Made by a program: the position numbers and the translations under genes
In this document: positions 1 through 64,000 of the stretch, one piece after another
How positions within the stretch are numbered: the stretch's first letter is position 1
Layout of the letters: every line of letters begins with the position of its first letter
The notes under the pieces: generated by a model
The model's database searches: none
Told to the model about the DNA's origin: nothing
What the model saw: the letters and a program-made list of their open reading frames with translations, nothing else
From: an uncultured bacterium
Lineage (GTDB): Bacteria; UBA8481
Length of the DNA stretch: 64,000 bases
Direction: 5' to 3'
NCBI GenBank assembly: GCA_964499705.1
Contig: CAZCME010000004.1
Coordinates: forward strand, 186,001 to 250,000

Positions 1-2
1 TC

Positions 3-377
3 AAGGCGCTCGGCTCCGCCTACGACATTGAGATCATCGAATCCCACCACAACAAGAAGAAGGACGCTCCCAGCGGTACCGCGCTCCGTCTCCTCGACGT
101 CATTCTCGACGCCAGGAACGCCACGCGGACCGATGCCGTCTGGGGCCGCGAAGGGCGTGAAACCGCGCGGCGCGAGGGAGAAATCGGCGTTCACGCGGTG
201 CGTGGCGGCGACATCGTCGGCGACCACACGATCCTCTTCGCGGGCCAGGGTGAACGCATCGAGCTCACGCATCGCGCCTCCTCGCGCGATACGTTCGCCC
301 TCGGCGCACTCCGCGCCGCGGTCTTCATCGCGGGAAAACCGCCGGGACAATACACCATGGAGGATGTTCTCCTGTGA
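3..377 (+). CDS. dapB: 4-hydroxy-tetrahydrodipicolinate reductase, 5'-truncated by window edge
   Basis: Frame from nt 3 reads YDIEIIESHHNKKKDAPSGTAL...HAVRGGDIVGDH...YTMEDVLL*, TGA at 375-377; not in the ORF track. Confidence 0.95.
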   Translation, partial: KALGSAYDIEIIESHHNKKKDAPSGTALRLLDVILDARNATRTDAVWGREGRETARREGEIGVHAVRGGDIVGDHTILFAGQGERIELTHRASSRDTFALGALRAAVFIAGKPPGQYTMEDVLL

Positions 378-742
378 GCACGGTATCCGTGCGGCTGGAG
401 CGAATCTCGCTCTGGTCCAATCATGGCATGGATGAATCCGAATCCCGGAACGGTGGCCCCTTCGAGCTGGATGTCGTCGTCAGTTATCCCGAGCCGGTCA
501 ATCCCACGGAAGATTCGATCTTCGGCCGTCCCGACTACGCGCTCGTCGGTGCGCTCGTCAAGGAAACCTTTCTCGCGCGCCGCTTCGCCCTGATCGAACC
601 GCTCGCGTCCCTCATCGCCGAGCGCATCCTCGATCGATTCTCCGGCGTGAAGGAAACTTCCGTCACGATCCGGAAGCTCCGCCCGGTCATGCCGCTTATC
701 CTGGACCACGTCGAGGTCACCGTCGTCCGCGCGCGGAGATAA
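374..742 (+). CDS. folB: Dihydroneopterin aldolase
   Basis: HG..ESE, DY, FALIEPLA, TIRK motifs; GTGA overlap with dapB; precedes folK. Confidence 0.85.
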   Translation: MSTVSVRLERISLWSNHGMDESESRNGGPFELDVVVSYPEPVNPTEDSIFGRPDYALVGALVKETFLARRFALIEPLASLIAERILDRFSGVKETSVTIRKLRPVMPLILDHVEVTVVRARR

Positions 743-1179
743 TGCGCGTCTTCCTTGGGCTGGGCTCGAATGTCGGAGATCGCTCCGGGCACCTGGAGCA
801 TGCGATCGACCGACTCCGGAGCATCCTCCTTGACGTGGAAACATCACCCTTCGTGGAAACAGTACCCCTCGACAGGCACGGCGCGGTCGACACCTCATCC
901 CCTCCCTATCTGAACACCGTGGTTTCAGGCCGCTGCGATCTGTCACCTCGCGACCTTTTCAAGAAGCTCCTCGCCGTCGAAACCGACATGGGCCGCAAAC
1001 CGCATGAAAAGTCGCGGTATCTTCCGCGCGTCATCGATATCGACATTCTATATCTATCGGACGAGGATCGGCCGATCGTCATCCAGGACGACGATCTGGT
1101 CGTTCCGCACCCACGCCTGAAGAATCGACCGTTCTTCCTGGAACCGCTCGCCACATGGGGCATCGGTGAACCGCTCTAG
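742..1179 (+). CDS. folK: 2-amino-4-hydroxy-6-hydroxymethyldihydropteridine diphosphokinase
   Basis: FLGLGSNVGD, YLN, PRVIDIDIL, LVVPHPR motifs. Confidence 0.95.
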   Translation: MRVFLGLGSNVGDRSGHLEHAIDRLRSILLDVETSPFVETVPLDRHGAVDTSSPPYLNTVVSGRCDLSPRDLFKKLLAVETDMGRKPHEKSRYLPRVIDIDILYLSDEDRPIVIQDDDLVVPHPRLKNRPFFLEPLATWGIGEPL

Positions 1180-2014
1180 ATCGCTCATCGCGCGGCTCGT
1201 CCTGCCTCTCGCCATATTCTGGACGGGATCGAGCGTCGCGAACGCGGAGGAGTATGACGAGAGATGGGAGCTTATTCGGACCATGTACCGGACGGAGAGC
1301 TACCTGCAGGATATCGAAGCCTACTTGTCTCCCGATCCAGGTCCGATCTACACGGCCATCTGGCCGACACGGGCGCGAAGAATTTCTCCTCCTTCGACGG
1401 AATATGATCCGGCGCTGCAAGGTTCCCCTGCATTCGATCCGTCGATGGAATTTGCCCCTCGTTCCGAAGGAAGCCGCTTGCCGCACCCGTATTTCATGAC
1501 GCGCGACGAACGAGCGCGGGAACTCAATCCCGATGGGATCCTGGACATTCGAACCATGGAATACGTGCGCGAGATCTGTCGTGCACATTATCTGGCCGGC
1601 CAGCGCTGCGCGCGCCTCAACATCGAAGATTCGCATCAGGAATGGCTTGCCGACACGGAACTCGCGAAAACAACCGCAAGCGCGATCTATTACCTTTTTC
1701 TTCATCCCTATGAGCGAACCACGAAACTGATCCGGCCCTACGGCTTTCATGATTTCGACTCCGCAGCCGTTCTCCTGAATTCGACCGGTGATGTCGCATA
1801 CCTGGCATTTCGCCTGCTCCGACCCGTGGCGACATTCGCCGGAAGCATCGAGTGCGTGGGGGTGAAGATGGTCCGATCTACCCACGCGAAAGCCGCGCGA
1901 TCCGCGTTCATCCTCTGCTCGTGGATCGCCGTCGACGAAACGTCGTGGAACGATAAAACCGCGCTCGATCGCGAGAACCTGATCCGTTGGTCGAACGCCA
2001 CGGGCGATCCGTGA
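1166..2014 (+). CDS. Hypothetical secreted protein
   Basis: 282-aa ORF with signal-peptide-like N-terminus (..VANA/EE), overlapping folK end, fills the gap to cdsA. Confidence 0.65.
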   Translation: MNRSRSLIARLVLPLAIFWTGSSVANAEEYDERWELIRTMYRTESYLQDIEAYLSPDPGPIYTAIWPTRARRISPPSTEYDPALQGSPAFDPSMEFAPRSEGSRLPHPYFMTRDERARELNPDGILDIRTMEYVREICRAHYLAGQRCARLNIEDSHQEWLADTELAKTTASAIYYLFLHPYERTTKLIRPYGFHDFDSAAVLLNSTGDVAYLAFRLLRPVATFAGSIECVGVKMVRSTHAKAARSAFILCSWIAVDETSWNDKTALDRENLIRWSNATGDP

Positions 2015-2027
2015 GGGACGCAAGTAA

Positions 2028-2777
2028 CTACGGGCGCGCGAAGTAATCGGCCAGGAAATAACAGAGCGGCGCGTTGACGAGGAACGCGTCGAAGCGATCG
2101 AGGATGCCGCCATGCCCCGGCAGGATCTTTCCGGAATCCTTCACGCCCGCCATCCTCTTCAGCCGCGACTCGATGAGGTCTCCCATCTGGCCCGCCGTTC
2201 CCGCGATCAGTCCGAAGATCGCTCCGAGGATCGGCCTGCCCGTGTAGCCGGCCGCGAGGATGCCCACGAGGATCGCGAGGATCAATCCGCCCACGGCGCC
2301 CTCGCGCGTCTTGCCGGGGGAAATGTCCGGCGCCAACTTTGTCCTGCCGAATTTCATGCCCACGGCATAGGCGCCGGTATCGGCGCTCCACGTGACGAGC
2401 AGCACCGCCAGCAGCAGCTCCGGGCCATGGTCCGCGCGTAGAAATGCCGCGGAGGTGAATCCCGCCACGACCTGCGCGGGATAGAAGATCGTGAGAAGTT
2501 TCGGGAACCTGAGGCCGAGAAGATTCAGGATCGTCAGGACGGCGACGATCCCCGTGAACTGGTTCAGGACGGCGAAAGGTATGAGAATGATCGCGATGGC
2601 AAATGGCGCGGCGCGGCTCTGGCCGGTCGCTCGGATGAGTTTCAGGGATTCGAGGAGCGCGGGCAGGAGAAGAATCAGGAAGAGCGCGAACGTGGAGGAG
2701 GCGGACGCGAAGACCATCGCCAGGAGGATGGCGCCGCCGAGGACGGCAACAAGAGCCCGGAGGGCAAGCGGGGACAT
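2028..2777 (-). CDS. cdsA: Phosphatidate cytidylyltransferase
   Basis: WSADTGAY, ISPGKTREG, KDSGKILPGHGGILDRFD. Confidence 0.95.
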   Translation of the reverse strand: MSPLALRALVAVLGGAILLAMVFASASSTFALFLILLLPALLESLKLIRATGQSRAAPFAIAIILIPFAVLNQFTGIVAVLTILNLLGLRFPKLLTIFYPAQVVAGFTSAAFLRADHGPELLLAVLLVTWSADTGAYAVGMKFGRTKLAPDISPGKTREGAVGGLILAILVGILAAGYTGRPILGAIFGLIAGTAGQMGDLIESRLKRMAGVKDSGKILPGHGGILDRFDAFLVNAPLCYFLADYFARP

Positions 2778-2880
2778 TCTCCTACATTCCTACATCGCGA
2801 AGAAACGAGCTGGATATTTCAGCCGACATATCCACTCTCAATCCAGCCTTCAGAATGTGGCAATGGGAGAAAATTTCCCC

Positions 2881-3669
2881 TCATTTCGCCTGCACGCCGC
2901 CGTAGCGGCGTTCGCGCTTCTGATAGGCCGCGATATGGCTGAAGAATTCGGCGCGGGTGTAGTCCGGCCAGAGCGTGTCGGTGATGATGATCTCCGCGTA
3001 GGCGAGCTGCCACAGCAGGAAGTTGGAGATGCGCATCTCCCCTGAAGTGCGGATCATCAGGTCCGGCTCGGGAAGCCCCGACGTGTAGAGATTCTCCTCG
3101 ATCACTTTCTGGTCGATCTTCTCCACGCGCAGTTTCTTCGAGACGGCGAGCTGGGCGACGCGCTTCGTCATCGTCACGATCTCGTCCCGGCCTCCGTAGT
3201 TCAGCGCGAGCACGAGCTTCTGCCCCGTGTTCTTCGCGAGCCGCGCCTTCACGCGGTCCAGTTCGGCGCGCGCGTAGGTCGGAAGCCGGTCGATGTTGCC
3301 GATCGTCAGCATCCTGACGTTCGATTCGTCCAGCTCGTCGACTTCCTTCCGGAGATATTCCTCGAGCAGATGCATGAGCGCCGAAACTTCCGGTCGCGGG
3401 CGCGACCAGTTCTCCGCCGAGAACGCGTACAGCGTGACATACTCGACGCCGATGTCGCGGGCGGCCTGGAGCGTCCTGCGGACGGTTTCCATGCCTTTCC
3501 TGTGCCCGAAGATCCTGGGCATCCTGCGCCTTTGCGCCCAGCGTCCGTTCCCATCCATGATGATGGCGATGTGGCCGGGGATCTTCTCCGGATCGAGCGC
3601 GCGGATCATCTCCGTCTCGTGCGAGTCGCGCGCGGCGGCGAGCATTTCGTCTTTTGTCCTGGGAGTCAT
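2881..3669 (-). CDS. uppS: Undecaprenyl diphosphate synthase
   Basis: HIAIIMDGNGRWA, YAFSAENW, IRTSGEMRISNFLLWQ. Confidence 0.97.
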   Translation of the reverse strand: MTPRTKDEMLAAARDSHETEMIRALDPEKIPGHIAIIMDGNGRWAQRRRMPRIFGHRKGMETVRRTLQAARDIGVEYVTLYAFSAENWSRPRPEVSALMHLLEEYLRKEVDELDESNVRMLTIGNIDRLPTYARAELDRVKARLAKNTGQKLVLALNYGGRDEIVTMTKRVAQLAVSKKLRVEKIDQKVIEENLYTSGLPEPDLMIRTSGEMRISNFLLWQLAYAEIIITDTLWPDYTRAEFFSHIAAYQKRERRYGGVQAK

Positions 3670-3690
3670 TTTGAAATTCGGATCATGCGA

Positions 3691-4248
3691 TCAGAACTCC
3701 ATTATTTCTTTTTCCTTGGCCGATGTCAGTTCATCGATTTTCGCGGCGAAGGTATCGGTCAACGCCTGGAGATCGTCGAGCCCGCGGCGGGAGTCATCCT
3801 TCGAAACTTCTCCCTCCGTCTCGGCCGCCTCGATCATTTCCTTCGCGTCGCGGCGGACTCCCCGGACCTCCACCTTCGCTTCCTCGTTCTTCTTCTTCGC
3901 CTGCTTGACGAGATCCTTGCGGCGCTCCTCGGTCAGCGGCGGAATGGGAAGCCGGACAAGCTTGCCGTCGTTCTGGGGATTCAAGTTGAGGTTGGATACC
4001 TTGATCGCCTTCTCGATCGCTTCGATGGCTCCGCGATCCCACGGCTGGATGACGATCATCCGCGCGTCGGGCGTGGAGAGAGTCGCGACCTGGTTGATGG
4101 GGAGCATGGTGCCGTACATGTCGACGCGGATTTCGTCGAGCATCGAGATGGAAGCGCGGCCCGTCCGGATGCTGCCGAGCTCCTTCTTGTAGGATTCCGC
4201 CGCGGCGTGCATCCTCTCCCGCGCGTCCGCCATGATGTCGTTGATCAT
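3691..4248 (-). CDS. frr: Ribosome recycling factor
   Basis: IRTGRAS, PPLTEERRK; synteny with pyrH. Confidence 0.97.
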   Translation of the reverse strand: MINDIMADARERMHAAAESYKKELGSIRTGRASISMLDEIRVDMYGTMLPINQVATLSTPDARMIVIQPWDRGAIEAIEKAIKVSNLNLNPQNDGKLVRLPIPPLTEERRKDLVKQAKKKNEEAKVEVRGVRRDAKEMIEAAETEGEVSKDDSRRGLDDLQALTDTFAAKIDELTSAKEKEIMEF

Positions 4249-4965
4249 CTACTCCACCCTCGTCCCGATGCCGTCACCCATCACCACCTTCATGATATTG
4301 CCGGCGACGGTCATGTCAAAGACGACGATCGGCAGCTTGTTCTCCATGCAGAGAGATGTCGCCGTCGGGTCCATCACCTGAAGTTCCTTCGCGAGGATTT
4401 CCTGATAGGTGATCTTCGCGAACTTCCGCGCGGTATCGTGCTTGGCGGGATCGGCGCTGTAGATGCCGTCGACCTTGGTGGCTTTCAGGATGATGTCCGC
4501 GCCGATCTCGTTGGCCCGGAGCGCGGCGGCGGTGTCCGTGGAAAAATACGGGCTGCCGGTGCCGCAGGAAAAGATCACGACGCGCCCTTTTTCCAGGTGG
4601 CGCACGGCGCGGCGCTTGATGAAAGGCTCCGAGATCGCCCGCATCTCGATCGCGGAGAGGACGCGCGTGGCGACCTTGCATTTTTCGAGGGCGTCCTGGA
4701 GCGCAAGGGAATTGATGGCGGTCGCGAGCATGCCCATCGTGTCGGCCGTCACGCGGTCGACGCCGAGGGCCGCCGCGGTCTTGCCGCGGAAGATGTTGCC
4801 GCCGCCGATGACGATCGCGACCTGGACACCCGACGCGTGAACATCCGATACCTGCGAAGCGATGGATTTCACGACGTCAGGATCGATGTTGAACTTGCGG
4901 GTTCCCTGCAGGGCCTCGCCCGAGAGCTTCAACAGGATGCGGCGATACACGGGTTCCCCGCTCAT
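4249..4965 (-). CDS. pyrH: UMP kinase
   Basis: [28 protein letters not shown]. Confidence 0.97.
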
Positions 4966-5028
4966 CGATTCTCCCCCGGAACGCCCGTCACATCCTCCAT
5001 CGACGTTACGATCGCCTTGAGATTTCCA

Positions 5029-5700
5029 CTAGGCGCCGAGCTCGAGCCGGGAGTACCGCGCCAGCTCGACTTTTTCGCCGACCTTGGCCGCGATCTCCGT
5101 GATGAAATCGCTCACCGTCTTCGCGCTCGATTCCGGAGCGATCAGGAATTCCTGCTCCAGGAGACACACCTCCGCGTAGAACTTCTCCAGCTTGCCCGCG
5201 ACCATCTTCTCGACGATCTGCGGCGGCTTGCCGGAGGCGGCGGCCTGTTCCGTGAATATGGCCTTCTCCCGCTCGATCACATCCGCGGGAACTTCTTCCC
5301 GCTTCAGGAACCGGGGCCGCGCGACCGCGACCTGCATCGCGACCGCTTTGGCCATCCGCCCGAATTCCTCCGTCCGCGCGACGAAATCCGTCTCGCACCG
5401 GACATCGACGAGGACTCCGACTTTTCCCATGTGGACATACGAAGCGATGAGCCCCTGCGAGGCCACGCGGTCCGCGCGCTTGGCGGCGGCGGCCAGGCCC
5501 TTCTTCCGGAGAATATCGCGGGCCTTCTCGAAATCGCCTCCCGCGTCGGTCAGGGCTTTCTTGCAATCGAGCATGCCCGCGGCGGTTTCCTCCCGCAGGC
5601 GCTTGACGTCGTCGAGTGTGGCCGCGGCCGCTCCTCCTGCATCCTTGGCGCCCGTGGCACTACCAGCCAAGGCTGTTCCTCCTTCCGGTCGGTCGCTCAT
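5029..5700 (-). CDS. tsf: Elongation factor Ts (short form, with Ala/Gly-rich N-terminal extension)
   Basis: VKRLREET.AGMLDCKKAL, CETDFVAR. Confidence 0.95.
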   Translation of the reverse strand: MSDRPEGGTALAGSATGAKDAGGAAAATLDDVKRLREETAAGMLDCKKALTDAGGDFEKARDILRKKGLAAAAKRADRVASQGLIASYVHMGKVGVLVDVRCETDFVARTEEFGRMAKAVAMQVAVARPRFLKREEVPADVIEREKAIFTEQAAASGKPPQIVEKMVAGKLEKFYAEVCLLEQEFLIAPESSAKTVSDFITEIAAKVGEKVELARYSRLELGA

Positions 5701-6581
5701 CAGACCTCGACCTCCGCCTCTTCCTCCGCGTTCTCGATGCGGACCACCTTCTGCTTCTTGCGGTAGACTTCCTCGGTCTCTTCCTCCTCGAAGTTCTCCT
5801 CGAGGTCCTCGAAAGCGACGAGCTCTTCCTCGGTCGGAGCGAACGTCTCATCGACGTCCTCCAGCAGATCCGGCGCGGAACCCGCGAGCGCGTCCTTGGC
5901 GGCGGTGCGGCCCGCGATGACGGCGTCGGCGATGACGGCGGTCACGAGATTAATCGCCCGGATCGCGTCGTCGTTGCCCGGGATCACGAAATCGATCGGC
6001 TCCGGATTGCAGTTGGTGTCCGCGAGCGCAATGACCGGGATGCCGAGCTTCCTGGCTTCGGCCACGGCGAGTTCCTCGCGCTTCGGATCGACGATGAAGA
6101 CCGCGCCCGGCAATCCCTTCATCTTCTTGATGCCGCCCAGGGACTTGTTGAGGCTCGTGATGTGCTTCTCGATCGTCGACTGTTCCTTGCGGGGAAGCAA
6201 CCGGAGATATCCCTCGGTCTTCTGCTCCTCATACTTCTGCAGCCGCTGGATCGACTTCTTGATCGTCTGGAAGTTGGTGAGCGTGCCGCCCATCCAGCGC
6301 TGGTTGATGTAGTACATCTCGCAGCGCGTGGCCTCGTCGGCGATCGTGTTCTGAGCCTGCTTCTTCGTGCCGACGAAGAGAATGGTCTTTCCTTCCTCGA
6401 TGAAGCTCTTGACGAGGTTGTGGACCATCTTGATGTTCTTCATCGTCTGCTGGAGATCGATGATGTGGATGCCGTTGCGCTCGGTGAAGATGAATGGTTT
6501 CATCCTCGGATCCCAGCGGCGTGTCTGATGCCCGAAGTGGACTCCCGCTTCGAGCAGTTGTTTCATGGTGGGTATTGCCAT
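5700..6581 (-). CDS. rpsB: 30S ribosomal protein S2 with acidic C-terminal tail
   Basis: LLEAGVHFGHQTRRW, PGNDDAIRA; start moved to ATG at 6581 behind GGAGG. Confidence 0.97.
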   Translation of the reverse strand: MAIPTMKQLLEAGVHFGHQTRRWDPRMKPFIFTERNGIHIIDLQQTMKNIKMVHNLVKSFIEEGKTILFVGTKKQAQNTIADEATRCEMYYINQRWMGGTLTNFQTIKKSIQRLQKYEEQKTEGYLRLLPRKEQSTIEKHITSLNKSLGGIKKMKGLPGAVFIVDPKREELAVAEARKLGIPVIALADTNCNPEPIDFVIPGNDDAIRAINLVTAVIADAVIAGRTAAKDALAGSAPDLLEDVDETFAPTEEELVAFEDLEENFEEEETEEVYRKKQKVVRIENAEEEAEVEV

Positions 6582-6711
6582 GGTTGTATCCTCCGTTTCA
6601 CCCTCCACGCGTTCGAGCTTCGCTTTTCCGACGGAAACGACGAAGAACGGATATGTGTGACGCGTGTGTTAGATTTTCAAGGATCGTAGCGGCGGGCGGG
6701 CGGAGAGTCAA
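6582..6711 (-). promoter_or_regulatory. Sigma70-type promoter and rpsB leader RNA
   Basis: TTGACT (6706-6711)-17 nt-TACGAT (6683-6688); leader ACACACGCGT...ACGCGTGGAGG can base-pair and resembles the ends of the S2 leader. Confidence 0.6.
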
Positions 6712-9530
6712 CCTTTTTCGGGTTTGTCGTCCTTTTCCCGAAGCCGCCGTTTCGCCGCCAGAAGCCGTGTCGTGTGCGATTCGACGGGTGTTTCCTCCGG
6801 CGGAGCTTCTTCCGTTGCCGGCGCGATGTCCACGGGCGGAGCGACAACCTGAGGAGAGGGCACAGCGGTTCCCGATCGAAAATCCTTCACTCTCTCTCTC
6901 GCCTTCTTGAGCCTCGTTACCGCACGGATCTCCACGGATGCTTCCGTCTCCGGCCGGCGATCGCGCCATGCGAGAAGATCCGCGAGGCGGAAGTGCACGC
7001 GACGGACCGCGATGTCGAAGAGGAAAAGTATCGCCGCGAGAAAAAGGAGAAGCTGGCCGATCTCCTGCGAGCGGCGCTTCGGTTTTACAAGGGGCCGGGC
7101 GATATTCGATGGGTCTTTCACCGCTCGAACGCCCGGCAACTGCAGCAGCTTCGACAGGACATCGCCGCCTTCGGCCAGAGCCCGATATTCCGGCGAATAC
7201 GAATACCCGAGCGCGGTGCGCATCAGGAGCTCGGGGGAACGGTCGGAGCGATTCACGATCGTCACCAGATGTGCGCCGACCACGGACGGATCGAAGCGAC
7301 CCTCGTAACGGCCAGGACCCGTCTGCAATAGATCCGCGGCGATCATCCTGCCGGAGGGATCGACCGCGCGGAGTTCGAGATCGAGATGGTTTTCCGGCGA
7401 GCCGTTCTCTCCCACGATGTCCGCCGTGACGGCCAGGCCGTTGCCTCGTCGCTCGGAAACGAGCCGTATATTTTTTGTCGTTTCGTCCGGCAACGTCCAC
7501 CTGATCGCCTGGCTCCAGAATGTCCCGAATCCCGGCCAGGACATCCACCCGCCGGCCCATCGGGACGACGCATCCGAAGTCCACGCGAGCGATTTTCCCA
7601 GGCCGCTTCTTCCGACCGCGAGGAGCGGATCTCCTTCCTGCGCCGTGAGCGGCACTTCCGCGTACGACTTGGCCGTCGTCATCACATAACCGCCCAGGGC
7701 CGGAAGCGCGCCGGCATCGATCTCCTGAAGGATTTCATGGCCTCCCGCCGCTTCCGGCTTGAACATTTCTTCCCGGACGACGTTCTTCGACGAGACGAGC
7801 GTTTCGCGCGTGAAGATGCGCGGTATGTCGGCGACCTCCTTTGTGACATACGAGTGGCCTCCTCCCACTTCCGCGATCATCTCCATCAGCTCCTGGTTCG
7901 CGTCCTCGCCGATGGAGACCGTGGAGATCGTGATGCCGTTCGCGTGCATCTCCCGCGCGAGCCTCTCGAATTCTCCATCGGCGGTCACGCCGTCCGAGAG
8001 GAGGATCACGTGCTTGTTCATCGCGGGAAGCGTATTGAGCCACTGCGCCGCCATGTCGAGCGCGGGATAGATGTTCGTGCCGCCGCCGGCCTGGAGCGAG
8101 CCGATCTCGTCGACGACGCGCATCGGATCGCCCACTTCGCCGAACTTCACGACCTCCTTCGCGGCCCCGTCGAAACAGATCACACCGATCTGGTCGATCG
8201 GCGAGAGAAGTTCCGCGGATAAAGCAGCGGCTTTCTTCGCCAGGTCGATCTTCGATATTCCTTCCATCTCCATTCCCATCGAACCGGACTTGTCGATCAG
8301 CAGCACGAGCGCCGAGACGGGCATGCTCTGTTTCGACCGGATATCCATCGTGACGGGAAGCGCCTCCTCGATGGGCGTCCTGTAATAGCCGCCCGCTCCG
8401 AAGGACTGCGGCCCGCCGAGCATGGCGAGTCCCGCGCCGCCTTCGGTCACGTAATTCTTCAGGTTCGTCATCACGCGACCGCCGAGCGAGAACGCCTCGA
8501 CGTTGGCGAGGATCACGTTGTCGTAGGGCCGCAGATCGGCCAGAGAAAGCGGCATCGCGTCCGGCGCGATCGTCTTCACGATAAAATCCGAGCGCGCCAG
8601 CGTCGCGGCCAGGGGCGCCGCGTCGGCCGCGGACGACGCCACGAGAAGAACGGACGGCGGACCGGTCACATGAACATAGGCGTCCTGCGTGTTGTTCGAA
8701 ACCAGGGCATCGGTATCGGCTTCGATGGAGAACCGGTAGTGGAGAAAACCCTTCTCCTCCGGTTCCAGGGGAACCGTCGCGAGGCGCGCTCCGCCGCCCG
8801 CATGCGCGAAGCGATACGACGCGATCCGCGCATGATTGCGCAGCACATGGATCGTCATGTTCTGCGGTTCGTCGGAATAAAGCACCAGGCGCGCATGGAA
8901 CGTCTGCCTGAACCGCGCCGTCTGCGGCAGGTCGATCTCCTCGATCGAAGCATCCGATCCGCTCCGGGCCGCCAGCCTCACGACATCGATCTCCACGCCG
9001 TCCTGGATCAATCGTTCCGCCATCGCCACCGCATCGCCCTCGTTCTCGCGGCCGTCCGACATGAGAACGATGCGCGCGCCGAATCCTTCCGGCGCGAGCG
9101 AAGCGGCCAGGCGAAGCGCGCGCGCGATATTCGTCTGCTCGCGACCGAATGCATCGGGCGCCAGCGTCCTCTCGAACTCGCCGGGAGCCCTCTCTATCAC
9201 CGCATCCGCGCCGAAAGAGATGACTCCGGTCCTGTCGCGCGGCGAGAGCGACGCAAGCGCCTCATGCAGGAACGCGCGGCCCGCGGATATCTCCGTCTCG
9301 TCGACGCTGTGCGACTGGTCCATCGCGAAGAGAATCGCCTTTCCCTCCTCCGTCCGTTCCCACCGGAGTCCCGCGGCGGCGAGGATCAGGAGGAGCATGA
9401 TGACAATGCGGAGCGTCACGCTCAGGCGGCGGCGAACCGGGGAAAGCGCGGAGTAGGAATGGAGCCACGCCCATGTCATCGGGATGAACATGAGGAGAAG
9501 CAGCAGGAACCAGGGACGGGAGAGATTCAT
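6708..9530 (-). CDS. Membrane-anchored double-VWA protein with glutamine-amidotransferase-like domain
   Basis: MIDAS motifs DQSHS and DKSGS; GGPQSFGAGGY..TPIEEALPV; N- and C-terminal TM segments; ATG at 9530 overlaps upstream stop (TGATG). Confidence 0.85.
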   Translation of the reverse strand: MNLSRPWFLLLLLMFIPMTWAWLHSYSALSPVRRRLSVTLRIVIMLLLILAAAGLRWERTEEGKAILFAMDQSHSVDETEISAGRAFLHEALASLSPRDRTGVISFGADAVIERAPGEFERTLAPDAFGREQTNIARALRLAASLAPEGFGARIVLMSDGRENEGDAVAMAERLIQDGVEIDVVRLAARSGSDASIEEIDLPQTARFRQTFHARLVLYSDEPQNMTIHVLRNHARIASYRFAHAGGGARLATVPLEPEEKGFLHYRFSIEADTDALVSNNTQDAYVHVTGPPSVLLVASSAADAAPLAATLARSDFIVKTIAPDAMPLSLADLRPYDNVILANVEAFSLGGRVMTNLKNYVTEGGAGLAMLGGPQSFGAGGYYRTPIEEALPVTMDIRSKQSMPVSALVLLIDKSGSMGMEMEGISKIDLAKKAAALSAELLSPIDQIGVICFDGAAKEVVKFGEVGDPMRVVDEIGSLQAGGGTNIYPALDMAAQWLNTLPAMNKHVILLSDGVTADGEFERLAREMHANGITISTVSIGEDANQELMEMIAEVGGGHSYVTKEVADIPRIFTRETLVSSKNVVREEMFKPEAAGGHEILQEIDAGALPALGGYVMTTAKSYAEVPLTAQEGDPLLAVGRSGLGKSLAWTSDASSRWAGGWMSWPGFGTFWSQAIRWTLPDETTKNIRLVSERRGNGLAVTADIVGENGSPENHLDLELRAVDPSGRMIAADLLQTGPGRYEGRFDPSVVGAHLVTIVNRSDRSPELLMRTALGYSYSPEYRALAEGGDVLSKLLQLPGVRAVKDPSNIARPLVKPKRRSQEIGQLLLFLAAILFLFDIAVRRVHFRLADLLAWRDRRPETEASVEIRAVTRLKKARERVKDFRSGTAVPSPQVVAPPVDIAPATEEAPPEETPVESHTTRLLAAKRRLREKDDKPEKG

Positions 9531-11212
9531 CAGATCGAGAAGAGTTTCCGGTGATAGACCCACCATTCCACGACGAGCGCCAGCAGCGCCAGCGCCGCGA
9601 ACCACGGCCACAATTCCAGGGAGATCTCCCGCGATGACACGCCCGCTGGTTTGACGGGTTTCGCACGGTGATTACTGTCGGGCACGGCGAGATTCGCTTC
9701 GGAAGCGGCCGTGATCCGGGCATCGTCGAGGGATCGGCGCGCCTGTGACATCCTGAGGAGATTCCGGAGAAAGATCGGAAAGGCGACGCGAAACGGAAAA
9801 TCGGATTCATCGAGCGAAAATCCCAGGACAACGGCGGTACCGTCCCGCGTGGATGTTGTCATGACGGAGATCGGACCATCCGAGGAAAGCGCCAGAACTT
9901 CGCGCGAAGGTTCGGGCGGAAACACGCGCGCGCCATCCGCGTACAGGCCATGCAGATTGCACGCCGCGAAGGGCCCGCTCGTCTTCCGCCAGGAGATGAT
10001 CCTTGGTTTTTCGACGCGCGATCCGGCGCCGAAGCGACCTTCCGGGGGATCGAAGACGCAGTGAAGGCCGTGATATTCCGCTTCCGGGCCGCCGTGTTCC
10101 CAGAAGGCAAGGTCGAAGGAGGTGTCCGACTTGAACGCGCCGGGATCGAATTGCGCGACGCGCACATCCTCCAGGATCGTGAGCGCCTGCGCCAGGTAGC
10201 CATCGCGCGCACCGACGAGCGCGACGCGGAGAGGTTGTTCCGGATGGAAGGATATTTCGGCGATATTGTCCTCGGGAAGGACATCGTCGTGATCGAGTTC
10301 CACGCGGATCCGCGCCGCCGCATCGAGCGTGACTCCCATGACGAGAACTTTCCGCTCGTCCGCCTCGATATGTTCACGCCGCGCTTCGATCAGTTTTTCA
10401 TCCGCGAAAATGCGGAGGATGGGATCGATCGGCTGCGGCGAATGATTTCGGGCGGCCAGCATCAATTCCGATGTTCGCGCATCGATCGGTTCGAGGTTCA
10501 GGGCGACAATCGCGGAATTGGCGTGCGTCACTCCAATGGGGATCCACTGGACCCGGCCGGAACCGGCGGCGGCACGGGGAGCGCTTTTGTCAGACAAGCC
10601 TGCGCCAGGCGAGCCCGGAAAAGGCATGCCTGCGCCGTCCGAGAGAATGTAGGCGTAAGCTTCCGGCGACGCATCCAGAAGTTCCTCCGCCAGCCTCCGG
10701 GCTTCCGCCTCATCGCCGACGCCCGCGGATTTCACGGCCGCGAGAACTTCCGCGATCCGATTCCGATCGCTCGATGCGGCCAGCGCCACGCGCGCCTCGG
10801 GCGCCGTCGTGATGATCGTGACGTGATGTTCCTCCCGGCCCGCCCGCGCCAGCTCGATCGCCTTGTCCCGCGCCAGTTCCAGCCGCGTCCGATCTCCGTC
10901 CTCTCTCGCGCGCATCGAATCGGAATTATCGAGGACGATGATCACGTGGCTTCCGAGCACAACGCCGAGCGGGATCGCGGGACGCGCGTAGGCGAGAGCG
11001 ATGAGGATGACGACCAGGAGCTGCAGCAGCATCAGCATGTTGCTCCGCAGCCTCTGCCAGAACGCATTCGCGTGGACATCTTCGCAGATGCGCTTCCAGA
11101 GCAGGGAACTGGGAACGCGGGCACGGTCGCGGCGGAGCTTCAGCATGTACAGCAGCATGACGAGCGGCAGAAAGAGGAGCATGGCCAGTCCGGCAGGTTC
11201 GAGAAAGACCAT
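9530..11212 (-). CDS. BatA-like N-terminal double-TM + VWA domain protein
   Basis: LLYMLKLRR..VPSSLLW (BatA-type), DNSDS MIDAS, C-terminal LWPW..EW TM motif. Confidence 0.85.
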   Translation of the reverse strand: MVFLEPAGLAMLLFLPLVMLLYMLKLRRDRARVPSSLLWKRICEDVHANAFWQRLRSNMLMLLQLLVVILIALAYARPAIPLGVVLGSHVIIVLDNSDSMRAREDGDRTRLELARDKAIELARAGREEHHVTIITTAPEARVALAASSDRNRIAEVLAAVKSAGVGDEAEARRLAEELLDASPEAYAYILSDGAGMPFPGSPGAGLSDKSAPRAAAGSGRVQWIPIGVTHANSAIVALNLEPIDARTSELMLAARNHSPQPIDPILRIFADEKLIEARREHIEADERKVLVMGVTLDAAARIRVELDHDDVLPEDNIAEISFHPEQPLRVALVGARDGYLAQALTILEDVRVAQFDPGAFKSDTSFDLAFWEHGGPEAEYHGLHCVFDPPEGRFGAGSRVEKPRIISWRKTSGPFAACNLHGLYADGARVFPPEPSREVLALSSDGPISVMTTSTRDGTAVVLGFSLDESDFPFRVAFPIFLRNLLRMSQARRSLDDARITAASEANLAVPDSNHRAKPVKPAGVSSREISLELWPWFAALALLALVVEWWVYHRKLFSI

Positions 11213-11223
11213 GAGCTAACCTG

Positions 11224-12102
11224 TCACCGGACGACACCACGCGCACGGAGGATCCTGAGGAAGATTTCATCGTCCGGCGTCGCCGTGGAAACGAGCGCAT
11301 GCGACAGGCCGTGTTCTCGAGCCACTTTCTCGATCGATTGATTGTGCTCCAGCAGGGCCTGGCGATACCGTTCGAAGAGCCGCGGACTGGCCGTCACATC
11401 GATCGTCGCCCCGGTCTCGGAATCTTCCAGAAGAAGATCTCCGCCGAAGTGGGGATTGAGTTCTTCCGGAGACAGGATCTGGACAAGCGACACCTGGTAT
11501 TTCCGGTGCAGGAGCGCCCTCACGCCTCGCTCGATTCCGTCCGCGTCGAGAAAGTCGGATACGACGACAGCCAGCGCGTTCCGCGCGGAACGCCGCGAAT
11601 ACATTTCCAGTTCTTCGCTCAGGTGAAACGAGGTCGCGGCCGGCCGCTCGTTGAGAAACCGGATCACCCCGTGTATGCCTCCTTGCCCGCGGCAGGGCTC
11701 CAGTCCGCCGCGCCGCGATCCCAGCCACGAAACGGTGACTTCATCCAACCTCGAGAGAGCGATATAGGAAAGCGCCGCGGCAAGGCGCCGCGCAAGATCG
11801 AGCTTGTTGGGCGAGCCGAAATCCATCGAGGCGGAGTTGTCGATCAGGAGGTGGACACGAAGACTCGTCTCCTCGTGAAAGAGCTTGATGAATAGCTTGT
11901 CGAGCCGGGCGCAGGCATTCCAATCCACGAACCGCAGATCGTCGCCGAAGTGATATTCGCGGAAATCGGCGAACTCGATGGAAGTCCCCCGCGTCGCCGC
12001 GCGTCGCTCCCCTTTCCTGTCCGCCAGCCCCAGCCGCCCGGACACGAGCGCCAGCCGTTCCAGCCTGCGAAAAAATGCGGGATCGATGTTGAGCGAGGCC
12101 AT
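11224..12102 (-). CDS. DUF58 domain protein
   Basis: GTSIEFADFREY..GDDLRFVDWN, LIDNSASM, VVSDF; ATG at 12102. Confidence 0.93.
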   Translation of the reverse strand: MASLNIDPAFFRRLERLALVSGRLGLADRKGERRAATRGTSIEFADFREYHFGDDLRFVDWNACARLDKLFIKLFHEETSLRVHLLIDNSASMDFGSPNKLDLARRLAAALSYIALSRLDEVTVSWLGSRRGGLEPCRGQGGIHGVIRFLNERPAATSFHLSEELEMYSRRSARNALAVVVSDFLDADGIERGVRALLHRKYQVSLVQILSPEELNPHFGGDLLLEDSETGATIDVTASPRLFERYRQALLEHNQSIEKVAREHGLSHALVSTATPDDEIFLRILRARGVVR

Positions 12103-12114
12103 GAAATTCAAATC

Positions 12115-12554
12115 ACCACGAAATGCACGAAATACACGAAATTAAAATCAAATGATGATTCGCTCGATATCCACTTTGGGATAGTGGCCGAAATTCACGA
12201 GTAAACCCAGACGTAATCCGGAAGCTCTCAGATAATTCATAATTTGCGCTCGGTGGTCGTGAAGCAATTCTCTTACAGCCTTTAGTTCGACTATAATTTG
12301 ACCATAACAGATCAGGTCGGGAACATACTTTTGAAGCAACAGTTCACCTTTATATGTAAGATTTAGTTCGCCTTTCGCCTGAAATGGTATGGAGCGCGCA
12401 AGAAGCTCCATTTCCATGCATACTTGATAGACCGCTTCAAGAAACCCGCATCCCATTTCCTTATAGACCTCAAATATGGCTCCTTGAACGGCATAACTTT
12501 CTTCTCTTAGAAATATTTTCTCTTTTTTTTCGTGTATTTCGTGTGTTTCGTGGT
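12115..12554. mobile_element. Putative single-gene cassette bounded by 27-bp inverted repeats around a GxxExxY nuclease gene
   Basis: Left arm 12115-12141 ACCACGAAATGCACGAAATACACGAAA; right arm 12528-12554 is its reverse complement at 25/27; AT-rich insert splitting moxR and DUF58. Confidence 0.6.
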
Positions 12555-12558
12555 TCAT
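12148..12558 (-). CDS. GxxExxY protein (PD-(D/E)XK nuclease fold)
   Basis: MGCGFLEAVY, PDLIC..IIVELKA, QIMNYL..GLLVNFG. Confidence 0.92.
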   Translation of the reverse strand: MNHETHEIHEKKEKIFLREESYAVQGAIFEVYKEMGCGFLEAVYQVCMEMELLARSIPFQAKGELNLTYKGELLLQKYVPDLICYGQIIVELKAVRELLHDHRAQIMNYLRASGLRLGLLVNFGHYPKVDIERIII

Positions 12559-13538
12559 GGTTTTACGAATGCACCATTAGCAATCTCCAGAGCAATCGCA
12601 TCCGTATCCACTCCGTCCGCTTCGCCTTCGAAGTTGAGGATGATGCGGTGCCGGAGGGCGGGCGCGAGGTGCGGGAGAATATCCTCCGCGGCGACGTGAC
12701 CCCGGCCGTCCAGGAGCGCCGTCACTTTCGCGGCCAGCGAGATCGCCTGCGCCGCCCGCGGGCTGGCGCCGTATCGGACATACTTGCGCGCGAGTTCCGT
12801 GGCATGCGGAGTTTCCGGATGCGTGGCGAGAATGATCCGGCTGATCGTTCCGCGCAGGTGGTCCGAGAGGATTACGTCCCGGACCAGTTCCGCGGCGGCC
12901 AGAAACGCGGCGCGGTTCATCACCTTCGAGAGTTCCGGCACGGAGGATGACGTCGTGCGATCGAGAATCATGTTCAGCTCGGCCTCGGAGGGAAACGGGA
13001 TCTTCAGCTTGAAGAAGAAGCGGTCGAGCTGCGCCTCGGGCAGGGGGTAGGTTCCTTCCATCTCGATCGGATTCTGCGTCGCGAGGACGAAGAACGGTTC
13101 GATCAGCTTGTGATGCTCGCCGCCGACCGTGACGCTGTGCTCCTGCATCGCCTCCAGGAGCGCCGACTGGGTCTTCGGCGTCGCGCGGTTCACCTCGTCG
13201 GCCAGGACAATGTGCGCGAAGAGCGGGCCCTGCCTGAAGACAAAGCGGCGCTGGCCGTTTTCCTCGGAGAGAATATATGTCCCCGTTATGTCGGCCGGCA
13301 TCAGGTCGGGCGTGAATTGGATCCGGCGGAATGACAGGTCCAGCGCCTGGCCGAGCGCGCGGACGAGCATGGTCTTGCCGAGCCCGGGCACGCCTTCGAG
13401 AAGGACGTTTCCTCCGCAGAGCATCGCCGTGAGAATCGACTCGACGATCCTGTCGTAACCGACGATGAACTTCCCGATTTCGCTCCGCAGTATTCCGAAG
13501 TTCCGTTGAAATTCCCCGATCTTTTCCTGTGATTCCAT
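12555..13538 (-). CDS. moxR: MoxR-family AAA+ ATPase
   Basis: LLEGVPGLGKT, RIQFTPDLMPADITG, LADEVNRA, ATQNPIEMEGTYPLPEAQLDRF; ATG at 13538 behind GAGG. Confidence 0.95.
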   Translation of the reverse strand: MESQEKIGEFQRNFGILRSEIGKFIVGYDRIVESILTAMLCGGNVLLEGVPGLGKTMLVRALGQALDLSFRRIQFTPDLMPADITGTYILSEENGQRRFVFRQGPLFAHIVLADEVNRATPKTQSALLEAMQEHSVTVGGEHHKLIEPFFVLATQNPIEMEGTYPLPEAQLDRFFFKLKIPFPSEAELNMILDRTTSSSVPELSKVMNRAAFLAAAELVRDVILSDHLRGTISRIILATHPETPHATELARKYVRYGASPRAAQAISLAAKVTALLDGRGHVAAEDILPHLAPALRHRIILNFEGEADGVDTDAIALEIANGAFVKP

Positions 13539-13545
13539 TTTTACC

Positions 13546-15156
13546 TCATCGATTTCCGTTGATGACATCATCGAAATAATCCCGCACGAACTCGCGGTCG
13601 GATCCCGGTATCTCCTCCACCTCCATGGCCGCCGATGCCGCGCGGCTGTAGGCGGCCGTGCCGCGGCCCGACGGAGCCTTGCTGCTGCCACGCGTGCCGG
13701 GAGGAAGCGCGGGTCCGCTCACGTCCATCTCAATCTCCGGTCCGCCGCCCGCTCCTTCCACCAGCGCGTCCTGCCCGTCGGCGTCTATGAGGTCCGGCGC
13801 GTAGATCCTCACGTAGTCCGCGTACTGCATGCTCGCCGGCGGCCTCCGGTCATGGCGCATCCGGCCGGACGGAGCCGCCGCCTGGCGCTGATTCGTCGTG
13901 CCGGTGCCGGCTCCGACCGTGCCGTCCCCCGCGACGCAAACCGCTCCGGCGCGCCCCGAAGTCGCATCGGCGGAAATGAGCTGCTGGGATCCGCTGTCGC
14001 TCTTCCTGCCGAACCGATCCCGCCCTGTTCCCGCGCCGCGGCGCGGATTTGCGGATGGCCCTGATCCCGTGATCTTCTCCCTTGCTTCGCGAGTCTTCGC
14101 CGCCTGGTCGCGCACCATCTCGCACGCCGCTCCTTTCGAAGCGCTGCAGGTCCCGGCGCGCTTCAACGCATTCGCCGCACCGCTCTCGTCGCCGCGCTTC
14201 ATCGCCCGGGCCGCTTCGCGCAGTTCCTCCGCAACCTTGCCCTCGGATGAGGCGGCCGCTTTTTCCACGGCGTCCGCGAGATCCGCTTTCTGCGCCTCGG
14301 TCAGCGATCCCGATTCGAGCTTCGACAGCAGGGATGCCAGGGCGCTGTCCCGATCGCCGTTCCGGAGCATCTCCGCTTCGGCGCCGAATCCCGCCTTCGA
14401 CAGCTCGTCCGCGATCTTCTCGCGAAGTTTCGCTTCCTCCGTCTCCATCCGCGCTTTTTCGCTCTCCAGTTTCGCCGCCATCTTCTCCATCCCGGCAAGC
14501 GTCCTGTCCTTGAACGGCAGCTCTCCTTCCAGCTCGCGGCCCGCCTCCCGCAGCTCCGCCGCCAGCGCTTTCAGCGCTTCATCCTGGGAACGGCGCGATT
14601 CCTCGTCGAGGTTCCGGGCCGTCTCTTCCAATGAGGCCAGCGCCTGCTCCACGATCCGAGTCTCGCTCGTCGACAGAAACAGCGGCGTCGCGGGCTCCGG
14701 CAGTATCCGCGCGAAGAGGACCGCGAGCGCCGCGCAGGCAAAGGCCATCTGCACCCGGCGCGGACATCGCAACGGCACGCACGCGGAAGGGTCGATCCTG
14801 TTCTTCAGAGCGTTCACTTCTCCCAGCAATGTTTGCGCGAACGCATTTTCGATGCCTTCGGCCCGGCAATAAAGCGCGGTGCGGAACCGGTCCTTGCTCT
14901 TCATCGCGCGATCCACCGCGACCGCGGACATCTCCATCGTGGGCAGGTTGCGGCGCAGAGCGAAGAGGACCGGCGGCACCGCCGCGATCAGCACGGCCAG
15001 GATCGTCACGATCGCGCTCCACGGAAGATACAGCCACTTGTGCAGAAGCACGTGCGCGAGCAAGGCTCCGCAGGCGAAGAGCAACGCCGGAGACAGGCGA
15101 TCGACGGCGCCCATGAGGATCAACCGGCGCCGCACTTTCGCGAGCTCGCTAGTCAA
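13546..15156 (-). CDS. Membrane-anchored coiled-coil protein with low-complexity Gly-rich tail
   Basis: N-terminal TMs, long helical E/A/K-rich region, C-terminal IP..REFVRDYF motif. Confidence 0.75.
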   Translation of the reverse strand: MTSELAKVRRRLILMGAVDRLSPALLFACGALLAHVLLHKWLYLPWSAIVTILAVLIAAVPPVLFALRRNLPTMEMSAVAVDRAMKSKDRFRTALYCRAEGIENAFAQTLLGEVNALKNRIDPSACVPLRCPRRVQMAFACAALAVLFARILPEPATPLFLSTSETRIVEQALASLEETARNLDEESRRSQDEALKALAAELREAGRELEGELPFKDRTLAGMEKMAAKLESEKARMETEEAKLREKIADELSKAGFGAEAEMLRNGDRDSALASLLSKLESGSLTEAQKADLADAVEKAAASSEGKVAEELREAARAMKRGDESGAANALKRAGTCSASKGAACEMVRDQAAKTREAREKITGSGPSANPRRGAGTGRDRFGRKSDSGSQQLISADATSGRAGAVCVAGDGTVGAGTGTTNQRQAAAPSGRMRHDRRPPASMQYADYVRIYAPDLIDADGQDALVEGAGGGPEIEMDVSGPALPPGTRGSSKAPSGRGTAAYSRAASAAMEVEEIPGSDREFVRDYFDDVINGNR

Positions 15157-16713
15157 GTCCGTCCTCCCCTTCCGGGTTCTTCAGGCCCTTGACCTGCAGC
15201 CGTTTCCATCCGAGCGCCGCGACGGACCAGGCGATCACGATGAGGATGGCGTACACGAAAATGCTCTCCGAAACAGTCTTCAGCGCCTCCGGCCTCCATT
15301 GGACAGCCTTCTCCCCGAAGTAGACCATGAAGGCGATCGGCGAAAGCACTTCCGATTTCAGGATATCCATCTGGGGAAATCCCGCCTTGTGAAGCGACCA
15401 GTCGATGCTCGATCCGAACGCGATCATGACGGCGACCATGAGGACTGTCCCGAGGCCTATCGGCCGGCGCGGCTGCATCCAGATCGAGATGGCCAGCGCG
15501 AATCCGCTCCAGAAGAGAATCTGCGGCACGCAGTACAGGACGAGAATTCCCATCGAAGCGAGATGTCCGATGAAGGTCGGCAGATGCTGATTGTTGAAGA
15601 GCAGGAAGAGGATCGCGCTCACGCCGCTGAACACGGCGACGTGAAAGAGGAAGGAATAGCAGAGAAAGAACGGGAACGTGACCGGATCTTCCTTCAACGT
15701 CTTCTGCGGGAGAATATTTTTTCCAGCGTAGGCAAAGAATCCTTCGCGGAGCTGATTCCGGTGAGGTGGCCTTAGGCCGTTGAGAAAGATGAGCGCGAGG
15801 TAGTACATCGCCAGCATCATGAAACAGCCGAAGACGAAATGCTCGATATCCCGGGCGCTCGTGATACGCGCGACGGGAAAGAGATACCACGGGAGCGCAT
15901 AGGGGAAGATCTGGATGAACCTCCGGAGGTGGGACGACCGCTGTCGCCATCCGGCCAGCCGTTCACGGGCGAAGGAGAAGAAGAGACCGACGATCGCGGC
16001 AAAGGGAAGCGCCGTGAAGAGGAACGTCTTGACGATACCGCCGAACGTCAGGAGCTCGAAGATTTCGTTCAGCGGCGAAGACCCTCGGGCATATCTCATC
16101 ATGCTGATGGATCCGATGAGCGGAAATGCCATGAGAAAAACGAGGGCGTACGTGAAGAGAAGGACGCCAAGGCTCTTCTTCGCCGCGACACCGAAGGCCA
16201 GTCCCGCCGACGAGCAGAGCGCGGCGATCCAGAGGAGCACGAAGTGGGCGTAGAGGATCTCTACGGGCGAGAAGCCTCCGGTCATGAAAACGATCGCGTG
16301 GATCGGGACGGCCACGAGGAGCATGATGCCGATGTAGGATACGGAGACGAGGAGCTTGCCCATGAGAATCTCGCCCGGCCCGAGAAGCGTCGTCATGAGG
16401 AAGGGAAACGTCTTCTTCTCCCTCTCCTTCGGAATCGCCGTGGCCGTAAGACCCGGGGCGACGAAGAGAATGCCGAGAAGCTGGAGCGAGAAGAGCATCG
16501 TGAAGATGTTCTTGCCCGTGGATCCGACGCCGGCCGTGGCGGAAACGGCCGAGGACGGCAATTGCGTGATCGCCGCGAAGAAAAGGATCAGCAGGTACGA
16601 CGTGATGACGAAGAGCGGCTGGTTGCCGCGCATCTGCTTCCTCAGTTCGAGGATGAAGACGGGGTTGAGGAAGAACCGCGCGCTCCAATCGCGGACGAGG
16701 AGTCCTAATTTCT

Positions 16714-16717
<4 letters not shown>
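15149..16717 (-). CDS. ABC transporter permease
   Basis: NPVFILELR, AIPKEREKKTF.FL.TT.L...EILMGKL; many TM helices. Confidence 0.85.
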
Positions 16718-17640
<923 letters not shown>

Positions 17641-17646
17641 GCGGAC

Positions 17647-19506
17647 TCACTCCGTGGCTCCGAACTTGGGACGGATCACGAGAATGTCGGTGACCTCCCG
17701 CTGCTCCACGCCGTCGAATCCCAGCCGGCCTTTATTGCCGGTTCGTTTGGCGATGATGACCGTTCCGCGATAATCGGACCTGGCCAGATCGAGTTGGCTG
17801 AATTCCGGCTCCCCCAGTGAGGGCTTGGCGAAGGAAACCTTGTAAGTATGATCGCCGTCCTTTTCCAGGAGATGAAATTTCTGGTTGAAGCGGAGATAGG
17901 AATTGGCGAGATCGAGATTGCCTTCCACCGTGATCTTTCGTGCCGCGGAATCGAAGGTGACGGTGTAGTCGGGGCGCGATACGGACAGAGTTCGAACGAA
18001 CTTCCACGACCACTGGTTCACGATGAACTTGTCCGTCCTGTCCGGACGCGGCCCGAGAAACAGGATGGGATTGTCCGATCCCTGGCTCGGTTCCATGACC
18101 TCGTTCGCGGAAACCACTTCGGGCGAAAAAGCGAGCTCGAAGGACTGGGATACCGCGGAGAAGATCCCGCCCAGCGTCTCGACTTCCTCCGTGCCCTCGT
18201 TCATGTCGGCGAGGATCACGCTGAATTCGCGGTACGTGGTTGTTCCTCCCATCGAGCCGTAACCGACGCCGAGAGCGGCGGCGGAGAAGACCAGGACGAC
18301 CGCCGGGATGCTTCCCCAGGCGAGCTCACGGCGGCCGAGCCGGGAGAGGAACCAGAAATTAACGGGGCCGACGAGGATGATGTAGAAGAGGAGAAAGAAC
18401 GTGATGAGCGTGATGGGAGGTCCGGGGAGATCCGCGATCTGGGTGACGAGATCCATCGGAAAACGCCGGAAGTCGTTTTGGGTGTTCGATGTATTGTTCA
18501 GATCGAAAATCGTCGCATCTTCTTTCTTGAAAACGTATTCCGCGGTAACCGAGTTGGATCGAAACGGCTCATCGGAAGGATCGAAATACAAAAGGCGGAT
18601 CCTGCCCGCACCGAAGACCGTCTCCCGCCACAGTCGATCGCTCTCATGATGATTATCCATTCCGCGCGCCGACAGCTCGGAGAGCGGATCGTAGTCATTG
18701 ACGATCACGGGATACGGCCTCGAATCAACGCTGGAAATCCTGGGCACGTGCTGATCGCTGATACCAACCTTGAGTTTTCTCAGGGGCAGATAGGGCGCGA
18801 GAAACGATCGTTCCAGCGAGTCGGCGTTGCCGCCGCCCCGCAGTATCAGGAGCCCTCCCCTGTACACCCAGTTCAGAAGCGCCGCTCGCGAAGGCACGGC
18901 GAATTCTTCCAGCACGGCATCGCCCACGATGATTGCATCCACGGATTCGAGCATCCTCGAATGCCGGGGAAACGCGGACGCATCGACGTGCGACGTTACG
19001 ACGTCCGGCCGATTGCTGTTGCGGTTCTGCCCCGTCTGTCCGCCGCGGAAAGGAAACGTGGCGAGCCCCGGAACCTGGAACGGGTTGCGGGAGACATCGA
19101 GTATATGGATCTCGTTGCGATAGAACTGCTGCGTGACGATCTGATGCTGCGACAGTCTTGCCAGCAAGCTGTCTTCCTGGTCATAGCATTCGATCATCAG
19201 GCCGTACTGGGTGAGATGCAGGTTTTTGAGAATGCGAAGTGTTTCACCATCCCGGAGGGAAAAGGGAATGCGGCAGATTTCATCCCTGTTCGTCATGATC
19301 CGGATCGTGCCCGACAGGCTTTCATCCGCCCGGAGCGTCATGGTCAGGGGGGCGTACTGACCCGGCCGGGCCCGCCCTTCAAATCCGGCCGTCGCGGTAA
19401 AATCCACAACCTGAGAATGGGACGGGATCGCGTTCGTAAGAAGAATGCTGAGAGTCAGGAAAGCCGAGGATAAATGCTTGCGCACCACGGAGCCATTCTC
19501 AAACAT
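17647..19506 (-). CDS. Hypothetical exported membrane protein (GATase-like central domain)
   Basis: Signal peptide; VDAIIVGD..LLNWVYRGGLLILRGG; two TMs (YIILVGPVN, WGSIPAV). Confidence 0.75.
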   Translation of the reverse strand: MFENGSVVRKHLSSAFLTLSILLTNAIPSHSQVVDFTATAGFEGRARPGQYAPLTMTLRADESLSGTIRIMTNRDEICRIPFSLRDGETLRILKNLHLTQYGLMIECYDQEDSLLARLSQHQIVTQQFYRNEIHILDVSRNPFQVPGLATFPFRGGQTGQNRNSNRPDVVTSHVDASAFPRHSRMLESVDAIIVGDAVLEEFAVPSRAALLNWVYRGGLLILRGGGNADSLERSFLAPYLPLRKLKVGISDQHVPRISSVDSRPYPVIVNDYDPLSELSARGMDNHHESDRLWRETVFGAGRIRLLYFDPSDEPFRSNSVTAEYVFKKEDATIFDLNNTSNTQNDFRRFPMDLVTQIADLPGPPITLITFFLLFYIILVGPVNFWFLSRLGRRELAWGSIPAVVLVFSAAALGVGYGSMGGTTTYREFSVILADMNEGTEEVETLGGIFSAVSQSFELAFSPEVVSANEVMEPSQGSDNPILFLGPRPDRTDKFIVNQWSWKFVRTLSVSRPDYTVTFDSAARKITVEGNLDLANSYLRFNQKFHLLEKDGDHTYKVSFAKPSLGEPEFSQLDLARSDYRGTVIIAKRTGNKGRLGFDGVEQREVTDILVIRPKFGATE

Positions 19507-19530
19507 TCCCCCCCGGGAAACAACAGGTTA

Positions 19531-19600
19531 CTAATACGGGGACAGTATACTATTTTCCGTGAATAAATTCACGGAAAATAGTATACTGTCCCCGTATTAG
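19531..19600. repeat. 70-bp REP-like palindrome, copy 1
   Basis: CTAATACGGGGACAGTATACTATTTTCCGTGAA-TAAA-TTCACGGAAAATAGTATACTGTCCCCGTATTAG, perfect arms. Confidence 0.95.
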
Positions 19601-19604
19601 CTCT

Positions 19605-20006
19605 TTAGCGGACGGGGATCTTCATCGCGCGGGCGGCTTGAAGTTTCGGGAGCGTCACTTGCAGCATGCCGTCCTTCATCGTCGCCTGGATTCCGTTCCG
19701 GTCGATGTTCTCGGAGAGCAGAAATGTCCGCTCGTAGTCGCCGGGTTCATACTCTCCGTAGACAAGCTTCTTCCCGGCGGGAACGCTTTCCGCGATGCGT
19801 CCACGAATGGAGAGTGTGTTCTTCTCCACGGTCAGGTCCACGGTCTTGTCCGTGACGCCCGGCATGTCGGCCGCGACATAAAGATTATCAGCATCTTCGA
19901 GGATGTCGGCGCGGGGCGCGAAAACGCGGCGCCGGGATAACCTCTCCGTTCCTTCGCTCGCCTCTACCTTGTTTTCCTCCATAACGCACAATTCTTGATT
20001 GCTCAT
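19605..20006 (-). CDS. Hsp20/alpha-crystallin small heat shock protein
   Basis: PRADILE, ADMPGV, YERTF, DGMLQVTLPK; ATG at 20006 behind AAGGAG. Confidence 0.92.
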   Translation of the reverse strand: MSNQELCVMEENKVEASEGTERLSRRRVFAPRADILEDADNLYVAADMPGVTDKTVDLTVEKNTLSIRGRIAESVPAGKKLVYGEYEPGDYERTFLLSENIDRNGIQATMKDGMLQVTLPKLQAARAMKIPVR

Positions 20007-20019
20007 GACTCTTCTCCTT

Positions 20020-20433
20020 TCACGAAACAGTGACGGTGATCTTCCGAGGCTTCTCTTCCTCGACACGGGGAAGTGAGAGCTTCAGAACGCCAAGGGAGTA
20101 TTCCGCGCGCACTTTCGCCGCATCGATGTGGTACGGCAGCTTCAGGGATCGCGTGAAGCTTCCCGACAATCGCTCGCGGCGCAACCAGGACCGATCGTCC
20201 TTCGAATTTTCCATTTCGCGATCTCCCGAAATTGTCAGCGTATCTCCCGAGACGCTCACGTCGATCTTCCGGGGGTCGATGCCTGGAAGCTCGCTTGTAA
20301 CCACCAGTTCGTCGGCGCCCGCCCAGACGTTCATGAGCGGATATTCGGACCATCCCTCCTCGGCAAACAGGGATGGAAACGTGTTGAAGAGATCGAACGG
20401 TCTTCGCCCCGCTCCTTCCATCAAACCAAACAT
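20020..20433 (-). CDS. Hsp20/alpha-crystallin small heat shock protein
   Basis: ELPGID, RRERLSGSFTRSLKLP, GVLKLSLPR; ATG at 20433 behind AAGGAGG. Confidence 0.93.
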   Translation of the reverse strand: MFGLMEGAGRRPFDLFNTFPSLFAEEGWSEYPLMNVWAGADELVVTSELPGIDPRKIDVSVSGDTLTISGDREMENSKDDRSWLRRERLSGSFTRSLKLPYHIDAAKVRAEYSLGVLKLSLPRVEEEKPRKITVTVS

Positions 20434-20589
20434 GACATCCTCCTTTTCCCGGGCATCCGCCCGTCGTATTTCAACAAGCGTGAAAAGCAAAGGGTGTACC
20501 GGATGGAAAAACAGAAACCTGAGCGAAAGAGGGTCGACTATTGCCAAAGAGGCAATTTCGCGCGAGCAGGAATGTCATATAGTTCATGC

Positions 20590-21939
20590 ATGATCATCGC
20601 GATCGATCAGGGTTCATCCGCCACGAAGGTGATTGTCGTCGGCGGGGATGGTTCGATCCTCGGGGCATCGACACAACCGGTAACTTCGCGCGCAGCGGAA
20701 GCCGTTACATCATCAGTTCTTAAGGCGACAAGAGGGGCCGTGAAAGGTCTGAGGATTTCGCCGCGTCAAACCATCATCGGCATTTCCGCCCAGCGTTCCA
20801 CGATCGCCCGTTTCGACGGTTCCGGAAATCCCTGCGGCGAGGTCATCCCATGGTGGGATCGGAGCGGACTGCAACAAGAGGACGTCGCGGCGCGCGATGC
20901 CGAGCGCTTCACGCGCGCGACCGGACTTCCGCTGATTCCGAACTGGTTTGCGGGCAAGCTGGCGAAGCTCTTGCCCCTGGAACCCGGCCTCCGGGCCGGA
21001 ACGGTGGACACACTCCTCATGGCCTGGATGACAGGCGGCCGTATCTACCGGACCGATTTTTCGAACGCCTGTCGAACGGGACTCGTCGATCTTCATCTCA
21101 GAAAACGAACCGACACGCTGCGAAAACTTTTCCGTATTCCTGAGGAACTTAAACTGGCGGAGATCGCAGCCAGCGATGCGTATTTCGGCGCCGTCACCCG
21201 TCCCGGTTTTCCCGTTCATGGCCGTATTGGAGCGGTGATGGGTGACGCCGGAGCATCGCTCATGGGAGCAACCGGAGGTCGGGCTGGTATCATGCACATG
21301 ACGCTCGGGACGGGCGGTTTTCTCCAGTATCCCGTGGCCGCTTCGACGCACCCGAGAGGCGGCCTTTATCTCGCGCCGGCATGGAAAAGCGGGCGCATCA
21401 TCCGCTGGACTCTCGAAGCGTCGATCCCGGCCATGGCCTCCGCGTTGAATGCGGGTCTCAAAGCCGTGGGATTACCATCGGATGCCGCGCGAAGAATGAC
21501 ACCGCGATCGACCGGCAGGTTGCACGCTCTGCTGGCGCCGAACGGCATGGGCGCAATCGGCCCCACGCACGTCACCGGGCTCCATTTCGTCGGCCCGTGG
21601 AAACGTGCGCCGGATGAAGAAAAGCTCGGTGCACTACTGGAAGGTCTCGCGTTTCTCATGGCGCGCGCCATCCTGATTTTTCCCGAGCGACCGCGACGCA
21701 TCACCGCCGGAGGCGGACTCTCGCGCCTCCCGTTTCTTCTCCAATCGATCGCGGATTTCACCGGGATTCCGGTCACGCCCCTGGCGGAGCCCGAAACCTC
21801 CGCATGGGGCACCGCCATGCTCGCTTCAAATAAAACAGCTCATCAGCTGAATCACATCCCCTGGCTGAAACCGATTTCACCTCGGAGAATAATACGGGGA
21901 CAGTATACTATTTTCCGTGAAATTCTTCACGGAAAATAG
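20590..21939 (+). CDS. FGGY-family (glycerol-kinase-like) carbohydrate kinase, divergent
   Basis: MIIAIDQGSSATK, QRST, WWDR, GTVDT, TDFSNACRT, TLGTG, AGGG. Confidence 0.8.
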   Translation: MIIAIDQGSSATKVIVVGGDGSILGASTQPVTSRAAEAVTSSVLKATRGAVKGLRISPRQTIIGISAQRSTIARFDGSGNPCGEVIPWWDRSGLQQEDVAARDAERFTRATGLPLIPNWFAGKLAKLLPLEPGLRAGTVDTLLMAWMTGGRIYRTDFSNACRTGLVDLHLRKRTDTLRKLFRIPEELKLAEIAASDAYFGAVTRPGFPVHGRIGAVMGDAGASLMGATGGRAGIMHMTLGTGGFLQYPVAASTHPRGGLYLAPAWKSGRIIRWTLEASIPAMASALNAGLKAVGLPSDAARRMTPRSTGRLHALLAPNGMGAIGPTHVTGLHFVGPWKRAPDEEKLGALLEGLAFLMARAILIFPERPRRITAGGGLSRLPFLLQSIADFTGIPVTPLAEPETSAWGTAMLASNKTAHQLNHIPWLKPISPRRIIRGQYTIFREILHGK

Positions 21940-21962
21940 TATACTGTCCCCGTATTATTCTC
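21885..21962. repeat. 78-bp REP-like palindrome, copy 2
   Basis: 37-bp perfect arms with ATTC loop; core arm identical to copy 1; lies between convergent genes. Confidence 0.95.
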
Positions 21963-21965
21963 GTT

Positions 21966-22727
21966 TTATGGAATGACGCGGCGGGTGACTCCGCGGATCG
22001 CGAGATACAGGAGCGGCAGCGCGAACATCAGGCAGATGACCGCGTGCGGCCAGCCGATCGTCACGGATGATCGCGCGGCGAGGACGGCGTGGGTGGACGG
22101 CACGAGCATCGCCAGCCCGCGGATTCCCTCCGGGAATCCCGTGATCGGAAAATAGGCGCCGGAAAGCGCCGACATCGGCGTCAGGATCAGCGTGAAGTAC
22201 ATCGCAAAGTCCTCGTATCCTCTCGCCCACGACGTGAAGAAGAGCCCGAGCGAGGACGACACCAGGGCTCCCAGGGTCGCGGCGCACAGGATCCTTGCCA
22301 TCGCGGCAAGAGTCCAGGGATCGCTCAGGAAAAAGTTGACGCTCAGGCAGAACGAGGCTGTCAGGAATCCCATGAACATGCCCCAGAGCGCTTCTCCGAC
22401 AACCACTTCCTCGATCGAGACCGGCGTGGATGCGATCGCGAGGTAGGTCTTCTGCCGGTCCATGCGGGTGAAGGCCGAGTAGGTGCACTCCAGGCTCGCG
22501 GATGTCATGGCCGACGTGACGGCGATGCCCGGCAGGAGCCATGCCGCGAAAGACCGGCCCTCGATATTGTCGATGAATTGCGATAGTCCGTAGCCGAAGA
22601 TCACGAGGAAGAAGACCGGCTCGCCGATATGAGCGAGAACCGCGGAAACGATCATCCGGCGGAGAACGCGGAAGTTGCGGCTGCATATGGCCACGACTCC
22701 GCGGATCCTGATGCCATCGCTCATCAT
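21966..22727 (-). CDS. ABC-2 permease (NodJ-like)
   Basis: EPVFFLVIFGYGL, PGIAVTSAM, LSGAYFP. Confidence 0.85.
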   Translation of the reverse strand: MMSDGIRIRGVVAICSRNFRVLRRMIVSAVLAHIGEPVFFLVIFGYGLSQFIDNIEGRSFAAWLLPGIAVTSAMTSASLECTYSAFTRMDRQKTYLAIASTPVSIEEVVVGEALWGMFMGFLTASFCLSVNFFLSDPWTLAAMARILCAATLGALVSSSLGLFFTSWARGYEDFAMYFTLILTPMSALSGAYFPITGFPEGIRGLAMLVPSTHAVLAARSSVTIGWPHAVICLMFALPLLYLAIRGVTRRVIP

Positions 22728-23686
22728 GAGGATGCGGACGATTCAAAAGCATCCGCGCCCGGGACGAGTTCGCGGCCCGTCACGGACAAATAGACGTCCC
22801 CGAGGTTCGCCTGGCGCACTGTCAGCGGCAACTTTCGGCGCTCCGACCAGGACGCAAGCGCCTCGTCGTTTCCGCATTGGCAAAAGAGGAAGCCTCCGTG
22901 GCGCGTCACGCGCGCGTCTTTGTCGGCCGAGAGGGCCGCGCGGAGATCGAACTCGTATTTTCCGGCGCTTTCCAGTTCCGGCACGGGGATGCGGATCTCG
23001 AAAACCCGGCCGGACGTCTCGTGCTCGATCAGTTCCTTCGGAGTTCCCTCCCGCCGGGCGCGCCCGCGATCCATCAGGATGACGCGGTCCGCCAGGCGAT
23101 CGGTCTCCTCCATGTCATGCGACGTGAGAAGCACCGCGACGCCGGACGAGAGCATTCCGCGGATGTCTCCCCAGAGCTGAAGTCGCGCTTCCGGGTCGAG
23201 ACCCGTAGTCGGCTCATCGAGGATCAGGAGCTTCGCGTGAAAAAACGCGCGCGCCAGCATCAGGCGGCGACGCAATCCTCCGGAAAGCTTCATGATCCCC
23301 GTGTCGCGCCAGCGCCCGAGCTGAAACTTTTCCAGGAGATCATCCGCGCGCGTTTCGGCCTCGCTCAAGGGCAACTCGAAATACCGGGCGTGAACGAGCA
23401 GATTCTCCCGGACGGTGAGATCGGGATCGAGCGTATCCTCCTGGTGCACGACACCCAGGCGGCGCTTTGCTTCGCGGGGATGGACCGCCACATCGCGGCC
23501 TTCGATGAGCACGCGGCCGGATGTCAGCCGGAGCGTCGCGCCGGCGGCGCGGAGAATCGTGGTCTTGCCGGAACCGTTCGGCCCGAGGAGCGCGAGAATC
23601 TCACCCGGTCGAACGGTAAACGAGACGTCGTCGACAGCGGTGAAGTCGCCGTAGCGCTTCACAAGATGCTCAGCGGCGAGCGTCAT
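22724..23686 (-). CDS. ABC transporter ATP-binding protein (NodI-like)
   Basis: GPNGSGKTT, LSGGLRRRL, DEPTTGLDP. Confidence 0.9.
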   Translation of the reverse strand: MTLAAEHLVKRYGDFTAVDDVSFTVRPGEILALLGPNGSGKTTILRAAGATLRLTSGRVLIEGRDVAVHPREAKRRLGVVHQEDTLDPDLTVRENLLVHARYFELPLSEAETRADDLLEKFQLGRWRDTGIMKLSGGLRRRLMLARAFFHAKLLILDEPTTGLDPEARLQLWGDIRGMLSSGVAVLLTSHDMEETDRLADRVILMDRGRARREGTPKELIEHETSGRVFEIRIPVPELESAGKYEFDLRAALSADKDARVTRHGGFLFCQCGNDEALASWSERRKLPLTVRQANLGDVYLSVTGRELVPGADAFESSASS

Positions 23687-24329
23687 ACAATCTCACGATG
23701 CCGAACGTCAGATCCTGGATCGTCACTTCTGAAAAACCAGCACCGAGGATTTCCCGGCGGAATTCCGCGGGCGGAGGAAAATTCAGGACCGACTCCGGCA
23801 GATAGGAATACGCCCGCTCATCTCCGGATACCACTCTCCCCAGAAAGGGAAGAACCCCGCGAAAATAGGAGAGGTAGAGCGACCTCAAGCCCTTCCGGTC
23901 CGGCATGGCAAACTCCAGGATGACGGCACGGCCTCCGGGACGAATGACGCGAGCCATCTCCTTGAGTCCCGCCTCCCGGTCGGCGAAGTTGCGCACGCCG
24001 AAAGCCACCGTCACGCCGTCCATACTCGCCGCCTTGAACGGCAAGGACTCGCCCGCGGCGGCCACCAGAGGAAAATAGAACCGCGCGGCCCTCTTCTTCG
24101 TCATCGCGCGCGCCAGCATCTCCGGAAGAATGTCGGCTCCGACGACCCGGCATCGCGGCGCCAGCGCGAGAGAAAGGTCGCCTGTTCCGCAGGCGAGATC
24201 GAGGACGCGGCCCGCCGAGAATCGCCGCGCGGCTTCGCGTCGCCAGGACTGGTCGATGCCCAGCGAGAGGAGCCTGTTCAGGAGATCGTAGACGGGAACG
24301 ATCGGGCGGAAGATGGAACGGGAATCCAT
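23670..24329 (-). CDS. menG: Demethylmenaquinone/ubiquinone methyltransferase
   Basis: YDLLNRLLSLGID.SWR, VLDLACGTGD, AFGVRN, YSYLPES. Confidence 0.9.
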   Translation of the reverse strand: MDSRSIFRPIVPVYDLLNRLLSLGIDQSWRREAARRFSAGRVLDLACGTGDLSLALAPRCRVVGADILPEMLARAMTKKRAARFYFPLVAAAGESLPFKAASMDGVTVAFGVRNFADREAGLKEMARVIRPGGRAVILEFAMPDRKGLRSLYLSYFRGVLPFLGRVVSGDERAYSYLPESVLNFPPPAEFRREILGAGFSEVTIQDLTFGIVRLYDARR

Positions 24330-24500
24330 ATTAGGGTGGATCTTATCAGCCGGACTTATCCAAGTCCGGAAATCCTAAAGAAATCCCGACCCCATTTTGC
24401 GAAACTCCATGTCACGCAGGCAACTTGGCCGCAATTTGGGAATTGGGATTCAAGGATATCCGGGCGATTTTCATTTACGATCAATTTGCAGGACTCCGGA

Positions 24501-25376
24501 TTAAAGCTTCGCGGTCAGAGTCCGCAGGTATTGGCGCACCTGGTCGGCGTGGGGCGAGCGGAGCGCGTATTCGATCGTCGCCTCCAGGAATCCCGCCGGA
24601 TCGCCCGTGTCGTAGCGCCTCCCCTTCAGCGTCAGGCCGTAGACTTTCTCCTTCTTGAGCAGGGTGGATACGGCATCCGTCAGTTGAATCTCGCCGTTCC
24701 TTCCCGGCGGAGTCTCATGCAGATGCTGCATGATGGCGGGCGTGAAGATGTAGCGGCCGACGATCGTGAGATTCGACGGCGCCTTCTCGATCGGCGGCTT
24801 CTCCACGACGCCCGTCAGCTCGTAAAGCCCCTCGCGGATCCTGTTTCCGGCAATGACTCCATAGCCGGGGACCTTCTCATCGGGCACGGCTTCGAGGCCG
24901 ATGACGGAACATCCCGTCTCCTCGTGAATCTCCAGCATCTGCGCGATCGCATTCTTGCCGCCGTTGTCCGGATGGACGATGTCATCGGCGAGAAAAACGG
25001 CGAAGGGCTGATTGGAGACGAACGATTCGGCGGTCAGGACGGCGTGCCCCAGGCCAAGAGCATCCTTCTGACGGATGTAGTGGATGTTCGCCATCTCGGA
25101 AATATTCCGGATCATGGCGATCAGCTCGGGCTTGTTCTTCGATTCCAGGAACGCTTCCAGTTCCGGATGGCGATCGAAGTGATCGGCGAGCGTTCTCTTG
25201 CCGCGCCCGATGATGACGAGGATGTCCTCGATTCCCGCGGCGACGGCTTCCTCGATGACGTACTGGATCGCGGGCTTGTCGTAGATCGGGAGCATTTCCT
25301 TCGGCTGGTTCTTGGTGGCGGGAAGGAAGCGCGTCCCGAGTCCGGCAGCCGGAAAGACCCCCTTGATCCGCGTCAC
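24501..25376 (-). CDS. galU: UTP--glucose-1-phosphate uridylyltransferase
   Basis: PAAGLGTRFLPATK..PKEMLP, GLGHAV, VEKP, GEIQLTDA. Confidence 0.95.
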   Translation of the reverse strand: MTRIKGVFPAAGLGTRFLPATKNQPKEMLPIYDKPAIQYVIEEAVAAGIEDILVIIGRGKRTLADHFDRHPELEAFLESKNKPELIAMIRNISEMANIHYIRQKDALGLGHAVLTAESFVSNQPFAVFLADDIVHPDNGGKNAIAQMLEIHEETGCSVIGLEAVPDEKVPGYGVIAGNRIREGLYELTGVVEKPPIEKAPSNLTIVGRYIFTPAIMQHLHETPPGRNGEIQLTDAVSTLLKKEKVYGLTLKGRRYDTGDPAGFLEATIEYALRSPHADQVRQYLRTLTAKL

Positions 25377-25382
25377 GAGGGC

Positions 25383-25415
25383 AAAGAAAAAGCCGCCCCG
25401 GATCGCGGAGCGGCC
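25383..25415 (-). terminator. Intrinsic terminator downstream of rpsU
   Basis: Minus strand GGCCGCTCCG-CGATC-CGGGGCGGCT followed by TTTTCTTT. Confidence 0.7.
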
Positions 25416-25473
25416 TTCATCGTCTTCTCAGTATTTCCATAACCAGGAACGCCCGTCCTCATCGGAAGGGATC

Positions 25474-25689
25474 CTAGTAATTCCGTCGCTGCTTGGCGAC
25501 ACGCTTGCGGAGCTTGGCTTCCGCCTTGCGCATCTTCCTCCGCCGCTTCTCGCTGGGCTTCTCGAAAGCTCTCTGACGCTTGATATCGCGCTTGATTCCT
25601 TCCTTGTCGCATTTCGCCTTGAATCGCTTCAAGGCCTTTTCCAGCCCCTCTTCTTCGGTGACTGTTACGCTGACCAAATCTATTCCCAC
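25474..25689 (-). CDS. rpsU: 30S ribosomal protein S21
   Basis: LEKALKRFK, FEKPSEKRRRK. Confidence 0.93.
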   Translation of the reverse strand: MGIDLVSVTVTEEEGLEKALKRFKAKCDKEGIKRDIKRQRAFEKPSEKRRRKMRKAEAKLRKRVAKQRRNY

Positions 25690-25732
25690 CCTTCTGTGGA
25701 ATTTTTTTTACCGTTTATCGTGTTCATCCTGC

Positions 25733-26212
25733 TCAGGAGTGCTCCAGTTCCGCCCGAAGCTCCGCGATCCGCGTCCGGCACTCGGTCACGAATGAATTCT
25801 GCACTTCGATTTCCTGCATGTGCTTCTCGAAACCGTCCAGATGCTTCCGAGCCGAATCGATATCGCCGCGCTGGAGATATAAAGCCGCGAGATTGTAGTC
25901 GATCTCGTGATTCTTCTTCGACTCGCCCTTCAGGGCCTTGTAGCGCTTCTCGGCCTCTTCGAGCTTCCCGCGGCGGTGCAGAGCGACCGCCTCGAGAAAC
26001 CGCTCCCGCCAGGTGTTGCCGGAAAGGCCCACAGTGCCGAGAAACGTGATCGCATCGGATTCGTCGATGGAATTGATGAAGGTGAAGCCGTATTCGGAGA
26101 GAGCGCGGTCGGGGTGTTCCTCGATGAGGCGGACAAACCGGCCGGTCAGCTCGGCGTACAGCGCTTCGCCGGGAAGCGAGCGGGTCTTCGAAGCCGTCGT
26201 CGTCATGCTCAT
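25733..26212 (-). CDS. TPR-containing hypothetical protein
   Basis: AVALHRRGKLEEAEKRY..YNLAALYLQRGD..A TPR-like pattern; coupled to carD. Confidence 0.7.
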   Translation of the reverse strand: MSMTTTASKTRSLPGEALYAELTGRFVRLIEEHPDRALSEYGFTFINSIDESDAITFLGTVGLSGNTWRERFLEAVALHRRGKLEEAEKRYKALKGESKKNHEIDYNLAALYLQRGDIDSARKHLDGFEKHMQEIEVQNSFVTECRTRIAELRAELEHS

Positions 26213-26724
26213 CGGGGAGCCTTCTTCTTCAGGTTAGCCTTCAATGCATCCTCCACTTTTTCCGTCACCTTCGTTTTCGAAATTCCCAGCGCCGCCGTCA
26301 GCTCCTGGATCACGAGCTCTTTCGTCAGGGTCAGGACCTCGCGCTCCTTGATGTTCAGCTCGTACACCTTGGAGTTCTTGTCCAGATCCCGGACGATCTC
26401 GGAGAGATCCTCGGATCCGCCCTCGCGGATGCGGGTCTTCAACTCCTCGAAACGCTGGTACCAGCCTTCGCGGGCCGTGAACGGCTCTTCCTTGGCGGGC
26501 GAGCGGAGAATCTTGAGCATCATCTCGGCCTGTTCGGCATTGGCGACACGGCGAACGCCGAGCCCCCGGGCCTTTTCCACAGGGATCTGAAGCTCCATCT
26601 TCTTCGTCGAGATGAGGTAAACGGTGACATTCTCGCCGAGAATGGACGTTTCCCTGATCTCCTTGACCACACCCAACCCATGTTGAGGATGGATTACACT
26701 TTCTCCCACACTGAAGTTTTCCAT
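26209..26724 (-). CDS. carD: CarD-family transcription factor
   Basis: FSVGESVIHPQHGLG, GVRRV, conserved W, EIVRDL; ATG at 26724. Confidence 0.9.
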   Translation of the reverse strand: MENFSVGESVIHPQHGLGVVKEIRETSILGENVTVYLISTKKMELQIPVEKARGLGVRRVANAEQAEMMLKILRSPAKEEPFTAREGWYQRFEELKTRIREGGSEDLSEIVRDLDKNSKVYELNIKEREVLTLTKELVIQELTAALGISKTKVTEKVEDALKANLKKKAPR

Positions 26725-26849
26725 CTCGCACCCTTCGCCGACCGCGTGGATCCGCAAAAGGTCCGGACGGCCGTTATTCTACAGAGTCATTCACTTGACG
26801 TCGGAGGATTTTACTCGGGGCGAAAAAAATGTAAAGTGTTTCTTTCCCC

Positions 26850-29696
26850 ATGTCCTCCATTGTCATCAAGGGCGCCCGCGCTCATAACCTCAAGAATGTC
26901 AACGTGGAGATCCCCGCGGACTCCCTCATCGTCATTACGGGCGTCTCCGGTTCCGGCAAGTCCTCCCTCGCCTTCGATACGCTCTATGCGGAGGGACAGC
27001 GCCGGTATGTGGAGTCCCTCTCCACATACGCCCGGCAGTTCCTCGGTCAGATGGACAAGGCCGACGTCGACTCCATCGAAGGTCTCTCGCCCGCCATCGC
27101 GATCGAACAGCGGACGACGCAGCGGAATCCCCGCTCGACGGTCGGGACGGTCACGGAGATCCACGACCACCTGCGGCTTCTATGGGCCCGGGTCGGAGTG
27201 GCGCACTGCCCGAAGTGCGACGCGGAAGTCGTGCCGATGCCGGCGGAGCGGATCACCGATGCGATCCTGTCGGCGGCGGAAGGTCGGCGCGCGGTAATCC
27301 TGTCGCCCGTCGCGGCGGCGAAGAAAGGGACGTTCAAAAAGGAACTGGCCGAGCTGAAATCGCAGGGGTTCACGCGGGTGAAGATCGACGGGGAGGTCAA
27401 ACGGCTCGATGAAGTGAGCGAGCTGGAGAAGAACATCCGGCACGATATCGACCTGGTGGTCGACCGGCTCCAGGCGACGGACGAGAACCGGTCGCGCATC
27501 AACGACGCGGTAGAGCTGGCGTCGAAGATGGCGAAAGGGATCGTGATCGCGGAGATCGAGGAAGAAGCCGGGCCTGCGGGGGCAACGGCGAAATTCCGGA
27601 GGCATGTCTACTCCGAGCAGGCCGCGTGCGCGAAGTGCGGGATCGGGATCGAGCCTCTCGATCCGAAGCACTTCTCGTTCAATTCCCCGCACGGAGCCTG
27701 TTCCGATTGCGCCGGCCTGGGCGTCCACTACGACATCGATCCGGGCAAGCTCCTCGGGGAACCGGATCTCTCCATCAACGAAGGAGCGATCCTGCCGTGG
27801 GGGGAGAACGCGGAGAACAAATGGCACGGTCATATTCTCGCGACTGTCGCGCGCCACGAGGGATTCGACCTGGATACGCCCTGGAAATCCCTGCCGAAGT
27901 CGGCGCGGGAGATGGTGATCCACGGCGCGGGCGAGAAACGGTACGACGTCACGTGGAAATCGCAGAAGATCACGGCGAAGATCAAGACGAAGTTCGAGGG
28001 TGTCGTTGAGAACCTGAAGCGGCGATACAAGGAGACGAAATCGAGCTACATCCGGGAATGGATCGAGGGATTCATGTCGATGCGGGAGTGCGAATCCTGC
28101 CGCGGCGAAAGATTGAAGGACACATCGCGCGCGGTGCGCGTGGAAAATGTCCGCCTGCCGGAGCTCTGCGGTCGGAGCGTCTCGGATGTCGATCAGTGGC
28201 TCGACCAGTTGAAGCTCGACAAGGCGAGAAAGCGGATTGCGGAACGCCTGATCGCGGAGCTGAAGTCGCGGCTCGGGTTTCTGAAGGAAGTCGGGCTCGG
28301 ATATCTCACGCTCGAACGCAACGCATCGACATTGTCCGGCGGCGAAGCGCAGCGAATCCGCCTGGCGACACAACTGGGCTCACGGCTGCGCGGCGTCCTG
28401 TATGTCCTGGACGAACCGTCCATCGGCCTGCATCCGGCCGACACGGAGAGCCTGCTGCGGACGCTGAAGGACCTGCGGGATCTCGGGAACACCGTCGTCG
28501 TCGTGGAACATGACCGGGAGACGATCGAGGCGGCGGACTACATCATCGACATGGGGCCGGGGGCGGGACGGCACGGCGGGGAGATCACGGCGCAGGGAAC
28601 GCCGAAGGAGATCGAAGCGTCGAAGTTTTCCCTGACCGGAGCGTATCTCTCCGGCCGGAGAAGAATCGAGCATAACGAGAAGCGGCGCGCGGCGACCGGC
28701 AGGATCCGCATCACGGATGTCCGGACGAACAACTTGAAGAGCGTCACCGCGGAAATTCCGCTGGGACAGCTCGTCTGCGTCACCGGCGTCTCCGGATCCG
28801 GCAAGTCGTCGCTCGTCATGGACACGCTGGTCCCCGCCATTCTCCGGAAGCTCGGCATGGCGTCCGACCTGCCGGGCCCCTTCTCAAAGCTCGAAGGCGT
28901 GAACCAGGTCGAGAAGCTGATCGCGATCGACCAGTCTCCGATCGGCCGGACCTCCCGGTCGAACGCCGCGACGTACACCGGGGTCTTCACGATGATCCGC
29001 GATCTCTTTGCGTCGACGCGCGACGCGCGGGAGCGGGGCTACAAGCCGGGGAGATTCTCGTTCAACGTCAAGGGAGGGAGATGCGAGGAGTGCCAGGGAG
29101 ACGGCGTCAAGACCGTGGAGATGCACTTTCTGCCGGACGTGCACGTGGAATGCGAAGTCTGCCGCGGCAAGCGGTACAACCGCGAGACCCTGGAAGTCCG
29201 TTACAAGGGGAAGAATATCGCGGACGTCCTGGAGATGACCGCGGAGGAAGCGCGCGAGTTCTTCGCGAATCTGCCGTCGATGAAGAAGTGGCTCGATATG
29301 CTGTCGGAAGTCGGGCTCGGGTATATCCACCTCGGCCAGAGCGCGCCGACCCTGTCCGGCGGCGAAGCGCAGAGGCTGAAGCTCGCTTCGGAACTGGGAC
29401 GGAGCTCACGGGGACGCGCGCTGTACATTCTCGACGAACCGACGACGGGGCTGCACATGGAGGATGTGCGCGTCCTCATGAAGGTACTCGACCGGCTGGT
29501 GGACCGCGGCGACACGGTGCTCGTGGTGGAACACCATCCGGACGTGATGATGCATTCGGACACGATCATCGACCTCGGGCCGGGAAGCGGCGGTCTCGGC
29601 GGCGAGATCGTCGCCGCCGGAGATCCGGAAACCATCATGGCGGAAAAGCGGTCATTGACGGGGCATACGCTCCGGGGGATGCGCACTTCCGGATAA
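26850..29696 (+). CDS. uvrA: Excinuclease ABC subunit A
   Basis: GARAHNLKN, GSGKSSLAFDTLYAEGQRRYVES, two ABC cassettes, Zn-finger Cys pairs. Confidence 0.98.
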   Translation: MSSIVIKGARAHNLKNVNVEIPADSLIVITGVSGSGKSSLAFDTLYAEGQRRYVESLSTYARQFLGQMDKADVDSIEGLSPAIAIEQRTTQRNPRSTVGTVTEIHDHLRLLWARVGVAHCPKCDAEVVPMPAERITDAILSAAEGRRAVILSPVAAAKKGTFKKELAELKSQGFTRVKIDGEVKRLDEVSELEKNIRHDIDLVVDRLQATDENRSRINDAVELASKMAKGIVIAEIEEEAGPAGATAKFRRHVYSEQAACAKCGIGIEPLDPKHFSFNSPHGACSDCAGLGVHYDIDPGKLLGEPDLSINEGAILPWGENAENKWHGHILATVARHEGFDLDTPWKSLPKSAREMVIHGAGEKRYDVTWKSQKITAKIKTKFEGVVENLKRRYKETKSSYIREWIEGFMSMRECESCRGERLKDTSRAVRVENVRLPELCGRSVSDVDQWLDQLKLDKARKRIAERLIAELKSRLGFLKEVGLGYLTLERNASTLSGGEAQRIRLATQLGSRLRGVLYVLDEPSIGLHPADTESLLRTLKDLRDLGNTVVVVEHDRETIEAADYIIDMGPGAGRHGGEITAQGTPKEIEASKFSLTGAYLSGRRRIEHNEKRRAATGRIRITDVRTNNLKSVTAEIPLGQLVCVTGVSGSGKSSLVMDTLVPAILRKLGMASDLPGPFSKLEGVNQVEKLIAIDQSPIGRTSRSNAATYTGVFTMIRDLFASTRDARERGYKPGRFSFNVKGGRCEECQGDGVKTVEMHFLPDVHVECEVCRGKRYNRETLEVRYKGKNIADVLEMTAEEAREFFANLPSMKKWLDMLSEVGLGYIHLGQSAPTLSGGEAQRLKLASELGRSSRGRALYILDEPTTGLHMEDVRVLMKVLDRLVDRGDTVLVVEHHPDVMMHSDTIIDLGPGSGGLGGEIVAAGDPETIMAEKRSLTGHTLRGMRTSG

Positions 29697-29754
29697 CAAC
29701 CACTCAGGGTGGAGCGCACTCTTCCGCAACTTCTTCCGTAACCCAAAATATTGT

Positions 29755-29815
29755 TTGACATAGCAAACTGTTATTTCTATATTCCTAACTCAGTTTCGTA
29801 ATGACTAACATTGCT
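29755..29815 (+). promoter_or_regulatory. Sigma70-type promoter plus candidate Fur-family box
   Basis: TTGACA (29755-29760)-17 nt-TATATT (29778-29783); CGTAATGACTAACATTGCT (29797-29815) has AATG-N5-CATT. Confidence 0.6.
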
Positions 29816-29845
29816 TGCGGTAGCGCAACAGAAGGAGTAATTTTC

Positions 29846-31042
29846 ATGGCTATGGGAAGACGACGCTCGATGAGCGTCAAGACGGGGATGATCCTGGCGA
29901 TGGCGGGGTTGATGCTGGCGGGATACAGGATGCCGGCGGGAGCGAGCGGCGACGAGCGGGGTTTCGAGCTCGGCAATGCCCGGATCTTCGGATACGGGGA
30001 TCTCCACTACAACAGCCCGCGCGGCACGGATTTTCCCGACCGGCGCCAGGCCGACCTCGCTGACGCTCACCGCTTCGTCATCGGAGTCAGCTACAACTGG
30101 ACGGAACGTCTCTCGCTCCACGCGGAAGTCGACTTCGAGCACGCCGCCAACGCGGCGGACCTGGAGTTCGAGCTCGGGCACATCGACTACAGGCACTCCG
30201 ACGCCCTCGGCTTCCGGGCCGGCGTCGTTCTCATGCCGGTCGGATCCTTGAACGAGGTTCACGAGCCGACAACGTATTATTCCGTAGAGCGCCCGCAGAT
30301 CGACAACTTCATCATCCCTTCCACATGGCAGGAACTTGGCGCAGGCTTCTTCGGCACGATCTCCGCGCCCTTCCCGATCCGCTACCGTACCTATGCCGTC
30401 TCCAATCTCTCCGCAGCCGGCTTCAGCGCCGACCAGGGGATCCGCGGAGGACGGGGCAAGCTGAAATCCCAGAACACATCCGGAGCCGCCTGGGTCGGAC
30501 GGGTTGAAATCGAGCCGCTGCTCGGATTGACGCTCGGCACGTCCGCCTACTACGGAACCGCAAGCGTCTTCGGCACGGCCAACGGCGTCACGAACGTCGC
30601 CCGGCTCTCGTCCGTCGGCGTCAATCTCTGGACCGGAGAAGTGAAATACATCAAGGGTCCGTACGAGCTCCAGGGACGCTACGCCGTCCTCAATATCGGC
30701 GACGCCGTGGCCGTCTCCGCGAACAACACCGGCAACGATCCCGTCGCCGAACGCTCCACGGGCTGGCTCGGGGAGGCCGCCGTGCATACGGGACAATGGC
30801 TCTTCGCCGACGACAGCGACCTCGATCTCGTCCTCTTCGGCCGCTACCAGGAGATCGACACGCAGGAACGCGTGTCGGCGGGAACGACGAAAAATCTCGC
30901 GTTCGACCGGAACATCACGACTTGGGGACTGGCCTTCTTTCCGCATCGCGATGTCGCCCTGAAGGCGGATGTGGAACACTGGGAGCTCTCGACCGGACAG
31001 TCCGACGAACGGTATAATCTGGGACTGGCTTTCATATATTGA
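29846..31042 (+). CDS. Outer-membrane beta-barrel porin (OprO/P-like)
   Basis: Signal peptide; GYGDLHY, HRFV, EVDFEH, PVG.LNEVHEP...VERP; terminal aromatic residue; ATG at 29846 behind AAGGAG. Confidence 0.8.
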   Translation: MAMGRRRSMSVKTGMILAMAGLMLAGYRMPAGASGDERGFELGNARIFGYGDLHYNSPRGTDFPDRRQADLADAHRFVIGVSYNWTERLSLHAEVDFEHAANAADLEFELGHIDYRHSDALGFRAGVVLMPVGSLNEVHEPTTYYSVERPQIDNFIIPSTWQELGAGFFGTISAPFPIRYRTYAVSNLSAAGFSADQGIRGGRGKLKSQNTSGAAWVGRVEIEPLLGLTLGTSAYYGTASVFGTANGVTNVARLSSVGVNLWTGEVKYIKGPYELQGRYAVLNIGDAVAVSANNTGNDPVAERSTGWLGEAAVHTGQWLFADDSDLDLVLFGRYQEIDTQERVSAGTTKNLAFDRNITTWGLAFFPHRDVALKADVEHWELSTGQSDERYNLGLAFIY

Positions 31043-31608
31043 TCATATTGATTCCATCGCTTCGCCGCGCCGCAGGATGCTCGCTTCTCCTGCTGAGCGC
31101 GATCGCGGGCGCGTCAGGCGCCCGCGAGGGCGATCCGCGCGTCCTCATGTCGCGCGAGGAAGCCTTCAAGGTCATCCTGCCGGGCGCGGACAGGGTTGTC
31201 TCCTCGACGCGCAGGCTCACGACCGAAGCGCGCGCGCGCGTCGAGAAAAAATCCGGTCGCCGCATGGCCGCCGACACGGTCACGCTCTGGGCGGGACTGA
31301 AATACGGCGACACGATCGGTTACGCGTTCATCCTCGATGAGATCGGCCTTCATCACTCCATCACCTTCGGTGTCGGCGTAAAGCCGGACGGGCGGCTGGT
31401 CGATTGCGTCGTCATGGTCTTTCGGGAGTCGAAGGGCAGCGAGATCAAGGACATCCGTTTTCGGCGCCAGTTCCACGGCAAGACTTTATCCGATCCGATC
31501 CGGCTGCATCGGGATATCGTCCACGTCACGGGCGCGACGTATTCCTCCCGGGCCGCCGCCGACGCCGTCCGGAAGGCGCTTTCGCTTCTCGCGGAAGTGA
31601 AGCCGTGA
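31039..31608 (+). CDS. Exported FMN-binding protein (ApbE substrate)
   Basis: Signal peptide; FRESKGSEI, QFHGK, DIVHVTGATYSS with the [S/T]GA[S/T] flavinylation motif. Confidence 0.88.
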   Translation: MIILIPSLRRAAGCSLLLLSAIAGASGAREGDPRVLMSREEAFKVILPGADRVVSSTRRLTTEARARVEKKSGRRMAADTVTLWAGLKYGDTIGYAFILDEIGLHHSITFGVGVKPDGRLVDCVVMVFRESKGSEIKDIRFRRQFHGKTLSDPIRLHRDIVHVTGATYSSRAAADAVRKALSLLAEVKP

Positions 31609-32135
31609 CCGCGATGATGAAGAAAGCGACGTTCATCAACATGTCGCGTCCGCATAAGGCGGCGCTCACGGGTTTTCTTCTTCTTGCGCTTCTTCACCTC
31701 TTCGTCGTCTCCGCCGGCATGGCCCTGACACGCTCCGGCACCTCAGCGCAGTCGATTCGCGAGCACTACGCCGGAAACGATGCGGACGAGACGGTCCCGA
31801 TCGAGAATCTCAGGGCGGCCAAGACCGTCGACGAGATCCTGGAGATCACACACTTCCACATGGCCGTCATGCCGATCTTCACGTTTCTCCTCTGCCATCT
31901 TCTCGCCATGGCCGCCACCATGGGCGTACGATCGAAGATCGGAATCATCATCGCCGCCTACCTCTCGATCGCCCTGGAGATGTCGGTTCCATGGTTCGGT
32001 CTCTTCGCGCCTTCGCTCACTGTACTGAGACTCGCTTCGCGGGCGGGAATGGTCGTCACGAATCTCATCTCGATCTGCGTCCCGATGTACGAAATGTGGA
32101 TCTGGAAGACGGGCTCCGAGAGAACTCATCATTGA
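31605..32135 (+). CDS. Hypothetical integral membrane protein (His-containing TMs)
   Basis: GTG at 31605 overlaps upstream TGA; about 4 TMs; EITHFHM..CHL. Confidence 0.75.
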   Translation: MTAMMKKATFINMSRPHKAALTGFLLLALLHLFVVSAGMALTRSGTSAQSIREHYAGNDADETVPIENLRAAKTVDEILEITHFHMAVMPIFTFLLCHLLAMAATMGVRSKIGIIIAAYLSIALEMSVPWFGLFAPSLTVLRLASRAGMVVTNLISICVPMYEMWIWKTGSERTHH

Positions 32136-33106
32136 ATTCATCCTCTTTCAACCACGAACCACACGAACGGAAATATATTTTTTCATTTTTCGTGTGGTTA
32201 GTGTGGTTCGTGGTTACTGTTTTATTGATATCGGCTTGCTCGTCTGCGCTTCCGCCTGAATCCCCTATGGAAGAGAGCCGGTTTCTCATGGGAACCATGG
32301 CACATATCGCGGCTTATGGAGCATTCCGCGAGGACCTGGCGGCGGCATACTAGATCCTGAAGGCGCATGATGCCCAGCTTCATATCGACGCGGACTCCGG
32401 TCCGCTGCGCATCGATGCGGAATCCATCGCCGACGAATATCGCGCGAAGACGGGGGGAGCCTTCGATCCTCGGATCGGAGGGCTGACCCGCCTCTGGGGA
32501 TTTCACGGCGACTCGCCCCGCATCCCGTCCCGGGCCGAGATCGATGCGGAGAGAAACTCCACGGATCATGAACTCGATTTCGGCGGGATCGGCAAGGGGA
32601 TGGCGGCGGAACGCGCCGGGATGGAACTTATCCGGCGGGGTGTGCGGAGCGCCCTTATCAACCTGGGAGGGAACATCCAGTCGGTTGGCGCGCCGCCGGA
32701 CGGACAGTACTGGACGATCGCAGTCGTTCATCCCCGGAAGACGGATGAGGCTGTCGCCTTCCTCCTGCTGCCTCCGGGACATGCCGTGGCGACATCCGGC
32801 GATTACGAGCGCTTCCTCTTCGATGCTGATGGAAAACGTTTTCACCACATTCTCGATCCTTTGACGGGTTATCCGGCGGAACGCTCGGATACGGATGCGA
32901 AAATCGTCTCGGTCACGATCCAATCTCCTTCCGCAACGGCCGCGGATGCCTGGTCGACAGGAGCCTTTGTCCTCGGATGGCCGGAAGGATTTAGCCGCGT
33001 GGAGGAAGAACCGGATCTCGAAGGTCTCTTCGTCCTGGAACATGAGGATGGACGGATCGAACTACGGAAAACATCCGGGATGAGAATCGAGGCGAAGACG
33101 CGATGA
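32132..33106 (+). pseudogene. apbE: FAD:protein FMN transferase lipoprotein with one in-frame TAG at 32351-32353
   Basis: TTG start overlapping upstream TGA; lipobox LISAC; FLMGT, GGAFDP, DFGGIGKG, NLGGN, ATSGDYER, HHILDPLTG, ADAWST all in one frame across the TAG. Confidence 0.85.
32150..32215. repeat. Gene-less inverted-repeat element of the 9-bp-unit (CACGAA) family
   Basis: AACCACGAACCACACGAAC ... TTTCGTGTGGTTAGTGTGGTTCGTGGTT; same units as the GxxExxY flanks. Confidence 0.8.
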
Positions 33107-33822
33107 TGATACGGCCGCGGAATATTCTCCCTGTCATCGCCATCCTGAGCGCGGCGATCACCGGAAATCCCGTCATCATGTCTCTGACGGCTCTCGCGCT
33201 CTTTCCACTCCGCGCGCGCTCCTGCCACGGGCTTCTGTTCGTCGCCGGCGGCGCTCTCGTCATGGCCTGTCTCGCCGGTCTCTCATCGGCGTCGATCTTC
33301 TTTCTTCGCAGTTCTCTCCTGGCGCTGGCCGCCTCCTTCGTATCGCTCCGCTCCCGTCTGCTCGAAGGCATCATCGCCGACATGCACGCGATCCGGCGGG
33401 AGATGAAGTCCAGGACCGTGACGATGAACATGGAATGGATCCGACGGCAATTTCCGATATTACCGGCCCGGCGCGCGCATCCTCTCGCGGAGACGTTCGT
33501 CTGGTCGATCCTCCTCATTCCCCTGCTGGCCGCGTTCGCTCCATCGCATCCACTTTCCGCTCCCGAAGAATTCATCCTGGAATCGCCCGACGGCACAAGG
33601 ATACTGACCGAAGGACGGCATGAGCTCGGTCGCTCCGGAGGCCGGATCACCGTCGACATTTCCCGGACGGGCGCGCGCGTCCTTGCCGCCGAATGCCCGC
33701 AGCAAAGGTGTCTGCATCAAGGCTCCATCGAAGCCGGATCCGGCCGATCCATCATCTGCATGCCGAACAGGTTCGTCATCCGATCGCGCAGAAAGGCAAA
33801 GGTGGACGGATGGACGGGCTGA
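33103..33822 (+). CDS. Membrane protein fused to NusG domain II (DUF1312-like)
   Basis: C-terminal ECPQQRCLHQG.I...SIICMPNR three-Cys motif; N-terminal TMs. Confidence 0.75.
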   Translation: MMIRPRNILPVIAILSAAITGNPVIMSLTALALFPLRARSCHGLLFVAGGALVMACLAGLSSASIFFLRSSLLALAASFVSLRSRLLEGIIADMHAIRREMKSRTVTMNMEWIRRQFPILPARRAHPLAETFVWSILLIPLLAAFAPSHPLSAPEEFILESPDGTRILTEGRHELGRSGGRITVDISRTGARVLAAECPQQRCLHQGSIEAGSGRSIICMPNRFVIRSRRKAKVDGWTG

Positions 33823-34334
33823 AGCCGTACATTCTCATGGGCACGGCGCTCGGGGTCCTTGAATCCCTCCTGATCCCTCCCTTTCTCCCCTTCCGGCTCG
33901 GCCTGGCCAACGCCGCCACGCTTGCCGCGGTACTTCTTCTGGGAACTCGCGCGGGGCTCTACACGACCGTGGTTCGCACCCTGGCCGTCTCCGCAATCAC
34001 AGGCGGCCTTCTCTCCCTGCCCATGTTCTTCTCGCTCGCGGGCGGCATCGTATCCGCCATCACCATGTCCGCGGTCGCTCTCCTGCCCGTTTCCATCCTT
34101 GCGGTCTCCGCTTCGGGCGGCGCGGCCTCGATGGTGGCGCAGCTCGCTCTCTTCGCCATAACGGGTTCTCTCTCCATTGACACAAGCCTCGTCCTGCTTC
34201 CCTGGATGAGTTCCTGGGGAATCCTGAGCGGGCTCGCGGTCGGCTTGATCGCGACGCGGCTCCCCTGTCCGCGCGCGGAGTATCCGGCGGTATCAGGATC
34301 TCTTCGCATTGATCCTCAAGTGCGCATCCAGTAA
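33810..34334 (+). CDS. Gx transporter / heptaprenyl diphosphate synthase component I family membrane protein
   Basis: LESLLIP..FRLGLAN, FSLAGG, VSASGG; follows NusG-II gene. Confidence 0.8.
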   Translation: MDGLKPYILMGTALGVLESLLIPPFLPFRLGLANAATLAAVLLLGTRAGLYTTVVRTLAVSAITGGLLSLPMFFSLAGGIVSAITMSAVALLPVSILAVSASGGAASMVAQLALFAITGSLSIDTSLVLLPWMSSWGILSGLAVGLIATRLPCPRAEYPAVSGSLRIDPQVRIQ

Positions 34335-34343
34335 AATTCGTTT

Positions 34344-35873
34344 ATGACCAGCCGGATCGAAACGAATCTGCTGACCGAGGAACTGGCCCGCGCCGAAGCG
34401 CGATTCCGACTGGCCCTGGAAGCGGCCCCCAACGGCATGCTCATGGTGGACTCGTCGGGAAAGATCGTCCTGGTGAACAAGCAGGCCGAGATTCTCTTCG
34501 GATATCCGCGCGAGGAGTTGATCGGGAAGCCCATCGAACTTCTTGTTCCCGACTCGGTCAGGGCGCTCCATCCCAGCCTGCGCGAAGGTTTCATCCGGGA
34601 TCCGAAGACGCGGGCCATGGGAGCCGGCCGCGATCTGACGGCACGAAGAAAAGACGGCTCGGAGGTTCCCGTCGAGATCGGATTGAATCCCTTCGAGACG
34701 GAGTCCGGCATGCATGTCATGGCATCCATTGTCGACATCACCGAGCGCAAGCGATCCGCCGCGGCGCTCGAACTTCGCTCGCAGGAGCTGTCTCGTTCCT
34801 TCCGCGATCTCGAAACGATCCTCTATGTCGCGACGCACGATCTGAAGGAGCCGCTGAATGCAATTCTATCCTTCTCGAGAATCGTTTCTGATCGATACGC
34901 CGGGCAACTGGACGAAAAGGGCAGGAATTATCTCCAGCGGATCTCGGGCGGCGCGGAGCGATTGGGCCGGCTGCTGGATGACCTCCTTGTCCTGACGCGG
35001 GCCCAGAGGTTTGAAGTGCCTGCGGAACGGATCGAGGGAGCCGATGTCGTGCGGGAAGCAATGGAGCGATTCCAGGAGAAGATCCAGGAATCGGGAGCGC
35101 GGATCAAGATCGAGGAGAAACTTCCGCGATTCCGCGTTCACAGGACCTGGGCCGTCGAGGCGATCGCCAACCTGCTCTCGAACGCCCTGAAATTCACGCC
35201 GCCCGCGACGCCGCCGGATCTGGAGATCGCAAGCTATGATGGTCCCGAGGGAACGGGGATCGCGGTGAAGGACCGGGGGCCGAGCGTGGCTCCGGAATTA
35301 AGGGAGCGGATTTTCGTCCTCTTCCAGCGCGGCGTGGGGCGCGAAATCGAGGGGACGGGCGCGGGGCTTGCCATCGTGAGGCAGATCGCGGAGCGGCATG
35401 GAGGCCGCGCCTGGATGCAGCCTCGGGCCGGCGGCGGATCGGAGTTCATCGTGACCTTCGGCCGGAAGGAAGGGGAACAGCGCGCGATGCGCATTCTCGT
35501 GGTCGACGACGACGACAATTTTCCGCTCATGCTCCAGGAGGATTTCCGCGAACACGGCATCGTGCGCGAATTCGCCGTGGCCGCGGACGGCGTGGAGGCG
35601 CTTGAGTATCTCCGCCGGCAGGGTGTTCATCGCGACGCGGTCCGGCCAGACATCATTCTTCTCGACATCAATATGCCTCGCATGAACGGATTCGAAGTGC
35701 TGGTAACGATGAGGGCGGATCCGGATTTCAGGAACATTCCCGTCGCGGTGGTCACATCGAGCAGCAGGAAGGAGGACGAAGCGAAGTCGATCGCGGTCGG
35801 CGCGAACGCCTTCTTCACGAAACCCCTCTCCATCCGGAAATTCATGGCGATGATGGACCAGGTGCTGGTTTAA
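34344..35873 (+). CDS. PAS-domain hybrid histidine kinase with C-terminal receiver
   Basis: PAS (PNGMLMVD..G.IVLVN), H box YVATHDLKEPL, NLLSNALKF, GAGLAIV, receiver ILLDINMP. Confidence 0.92.
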   Translation: MTSRIETNLLTEELARAEARFRLALEAAPNGMLMVDSSGKIVLVNKQAEILFGYPREELIGKPIELLVPDSVRALHPSLREGFIRDPKTRAMGAGRDLTARRKDGSEVPVEIGLNPFETESGMHVMASIVDITERKRSAAALELRSQELSRSFRDLETILYVATHDLKEPLNAILSFSRIVSDRYAGQLDEKGRNYLQRISGGAERLGRLLDDLLVLTRAQRFEVPAERIEGADVVREAMERFQEKIQESGARIKIEEKLPRFRVHRTWAVEAIANLLSNALKFTPPATPPDLEIASYDGPEGTGIAVKDRGPSVAPELRERIFVLFQRGVGREIEGTGAGLAIVRQIAERHGGRAWMQPRAGGGSEFIVTFGRKEGEQRAMRILVVDDDDNFPLMLQEDFREHGIVREFAVAADGVEALEYLRRQGVHRDAVRPDIILLDINMPRMNGFEVLVTMRADPDFRNIPVAVVTSSSRKEDEAKSIAVGANAFFTKPLSIRKFMAMMDQVLV

Positions 35874-36352
35874 AGATTCATCCCCAGGACGATTCCGTCC
35901 TCGCCGGTATCCGAATAGTACCCCTTCCTGATCATCACTTCCGTGAATCCGAACTTTCCATACAACTCGCGAGCCGCCGTGTTGGAGGGCCTCACTTCGA
36001 GAATGACCTTCCGTGCTCCGCGCGCGCGCGCTTCATCGAGAAGTGCCGCGAGAAGCGCCGCGCCGGCGCCCCGGCGCCTGATCTCCGGATCGACCGTGAC
36101 GTTATTGATGTGCAGATCCTCGAAGATCATCCAGCCGAAAATGTATCCATGAAGCCGGCTCGCGCGATAACCGAATCGCATTCCGAGCGGATTCGTGAAT
36201 TCCTCGTGGAAAAGCCGCTCGCTCCACGGTGTCGGATACGACGCGCGCTCGATTTCCATGACGCGCGGAAGATCATCCAGTTCCAGGGGACCGACGACGC
36301 CAACGGGCCCGGTCTCGGTCGAGTCTGTTGAAGGAGAAGCAGGATGTCTCAC
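35870..36352 (-). CDS. rimI: Ribosomal-protein-alanine N-acetyltransferase
   Basis: IERASYPTPWS, HINNVTV..RRRGAG, LEVRPSN, RKGYY; GTG at 36352 overlaps tsaB stop. Confidence 0.9.
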   Translation of the reverse strand: MRHPASPSTDSTETGPVGVVGPLELDDLPRVMEIERASYPTPWSERLFHEEFTNPLGMRFGYRASRLHGYIFGWMIFEDLHINNVTVDPEIRRRGAGAALLAALLDEARARGARKVILEVRPSNTAARELYGKFGFTEVMIRKGYYSDTGEDGIVLGMNL

Positions 36353-36948
36353 GCGACGTAGGTGTTCCTGAGATATAACGGCGTCACCTGTTCGACGGGA
36401 ACTCCGTTTCCCTGCCGGATCTTCTCCGCTCCCATCCTGGCGACCGTCCGGGCCAGCGAATCGACGACACGATTGATCCTGGCCTGGTGGTTCGTCGGCG
36501 CCTCGCCCAGGAGGATGACGTCTCGACCACTCGTGAGAGCCCGCCACGTCTCCGCGTCGACGCTTCTTGTCTCTCCGGAGAGAGCGAGAAACCACTCCGT
36601 CTTCCTGAGCTGCACCGAGGGCAAGGCGGCGGACTCCAGGTCCGCAAGAAGATCGAGCGTAGAAACGGCGGCCACGGGAAGAGTTCGCTGGAAAAGCAAA
36701 CCCTTCACGAGCGCGAGTCCGACCCTGATTCCGGTGAAGGAACCCGGCCCCGCCGTTAAAGCGATGCCGTCCAACTGATCCAGACGGGCGCCGGCCTCTT
36801 CCAGAAGCTCCGACACAAAGGGCAGAAGCCTGTCGCTGGCCCGCGGAACTTTTTCGGAAGGAGACGGTGACTTGACCGCGATGATGCCGTCGCGCCAGAG
36901 CGCCGCGCCCGGCCTTTCCGAGATCGAGTCGATGGCAAGAATCATCAT
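36349..36948 (-). CDS. tsaB: t6A biosynthesis protein TsaB
   Basis: ILAIDS, GPGSFTGIRVG..KGL, PLYLR. Confidence 0.9.
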   Translation of the reverse strand: MMILAIDSISERPGAALWRDGIIAVKSPSPSEKVPRASDRLLPFVSELLEEAGARLDQLDGIALTAGPGSFTGIRVGLALVKGLLFQRTLPVAAVSTLDLLADLESAALPSVQLRKTEWFLALSGETRSVDAETWRALTSGRDVILLGEAPTNHQARINRVVDSLARTVARMGAEKIRQGNGVPVEQVTPLYLRNTYVA

Positions 36949-37370
36949 GGCAAAAGCTCATCCGGAATCATCATTACGCGGGCTGTTTCCGTTTCGCCGG
37001 GAGAGATGGTGATCTCCAGGCGGCCGTCCTCGACTTCGGCGGGAAGTTTTTCGCCCCACTCCACGACAACAGCGGCGCCGGCAACAAGCGCTTCATCAAT
37101 TCCCAGGTCGGAAATATCTTCGTGATGGCGGAGCCTGTAGAGATCGATGTGATGGACGGGAATCCGTCCGGAATAGATGTGCTGGATGACATAGGTCGGC
37201 GAGGAGACATGATCTTCGCTGCCCGCGCCGCGCGCGATGCCTCGAACGAGTCGAGTCTTGCCCGCGCCGAGATCGCCTTTCAGGACGATCAGTTCTCCAC
37301 CCCGCAGAGACCGGCCGATCGATTCGCCGATCGCGATCGTTTCTTCTTCGGATCGGCTCGTCCTGATCAT
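36945..37370 (-). CDS. tsaE: t6A biosynthesis ATPase TsaE
   Basis: GDLGAGKT, VSSPTY, HIDLYRL, VEW. Confidence 0.95.
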   Translation of the reverse strand: MIRTSRSEEETIAIGESIGRSLRGGELIVLKGDLGAGKTRLVRGIARGAGSEDHVSSPTYVIQHIYSGRIPVHHIDLYRLRHHEDISDLGIDEALVAGAAVVVEWGEKLPAEVEDGRLEITISPGETETARVMMIPDELLP

Positions 37371-37380
37371 CGCTTCCCGC

Positions 37381-38244
37381 TCATGTCGCCCAGTGCGTGA
37401 ATCCCGAGTCGGGAAGCGGCGAGCCGTCGATCGTCACTCCCGAACCGGCAACGACACGGCCGATCGGAAATCCGCCCGGCGGAGGAAGCGCGGAGGTCGC
37501 AAGGAGTTCGAATTCCTCGCCGCTTTCGAGAGCCGTGGAGATCGGATCGAGACCTGCGCGCTCGATCCCCGGGAATATCGGAATCGCGGAACGCTCGATC
37601 TCGATGCACACGTTCGATTTCCGGGCGATGTGATGCAGTTCCGAAGCGAGGCCGTCGGAGATATCGATCATGGATCTGGCCACCGCGCCCCAGGACTCCG
37701 AGAGATCGAACCGCGCGCGCGGAGAAAGAAAGCGCGCGATCAGGTCCGGAAGAGTCAGTTTTTTTTCCAGCGCAGTCAGTCCCGCACGGGAACCTCCAAG
37801 AGGCCCCGACACATAAACGACATCGCCCGGTCGGGCGCCTGACCGGAGGACGGGACGCGACGCGCGGCCGATTACCGTGAGCGAAACGGTTGTGGCGCCG
37901 GGCGGAGCGGCGGTTGTGTCTCCGCCGATGAGCGGCACTCCCGCGGTGAGAAGCCCTTCGAGGAGTTCCGGAGCGTTCGAAGAGTCCGACGAAGAGAAGT
38001 TCGCGAGCATCCAGAGCGGGGTTCCTCCCATGGCCGCGATATCGGAAAGAGCCGACTGCGCCATCTTCGCGCCGACGATTCGCGGACTTGCCCAAATCCA
38101 GCGAAAGTGAATTTCCTCCACAAACGCATCCGTGGAGACGACAAGGTTCCCCGGCAGGACCGCGGCATCGTCTCCGATCTCCACCCCGCCCGCAGCCATA
38201 CCGGCGCGCGCCCGCAGATGGGAAATCCATTCCCGCTCGTTCAT
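37381..38244 (-). CDS. thiL: Thiamine-monophosphate kinase
   Basis: IGDDAA, LSDIAAMGG, GGDT, IDISDGL, GEEFEL; ATG at 38244. Confidence 0.93.
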   Translation of the reverse strand: MNEREWISHLRARAGMAAGGVEIGDDAAVLPGNLVVSTDAFVEEIHFRWIWASPRIVGAKMAQSALSDIAAMGGTPLWMLANFSSSDSSNAPELLEGLLTAGVPLIGGDTTAAPPGATTVSLTVIGRASRPVLRSGARPGDVVYVSGPLGGSRAGLTALEKKLTLPDLIARFLSPRARFDLSESWGAVARSMIDISDGLASELHHIARKSNVCIEIERSAIPIFPGIERAGLDPISTALESGEEFELLATSALPPPGGFPIGRVVAGSGVTIDGSPLPDSGFTHWAT

Positions 38245-39380
38245 GAGATTTCCTGAATTCGCCGGGGCACCCTGTACGTGATCTGCGTCGTCACTTCGTA
38301 GTTGTTCGTCCCGATCCACTCGGCTTGATCCTCGGCGGTGATGACTTCATCGCCCTGGCGGCCAATCAGGACGATCTCGTCGCCAGGTTCGACATCGGCG
38401 GAGTCGCAATCGATGACCGTCAGATCCATGCAGACGCGTCCGGCGATCCGGCGGCGCTTTCCGCGAACCAGGACTTCTCCCTTGCTGGAGAGCGCCCGGC
38501 GGAGACCGTCGGCGTAGCCGACGGGCATGAGGGCCACCGTGGTTTCACGCGGCGCGACCCATGTGCCGCTGTAGGAAACACGCGCGCCGGCGGTGAGACG
38601 TCGCGTTTCGATGACATGCGATTTCCAGGACAGAGCCGGCACCAGTTTCACGAGGCGCGAGACGGTGAGAGACGGATAGAGCCCGTACATCGCGATTCCG
38701 GCGCGCACCATGTCCAGGGACATCTCCGGCATGTCGATGATCGCTCCGGAATTGGATATGTGAGCGATCGGCGGGCGGAGTTCGGCGGCGCGCAATTCCC
38801 GAAGGAGCAGCTCGAACCTGTCGAACTGGTCATAGGCGCTCGTCCTGTCGGGATCGTCCGATCCCGCAAAGTGGCTGAAGACTCCTTCAACTTCGACTCC
38901 CTCGATCGCTCTCACCGCGCGCAGAAATTCGATCGTCTCGTCCGGTTCGATTCCTGCGCGGTTCATTCCCGTGTTGACCTTGACATGAACTTGCGTTCCC
39001 GTGCCGGACAACGCCCGCGCTGTTTCCAATGAAGTGATGCAGGGAGTGAGGCGATTTTCCGCGACGGACGCGGCCTGCTGAGGAAGAACAGGCGAGAGGA
39101 TGACGATCGGCAGCTCAATGCCGGCGGCGCGGAGAAGCTGGCCTTCATAGGGTGTCGCGACCCCCAGCATCGCGGCGCCGGCCGATTCGGCGGCATGCGC
39201 GACGCCGATCGCGCCGTGGCCGTAGGCCTCCGCCTTCACGACCGCCATGAACCGCGTCGACGCGGGCAGGCGCCTGCGGAGCGAGGCGATATTGGATCGT
39301 ATCGCCTCCGAATCGATCTCGACCCAGGTGGGCCGTTCAAGCTTCGCGCGGAGGAAATCGCTGGAGAATGGCTGCGTCAC
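38241..39380 (-). CDS. alr: Alanine racemase
   Basis: AVVKAEAYGHG, VNTGMNR, RAGIAMYG, GRVCMD. Confidence 0.96.
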   Translation of the reverse strand: MTQPFSSDFLRAKLERPTWVEIDSEAIRSNIASLRRRLPASTRFMAVVKAEAYGHGAIGVAHAAESAGAAMLGVATPYEGQLLRAAGIELPIVILSPVLPQQAASVAENRLTPCITSLETARALSGTGTQVHVKVNTGMNRAGIEPDETIEFLRAVRAIEGVEVEGVFSHFAGSDDPDRTSAYDQFDRFELLLRELRAAELRPPIAHISNSGAIIDMPEMSLDMVRAGIAMYGLYPSLTVSRLVKLVPALSWKSHVIETRRLTAGARVSYSGTWVAPRETTVALMPVGYADGLRRALSSKGEVLVRGKRRRIAGRVCMDLTVIDCDSADVEPGDEIVLIGRQGDEVITAEDQAEWIGTNNYEVTTQITYRVPRRIQEIS

Positions 39381-39444
39381 GATGCTTCATGATGGATGAA
39401 GATGAAGAAATGGGAAATGAGAAAATCGCAGGATGGGCAGGACA

Positions 39445-40119
39445 TCACCTGCCCCTTAGAAAGTCGGCGGCCTCCTCGGAATATTCCCGAAGAAAATAGC
39501 TCATCTCCTCCAGGCTCCTGGACCAGGCATTTTCATCGCCTGTAAACCAGCCGGGACGATCAGGCCGGGCACGCTCCCATTCGCCGAGACGAGTCTGGGC
39601 ATGGGCGAGCGAGGGAGCGCAGAGCGGGATTTCGCGCGGCCACGGCCGGTTCACGCCGGCGCGCTTCAGGGCGGCCAGGTCGAAGATATCCTTGACCTCG
39701 AAACGGGACAGCGCACGCCACTTGAGATCCATGAGCAGTCCCGCGGATGCGATGCGAAGCCCTTCAAATCGGACGACCGCCTTCTTGTCCACATGGGGAT
39801 TCGTGGAAAACTCCATCTTCACTGTTTCGGTTCCGCGCTTGCCGCTCTTAACGTGCGCGACCACCGCTCCGCGGATGGGAAGGGAGAGAGAATATTTCAA
39901 CCCGCTTTTTCCAAGGATGGCTTCCAGCGGGCCTTCGACACGATCGATGGCGGCCAGAGACGGCGAGGCGAAATCCAGGTCCTCGCTGAAGCGATGACCT
40001 AGATAAAATTCAGCCAGCGCCGTACCACCGATGAAAATCAGCGAGGGAAAGTTTCCAGCCACAAGTGCCAGAAGGCGGTCCATGAAGGGCGTCATGATCT
40101 TATGGCGTGACGGTCTCAT
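39445..40119 (-). CDS. AbiEii-like nucleotidyltransferase (putative toxin)
   Basis: GGTALAEFYLGHRFSEDLDF; K...SR..KDIFDL. Confidence 0.88.
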   Translation of the reverse strand: MRPSRHKIMTPFMDRLLALVAGNFPSLIFIGGTALAEFYLGHRFSEDLDFASPSLAAIDRVEGPLEAILGKSGLKYSLSLPIRGAVVAHVKSGKRGTETVKMEFSTNPHVDKKAVVRFEGLRIASAGLLMDLKWRALSRFEVKDIFDLAALKRAGVNRPWPREIPLCAPSLAHAQTRLGEWERARPDRPGWFTGDENAWSRSLEEMSYFLREYSEEAADFLRGR

Positions 40120-40646
40120 GAGATCCGCTGCAGGGCGGCGGTGGACGCGGACCGGCGGGAATCACATCGATCAAGCGATCTTAGATGCCCCGCCAGAAGC
40201 GGCAAAATCGCGTCCCACACGTGACGCGTGCGCGAGAGGTGAGGTCTCAGCAGGGGGTAGAAGCGATGGAGTTCTTCGAAATCCAGATCCCGCCAATAAT
40301 CTTCCATGGGGACACCTTCCAGGATGCGCGCCGCTTCGCAAAATCGATCGGATCCCGAGAGGCGCTCCTGGCGTTCTTTCAGGGTGGATTTTCGATCATC
40401 CCAGCGGCGGTGCTTCGCGAGAACAAGGAAAGGCTCGTCAGGAGCCGAGCTCAGAAGTTTGTCAGGCTCCATGTCGAGGGCTCGCGCATATTCCAGGAGC
40501 CGGTCGAGCCTCCAGATATGCGAAGACGACAGCGACCTCTGGACATCCTCGCGACACCGGCCCGTTCGGCGGGATAATTCCGAAATGCTGATGCGGCGCG
40601 ATTTCAAGGCGGACCTCACCCGCGCCTGGAGTTTCAAGAACGGCAT
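40116..40646 (-). CDS. HTH-domain protein (putative antitoxin)
   Basis: SISELSRRTG..REDVQRSL XRE-like HTH; ATGA coupling to the NTase gene. Confidence 0.7.
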   Translation of the reverse strand: MPFLKLQARVRSALKSRRISISELSRRTGRCREDVQRSLSSSHIWRLDRLLEYARALDMEPDKLLSSAPDEPFLVLAKHRRWDDRKSTLKERQERLSGSDRFCEAARILEGVPMEDYWRDLDFEELHRFYPLLRPHLSRTRHVWDAILPLLAGHLRSLDRCDSRRSASTAALQRIS

Positions 40647-40681
40647 GTAACAATTATGTTACATGTCTGGGTGGCTGTCAA
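40644..40681 (-). promoter_or_regulatory. Leaderless sigma70-type promoter with palindromic operator
   Basis: TTGACA-17 nt-CATAAT-6 nt-ATG; 9-4-9 palindrome CATGTAACA-N4-TGTTACATG at 40644-40665. Confidence 0.75.
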
Positions 40682-40773
40682 GATTCCCTGCATGCGTCCG
40701 TCCGGCTGGAGACCGGTTAGAACGGAATTTAGGAAAGCATGCCCGCCGGAGCGGCCGGTCCGGAGCGTCGCCT

Positions 40774-41130
40774 CTAATTCTTATACGGACTGATGAGCGT
40801 GAGCGTGTACCAGTTGTTTCCCTTGTAGGCGGTAATCTTCAGGGTGTAATTGCCGGTTTCGCCCGAGTCGAACCGGACGAAGTCGAAATCCTCGCTCGTG
40901 CTCGTGCTCTTCACGACGGATTTTCCGTCCGGGTCGATCACTTCGAGGTCGTAGTCCGCGCCGCCGGAGCAGGATGTCGAGGTCAGCATGTAACGGGTGC
41001 TGCCGTCGAGCCGGACGGTGTACTGGTGCGTTTTTGATTCGGGCAGGTAGTCCGTTTCGAAAAAACGGAGCGATGCGGATGCGGCTGTGGAAATGCCGAA
41101 GGCCAGGACCAGGGCGAGCAATCTCTTCAT
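40774..41130 (-). CDS. Small secreted protein, PPC-like beta-sandwich
   Basis: Signal peptide; DYDLEVIDPDG..TGNYTLKITAY. Confidence 0.75.
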   Translation of the reverse strand: MKRLLALVLAFGISTAASASLRFFETDYLPESKTHQYTVRLDGSTRYMLTSTSCSGGADYDLEVIDPDGKSVVKSTSTSEDFDFVRFDSGETGNYTLKITAYKGNNWYTLTLISPYKN

Positions 41131-41226
41131 GGGGAATCTCCTTGGGATCGTGATCGTGCAACAGAATGATCCGTCTCTGGAGTTTATCGACTCACGCCAT
41201 GAAAAGGTGAACGGAAATTCCCGTTC

Positions 41227-41580
41227 CTAGACCCACCGTACCTCGGCGACTTCGGCGGAGTCTCCTCTGCGGAATCCGCTCACCTTGATGACCCTCGTGT
41301 AGCCGCCGCTCCGCGCCGCGTACCGCGGGCCGTAATCCGCGAAGAGCTTCTTCACGACGCCCGGGTTCGGGATCCTCGACGCGATGATCCTGCGGTTCGA
41401 GAGCGTGTCCTTCTTCGCGCGCGTGACGAGCGGCTCGATGAACGGCCGGAGCGCCTTCGCCTTGGCGACAGTAGTGCGGACCTTGCCGTGCGTGATGAGC
41501 CCGATGGCGAGCCCTCGCATGAGGGCGCGCCGCTCGGACTGGGTTCGTCCGAGAGCATTTCCCCTGATCTGGTGGCGCAT
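41227..41580 (-). CDS. rplQ: 50S ribosomal protein L17
   Basis: MRH..LGR, TTVAKAK, RSGGYTR. Confidence 0.97.
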   Translation of the reverse strand: MRHQIRGNALGRTQSERRALMRGLAIGLITHGKVRTTVAKAKALRPFIEPLVTRAKKDTLSNRRIIASRIPNPGVVKKLFADYGPRYAARSGGYTRVIKVSGFRRGDSAEVAEVRWV

Positions 41581-41581
41581 G

Positions 41582-42583
41582 TTACTTCAACTCCCCGCCG
41601 CCGACGAGATGGGCCTTGTCCTTCATCCCGAGAGCCAGTCCGTAATCGACGAGCTTCTCCTTGATCTCCTGCAGCGACTTCTTGCCGAAGTTCCTGTACT
41701 TGAGCATCTCCTGGTCCGTGCGGATGACGAGTTCGCCGAGCGTTTTAAGGTTCGCGGCCTTCAGGCAATTCGAGGAGCGGACTGAAAGTTCGAGCTCGTC
41801 GACGGATGTTGCCAGTAACTTGCGAAGCTTCTCGTCTTCCTTGGAATCCGCGGTCTCTTCGGCGACAGGCGCCTCATCGAAGCCTATGAAGATGCGGAGA
41901 TAATCGCTGAAGATCCTGGAAGCGAATCCGAGCGCATCCTCCGGCGAAACGGAGCCGTCGGTCGTGATGTCGAGAACGAGCTTGTCGTAGTCCGTCCGCT
42001 GGCCGACGCGGGTCGACTCCACGGAATAAGCCACCTTCTTGACGGGAGAAAAGAGCGCGTCGACGGGAATGACGCCGATCTTCATGTCGTCGGTCTTCAG
42101 TTCCTCGGCGATGACGAAACCGCGGCCGACGCGGGCGGAGATCGTCATCGAGAACTTCGCGCCGGGCTGATCGATCGTCGCGATGATGAGATCGGGATTC
42201 AGGATCTCCACGTCATCGGGGCACTGGATCGAGCCGGCCTTCACTTCGGAAGGGCCGGTCGCTTCGAGCTTCAGCGTGCGGGCGCCGCTGCCCTTTATTT
42301 TCAGGCGGACGGCTTTCAGGTTCAGGATGATTTCCGCCACGTCCTCGATGACTCCGGGGACGACCGAGAACTCGTGGTCGACTCCTTCGATTTCCACGGA
42401 CGTAATCGCGGCTCCGGTGATCGATGACAGCAGGATCCGCCGCAGCGAATTCCCAAGCGTGTGGCCGAAGCCCTTTTCCAGGGGCTTGGCGATGAAGCGG
42501 CCATGCGTCGCTGAGAGCGTCGCTTCTTCGACTTCGATCCGTCGCGGCCTCTCCAGTCCTCTTGTTATCAGGCGAACATCCAT
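41582..42583 (-). CDS. rpoA: RNA polymerase alpha subunit
   Basis: PLEKGFGHTLGNSLRRILLSS, LELSVRSSNCLK. Confidence 0.98.
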   Translation of the reverse strand: MDVRLITRGLERPRRIEVEEATLSATHGRFIAKPLEKGFGHTLGNSLRRILLSSITGAAITSVEIEGVDHEFSVVPGVIEDVAEIILNLKAVRLKIKGSGARTLKLEATGPSEVKAGSIQCPDDVEILNPDLIIATIDQPGAKFSMTISARVGRGFVIAEELKTDDMKIGVIPVDALFSPVKKVAYSVESTRVGQRTDYDKLVLDITTDGSVSPEDALGFASRIFSDYLRIFIGFDEAPVAEETADSKEDEKLRKLLATSVDELELSVRSSNCLKAANLKTLGELVIRTDQEMLKYRNFGKKSLQEIKEKLVDYGLALGMKDKAHLVGGGELK

Positions 42584-42694
42584 TGTCTTTCTCCTTACGT
42601 CCGTGACTCTTTATGAGTCTCCAACTCTTCCTGCATCTCCGGTTCCTGCGAACCCGAGCTCTTGCTCTGCGCGGCCTTGCTTTTACAGGGCCGA

Positions 42695-43345
42695 TTACTT
42701 CGAATACAACTCCACGATCAGTTTTTCCTGGAGCGGAATTTCCAGGGCGTCGCGCGTCGGAAGCGAGACGACTTTTCCGGTTCTCTTCTCCATGTCCACG
42801 GAGAGCCATTCCGGCTGGGAACGCTTCTTCGCGTTCTCGACCGAGGCCTTCACGAGATGGAGATCGGGCTTCTTCAAGGTGATCTCGTCGCCGATCTTGA
42901 CCGAAAAGCTCGGGATGTTGACACGGCGGCCGCTGACGCGGACGTGGCCATGCAGCACGAGCTGGCGGGCCGCGGCGCGCGAAGCGGCGAAGCCCATCCT
43001 GTAGATGACGTTGTCGAGCCGACGCTCCAGGATCCGGATGAGATTCTCGCCCGTGACGCCCTTCTGTGTGACGGCCGAACCGAAGTTCTTCCGGAACTGT
43101 CGCTCCAGGATGCCGTAAATGCCGCGGGCTTTCTGCTTCTCCCGCAGCTGCACTCCGTATTCCGAGAGCTTCTTCTTGCCGCCGCCGCCGGTCTTCTGCG
43201 CGGCCTTGGCTCCACCGGCCATGCCGGGCTCGTAGTTTCTCTTTTCGAGCGTGCACTTGGCGGAAAAACACTTCTCTCCCTTCAAGTACAGCTTCATATG
43301 CTCGCGCCGGCATTTCCGGCAGACCGCCTCCGTATATCTTGCCAT
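42695..43345 (-). CDS. rpsD: 30S ribosomal protein S4 (Cys-containing form)
   Basis: MARY..CRKCRRE, QLREKQK, LERRLDNV. Confidence 0.98.
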   Translation of the reverse strand: MARYTEAVCRKCRREHMKLYLKGEKCFSAKCTLEKRNYEPGMAGGAKAAQKTGGGGKKKLSEYGVQLREKQKARGIYGILERQFRKNFGSAVTQKGVTGENLIRILERRLDNVIYRMGFAASRAAARQLVLHGHVRVSGRRVNIPSFSVKIGDEITLKKPDLHLVKASVENAKKRSQPEWLSVDMEKRTGKVVSLPTRDALEIPLQEKLIVELYSK

Positions 43346-43355
43346 CTTACTCTCC

Positions 43356-43736
43356 TTATACCCGTCGCCGCTTGGGTGGGCGGCATCCGTTGTGCGGGAC
43401 GGGGGTGATATCCTTGATCGATGTAATTTCGAGACCGACCGTATTGAGAGCGCGGATCGCGGTCTCCCGGCCGGCGCCCGGGCCCTTCACGAGAACGGCG
43501 ACGCGCTTCAGTCCCATCTCCACGGACGCGGCGGCGGCCTTCTCCGCCGCGACCTGCGCGGCGTAAGGCGTGCCCTTCCGGGAGCCCTTGAAGCCGCAGG
43601 AACCGGCGGAAGCCCACGTGAGCACTTCGCCGGCATCGCCGGTGATCGTCACGATCGTGTTGTTGAACGACGCGTTGATGTGCGCGACGCCGTCGGCGGG
43701 CGCAACCTTCTTCTTTGATTTCGTTGCGGTGGCCAT
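43356..43736 (-). CDS. rpsK: 30S ribosomal protein S11
   Basis: [26 protein letters not shown]. Confidence 0.98.
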
Positions 43737-44104
43737 CAGCTCTTCTTCATCCCGATCTGTTTCCTCGGGCCTTTCCTTGTTCTCGCGTTCGTGTGCGTCC
43801 TCTGGCCCCGGACCGGCAGGCCCTTGCGGTGACGCAATCCGCGGTAGCTTCCGATGTCGATGAGGCGCTTGATGTTCCGTTGCGTCTCGGAACGCAGGTC
43901 GCCTTCCACGCGGTGGCTGCGATCGATCGCCTCGCGGATATTCGCGACATCCGTGTCGGTCAATTCCTTGACCTTCTTCATCGGATCCGCGTTCGCCGCG
44001 GCGCAGATTTCAAGCGCCTTCGACCGGCCGATGCCGTAAATGAGCGGCAGCGCAAACGCCAGCCTTTTTTCCCGGGGCAGATCTACGCCCGCGATTCTCG
44101 CCAT
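43736..44104 (-). CDS. rpsM: 30S ribosomal protein S13
   Basis: [28 protein letters not shown]. Confidence 0.98.
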
Positions 44105-44200
44105 GTTTTTGCTACCTCCTTAAGATAAGGATGAAGGATTAAATATGAAGAATGAGGAGAACGATGCCGCTCCGTTATCCTGATGCCTCATACTTTTCCT

Positions 44201-44314
44201 TCAGCCCTGCCGCTGCTTATGACGCGGGTTGGTGCAGATGACCCTGACCACACCGCGACGCCGTACGATCTTGCACTTGTTGCAGATCTTCCTCACTGAT
44301 GCCCTGACCTTCAT
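44201..44314 (-). CDS. rpmJ: 50S ribosomal protein L36
   Basis: Manual translation [37 protein letters not shown]; below the ORF-track cutoff. Confidence 0.97.
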
Positions 44315-44330
44315 GTCAACCTCACCTTGC

Positions 44331-44549
44331 TCACTTGAACCTGTACACAATCCGGCCGCGTGTCAGGTCGTACTGCGACAGCTCGACCGTCACCTTGTCG
44401 CCGGGAAGGATCCGGATGTAGTTCATCCGCATCTTCCCGGAGATATGCGCCAGGATCTTGTGGCCGTTCTCGAGTTCCACCCGGAACATGGTGTTCGGCA
44501 ACGGTTCAATCACCGTTCCCTCCACCTGGATCGTGTCTTCCTTCGCCAC
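44331..44549 (-). CDS. infA: Translation initiation factor IF-1
   Basis: [28 protein letters not shown]. Confidence 0.98.
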
Positions 44550-44567
44550 AATGTCTCCTCGACTCTC

Positions 44568-45335
44568 CTACAACACTTCATCCGGCAAACCCTCGGACAG
44601 GATCATCGGACCCTCGTCCGTGATGGCGATCGAGTGCTCGAAATGAGCCGACCGCCTGCCGTCCGCGGTCACGACCGTCCATCGATCCTCCAGCACCTTC
44701 GTGGCGCCGACGCCCTCGTTGATCATGGGCTCGATCGCCAGCGTCATTCCCGCCGCGAGCCTCGGGCCCTTGCCGGGCGGCCCGAAGTTCGGGATCTGCG
44801 GGTCCTCGTGCATCTCCCGCCCGACGCCGTGCCCGACATAATCGGTCACGACTCCGTATCCGAGCGGCACGACGTGGGCTTCCACGGCGTGGCTGATGTC
44901 CGACAACCTGCCTCCCACGCGCGCCATCCGAATCGCCTTGTAAAGCGATTCGCGCGTCGCGCGAAGAAGCGCTCTCGCCGCTTCGTCGATCCGTCCGACG
45001 GGATACGTCACCGCCGCGTCGCCGATGAAACCGCGAAACCGCACGCCCACGTCGACCGCGATGATCGACCCTTCTTCCAGGACGCGCCGCGACGGAATCC
45101 CGTGCACGACCTCGTTGTCGATCGAGGCGCAGATCGACGCCGGAAAGCCCTGGTACCCCAGAAACGCGGCCTTCGCGCCCGGATGCAGCGCGATGGTCCT
45201 GGCGGCGATCCGGTCCAGCTCCGCCGTCGTCGTCCCCGGTTTCACCGCCGCCGCGATTTCCAGATGCGCGGCGACGACGATCGCGTTGGCCTGCCGCATG
45301 ACTTCGATCTCGGCGGGCGATTTCAACTCGATCGT
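44568..45335 (-). CDS. map: Methionine aminopeptidase type I (expected start codon reads ACG)
   Basis: NEVVHGIP, GHGVG..HEDP, AIEPM, SAHFEH; N-terminus (T)IELKS. Confidence 0.95.
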   Translation of the reverse strand, partial: TIELKSPAEIEVMRQANAIVVAAHLEIAAAVKPGTTTAELDRIAARTIALHPGAKAAFLGYQGFPASICASIDNEVVHGIPSRRVLEEGSIIAVDVGVRFRGFIGDAAVTYPVGRIDEAARALLRATRESLYKAIRMARVGGRLSDISHAVEAHVVPLGYGVVTDYVGHGVGREMHEDPQIPNFGPPGKGPRLAAGMTLAIEPMINEGVGATKVLEDRWTVVTADGRRSAHFEHSIAITDEGPMILSEGLPDEVL

Positions 45336-46018
45336 TAGTTTGCCCTCCCCGCAGCGGAAGCGCTTGCCACGCTCCGGCCCAGCTTCTCAAGAATCTCGAC
45401 CGTGATCGCCGTGACTTCCTTCGATCCATCCACGGTTGTCAGGAGATTTTTCTCTTCGTAGTACTGATGCAGCGGCCTGGTCTTCGCGGCGTCGACGTCG
45501 AGGCGTCTCGCGATCGATTCTTCCGAATCGTCCGCCCGCAGGACCAGCGCCCCTCCGCACTTGTCGCAACGGCCTTCGGTCCGGGGGGGTTTGAAGACGA
45601 TATTATAGTCGATCCGGCAGATCGCGCAATGCCGTCGGCCCGTCAATCGCCTCATGAGGATGTCCCGCTCCACACGCAGTTCCAGCACGCGCGACAACGG
45701 CATTTCCTCCTTCTCCAGCCACTCATCCAGCGCCGCGGCCTGGGGAACGGTGCGGGGAAAGCCGTCGAGTATGAACCCGGCGGTCCTGCAGTCGTCGCGG
45801 CCCAGCCGGTCGGCCACGATCGCGATGACTATGGAGTCCGGGACGAGCTCGCCGGTCTCCGTGTACTGCTTCACCTTCATCCCGAGCTCCGTCCTGTCCT
45901 TGATGTTCTGACGGAAGATCTCGCCGGTCGATATGTGCGCGACGGAAAGCTCGCGCGCGAGGACCGCGGCCTGCGTCCCCTTGCCCGAGCCGGGCGAGCC
46001 TAGCATAACCAATCTCAC
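45335..46018 (-). CDS. adk: Adenylate kinase (Zn-lid type)
   Basis: GSPGSGKGTQ, DGFPRT, CAIC..CDKC; GTG at 46018 overlaps secY stop. Confidence 0.96.
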   Translation of the reverse strand: MRLVMLGSPGSGKGTQAAVLARELSVAHISTGEIFRQNIKDRTELGMKVKQYTETGELVPDSIVIAIVADRLGRDDCRTAGFILDGFPRTVPQAAALDEWLEKEEMPLSRVLELRVERDILMRRLTGRRHCAICRIDYNIVFKPPRTEGRCDKCGGALVLRADDSEESIARRLDVDAAKTRPLHQYYEEKNLLTTVDGSKEVTAITVEILEKLGRSVASASAAGRAN

Positions 46019-47343
46019 CCGCGCCTCCCCTTGATCTGGCCCTTCTTCAAAAAGCCGTCGTAGTGGCGCGTCAGGAGGAACGATTCCATCTGCTTGATCG
46101 TGTCGAGCTGAACGCCGACGACGATGAGGAGCGCGGTGCCTCCGAAGTAAAAGGGAACGCCGAAGCGGGTGATGAGGATCTGCGGCAGGAGGCAGATGAG
46201 CGCGAGAAAGAGTGCGCCAGCCATCGTAATCCTCATGATGATCCACTCGATGTGCTGCGATGTCGGCTTGCCGGGACGGATCCCGGGAATCGATCCGCCG
46301 TGCTTCTTCAAGTTCTCCGCCAGTTCCTCCGGATTGATGACGATCGCCGTGTAGAAGAAGGTGAAGAAGACGATGCCGAGGACAAAGAGCGTTTCATACA
46401 TGAAGGCGCCGGGCATGAGCCATCCGAAGATGCGTCCCGCGATGGATCCGGGATCGTTGGCGGCTCCGATGAATCCTCCGAGCATCGTCGGGAGCGACAG
46501 GAGCGCCTGGGCGAAGATGACGGGAATGACGCCGGCCGCGTTCACGCGCAACGGCAGAAACTGGCTGGTGCCGCCGTACACTTTTCTTCCCCGGATCTGT
46601 CTCGCATACTGGATGGGAATTTTTCTCTGCCCCAGGGTCATGATGACGGTCGCCGCGGTGGCCGCGACCATGAGCGCGATCAGGACGCCGACAAACGGAA
46701 CCGTGATGTCGCCCTCGGAAATGAGCCTCCACGTCTGCGCGAGGCCGTTCGGCGCGCCGGCGATGATGCCGGCGGAAATGAGAATCGAGATCCCGTTTCC
46801 GATTCCCTGCTCCGTGATCTGCTCGCCGACCCACATGATGAAAGCCGTTCCCGCCGAGAGAGAAAGAACCGTCACGAGAAAAAAGCGCGTCCCGGGATTC
46901 GGGATGACGCCGTATCCTTCCGACTGCTGCATCATGTACCAGGTGAGTCCGGAGCCCTGGAGAGCCGCGAGAGCCACGGTCAGGTAGCGCGTGTATTTCG
47001 TGATCTGCTGACGGCCGGCCTCGCCTTCCTTCGCGAGCTTGCCGAGGGAATCGGGGAAGACGACCGTGAGAAGCTGGAGAATGATGGAGGCGTTGATGTA
47101 GGGCATGATGCCGAGCGCGAAGAGCGAGAACTTCGCGAAGGCTCCGCCGGAGAACATGTCGAGCATGCCGAATACGCCGGTCGCGCCGGCGGCTCCCCAG
47201 AACCGCGCCAGTCCCGCGGGATCGACGCCGGGAACGGGAATATGCGAACCGACGCGATAAATCGCCAACATGACCATCGTGAACCAGAGCCTCTTGCGGA
47301 GGTCAGGGATCTTGAGGAGGTTGGAAAGCGCGTCGGATAACAA
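46015..47343 (-). CDS. secY: Preprotein translocase SecY
   Basis: ALGIMPYINASII, GIGNGIS, IPGIRPG, FGGTALLIVVGV; probable TTG start at 47343. Confidence 0.97.
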   Translation of the reverse strand: MLSDALSNLLKIPDLRKRLWFTMVMLAIYRVGSHIPVPGVDPAGLARFWGAAGATGVFGMLDMFSGGAFAKFSLFALGIMPYINASIILQLLTVVFPDSLGKLAKEGEAGRQQITKYTRYLTVALAALQGSGLTWYMMQQSEGYGVIPNPGTRFFLVTVLSLSAGTAFIMWVGEQITEQGIGNGISILISAGIIAGAPNGLAQTWRLISEGDITVPFVGVLIALMVAATAATVIMTLGQRKIPIQYARQIRGRKVYGGTSQFLPLRVNAAGVIPVIFAQALLSLPTMLGGFIGAANDPGSIAGRIFGWLMPGAFMYETLFVLGIVFFTFFYTAIVINPEELAENLKKHGGSIPGIRPGKPTSQHIEWIIMRITMAGALFLALICLLPQILITRFGVPFYFGGTALLIVVGVQLDTIKQMESFLLTRHYDGFLKKGQIKGRRG

Positions 47344-47347
47344 AGGG

Positions 47348-47821
47348 TCAGCTACGGGCCGGAACGTTGCCGGCGATCTCTTCGACGGTGCCGCCCGCGG
47401 CGAGAATGGCCTTCTTCGCCGCATCGGAAACCGCGTGGATTTTCACTGTCAGTTTCTTGGTGAGTTGCCCTTTGCCCAGGATCTTGACCGGCATCTTTCC
47501 CTTGGAAAGACCGGCGGTCTTCAGCGTCGCGGGATCGATCACCGCGCCGTTCTCGAATTTGTCGAGCTGGCCGAGGTTCACGGGGAGATACTCCACGCGA
47601 AACGGGGAATGAAATCCGCTCTTGGGAGTGCGCCGGATCAGGGGCATCTGGCCGCCTTCGAATCCAACGTTCATGCTCCAACCCGACCGGGCCTTCTGGC
47701 CCTTGTGGCCCTTGGTGGCCGTCTTTCCCATGCCGGACCCGACACCGCGACCGATGCGCCGCTTGCTGAATTTCGATCCGCGCGCCGGCGCGAGATCGGT
47801 GATGGTGAGACGCGGCTTCAT
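47348..47821 (-). CDS. rplO: 50S ribosomal protein L15
   Basis: GRGVGSGMGKT..GHKGQKAR, FEGGQMPL; ATG at 47821. Confidence 0.97.
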   Translation of the reverse strand: MKPRLTITDLAPARGSKFSKRRIGRGVGSGMGKTATKGHKGQKARSGWSMNVGFEGGQMPLIRRTPKSGFHSPFRVEYLPVNLGQLDKFENGAVIDPATLKTAGLSKGKMPVKILGKGQLTKKLTVKIHAVSDAAKKAILAAGGTVEEIAGNVPARS

Positions 47822-48345
47822 CGCGCTCTCACAATGGAGGGACGGAGTTCCTCGATCGACTTGCCCCTCAAGGCCGCGATCTGTTCGATCGTGCGGAGGG
47901 ATGTGAGGCCCGCGAGCGTGGCCTTCGCGATGTTGATCTTCGAATCCGAACCGAGCGACTTGGAGAGAATATTCTGGATGCCCGCGCACTCCGCGACGGC
48001 GCGCACCGTGCCGCCGGCGATGACGCCCGTGCCGTCCGACGCGGGGATCATGAGGACCTTCGCGGCCTTGAATGTTCCCGTGACCTTGTGAGGAATCGTC
48101 GTGCCGCGGCGATTGATGACGATCATCCTCCGCTTGGCGTCGAGAATTCCCTTCTGGATCGCTCCCATCACTTCGTTCGACTTGCCGCAGCCCAGGCCGA
48201 TCTTGCCCTTGCCGTCGCCGATGACGACCATGGCGCGGAAGGAGAATCTCCGACCGCCCTTGACGACCTTCGCGACGCGCGCGATATCGAGCACCTTCTC
48301 GATGAACTCCGGCGCTTCCTTCTTCATTCTCTGAACTCGTGCCAT
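47818..48345 (-). CDS. rpsE: 30S ribosomal protein S5
   Basis: RVAKVVKGGRRFSF, GTGVIAGG. Confidence 0.98.
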   Translation of the reverse strand: MARVQRMKKEAPEFIEKVLDIARVAKVVKGGRRFSFRAMVVIGDGKGKIGLGCGKSNEVMGAIQKGILDAKRRMIVINRRGTTIPHKVTGTFKAAKVLMIPASDGTGVIAGGTVRAVAECAGIQNILSKSLGSDSKINIAKATLAGLTSLRTIEQIAALRGKSIEELRPSIVRAR

Positions 48346-48347
48346 CT

Positions 48348-48710
48348 CTAGAACTCCAGTCCGGCTTCACGAGCCGCGTCCGCGACCGCTTTAACGCGCC
48401 CGTGATATTTTCTCCCGCCCCGATCGAAGATGACGGCCTTGATGCCCTTCGCCTTCGCCGCTTCGGCGATCGCCGAACCGGCCCACTTCGCTTTTTCCGT
48501 CTTCGTCTTCCCCTGAGCCGTCTTCGCCGCCGTCGTCACCGCCGCGATCGTCTTCGACGTCGTGTCATCGACGATCTGCACATGAACATGCTTCAACGTG
48601 CGCGCGACGGAAAGCCGCGGACGATCCGATGTGCCGGATACCTTCTTGCGGATCCGGTGCCGGCGACGGGCGAGCCGGTCGCGCTGGCTGACTCGATCAC
48701 GTACGATCAT
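48348..48710 (-). CDS. rplR: 50S ribosomal protein L18
   Basis: RPRLSV, FDRGG..YHGRVKA. Confidence 0.97.
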   Translation of the reverse strand: MIVRDRVSQRDRLARRRHRIRKKVSGTSDRPRLSVARTLKHVHVQIVDDTTSKTIAAVTTAAKTAQGKTKTEKAKWAGSAIAEAAKAKGIKAVIFDRGGRKYHGRVKAVADAAREAGLEF

Positions 48711-49258
48711 TTGCCTGCCGCCTTTCCGGCCTTGCGACGGATCTTCTCGCCCTCATACCGCATGCCCTTGCCCTTGTAAGGCTCCGGCGGACGATACCGG
48801 CGCAGTTCCGCGCAGACCTGGCCGACCGCTTCGATGTCGGCGCCGGAAACGATGAGCTTCGTCGGCTCCGGCGTCTCCACCGTGACTCCCTCGCGAAGAG
48901 GATGATCGATCTGGTGCGAGAACCCGAGCGACATCTGCACGGACTTCTTGCCGCCCTGGGCGCGGTATCCGACGCCTTCGAGGATCATGGTCTTCTGGAA
49001 TCCGACGGTGACTCCCTTGATCATGTTCGCGATATGGGACCGCATCGTCGCGTACGAGATCGCCGACTGCTTCGACATGTCCGCGCGCTCGACGTGGATG
49101 TTCAGCTCCCCGTCGGTCGTCGCCTGCTTCACGCGAACGGCGTCCGGAATGGGGCGATGGAGCGTTCCCTTCGGCCCCTTGACCGTGACCTTCCGGGGAT
49201 CGAGCGTGACGGTCACGCCCTTCGGAACGGGAACGGGTTTCTTGCCAACTTTCGACAT
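48707..49258 (-). CDS. rplF: 50S ribosomal protein L6
   Basis: GVGYRA, RPPEPYKGKG. Confidence 0.97.
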   Translation of the reverse strand: MSKVGKKPVPVPKGVTVTLDPRKVTVKGPKGTLHRPIPDAVRVKQATTDGELNIHVERADMSKQSAISYATMRSHIANMIKGVTVGFQKTMILEGVGYRAQGGKKSVQMSLGFSHQIDHPLREGVTVETPEPTKLIVSGADIEAVGQVCAELRRYRPPEPYKGKGMRYEGEKIRRKAGKAAGK

Positions 49259-49259
49259 C

Positions 49260-49658
49260 TCAATAGACCTCGCAGATAATTTCGCCGCCGAGCTTCGACT
49301 TCCGCGCCTGACGGTCCGTGATGAGACCCTGGGACGTGGAGACGATCGAAATGCCCATGCCGCCGAGAACCGGCTTCACGTCGTCCGCGGCGAGATAGAC
49401 GCGACGGGAAGGCTTGGAGACGCGGCGAATCGACGAGAAGACCGGGTTGCGGTGATTGTCGTACTTCAGCGTCACCTTGATCGACTTCTGCGGCTTCTCT
49501 TTCGTGACCTTCACGTTGGCGACATAGCCCTCGTCGCGCAGGAGCTCGCACAGCTTCAGAAGAAGGTTCGAGCCCTTCAGCTCGATGGCGGGCTGCTTCG
49601 CCTTGGAGGCGTTCCGGATAAGCGTCAGGCAATCGCCTATGACATCATGGATGGCCAT
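49260..49658 (-). CDS. rpsH: 30S ribosomal protein S8
   Basis: LTLIRNA, RVSKPSRRVY, GGEII. Confidence 0.96.
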   Translation of the reverse strand: MAIHDVIGDCLTLIRNASKAKQPAIELKGSNLLLKLCELLRDEGYVANVKVTKEKPQKSIKVTLKYDNHRNPVFSSIRRVSKPSRRVYLAADDVKPVLGGMGISIVSTSQGLITDRQARKSKLGGEIICEVY

Positions 49659-49692
49659 CAGAGTTTCTCCCGATCATTTCGGTTCGAACGGA

Positions 49693-49878
49693 TCACCATG
49701 ACGCCTTCACCACGCCCGGGAGCTCGCCCTGGTGGGCGCGCAGACGGAAGCAAAGACGGCACATGTTGAACCGCCTGATGAAAGCCCGCGCGCGTCCGCA
49801 GAGCGGACAGCGGTTGTAGGCGCGCACCTTGAACTTCGGTTTCCGCGCCGCTTTCACCCTCATGCATGTCTTTGCCAT
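49693..49878 (-). CDS. rpsZ: 30S ribosomal protein S14 type Z (Zn-binding)
   Basis: 61 aa, [22 protein letters not shown]. Confidence 0.96.
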
Positions 49879-49919
49879 TCTTTCCCGTTCCTACCTTTCT
49901 TATTTCTTCTACGGCCTTT

Positions 49920-50489
49920 TCAGGCTTGCTTCTTCCGGAACGGCATGCCCATCGCAGCCAGCAACTGGCGCGCATCGTCATCCGTTTTCGCGGTGGTGAC
50001 GATGGTGATGTCCATGCCCCGGACCTTGTCGATCATGTCAAAGTTGATCTCCGGAAAGATGATCTGCTCCTTGACGCCCATTGAGTAATTCCCTTTTCGG
50101 TCGAACCCGCTCGTCGGCACGCCGCGAAAATCGCGGACGCGCGGCAACACGACCGAAATGAATCGATCGAGAAACTCGTACATCCTCCGGCCCCGCAGCG
50201 TCACCTTCGCGCCGATGGCCAGGCCTTCGCGGAGCTTGAAGTTGGCTTCCGCCTTTTTCGCCCGCGTCACCTTCGGCTGCTGGCCGGTGATGGTGCGGAG
50301 CTCCTCGACGGCGCGATCCAGCGCTTTCGCGTCGGCCGTCGCCTCGCCGACGCCCATGTTCAGGACGATCTTCTCGATCTTCGGCACCGCCATGATCGAG
50401 GCAAGCCCCAGCTTCGTCTTCAGCTCGGGTCGCACCTTGGCGACGTAATGCTGCTCCAGGCGCGGCACGTCTTCTTTCACCGTGCTCAT
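49920..50489 (-). CDS. rplE: 50S ribosomal protein L5
   Basis: [22 protein letters not shown]. Confidence 0.98.
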
Positions 50490-50803
50490 GCTTCGACCGA
50501 CTTTCCGGAACCGCGGGCGACGCGGATCTTCCGGTCGCCCGACTTGTCGAAGCCGACGCGGGCCGGAGCCTTCGAGTCGGGATCGATCGCGGCGATGTTC
50601 GAGACGTGAATGGTCGCTTCCCGTTCCACGAAACCGCCGCCCGGATTCTGCTGGGACGGTCGCGTCGCGCGCTTGATGACATTGACACCTTCGACGATCG
50701 CCCGGCCAGAGGCCTTGTCGATCCGCAGGATCTTGCCGGAGGCGCCGCTGTGGTCGCCGGAAATAACGGTCACGGTCATGCCGCGTTTCAGCTTGGAGGC
50801 CAT
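50486..50803 (-). CDS. rplX: 50S ribosomal protein L24
   Basis: [13 protein letters not shown]; synteny. Confidence 0.95.
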
Positions 50804-51171
50804 TACAGCACCTCCGGGGCGAGCGAGATGATCTTCATGTAGTTCCGGTCGCGCAGTTCGCGCGCGACGGGACCGAAAATGCGCGTGCCGCGGGGTTCAT
50901 TATCCTTGTTGATGATGACGACGGCGTTGTCGTCGAAGCGGATGTAGGAGCCGTCCGCGCGGCGCATCGGCCGTACGGTCCGGACGACGACCGCCTTCAC
51001 GACTTCACCCTTCTTGACCTGGCCGTCGGGGATCGCGTCCTTCACGGTCGCGACGACGACGTCGCCGACGCCGCTGTAGCGGCGTTCGGAACCGGCCAGG
51101 GTGCGGATCACGAGAACTTCCTTGGCGCCGGAATTGTCCGCGACGTTGAGGCGCGACTCGTTCTGGATCAT
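50803..51171 (-). CDS. rplN: 50S ribosomal protein L14
   Basis: [32 protein letters not shown] at 51171. Confidence 0.98.
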
Positions 51172-51485
51172 GCTACGGCCCCTGAAGTCGCTTCGATTGC
51201 GCCCGTGCCGCGCGCCTTCTCGACGATCTCCACGAGACGCCAGCACTTCTTCTTCGACAGAGGACGGCACTCCGTGATCCTCACCTTGTCGCCGACTCCG
51301 GCCTTGTTCTCCTCGTCATGCGCCATGATGCGCTTCGTGCTCTTGACGTACTTCCGGTACAGCATGTCCGGCTTGGGCGTCACGATCTCGACGACGATCG
51401 ACTTGTTCATGCGGCTCGATTTCACCATGCCGATGAATTCCTTGCGCGCATTCTGTTTCTGCTCTGCTGCCGCTGCGGTGCTCAC
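51168..51485 (-). CDS. rpsQ: 30S ribosomal protein S17
   Basis: [15 protein letters not shown]. Confidence 0.96.
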
Positions 51486-51700
51486 TTCGTCTTCTCCTTC
51501 GGCTTTTCCTGCAATACCGTCAATACGCGAGCGCGCTCGCGGCGCAACTGCGCGATGCGGTGCGGTTTTTCCAACCGCGCCACGGCGCGCTGAAACCGGA
51601 GATTCATCAGCTCCTGGCTCTTGTCATCCCGCATGATCTCCAGTTCCTTCCTGGTTTTCGCACGCAGGTCGGAGGTTTTTATCTGTTCCGCTTTCGCCAT
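51482..51700 (-). CDS. rpmC: 50S ribosomal protein L29
   Basis: [17 protein letters not shown]. Confidence 0.93.
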
Positions 51701-51702
51701 GA

Positions 51703-52113
51703 CTACGCCTCTCGCTCCAAAATCTTCGTCTTCAGGGGCAGCTTGTCCCGGGCCAGCTCCAGCGCCTGGGTCGCCAGCACCTTATCGACGCCGCCGATCT
51801 CAAAGAGAACGCGGCCGGGCTTGACGACAGCCACCCAGCCCTCCGGATTACCCTTGCCCTTGCCCATCCGCGTTTCCGCGGGTTTCTTCGTGTACGGCTT
51901 GTCCGGAAAGATCCTGATCCAGACAACGCCGCCCCTTTTGATCTGCCGCGTCATCGCGATGCGCGCCGCCTCGATCTGCCGGCTCGTGACCCACGCCGGC
52001 TCCAGGGCCTGGATGCCGTAGTCGCCGAACGCGATCGATACGGCCCGCGTCTCGACGCCCTTCCGGCGCCCGCGATGGGTCTTCCTGTGCTTGACCCGCT
52101 TCGGCATCAACAT
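51703..52113 (-). CDS. rplP: 50S ribosomal protein L16
   Basis: [23 protein letters not shown] at 52113. Confidence 0.98.
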
Positions 52114-52126
52114 GCGAATACACTCC

Positions 52127-52837
52127 TCACGGCTGCGTCTCCGCCAGCGGAACGATCTCCGTCTGCTTCGCCATTTCCCGGACGGATCCCGCGACAAGTT
52201 CCTTGCCTTCCGGCAGGATTTCCTTCGTGAAGATCCAGACCTTGACTCCGATGGCCCCGTACGACGTGAAGATATGGGCCAGACCGTAGTCGATGTCCGC
52301 GCGTAGCGTGTGCAGTGGAACGCGTCCCTCGCGGTACCATTCGGTCCGCGCGATTTCCGCGCCGCCAAGGCGTCCCGCGCACTGGATCTTGATCCCCTGG
52401 ACTCCGCCCCTCCGGGCATCCTGGACGGCCTTGCGCATCGCGCGGCGGAATGCGACGCGCTTCTGGAGCTGCGCTCCGACGGCCTCCGCGACCAACTGCG
52501 AATCCGTCGCCGCGTTCTTGATCTCGTGGATGTTGATGTCCACGAGCTTTGTCGTGATGTCCTGGATCTTCTTCCGCAGGTCGTTCACTTCCGCGCCCTT
52601 CCTGCCGATCACGATGCCGGGGCGCGCGCTGTGGATGTTAATGCGCACCCGCTGCGGCGTCCGCTCGATCTCCACCTTCGAGACCATCGCGTGCGAGAGA
52701 TATTGCTTCACGAACTTGCGGAGCTTCAGGTCCTCGTGGATGTACAACTGGTATTTGCCCTTCGGCGCAAACCACCTGCCCATCCAGGGACGGATGATTC
52801 CGAGCCTTAATCCATTCGGATGTATCTTCTGTCCCAT
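52127..52837 (-). CDS. rpsC: 30S ribosomal protein S3
   Basis: [27 protein letters not shown]. Confidence 0.98.
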
Positions 52838-53209
52838 TTACTCTTTTCCTTTCGTCGCGGACTTCTCCGCAAGCGTCACGCGCACATGCGTCGTGCGGCG
52901 GCGGATGCGTCCCGCGCGGCCCATCGACATCGGTCGAAACCTCTTCATCATCGGTCCGCCATCCACCAGCAGTTCCGTAACGACAAAGCGGTCCGGGTTG
53001 ATCCGGAGATTCTTCTGCTTGTCCATCTCGATTGCGTTCGCGCGCGCCGATTTGATGACCTTCAGAAGAAGCTCCGCGCCGGCCTTCTTGGTGCCGGCGA
53101 GAATATCGAGCGCCACGAGCACATTCTTGCCCTTGATGAGATCTCCGACCATCCGCACGCGGCGCGGGGAGATGCGCTGAAACCGGGCAGTCGCTGAAAA
53201 GTCCGTCAC
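52838..53209 (-). CDS. rplV: 50S ribosomal protein L22
   Basis: ISPRRVR, KSARANA, KRFRP..GRA. Confidence 0.95.
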
Positions 53210-53520
53210 TTCGGCGGCCCTCCCACTCCGGGCTTCACGCCCGTCTTCTTGTCGCCCTTGTCCGCCTTGCCGCCGTGCGCCTTGAACAAGCGCGTCGGGG
53301 CGAACTCGCCGAGCTTGTGGCCGACCATGTTCTCCGTCACGTAGACGCTCTGGAATTTCCTCCCGTTGTGAACGCCGAACGTCTGTCCGACGAACTCAGG
53401 CGGGATGGTGGAACGGCGCGCCCATGTCTTGATGATCATCTTCTTTGCCGGATCCATCGCATCGACCTTCTTGGCAAGGTTCGAATCGATGAACGGCCCT
53501 TTTTTGACAGAACGTCCCAC
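53206..53520 (-). CDS. rpsS: 30S ribosomal protein S19
   Basis: [18 protein letters not shown]. Confidence 0.98.
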
Positions 53521-53522
53521 GT

Positions 53523-54350
53523 CTACTTCCTCCGCTTCACGATGTAACGGCTGGAAGCTTTCCGCTTCTGCCGCGTCTTATATCCCTTGGAAGGCATGCC
53601 CCAGGGGGAAACCGGGTGAGGATTGCCCTGCGGAGACTTGCCTTCGCCGCCGCCATGCGGATGGTCGACCGGATTCATCACGACGCCGCGAACATTCGGA
53701 CGAATGCCGAGCCATCGAGAACGACCCGCCTTGCCGATCGAAAGATTCTCATGCTCCTCGTTGCCGACGGCGCCTATCGTGGCGCGGCAGACATCATGAA
53801 TCTTCCTCAGTTCGCCCGAGGGAAGCCGGAGCGTTGCGAATCCCGCCTCGCGGGCCGCGATCTGAGCCGACGTTCCGGCCGCGCGCGCGAGCGCTGCTCC
53901 GCGACCGCGAACCAGCTCGACATTATGGACGACCGTGCCGATCGGGATCATGGAGAGCGGAATACTGTTGCCGGTGCGAATCGGGGCGGTCGGTCCCGAC
54001 TGGACCGCGTCGCCGACATTCAATTCCTTCGGAGCGACGATATAGCGTCTCTCGCCGTCGGCGTAAAGAACCAGCGCGATCCGGGCCGAGCGATTCGGAT
54101 CGTATTCGATATGCTCCACGCGGCCGGGTATCCCGTCCTTGTCGCGGAGAAAATCGATCTCGCGGTAAAGCCTCTTGTGGCCGCCGCCGATCCGGCGCAT
54201 CGTCACGCACCCCTGGTTGTTCCGGCCGCCCGCCCGCTTCTTGCCCTTCGTCAGCGACTTTTCGGGACGCTTGTCGGAGAGCCCGGAGAAATCCTCCACG
54301 CTCATCTGGCGCCGGCTCGGTGTCGTCGGCTTGAATGTCTTCAATGGCAT
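53523..54350 (-). CDS. rplB: 50S ribosomal protein L2
   Basis: [25 protein letters not shown] at 54350. Confidence 0.98.
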
Positions 54351-54372
54351 CGCGCTATCCTCATTTGTGGCC

Positions 54373-54690
54373 TCAAATTCCGTCGAAGAAGGAGATCTTC
54401 TGGTCAGGCGCAAGGCGAACCATCGCGCGTTTCGTATCGGTCTTGTATCCGCCCACGATCCTGCGGCGGCGGAACTTGCCCTTGCGGTTCAGGGTCCGCA
54501 CGTCGGCGACATGCACGGAAAACGCCTTTTCAACAGCGGCCTTCACATCGGCTTTCGTCGCCGTCGGCGCCACTTCGAACGTGTAGACGCGGCCCTTCGG
54601 GTTTTCAGCCCATCCCTGGCGGGCGCGTTCGGTGTTGACGGGAGCGCGGATGATGTCGAACGCGGCCTGAGGCGTCGGAGATTTCTTCAT
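54373..54690 (-). CDS. rplW: 50S ribosomal protein L23
   Basis: YTFEV..ATK..VK.AVE..F, KRAMV. Confidence 0.93.
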
Positions 54691-55313
54691 TTCTGTTCAC
54701 CTGCCATCGCCGTGATGGCGCCCTGAGTGAAGATCACGAAGTCCGAGAGCATGATCGAGCGGGTGGAAATATTCTCGACGTTGGAGTGTTTCGCGTTCCG
54801 GATATTCCGGACCGACTTCGCGAGCGCCTCTTCCGCGGGCGTGTGAACGAAGAGCGGTTTCGCTACGCCTTCGAACGCTTTAAGGAACTTCGCGATCGAA
54901 GCCGTCTTCGGAGCGGACAAGCCCTTCGGCTCGAGACCAATCATGCGCTCCTCGGAAAAACGGGCCGAGAGAGCGCCGGCCAGGGCCAGCTTCTTTGTCT
55001 TCTTGTTGATCTTCATTTCGTAGTCGCGCGGATGCGGGCCGAACACGACGCCGCCGTGCCGCCAGATTGGGGACCGCGTGGAACCATGCCGCGCGCGGCC
55101 CGTTCCCTTCTGCTTCCAAGGCTTCTTGCCGCCGCCGGAAACATCGCCGCGGGTCTTGGTGCTGTGCGTGCCCTGGCGCTTCGCCGCTTCTTCCGCCCGG
55201 ACAACGTCATGAATGACGCTTGTCCTGACGGCCGCGCCCACGAGTTCATCGGGCAGTTCCGCCTTGCCGACCAGCGCTCCTTCGAGCGAATACACGTTGA
55301 TGCTCTTCATCAC
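54687..55313 (-). CDS. rplD: 50S ribosomal protein L4
   Basis: RQGTH.TKTR, KPWKQKGTGRAR. Confidence 0.98.
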   Translation of the reverse strand: MMKSINVYSLEGALVGKAELPDELVGAAVRTSVIHDVVRAEEAAKRQGTHSTKTRGDVSGGGKKPWKQKGTGRARHGSTRSPIWRHGGVVFGPHPRDYEMKINKKTKKLALAGALSARFSEERMIGLEPKGLSAPKTASIAKFLKAFEGVAKPLFVHTPAEEALAKSVRNIRNAKHSNVENISTRSIMLSDFVIFTQGAITAMAGEQK

Positions 55314-55969
55314 TTCGCGCTCCTCGGCACGCCGCTCGCTACCGCGACAATCCGCTTCCTGATGACGGTGACAAAGGAACCCTTCGGACCGGGCACAGCG
55401 CCGCGGATCAGGAGAATATTCTTATCGCCGTCGACGCGCTCGATGTTCAGGTTCTGGATCGTCACGCGCTTGCCGCCCATCCGGCCGGGCATCCGCATCC
55501 CGCGGAAAACGCGCGACGGATCGGCCGACGAGCCGATGGAGCCGGGGCGACGGTGGAAATTGGAACCGTGGGTGTCCGCGCCGCCGGCGAAATTATGGCG
55601 GCGAACGACTCCCTGGAATCCCTTGCCCTTGGAGACGCCGATCACGTCGACGGTCTCGCCGGGCGCGAAGATCGACGCGCGGATCTCGTCGCCGATCTTG
55701 TAGGCGTCGACTTCTTCCGTGCGGACTTCCTTGATGATCCGGTGCGGCTTCGTGCCTTCCGTGAACTGGCCCTTGTATGGCTTCGTCGCATGCTTGTCCT
55801 TCATCTCGCCGAAGCCGAGGTTCACGGCATTGTAGCCGTCGCGAGCCATGGAACGCTTGCCCACGACGACGCACGGGCCCGCTTCGATCATGGTCACAGG
55901 TACAACCTTGCCTTCGGAGTTGTACACCTGCGTCATGCCGACCTTGCGGCCTATGATTTCATCTAACAT
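55310..55969 (-). CDS. rplC: 50S ribosomal protein L3
   Basis: [22 protein letters not shown]. Confidence 0.98.
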
Positions 55970-56013
55970 ATCGGTCCTTCCACTCGCGTGTGTTCCAGTT
56001 ACGCCTGTCTCAA

Positions 56014-56322
56014 TCAGAGTTTTATCTCAACATCCACGCCGGCCGGCAGGTCGAGCTTCATCAGCGCGTTCACCGTCTCGGCCGTCGGCTCGATGACATC
56101 CATAAGCCGCTTGTGCGTGCGAATTTCAAATTGTTCCCGCGACTTCTTGTCGACGTGCGGGGAGCGGTTCACGGTGAATCGCTCGATCCGTGTCGGAAGC
56201 GGGATCGGTCCCACGACCTTGGCGCCCGTACGGCGGGCCGCCTGGACGATGGAGCCGGACGATTCGTCCAGGAGCTTCACGTCGTAGGCGCGGAGACGAA
56301 TCCTTATCTTGTTCGCTGCCAT
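56014..56322 (-). CDS. rpsJ: 30S ribosomal protein S10
   Basis: [21 protein letters not shown]. Confidence 0.98.
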
Positions 56323-56358
56323 ATCCTGTCTTTCTCGCTTCCTCTCGGATTTTCCGGG

Positions 56359-57549
56359 TTATTCCAGAATCTTTGTGACAACGCCGGCGCCGACGGTGCG
56401 GCCGCCTTCGCGGATGGCGAAACGGAGCGACTCTTCCATCGCGATCGGCGTTATGAGTTCCACTACAATCTTCGTGTTGTCGCCCGGCATGATCATCTCC
56501 ACGCCCTCGCCCAACGCGATGGTACCCGTCACGTCGGTGGTGCGGAAGTAGAACTGCGGACGATACTCGTTGAAGAACGGTGTGTGACGGCCGCCCTCTT
56601 CCTTCGTCAGAACGTAGATCTCCGCCGTGAACTTCTTGTGCGGCGTGATCGTTCCGGGCTTTGCCAGAACCATGCCGCGCTCGATGTCCGTGCGCTCCAT
56701 GCCGCGAAGCAATGCTCCGACGTTGTCGCCGGCCTGGCCTTCGTCGAGGAGCTTCCTGAACATCTCGATGCCCGTGACCGTGGTCTTCCTGGTCTCGCGG
56801 AATCCGATGACTTCGACTTCTTCGCCGATCTTGACGATGCCGCGTTCGATGCGGCCCGTCGCGACCGTGCCGCGGCCGGTGATCGTGAAGACATCTTCGA
56901 CCGGCATCAGGAACGGCTTCTCGGTGTCGCGCTTCGGGAGCGGAATGTAGGCGTCCAGCGCGTCCATCAACTTGGCTATCGCCGGAGCTCCAATGTCGCT
57001 CTTGTCGCCTTCCAGAGCCTTCGTGGCGGATCCGCGGATGATCGGAATCTCGTCGCCGGGAAACTGGTATTTGGAGAGAAGCTCGCGGACTTCAAGCTCG
57101 ACGAGGTCGAGGAGCTCCGCGTCTTCCATCATGTCGCACTTGTTCAAAAAGACGACAATGTGCGGAACGCCGACCTGGCGGGCGAGGAGAATGTGCTCGC
57201 GCGTCTGCGGCATCGGGCCGTCGGCGGCGGAAACGACGAGGATCGCTCCGTCCATCTGCGCGGCGCCCGTGATCATGTTCTTCACGTAGTCCGCGTGGCC
57301 GGGGCAGTCGACGTGAGCATAGTGGCGCTTGTCCGTCTGGTACTCGACGTGAGCGGTCGCGATCGTGATGCCGCGCTCGCGCTCCTCGGGAGCCTTGTCG
57401 ATCTGGTCGTAGGCGGTGTACGTGGCGTAGTTCTTCTCCGCGAGCACCTTCGTGATGGCAGCCGTCAGAGACGTCTTGCCATGGTCGACGTGGCCGATTG
57501 TGCCGACGTTTACGTGCGGCTTGGAGCGGTCAAACTTTTCCTTGGACAT
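56359..57549 (-). CDS. tuf: Elongation factor Tu
   Basis: [23 protein letters not shown]. Confidence 0.99.
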
Positions 57550-57590
57550 TTATGCGTTCCTCCCGTCATTCGAGAATTCCTTAATCATTT

Positions 57591-59708
57591 TCATACTTTC
57601 ACTTTTGCGATGATTTCTTCCGCGATCTGCGCCGGAACCGGCGCGTAGTGCGCGAATTCCATCGAGTAGGTCGCGCGGCCCTGCGAGAAAGACCGCAGAT
57701 CCGTGGCGTAGCCGAACATCTGCGCCAGCGGCACGAGCGACTTGATGACCCTCGCGCCCTTCCTGTCGTCCATCGATTCGATGCGGCCGCGGCGGGAATT
57801 GAGGTCGCCGATCGCGTCGCCCATGTACTGCTCGGGAACCACGACCTCGACATTCATCATGGGTTCCAGAAGCTGCGGCTTCGCGGCACGGCAGGCGTCC
57901 TTGAACGCCATCGATCCCGCGATCTTGAACGCGATTTCGGACGAGTCCACGTCGTGATATGAGCCGTCGGTCAATGTGACGGAGATGTCGACGACGGGGT
58001 AGCCCGCCATCACGCCGGAATCGAGCGCCTCGCGGACGCCTTTTTCGACGGCCGGAATGAACTCGCGCGGAATCGCGCCGCCGACGACCTTGTTCACGAA
58101 CTCGAAGCCCGCTCCGCGTTCGCGCGGCCCGACCGTCAGATACACATGGCCATACTGGCCTCGGCCGCCGGTCTGCTTGATGTATTTGCCCTCGGCGTCC
58201 GCCGACAATGTGATGCTCTCGCGGTAGGCGACCTGGGGCTTGCCGACATTGGCTTCGACCTTGAATTCGCGGAACATGCGGTCGACGATGATTTCGAGAT
58301 GGAGCTCGCCCATTCCGGAGATAATCGTCTGGCCCGTTTCGATGTCGGACTTCATCCGGAATGTCGGATCTTCGTCGCCCAGCTTCTGCAGAGCGATCGA
58401 CATCTTCTCCTGGTCGGCCGTCGTCTTCGGCTCGATGGCGACGGAGATGACGGGCTCGGGGAACTTGATCTGCTCGAGAACGATCGGATCGTCCTCGTCG
58501 CAGAGGGTGTCGCCGGTCCGTGACGTCTTCAACCCGACGGCCGCTGCGATATCGCCCGCGGAGACGCGGTTGATTTCTTCGCGCTTATTGGCATGCATTC
58601 TGAGGAGCCGGCCGACGCGCTCTTTCTTGTTCTTCGTGGAATTGTAGACGTAGGAGCCGTTCTCGAGAAAACCGGAGTAGACGCGGAAGAACGTGAGCGT
58701 TCCGACGAACGGGTCGGTCGCGATCTTGAACGCCAGGGCGGCGAACTTGTCATTCTCGTCGGCCTTCCGTTCGATGACGGTATCCGTGCCGGGCTTGATG
58801 CCCTTCACGGGAGGAAGCTCGAAGGGAGAAGGAAGATAGCGCATCACGGCATCGAGAAGAGGCTGGACGCCGCGGTTTTTAAAGGCGGAACCGCAGAGGA
58901 CCGGCACCAGATCGCCGGCGATGGTTCCTTTCCGGATCGCGCGGTCGATCATCACGCGGTCGATCGGCTTTTCTTCGAGATACGCTTCCATCAGCTCGTC
59001 GTCGAATTCGGCGATCGCTTCGAGCATCTGCTTACGCCCTTCGGTGGCCGCGGACTGGAGCTCGGCGGGTATATCGACGATGTCGAACTTCGCGCCCAGT
59101 TCCTCGCCCTGCCAGATGAGCGCCTTCATGATGATGAGATCGACGACGCCCTTGTGATTTTCCTCGAGGCCGATCGGGAGAGTGATGACCGCGACCTTGG
59201 CGCCGAGGCGATCCTTGATCATGAAAACGCAGCGATCGAAATCCGCGCCCATGCGATCCATCTTGTTGCAGAAGCAGATGCGCGGAACGTTGTACTTGTC
59301 CGCCAGGCGCCAGTTCGTCTCCGTCTGCGGCTCGACTCCGGCAACGCCGTCGAAGACGACAACCGCTCCGTCGAGAACGCGAAGGGACCGCTCGACCTCG
59401 ACCGTGAAGTCGACGTGGCCGGGCGTGTCGATGATGTTGATGCGGTGAATGTCGGCGTTGGAGAGATCACCGTTATGGGCCGTGATCGACCAGAAGCAGG
59501 TGGTGGCGGCAGCCGTAATGGTGATGCCGCGCTCCTTCTCCTGTTCCATCCAGTCCATCTCGGTGTTGCCCGTGTGGACTTCGCCGATCTTGTACGTCTT
59601 GCCCGTGTAATAGAGGATGCGCTCCGTCAGCGTCGTCTTCCCCGCGTCAATATGCGCGGCGATTCCGATGTTGCGGGTTCGGGAGAGCGGAATGCTCGGA
59701 GCGGCCAT
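57591..59708 (-). CDS. fusA: Elongation factor G
   Basis: [24 protein letters not shown]. Confidence 0.99.
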
Positions 59709-59714
59709 CTCAGA

Positions 59715-60185
59715 TCACCACTTATAGTGCGCGAAGGCCTTGTTGGCCTCGGCCATCTTATGGGTGTCTTCCTTCTTCTTGAAGGCGCCTCCCTGGTTGT
59801 TGGAAGCATCGATGATCTCGTCGGCGAGGCGGGAGGAAAACGCCTTTCCCTTGCGGGAGCGGGCGTAGCCGACGATCCAGCGCGTCGCGAGCGTCGTGCG
59901 ACGCTCCGGACGGACCTCGATCGGAACCTGGTCGTGCGCGCCGCCGACGCGGCGCGACTTCGTCTCGACGAGCGGCTTGACGTTTTCGATGGCGGAGCGG
60001 AAGACGGCGAGAGGAGCCTGCGGGACGCGCTTGGAGATCTCCTCCATCGCTCCGTAGAACTGCCGGGCCGCCGTGGATTTCTTACCCGCGGTCATCATGG
60101 CGTTGACGAACTTGGAAACAAGACGCGACTGGTAGATCGCATCCGGCAGGGCTTCGCGCTTTTTGGCGACTTTACGACGCGGCAT
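59715..60185 (-). CDS. rpsG: 30S ribosomal protein S7
   Basis: MPRR, SRRVGG, HKMAEANKAFAHY. Confidence 0.98.
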   Translation of the reverse strand: MPRRKVAKKREALPDAIYQSRLVSKFVNAMMTAGKKSTAARQFYGAMEEISKRVPQAPLAVFRSAIENVKPLVETKSRRVGGAHDQVPIEVRPERRTTLATRWIVGYARSRKGKAFSSRLADEIIDASNNQGGAFKKKEDTHKMAEANKAFAHYKW

Positions 60186-60571
60186 TACTTCGCTCCCTCT
60201 TTTTTGGCGCGCTTGGCGCCGTACTTGGAGCGGCTCCGATTGCGCTTCTCAACGCCCGACGAATCGAGCGATCCGCGGACGATGTGATACTTCACTCCCG
60301 GCAGATCCTTGACGCGTCCGCCTCGAACGAGGACGACGGAGTGTTCCTGGAGATTGTGGCCGATGCCGGGAATATAGGCGGTGACCTCGATGCCGGATGT
60401 GAGGCGGACGCGGGCGACCTTGCGGAGAGCGGAATTGGGCTTCTTGGGCGTCACGGTGTAAACGCGCGTGCAGACTCCACGGCGCTGCGGACAGCCCTTG
60501 AGGGCCGGCGCATCCGATTTGAAATTCACTTTCGCCCGCCGCTGTTCGACGAGTTGATTGATTGTCGGCAA
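60185..60571 (-). CDS. rpsL: 30S ribosomal protein S12
   Basis: [28 protein letters not shown] start at 60571. Confidence 0.98.
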
Positions 60572-60806
60572 TGCCCGTTCCTTTCGCTTCTTCCAAAAAA
60601 AATACCAGTTCGTCGACCAGTCCCGGCCGGTCACGACAAAGCTCGGGCCGCGTCGCATATTCACTCACGACGCAGCCCGAGCCGGGCTGTCGAAACACGG
60701 CGAGGAAGACGTGCGTTATTCCATCCGAAAAAAAGAGGAAGAACGATTCTGTCGCATTCCTGGTTTGTGCTGTGCCGGAACAATCAGTTCCGAACAACGG
60801 CGAACG

Positions 60807-60834
60807 AGTATACCGAGAGAGGAAAAGATGTCAA
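60807..60834 (-). promoter_or_regulatory. Sigma70-type promoter of the rpsL operon
   Basis: TTGACA (60829-60834)-16 nt-TATACT (60807-60812) on the minus strand. Confidence 0.7.
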
Positions 60835-60967
60835 CGCCTTTTCAGATCATTTTTCCGAATTGTTTTTCACGGGATGGCCACAACTTATCCCCAATCTTAT
60901 CCATTCCATGGCGAGAGCGCCGTGTTTACACTCTAACGACCACTGAATCCTTCCAAACATTTTCAAA

Positions 60968-62467
60968 TTATTTCAAGATTGCTACGGCTCGTCTAAGAAC
61001 TAGAAGTCCACATATGAAGACTCCTGACCAAAGGGCAAGACACCATGGCCAGGGAATCCCAACCTTATATGCGTAGAAGGGCCAGAAATCAGGCGTCGCT
61101 CGTAGCGCCTTCGTTGCAGGATACCCGCCTGCAGGTAAAGGCGCATCAGTCAATGCATCCGGAAGGCGAGAAAGATCGAACTGAAGAGCAACATGCCTGA
61201 TTTCCCACAAGGGAGAGTATTCCACGTGCGTTGCTGAAAGAAGAGGATCGATTCCATTTTCCACCAGATAATCATGATAACTGTCGATGCTGACCAACCC
61301 ACCCCACAGCTGAATCGCCAGCGACAGCAGGGCCAAACCCATGGCCAGCGAGCGGAATTTGCCATGAAAGGGAAAGAGATCAGCCATGCAACAACAGAGA
61401 AAGGGCAACGCGCATGCAAGGTACCTGGGGCCCCAACCCATGCCCCCGTGCCACGTGGCGAGCGTCGCGAAAAAAAAGCAGTAGACGAGTGGGATTCCGG
61501 CGTACACCGACAATTCCCTCCACTTTCCATTTGTCACGACACGGCGCCACGCAATCGGAACCAGCCACAAAACCGGTCCGTATATCAGCAAGCCCCGATT
61601 GGAAGAAATGAGAAGTCCAAATAGTCCCGACAATATGGAAGCACGAAACTGGCCCGCCGTTTCCAGGTCGGGATATCCCAAGGCCCATGGTGAACCAAAT
61701 CGAAATGCGTTATATGCAAGCAGCAGGATGGCGAAAGGGAAGCTGCCAACCAACAAAGCAGCGGACGATCTTACATCCCAGCGCTTCAATATGAAATTGA
61801 CACCGGCGATAACGAGGATAACTCCGATGATCGCGTCATAACGAACATTGACCGAGAATCCCAGGATGCCGCCTCCGAGCACATGCCATTTCCAATGCGA
61901 TTCCAGGAGTAATCTGAATGCGAGCAGGAACAGAAGTCCGACGAGCACGGAGTTCGACTGGTGCTTGGACCAGACGAACGCAGGGGTCATGAATGCATAA
62001 AGAAGAGCGGCCAAGCCGGAAGCTCGCGCCGGGCGGCCGAGACGAACCATCACCATGAAGATCAGCATGGCAGTACAAGCGGTCGCGAACGCATTGGTCA
62101 ACGACATGCCGGCCTGCGCGAGATAGTGAACCGAACCATGAGCTTGTCCAGCAAGGCGCCCCAGGGCGTAGAAGGGGAAATAGGCAAGCGGCCCCCCCAG
62201 GCCATAGTAGGAATATTGCCTTCCGTCCGTCCCCGAAACGGTGTTGAGATGTCTCGTCCTGTCTTTGGATTGCACGTTCAGATCGATCCTGCTCCAGAGC
62301 GAATCGACGACCTCAAAGTTCGTATGATCATCCATCGTGTAAAGATGCCCTCCCGAGAAAGCGATATTCAGGAGGAAAATCGCGAGAAAAATGCAGAACT
62401 CAGCGCGTCGCGACAGTTCGGATAGAGTTGCTTCAGACGGAGCAGGATCTAACGTTGCGGAGCGCAC
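60968..62467 (-). CDS. GT-C fold (PMT/ArnT-like) membrane glycosyltransferase
   Basis: Many TMs, acidic TMDD after the first TM, YN..RFG, WHGG.GWGPRYL. Confidence 0.7.
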   Translation of the reverse strand: MRSATLDPAPSEATLSELSRRAEFCIFLAIFLLNIAFSGGHLYTMDDHTNFEVVDSLWSRIDLNVQSKDRTRHLNTVSGTDGRQYSYYGLGGPLAYFPFYALGRLAGQAHGSVHYLAQAGMSLTNAFATACTAMLIFMVMVRLGRPARASGLAALLYAFMTPAFVWSKHQSNSVLVGLLFLLAFRLLLESHWKWHVLGGGILGFSVNVRYDAIIGVILVIAGVNFILKRWDVRSSAALLVGSFPFAILLLAYNAFRFGSPWALGYPDLETAGQFRASILSGLFGLLISSNRGLLIYGPVLWLVPIAWRRVVTNGKWRELSVYAGIPLVYCFFFATLATWHGGMGWGPRYLACALPFLCCCMADLFPFHGKFRSLAMGLALLSLAIQLWGGLVSIDSYHDYLVENGIDPLLSATHVEYSPLWEIRHVALQFDLSRLPDALTDAPLPAGGYPATKALRATPDFWPFYAYKVGIPWPWCLALWSGVFICGLLVLRRAVAILK

Positions 62468-62532
62468 GATCTCAGCTTACTCGCGCAGTACGCACTTTTC
62501 AACGGCGCCGCCATTGAATAGCATGGACGTCC

Positions 62533-63729
62533 ATGTCCCTTTTCCTCGATCACGGCGGCCCTCGCTTTCCGCAGATCATTCACGTCAACCAGCCCAACAT
62601 CGCTTCCCGTGAAAAATTCATGTCCTTCGTGAATGACATCCTCGATTCGCGCTGGCTCACGAACGACGGGCCGTACGTCCGCCAATTGGAACAGCTCGTC
62701 GCCGCACATCACGATGTCCGTCACTGCGTCGCCGTCTGCAACGGAACCATCGCCCTGCAGCTCGCGATTCGAGCGCTGGACCTGAAGGGCGAGGTCATCC
62801 TCCCTTCCTTCACATTCGTCGCCACCGCGCACGCGCTCGAATGGCAGGGCATCACCCCCGTTTTCTGCGATGTCGACCCGGATACGCTCACGATGGATCC
62901 GCATCGGGCGGAGGAACTCATCAGCGACAGGACCAGCGCCCTTCTTCCCGTTCATCTCTTCTCAAACGCCTGTGATACCGAGGCGATCGAAAACCTTGCG
63001 CGCCGCAGAAATCTTCAAGTTCTCTATGACGCGGCCCATTGCTTCGGCTCCTCGTTCCAGGGAAGGAAGTTCGGCGGGTTCGGCCACGCTGAAATATTCA
63101 GCTTCCACGCCACGAAGATCTTCAACACATTCGAAGGCGGAGCCGTCCTGACGGACGACGATGAACTGGCGTCGCGATTGCGGCTGATGCGCAATTTCGG
63201 CTTCACGGGATACGACCGCGTGGACCACATCGGCACGAACGCGAAGCTGGCCGAGATCCCGGCCGCCCAGGGATGCGCTCTCATGGACGATGTTCCAGGC
63301 CTCATCCTGCATAACATGGAAAACCGTTCGATCTACTTGAACGAGCTCTCCTCGATTCCCGGAATCACCCTGTTCCCGTTTCGCCCCGGACTGGAATCCA
63401 ACGGCCAGTATGCGGTCATCTTCGTGGATGAAGCGCGATTCGGCCTTTCGCGCGATCTCCTCTATGACGCTCTCTGGGAGGAAAACGTGCGGGCGCGACG
63501 GTATTTTTCTCCGGGTTGTCACCGCATGGAACCCTATGCGTCATCCGCGCGGTTTCGGAAGGGAGACCTCTCCGTGACGGAGAGTCGGCTTGCGGAAATT
63601 CTCTGCCTGCCGACAGGTTCCGCCGTCAGCGCGTCGACAGCGCGCGAGATCAGCGCTCTCATCAGGGAATATCATGAGCGCGCGATCGAAGTCGCCGCGT
63701 GGTATCGTCACCGCCCGGAGAGTCGCTGA
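62533..63729 (+). CDS. DegT/DnrJ/EryC1/StrS-family NDP-sugar aminotransferase
   Basis: NGTIAL, YDAAH, FSFHATKIFNTFEGG (PLP Lys), RRYF.P. Confidence 0.93.
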   Translation: MSLFLDHGGPRFPQIIHVNQPNIASREKFMSFVNDILDSRWLTNDGPYVRQLEQLVAAHHDVRHCVAVCNGTIALQLAIRALDLKGEVILPSFTFVATAHALEWQGITPVFCDVDPDTLTMDPHRAEELISDRTSALLPVHLFSNACDTEAIENLARRRNLQVLYDAAHCFGSSFQGRKFGGFGHAEIFSFHATKIFNTFEGGAVLTDDDELASRLRLMRNFGFTGYDRVDHIGTNAKLAEIPAAQGCALMDDVPGLILHNMENRSIYLNELSSIPGITLFPFRPGLESNGQYAVIFVDEARFGLSRDLLYDALWEENVRARRYFSPGCHRMEPYASSARFRKGDLSVTESRLAEILCLPTGSAVSASTAREISALIREYHERAIEVAAWYRHRPESR

Positions 63730-63753
63730 AAAGTTTCGGCTCGCCGGATTGCG

Positions 63754-64000
63754 TCAGCTCATATGCGCCAGAAACCACTCCTGGCATGTCTGATCCATGG
63801 CTTCCGCCATATCCACGGATGCCGCTGCCACGAAGCCCCAGTGCGTGACGGTGTCGGTGTTCACGTAGGCAAAGGCGCCCTGTCTTCCGAACGAAACGAC
63901 GTTCCTGAACTGTTCCAGCGCTCCGAGACAGGTCCGGACTCTCTGTTCGAATCCCACGCGGAATCTCGGGTACGAATGCGAAACGCGTTCCACGAATTGT
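63754..64000 (-). CDS. FAD-dependent oxidoreductase, C-terminal part (truncated by window edge)
   Basis: SYP, GRQGAFAYVNTD resembling the C-terminal GR.G.F.Y.N.D motif of amine-oxidase-like enzymes of glycan loci. Confidence 0.65.
   Translation of the reverse strand, partial: QFVERVSHSYPRFRVGFEQRVRTCLGALEQFRNVVSFGRQGAFAYVNTDTVTHWGFVAAASVDMAEAMDQTCQEWFLAHMS

Follow-up and report, generated by a model that had tools for sequence, protein, structure and literature searches.

In the 64-kb window (the whole stretch of DNA that was analysed), the gene for an ApbE-type FAD:protein FMN transferase lies downstream of a gene for its likely substrate, and a palindromic repeat occupies its 5′ end. A second locus of the window, a GxxExxY gene, is flanked by related repeats. 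The features are as follows.

12148-12558, − strand: GxxExxY (PDDEXK_3) gene (Pfam PF13366, E = 5.8e-40)
31039-31608, + strand: FMN_bind protein, likely ApbE substrate (Pfam PF04205, E = 6.7e-8)
31614-32135, + strand: membrane-protein gene without an assigned Pfam family, ending in a stop that overlaps the TTG at 32132
32132-32134, + strand: candidate TTG start of apbE, overlapping the upstream TGA (32133-32135) as TTGA
32150-32168, + strand: left palindrome arm with two CACGAA units, encoding N7-H-E-P-H-E12 and the first base of R13
32169-32188, + strand: AT-rich loop GGAAATATATTTTTTCATTT, encoding (R13)-K-Y-I-F-S-F19
32189-32215, + strand: right arm, three units (TTCGTGTGG TTAGTGTGG TTCGTGGTT), encoding F20-V-W-L-V-W-F-V-V28
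32192-32194, + strand: alternative GTG start within the right arm, yielding MWLVWFVVTVLLISAC, in which the Cys would be residue 16 and a charged n-region would be absent
32225-32239, + strand: putative lipobox L-I-S-A-C (Cys36), aligning with the lipobox Cys of the homologues P0038, P0010, P0009, P0023, P0028, P0008, and P0035
32240-32287, + strand: linker SSALPPESPMEESRFL from Cys36 to the MGT motif, including the alternative ATG 32267
32288-33106, + strand: ApbE domain, MGT motif to stop (Pfam PF02424, E = 4.1e-54, profile positions 59-266)
32351-32353, + strand: in-frame TAG of the assembled allele, 21 codons beyond the Met of the conserved MGT motif

The palindrome comprises 66 nt, equivalent to 22 codons (residues 7-28), and is in frame with apbE. 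Its inverted-repeat arms at 32150-32168 (AACCACGAACCACACGAAC) and 32197-32215 are 19 nt long, 95% complementary, and separated by 28 nt. Because the right arm consists of three units and the left arm of two, an alternative pairing register exists (32153-32167 with 32189-203). The earlier note had described an inverted repeat at 32150-32215 made of the same CACGAA units as the flanks of the GxxExxY gene, which was confirmed by the arm pairing and by a search with the 18-mer AACCACGAACCACACGAA. Allowing up to three mismatches, this 18-mer matched three times in the window (0.06 expected; three matches reached in 0 of 100 shuffles), namely in the two apbE arms and in the cassette arm nearest the GxxExxY gene (12538-12555). 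The predicted RNA fold of 32146-32219 has an energy of −30.3 kcal/mol, shuffled versions averaging −14.0 (z −5.4; equaled by 0 of 200 shuffles), and the GC content of the palindrome is 0.41-0.42 versus about 0.6 in the surroundings. An Rfam search with E-values up to 1 gave chance-level matches only (a plant miRNA precursor on the hairpin, E 0.97; Chlorobi-1, E 0.29). No empty-site allele of the element was seen in four sequencing runs, in which no contig joined across the element, and no RNA run containing the apbE stretch was found.

Reading frame and putative leader of ApbE

Translation from TTG 32132 yields MNSSSF-NHEPHE-RKYIFSF-FVWLVWFVV-TVLLISAC with Cys36 encoded at 32237-32239, in agreement with the earlier reading of NHEPHER and FVWLVWFVV in frame before the lipobox LISAC. 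Owing to the complementarity of the arms, the first arm is polar (NHEPHE) and the second hydrophobic (FVWLVWFVV) when both are read in one frame. The right-arm residues F20-V28 most likely represent the hydrophobic core of a putative ApbE signal peptide. The SPase II lipobox follows the consensus [LVI][ASTVI][GAS]C, which is matched by I33-S34-A35-C36, and the uncharged stretch Y15-L32 (YIFSFFVWLVWFVVTVLL) directly before it has the length of an h-region (approximately 7-22 residues). Only seven codons (TVLLISA) separate the right arm from Cys36; therefore, any leader must contain arm-encoded residues, whatever start is used.

TTG 32132 is the only in-frame ATG, GTG, or TTG between the stop of the upstream gene and the palindrome. 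It is a weak start without a clear Shine-Dalgarno sequence, and the hairpin of −30 kcal/mol begins 18 nt downstream. The PROSITE lipoprotein rule PS51257 places the Cys at 15-35 from the start and asks for an early K or R. A leader beginning at TTG 32132 would be atypical: its Cys is at 36, no K or R is present in residues 1-7, and R13 and K14 are accompanied by E9 and E12. The proposal that the empty element mimics both an n-region and an h-region is partly supported, by the polar left and the hydrophobic right arm; its n-region part depends on TTG 32132.

Seven distant lipoprotein ApbEs have a lipobox and linker that are homologous to, and align with, Cys36 and the 16 residues after it (e.g., LLLLLSACSPSPPEAHESRFMMGT in P0038); the linker is similar to SPSPPEAHESRFM in P0038 and to SPATEDVRESRFM in P0010. 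In a crude regular-expression count, 30 of 120 ApbE homologues carry a Cys resembling that of a lipobox, which precedes MGT by a median of 14.5 residues, and 15 start within three residues of MGT. The ApbE of a genome of the same family (G002) has a classical hydrophobic leader, MFSKRLTRILPIVLLLVVLAAVLTS. No close orthologue was found among the five genomes of the phylum in the set (best match 41-42% identical), and the loci obtained in a metagenome scan with an over-general pattern did not exceed 41% identity.

On the basis of these sequence features, we consider it probable that a hairpin devoid of cargo, lying within the 5′-terminal part of apbE in its frame and upstream of an ancestral lipobox, forms the core of an export leader. 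The 66-bp palindrome is a cargo-less copy from a mobile family of hairpin repeats with arms of tandem 8-9-bp CACGAA units. Its 9-bp units keep the frame, and the order of the arms, polar then hydrophobic, corresponds to the n-region and h-region of a Sec/lipoprotein signal peptide. In an intact allele with GAG at 32351, ApbE would be exported or anchored in the membrane via a leader with the right arm and TVLL as its core. The leader would then be cleaved, ApbE would be lipidated at Cys36, and the exported enzyme could flavinylate the FMN-binding protein of its operon, which carries its own N-terminal signal peptide (leader MIILIPSLRRAAGCSLLLLSAIAGASGA, judged by eye). We infer the start codon used and the working of the leader, as well as the entry of the hairpin into a pre-existing signal-peptide region after the genus had split from its sequenced relatives. 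The 18-mer (up to one mismatch) occurs 37 times in this genome (G000) and is absent from the four other genomes of the phylum (reversed-pattern control 0), suggesting that the hairpin is younger than the lipobox.

It is rather unlikely that the hairpin is instead an intergenic REP- or MITE-like repeat, with apbE starting at ATG 32267 (MEESRFLMGT) or ATG 32288 (MGT) and the lipobox being the relic of a leader destroyed by the insertion. In this position between the membrane-protein gene and apbE, the hairpin may serve as an RNA stabilizer, a partial terminator, or a translational brake. Such an arrangement is consistent with the six closest homologues (P0001-P0006, 48-72% identity), for all of which the annotated protein begins at MGT (in one case at MMGT) and has no leader. 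The lipobox and linker are still alignable to the distant lipoprotein ApbEs, which would not be expected for a decaying non-coding relic, and no stop interrupts the frame from the stop of the upstream gene through the palindrome. The codon usage of 32132-32239 is non-native (log-odds trained on this genome −0.16, compared to +0.16 for the ApbE body and about −0.4 for wrong frames). Furthermore, a U-rich ACUGUUUUAUUG follows the stem, but no terminator or promoter was called in a consensus scan of 31000-33200, which is weak evidence because the loop of the palindrome exceeds the limit of the scan. Elsewhere in the genome, about 10 loci, classed by eye, have a hairpin of this kind untranslated, 3-12 codons upstream of a start codon. 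On the other hand, an ApbE without a leader could not reach its exported FMN_bind substrate.

The in-frame TAG, which had not been mentioned in the earlier note, breaks the assembled open reading frame at 32351. That apbE is dead or dying in the sequenced strain, with the open frame through the repeat as a leftover and the leader irrelevant, is improbable in our view. In favor of this reading, the unitigs of the runs X2 and X3 end within 30 nt of 32351, which fits two co-occurring alleles or low coverage. In contrast, GAG (Glu) and an identical leader are present in run X1 on a contig of 732 nt, T>G at 32351 being the sole difference over 31900-32532, although with a depth of 4.7 this may be an error. 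The rest of the gene shows normal codon usage and, at 72% identity to P0001, contains no breaks besides the TAG. The genome, 96% complete, has no other ApbE match, and apbE adjoins the gene of its likely substrate.

The CACGAA hairpin family

The genome contains 85 CACGAA arms, which form 32 inverted pairs. The family is defined here by inverted arms, each with at least two tandem 8-9-nt units and a CACGAA core starting AAC-CACGAA, and by many copies in the genome; the apbE element has all of these features. The 27-nt right arm has an identical copy at C1:466782-466808. The cargo of the hairpins is nothing, a GxxExxY gene, or an insertion sequence (IS). The identical 18-mer was also found across Lentisphaeria, Verrucomicrobiota, Planctomycetes, spirochaetes, Acidobacteriota, Caulobacterales, and others, indicating a wide spread of the family among phyla. 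Literature searches on the names of GxxExxY and related gene families did not bring it up.

The apbE arms are most closely related to subterminal arrays in an IS4/IS5-type DDE-transposase element at C8:146449-147906 and in its deletion-derivative MITEs in the same genome. These share identical AACCACGAACCACACGAA arrays, including the CACTAA variant, with the apbE element and provide the best matches of its right arm. Approximately 14 nt beside the right arm resemble a MITE of this IS, which is suggestive only. CAGAAGTTCCCCA, the terminal inverted repeat at the outer ends of both the IS and the MITEs, was not detected beside the apbE element, where 392-669 of 1000 shuffles scored as well. With its flanks at shuffle level, the element was not assigned to the MITEs of this IS that have CAGAAGTTCCCCA ends.

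The GxxExxY gene of the window has inverted CACGAA arms at 12117-12140 and at 12529-12552, the latter overlapping its 5′ end. The right half of the apbE element aligns over 56 nt with this cassette end, including the AT-rich GAAATAT..TTTT, and the alignment runs past the arm to include the initial codons of the GxxExxY ORF. It scores 50, while shuffled sequences average 16.3 (sd 2.7, z 12.4). The resemblance of the AT-rich spacer to the neighborhood of the cassette arm holds for the spacer alone, whose score was reached by 10 of 2000 shuffles. Despite these similarities, the origin proposed in the earlier note, a GxxExxY cassette that lost its gene through internal deletion, is improbable, since only one of the 32 inverted pairs carries such a gene, the arm subtypes differ (CACGAACCA in the apbE element versus CACGAAATA/ACA in the cassette), the right arm matches the IS and MITE ends better (scores 55-62 versus 50), AAATATTTT-like loops are common in cargo-less hairpins of other subtypes, and the second of the two GxxExxY genes in the genome (tblastn) has different, unrelated 9-nt units. 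No PDDEXK_3 ORF lies between the apbE arms, where the loop has 20-28 nt.

Hairpin-encoded leaders of other exported proteins

Sorting 29 arm/frame rows by eye gave seven leaders, about 10 5′-untranslated regions, and about 12 spurious or unclear cases. In at least seven further exported-looking genes of the genome, no start codon is present between the hairpin arm and the mature domain, so that the repeat appears to be read as part of the leader. They encode a multihaem cytochrome c (Cytochrome_C7, E = 7e-13), a cupredoxin-like protein and a CBM11-like lipoprotein (both with weak Pfam matches), and four PorV/UPF0164-like proteins (weak or no Pfam matches), which are paralogues and therefore do not count as independent cases. 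At C1:69758-71212, both arms are translated as in apbE (NHKDTKTRRR ... RVFVSSW). In a PorV-like gene, the hairpin at C29:28860-28881 consists of 8-bp CACGAAGA units that are read as a charged and a hydrophobic half of a signal peptide; it belongs to the same superfamily as the apbE element but differs from it in arm subtype, locus, and host gene. The exaptation of repeats in leaders claimed in the earlier note thus has parallels in the same genome.

It is conceivable, albeit only as a tentative extension, that palindromes of tandem 8-9-bp units are not just tolerated passengers but ready-made signal-peptide modules and a cross-phylum source of new leaders. Their complementary arms would read polar then hydrophobic either way round and their unit length would keep the frame, so that a palindrome inserted at the start of a gene could provide a new leader or take the place of an old one. 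In this genome, this would have been repeated for ApbE, the multihaem cytochrome, the cupredoxin, the lipoprotein, and the four PorV-like barrels. In other phyla, inspection by eye of 80 loci with short 400-nt flanks and no gene models revealed no convincing case. The hairpins may also couple RNA-level control to export.

If the leader of ApbE works, the export of a conserved periplasmic enzyme hangs on selfish DNA that arrived after the divergence of the genus, which would illustrate how easily signal peptides are rebuilt from palindromic repeats. Gene callers probably cut such genes to the first internal ATG, and exported proteins of repeat-rich uncultured lineages may consequently be mis-annotated as cytoplasmic.

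Comparison with known repeat elements

REP/RAYT and TIRYT elements were considered as relatives, but the repeat does not lie at or beside Y1 (IS200-like) transposase genes. The genome has two Y1_Tnp genes (PF01797) on the contigs C13 and C17 (loci L243 and L244), and no CACGAANNNCACGAA array was found within 1.5 kb of either; a dependence on a Y1 transposase is therefore unsupported. Literature searches combining palindromic elements or MITEs with signal peptides brought up other families of repeats only.

The Rickettsia palindromic elements (RPEs), which Ogata et al. reportedly described in 2000, are inserted in frame in protein-coding genes and are said to reside in surface loops of mature proteins; to our knowledge, they have not been reported as export signals. 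Like the apbE element, they are palindromic selfish repeats tolerated in ORFs, where the frame is kept and permissive parts of the protein are occupied, but they differ in sequence and host lineage.

A close parallel to a repeat-derived leader is described for RU-2, the Yersinia palindromic sequence MITE, which contributes to the signal peptide predicted for YPO1552 (Delihas 2007, PMC2759123; review PMC2229807). According to these sources, RU-2 resembles the apbE element as a small, mainly intergenic palindromic repeat fused in frame to the 5′ end of a gene, with solely in-silico evidence in both cases. It differs as a 168-bp enterobacterial MITE of unrelated sequence with, as described there, an orphan ORF as host. 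The apbE case is most likely a new and unusually clear example of the known absorption of small repeats into proteins. In contrast to RU-2, the apbE element has arms of tandem 9-bp units, both of which may be read, and a conserved enzyme with an ancestral lipobox as its host, and at least eight exported proteins of a single genome, ApbE included, show the pattern.

The inverted repeat at the 5′ end of apbE

The window contains the only ApbE match of the genome, an FAD:protein FMN transferase (Pfam E 4.1e-54). Its gene is located downstream of a palindrome and belongs to an operon-like row:

31039–31608, FMN_bind protein with its own signal peptide
approximately 31614–32135, membrane protein
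32150–32215, inverted repeat (arms 32150–32168 and 32197–32215)
downstream of the repeat, apbE
following apbE, NusG_II protein, then Hpre_diP_synt_I-type membrane protein

An inverted repeat built of CACGAA units had been reported for this site in the earlier note, and this observation is confirmed beyond chance. The arms (19 nt) are 95% complementary; the left one comprises two CACGAA-core units and the right one three (TTCGTGTGG TTAGTGTGG TTCGTGGTT, 32189–32215). Allowing up to three mismatches, the 18-mer AACCACGAACCACACGAA has three matches in the window versus 0.06 expected, a number reached by none of 100 shuffles. These matches are both palindrome arms and the arm adjoining the start of the GxxExxY gene (12148–12558). 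As RNA, the palindrome is predicted to fold into a 15-bp outer and a 7-bp inner stem with a free energy of −30.3 kcal/mol, compared to −14.0 kcal/mol for shuffled sequences (z −5.4). The GC content falls to 0.41–0.42 at this site, the value for the whole genome being 60.9%. The 18-mer statistics, the folding energy, and the GC dip therefore identify the palindrome as real.

The CACGAA family and its relation to the GxxExxY cassette

With a loose definition of an arm (at least two CAC[G/A/T]AA units, at least one of them exact), the genome (4.67 Mb, 45 contigs) yields 85 arms, of which 21 are single and the others make up 32 inverted pairs. The 18-mer (up to one mismatch) occurs 37 times, its reversed-pattern control not at all. 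Nearly all arms open with AAC-CACGAA. Several subtypes occur, namely CACGAACCA and CACGAAATA/ACA (both 9-bp units), CACGAAGA (8-bp units), and CACGAATGGA. The pairs mostly span 50–290 bp without a gene. Longer pairs and their relatives are as follows (C, contigs of this genome):

12148–12558, GxxExxY gene flanked by a longer pair
C8:146449–147906, insertion sequence (IS); longer pair enclosing a 381-aa transposase (DDE_Tnp_1 E 8e-5, 22.9 bits vs. a cut-off of 23)
C24:17951–19170, broken copy of the C8 IS
e.g., C1:115908–116068, C1:345778–345899, C6:36527–36679, C9:24738–25020, at least six shorter copies resembling MITE deletion derivatives of the C8 IS

At its ends, the C8 IS combines an outer terminal repeat, CAGAAGTTCCCCA, with CACGAA arrays. 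A dependence of the REP/RAYT type is unsupported, as CACGAA-type arrays are missing within 1.5 kb of both Y1 transposase genes of the genome.

The exact 18-mer was found in many phyla (at least 132 stretches across the genomes scanned). The matches listed include Lentisphaeria, Verrucomicrobiota, Planctomycetes, Treponema and other spirochaetes, Acidobacteriota, Phenylobacterium, Asticcacaulis, Caulobacter, Chloroflexi, Clostridia, and Nitrospinota, with spacings of short hairpins as well as cargo-sized ones of about 400 nt. No copy, even with one mismatch allowed, is present in the four other genomes of the same phylum as the window (completeness 86–96%). From this distribution, the family appears to move horizontally and to have undergone a recent expansion in this genome. 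One Lentisphaeria MAG (loci L104–L182) carries dozens of copies joined with other tandem units (CACGGAC..., CACGCAGAT...), suggesting that hairpins built of such units form a larger class that spans phyla.

The product of the GxxExxY gene in the window matches PDDEXK_3 (Pfam E 5.8e-40). The repeat arm itself forms the first nine codons of this ORF (NHETHEIHE), and the ATG overlaps the stop codon of the neighboring MoxR-type ATPase gene (ATGA, 12555–12558, minus strand). The genome's only other GxxExxY gene (C8:30762–31115, 38% identity) has inverted arrays of another 9-nt unit, GGCAGGAT, on both sides. What seems to be conserved for GxxExxY is the layout, with inverted tandem 9-mers on either side of the gene, and not the unit sequence. 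No published account of tandem-unit inverted arms around GxxExxY genes was found among the papers listed for GxxExxY and five related family names.

A 56-nt alignment (score 50, z 12.4) matches the right half of the palindrome to the gene-proximal cassette end and takes in the AT-rich GAAATAT..TTTT stretch; when only the spacer was aligned, its score was reached by 10 of 2000 shuffles. The resemblance to the cassette is thus real, but the proposal of a GxxExxY repeat that lacks its cargo is unsupported as worded. The arm subtype differs, the right arm matches IS/MITE ends best (scores 55–62), and AAATATTTT-like loops are common in cargo-less hairpins of other subtypes. A 27-nt arm identical to the apbE right arm is present at C1:466782–466808, and the outer repeat of the C8 IS was not detected beside the apbE palindrome. 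Judged by these sequence comparisons, the apbE element is treated as a putative minimal hairpin of the CACGAACCA subtype and should not be named a GxxExxY repeat.

Translation start and proposed leader of ApbE

A TTG at 32132 overlaps the upstream TGA as TTGA. From this codon, the frame reads MNSSSF / NHEPHE / RKYIFSF / FVWLVWFVV / TVLLISAC / SSALPPESPMEESRFL / MGT..., with residues 7–28 supplied by the 66-nt (22-codon) palindrome. Cys36 aligns with the lipobox cysteine of lipoprotein ApbEs, and the linker resembles theirs (LLLLLSACSPSPPEAHESRFMMGT in homologue P0038, LLLFGCSPATEDVRESRFMMGT in P0010). With a crude regex, a lipobox-like cysteine was counted in 30 of 120 homologues; its median position is 14.5 residues ahead of MGT. 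The alignments argue that lipobox and linker are ancestral coding sequence, in which case the start must lie upstream of 32225. Candidate starts are TTG 32132 and GTG 32192, 32201, and 32210 within the right arm. With no more than seven codons between the right arm and Cys36, most of the hydrophobic core comes from the arm whichever start is used, and this part of the proposed signal peptide is robust, provided that ApbE is exported. The left arm as n-region is weaker; it depends on TTG as the start codon, and its positive residues, R13 and K14, originate from the arm–loop junction, not from the arm.

Export is supported by the exported FMN_bind protein, the likely substrate, and by the classical hydrophobic leader of an ApbE from a genome of the same family. 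Against a leader stand the six closest homologues (48–72% identity), which are called from MGT (one from MMGT), the 15 of 120 homologues beginning within three residues of MGT, and a codon log-odds value of −0.16 for 32132–32239 versus +0.16 for the ApbE body. Truncation of the MGT-start homologues by the gene caller is plausible, since the conserved Glu-Ser codons before MGT resemble a ribosome-binding site and an AT-rich repeat scores as non-coding. A palindrome-derived signal peptide of ApbE is considered moderately likely.

The assembled apbE contains an in-frame TAG (32351–32353). Public sequencing runs, among them X1–X3, were compared over 31900–32700. A contig of X1 (732 nt, depth 4.7) covering 31900–32532 differs solely by T>G at 32351, resulting in GAG (Glu). 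The unitigs of X2 and X3 end within 30 nt of this base, which fits two alleles or thin coverage. The palindrome is unchanged in the contigs of all three runs covering it, and no contig of the examined runs joins across it. Thus, the TAG represents either polymorphism or error, and there is probably an intact apbE allele with the same leader.

Putative hairpin-encoded leaders and known systems

Every arm in the genome was read outward, and frames were kept if they stayed open over 90 codons or more and had a coding score of 0.05 or higher. The resulting 29 rows, from which apbE is missing because the TAG shortens its open frame, were sorted by eye into seven genes, about 10 5′-UTR cases, and about 12 spurious or unclear cases (e.g., IS ends). 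In the seven genes, the stretch from the arm to the mature domain lacks a start codon:

C2:189736–190770, minus strand, multihaem cytochrome c (Cytochrome_C7 E 7e-13); arm FRVFRVFRG supplies the n-region
C5:27824–28291, minus strand, Cupredoxin_1 (E 1.3e-5, below cut-off); arm FVSLCLR, then lipobox FTSC
C1:466757–467506, plus strand, CBM_11 (E 2.9e-4, weak); arm identical to that of apbE, read RVVSVVRG, then lipobox LLSAC
C29:27319–28995, minus strand, PorV (E 1.7e-4, below cut-off); arm C29:28860–28881, FVSSCLC in the leader
C19:30240–31295, minus strand, PorV (E 7.7e-5, below cut-off); arm C19:31169–31190, FVSLCLC in the leader
C7:144396–145484, minus strand, no Pfam match; hairpin C7:145387–145467, arm CVFVSS in the leader
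C1:69758–71212, plus strand, UPF0164 (E 1.2e-4); hairpin C1:69776–69849 read whole, MTLFV-NHKDTKTRRR-TKKYYFVLL-RVFVSSW-LFAVA

The arrangement at C1:69758–71212 matches that of apbE. All read-through products look exported, and none is obviously a cytoplasmic enzyme. Four PorV/UPF0164-like outer-membrane proteins carry a CACGAAGA-type arm in each leader, in different frames; these barrel proteins are paralogues, and hence the seven genes are not seven independent cases.

In the 5′-UTR cases, the hairpin lies 3–12 codons upstream of the start codon. Many hairpins of the genome end at this distance, among them C3:349665, C22:18507, C3:361235, C22:14426, C16:20624, and C24:61947; the genes behind them look like housekeeping genes, judged by eye from N-terminal sequences. 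This position hints that the hairpins favor 5′ untranslated regions or act there.

Codons that are complementary to each other usually specify residues of opposite hydropathy. Within the family, CACGAA-rich arms are read as His, Glu, Thr, Asn, Lys, and Arg, and TTCGTG-rich arms as Phe, Val, Trp, Ser, Cys, and Leu. Because the palindrome looks alike on both strands, a gene entering it from either side would pass through the polar arm before the hydrophobic one, which is the order of a signal peptide, and the nine-bp units would keep the frame. The hairpin probably inserted into an existing apbE leader or took the place of part of it. Without the 66 nt, the frame reads MNSSSFTVLLISAC, a sequence that lacks charge and is not long enough to have functioned by itself, so part of the original sequence was probably lost. 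Tolerance of the insertion is probably explained by the hydrophobic core that this frame retains before the old lipobox; the outcome may be exaptation or no more than tolerance.

Palindromic elements of Rickettsia are the classic in-frame repeats. For Yersinia, an in silico study describes the 168-bp MITE RU-2 as part of the predicted signal peptide of YPO1552, and MITE–gene fusions were proposed as building blocks of exported proteins (Delihas, 2007; PMC2759123, PMC2229807). Like RU-2 in YPO1552, the apbE case is a palindromic repeat in a putative signal peptide, both described in silico. Going by these accounts, repeats absorbed into predicted signal peptides are already known, and the apbE hairpin of tandem units would add a new variation.
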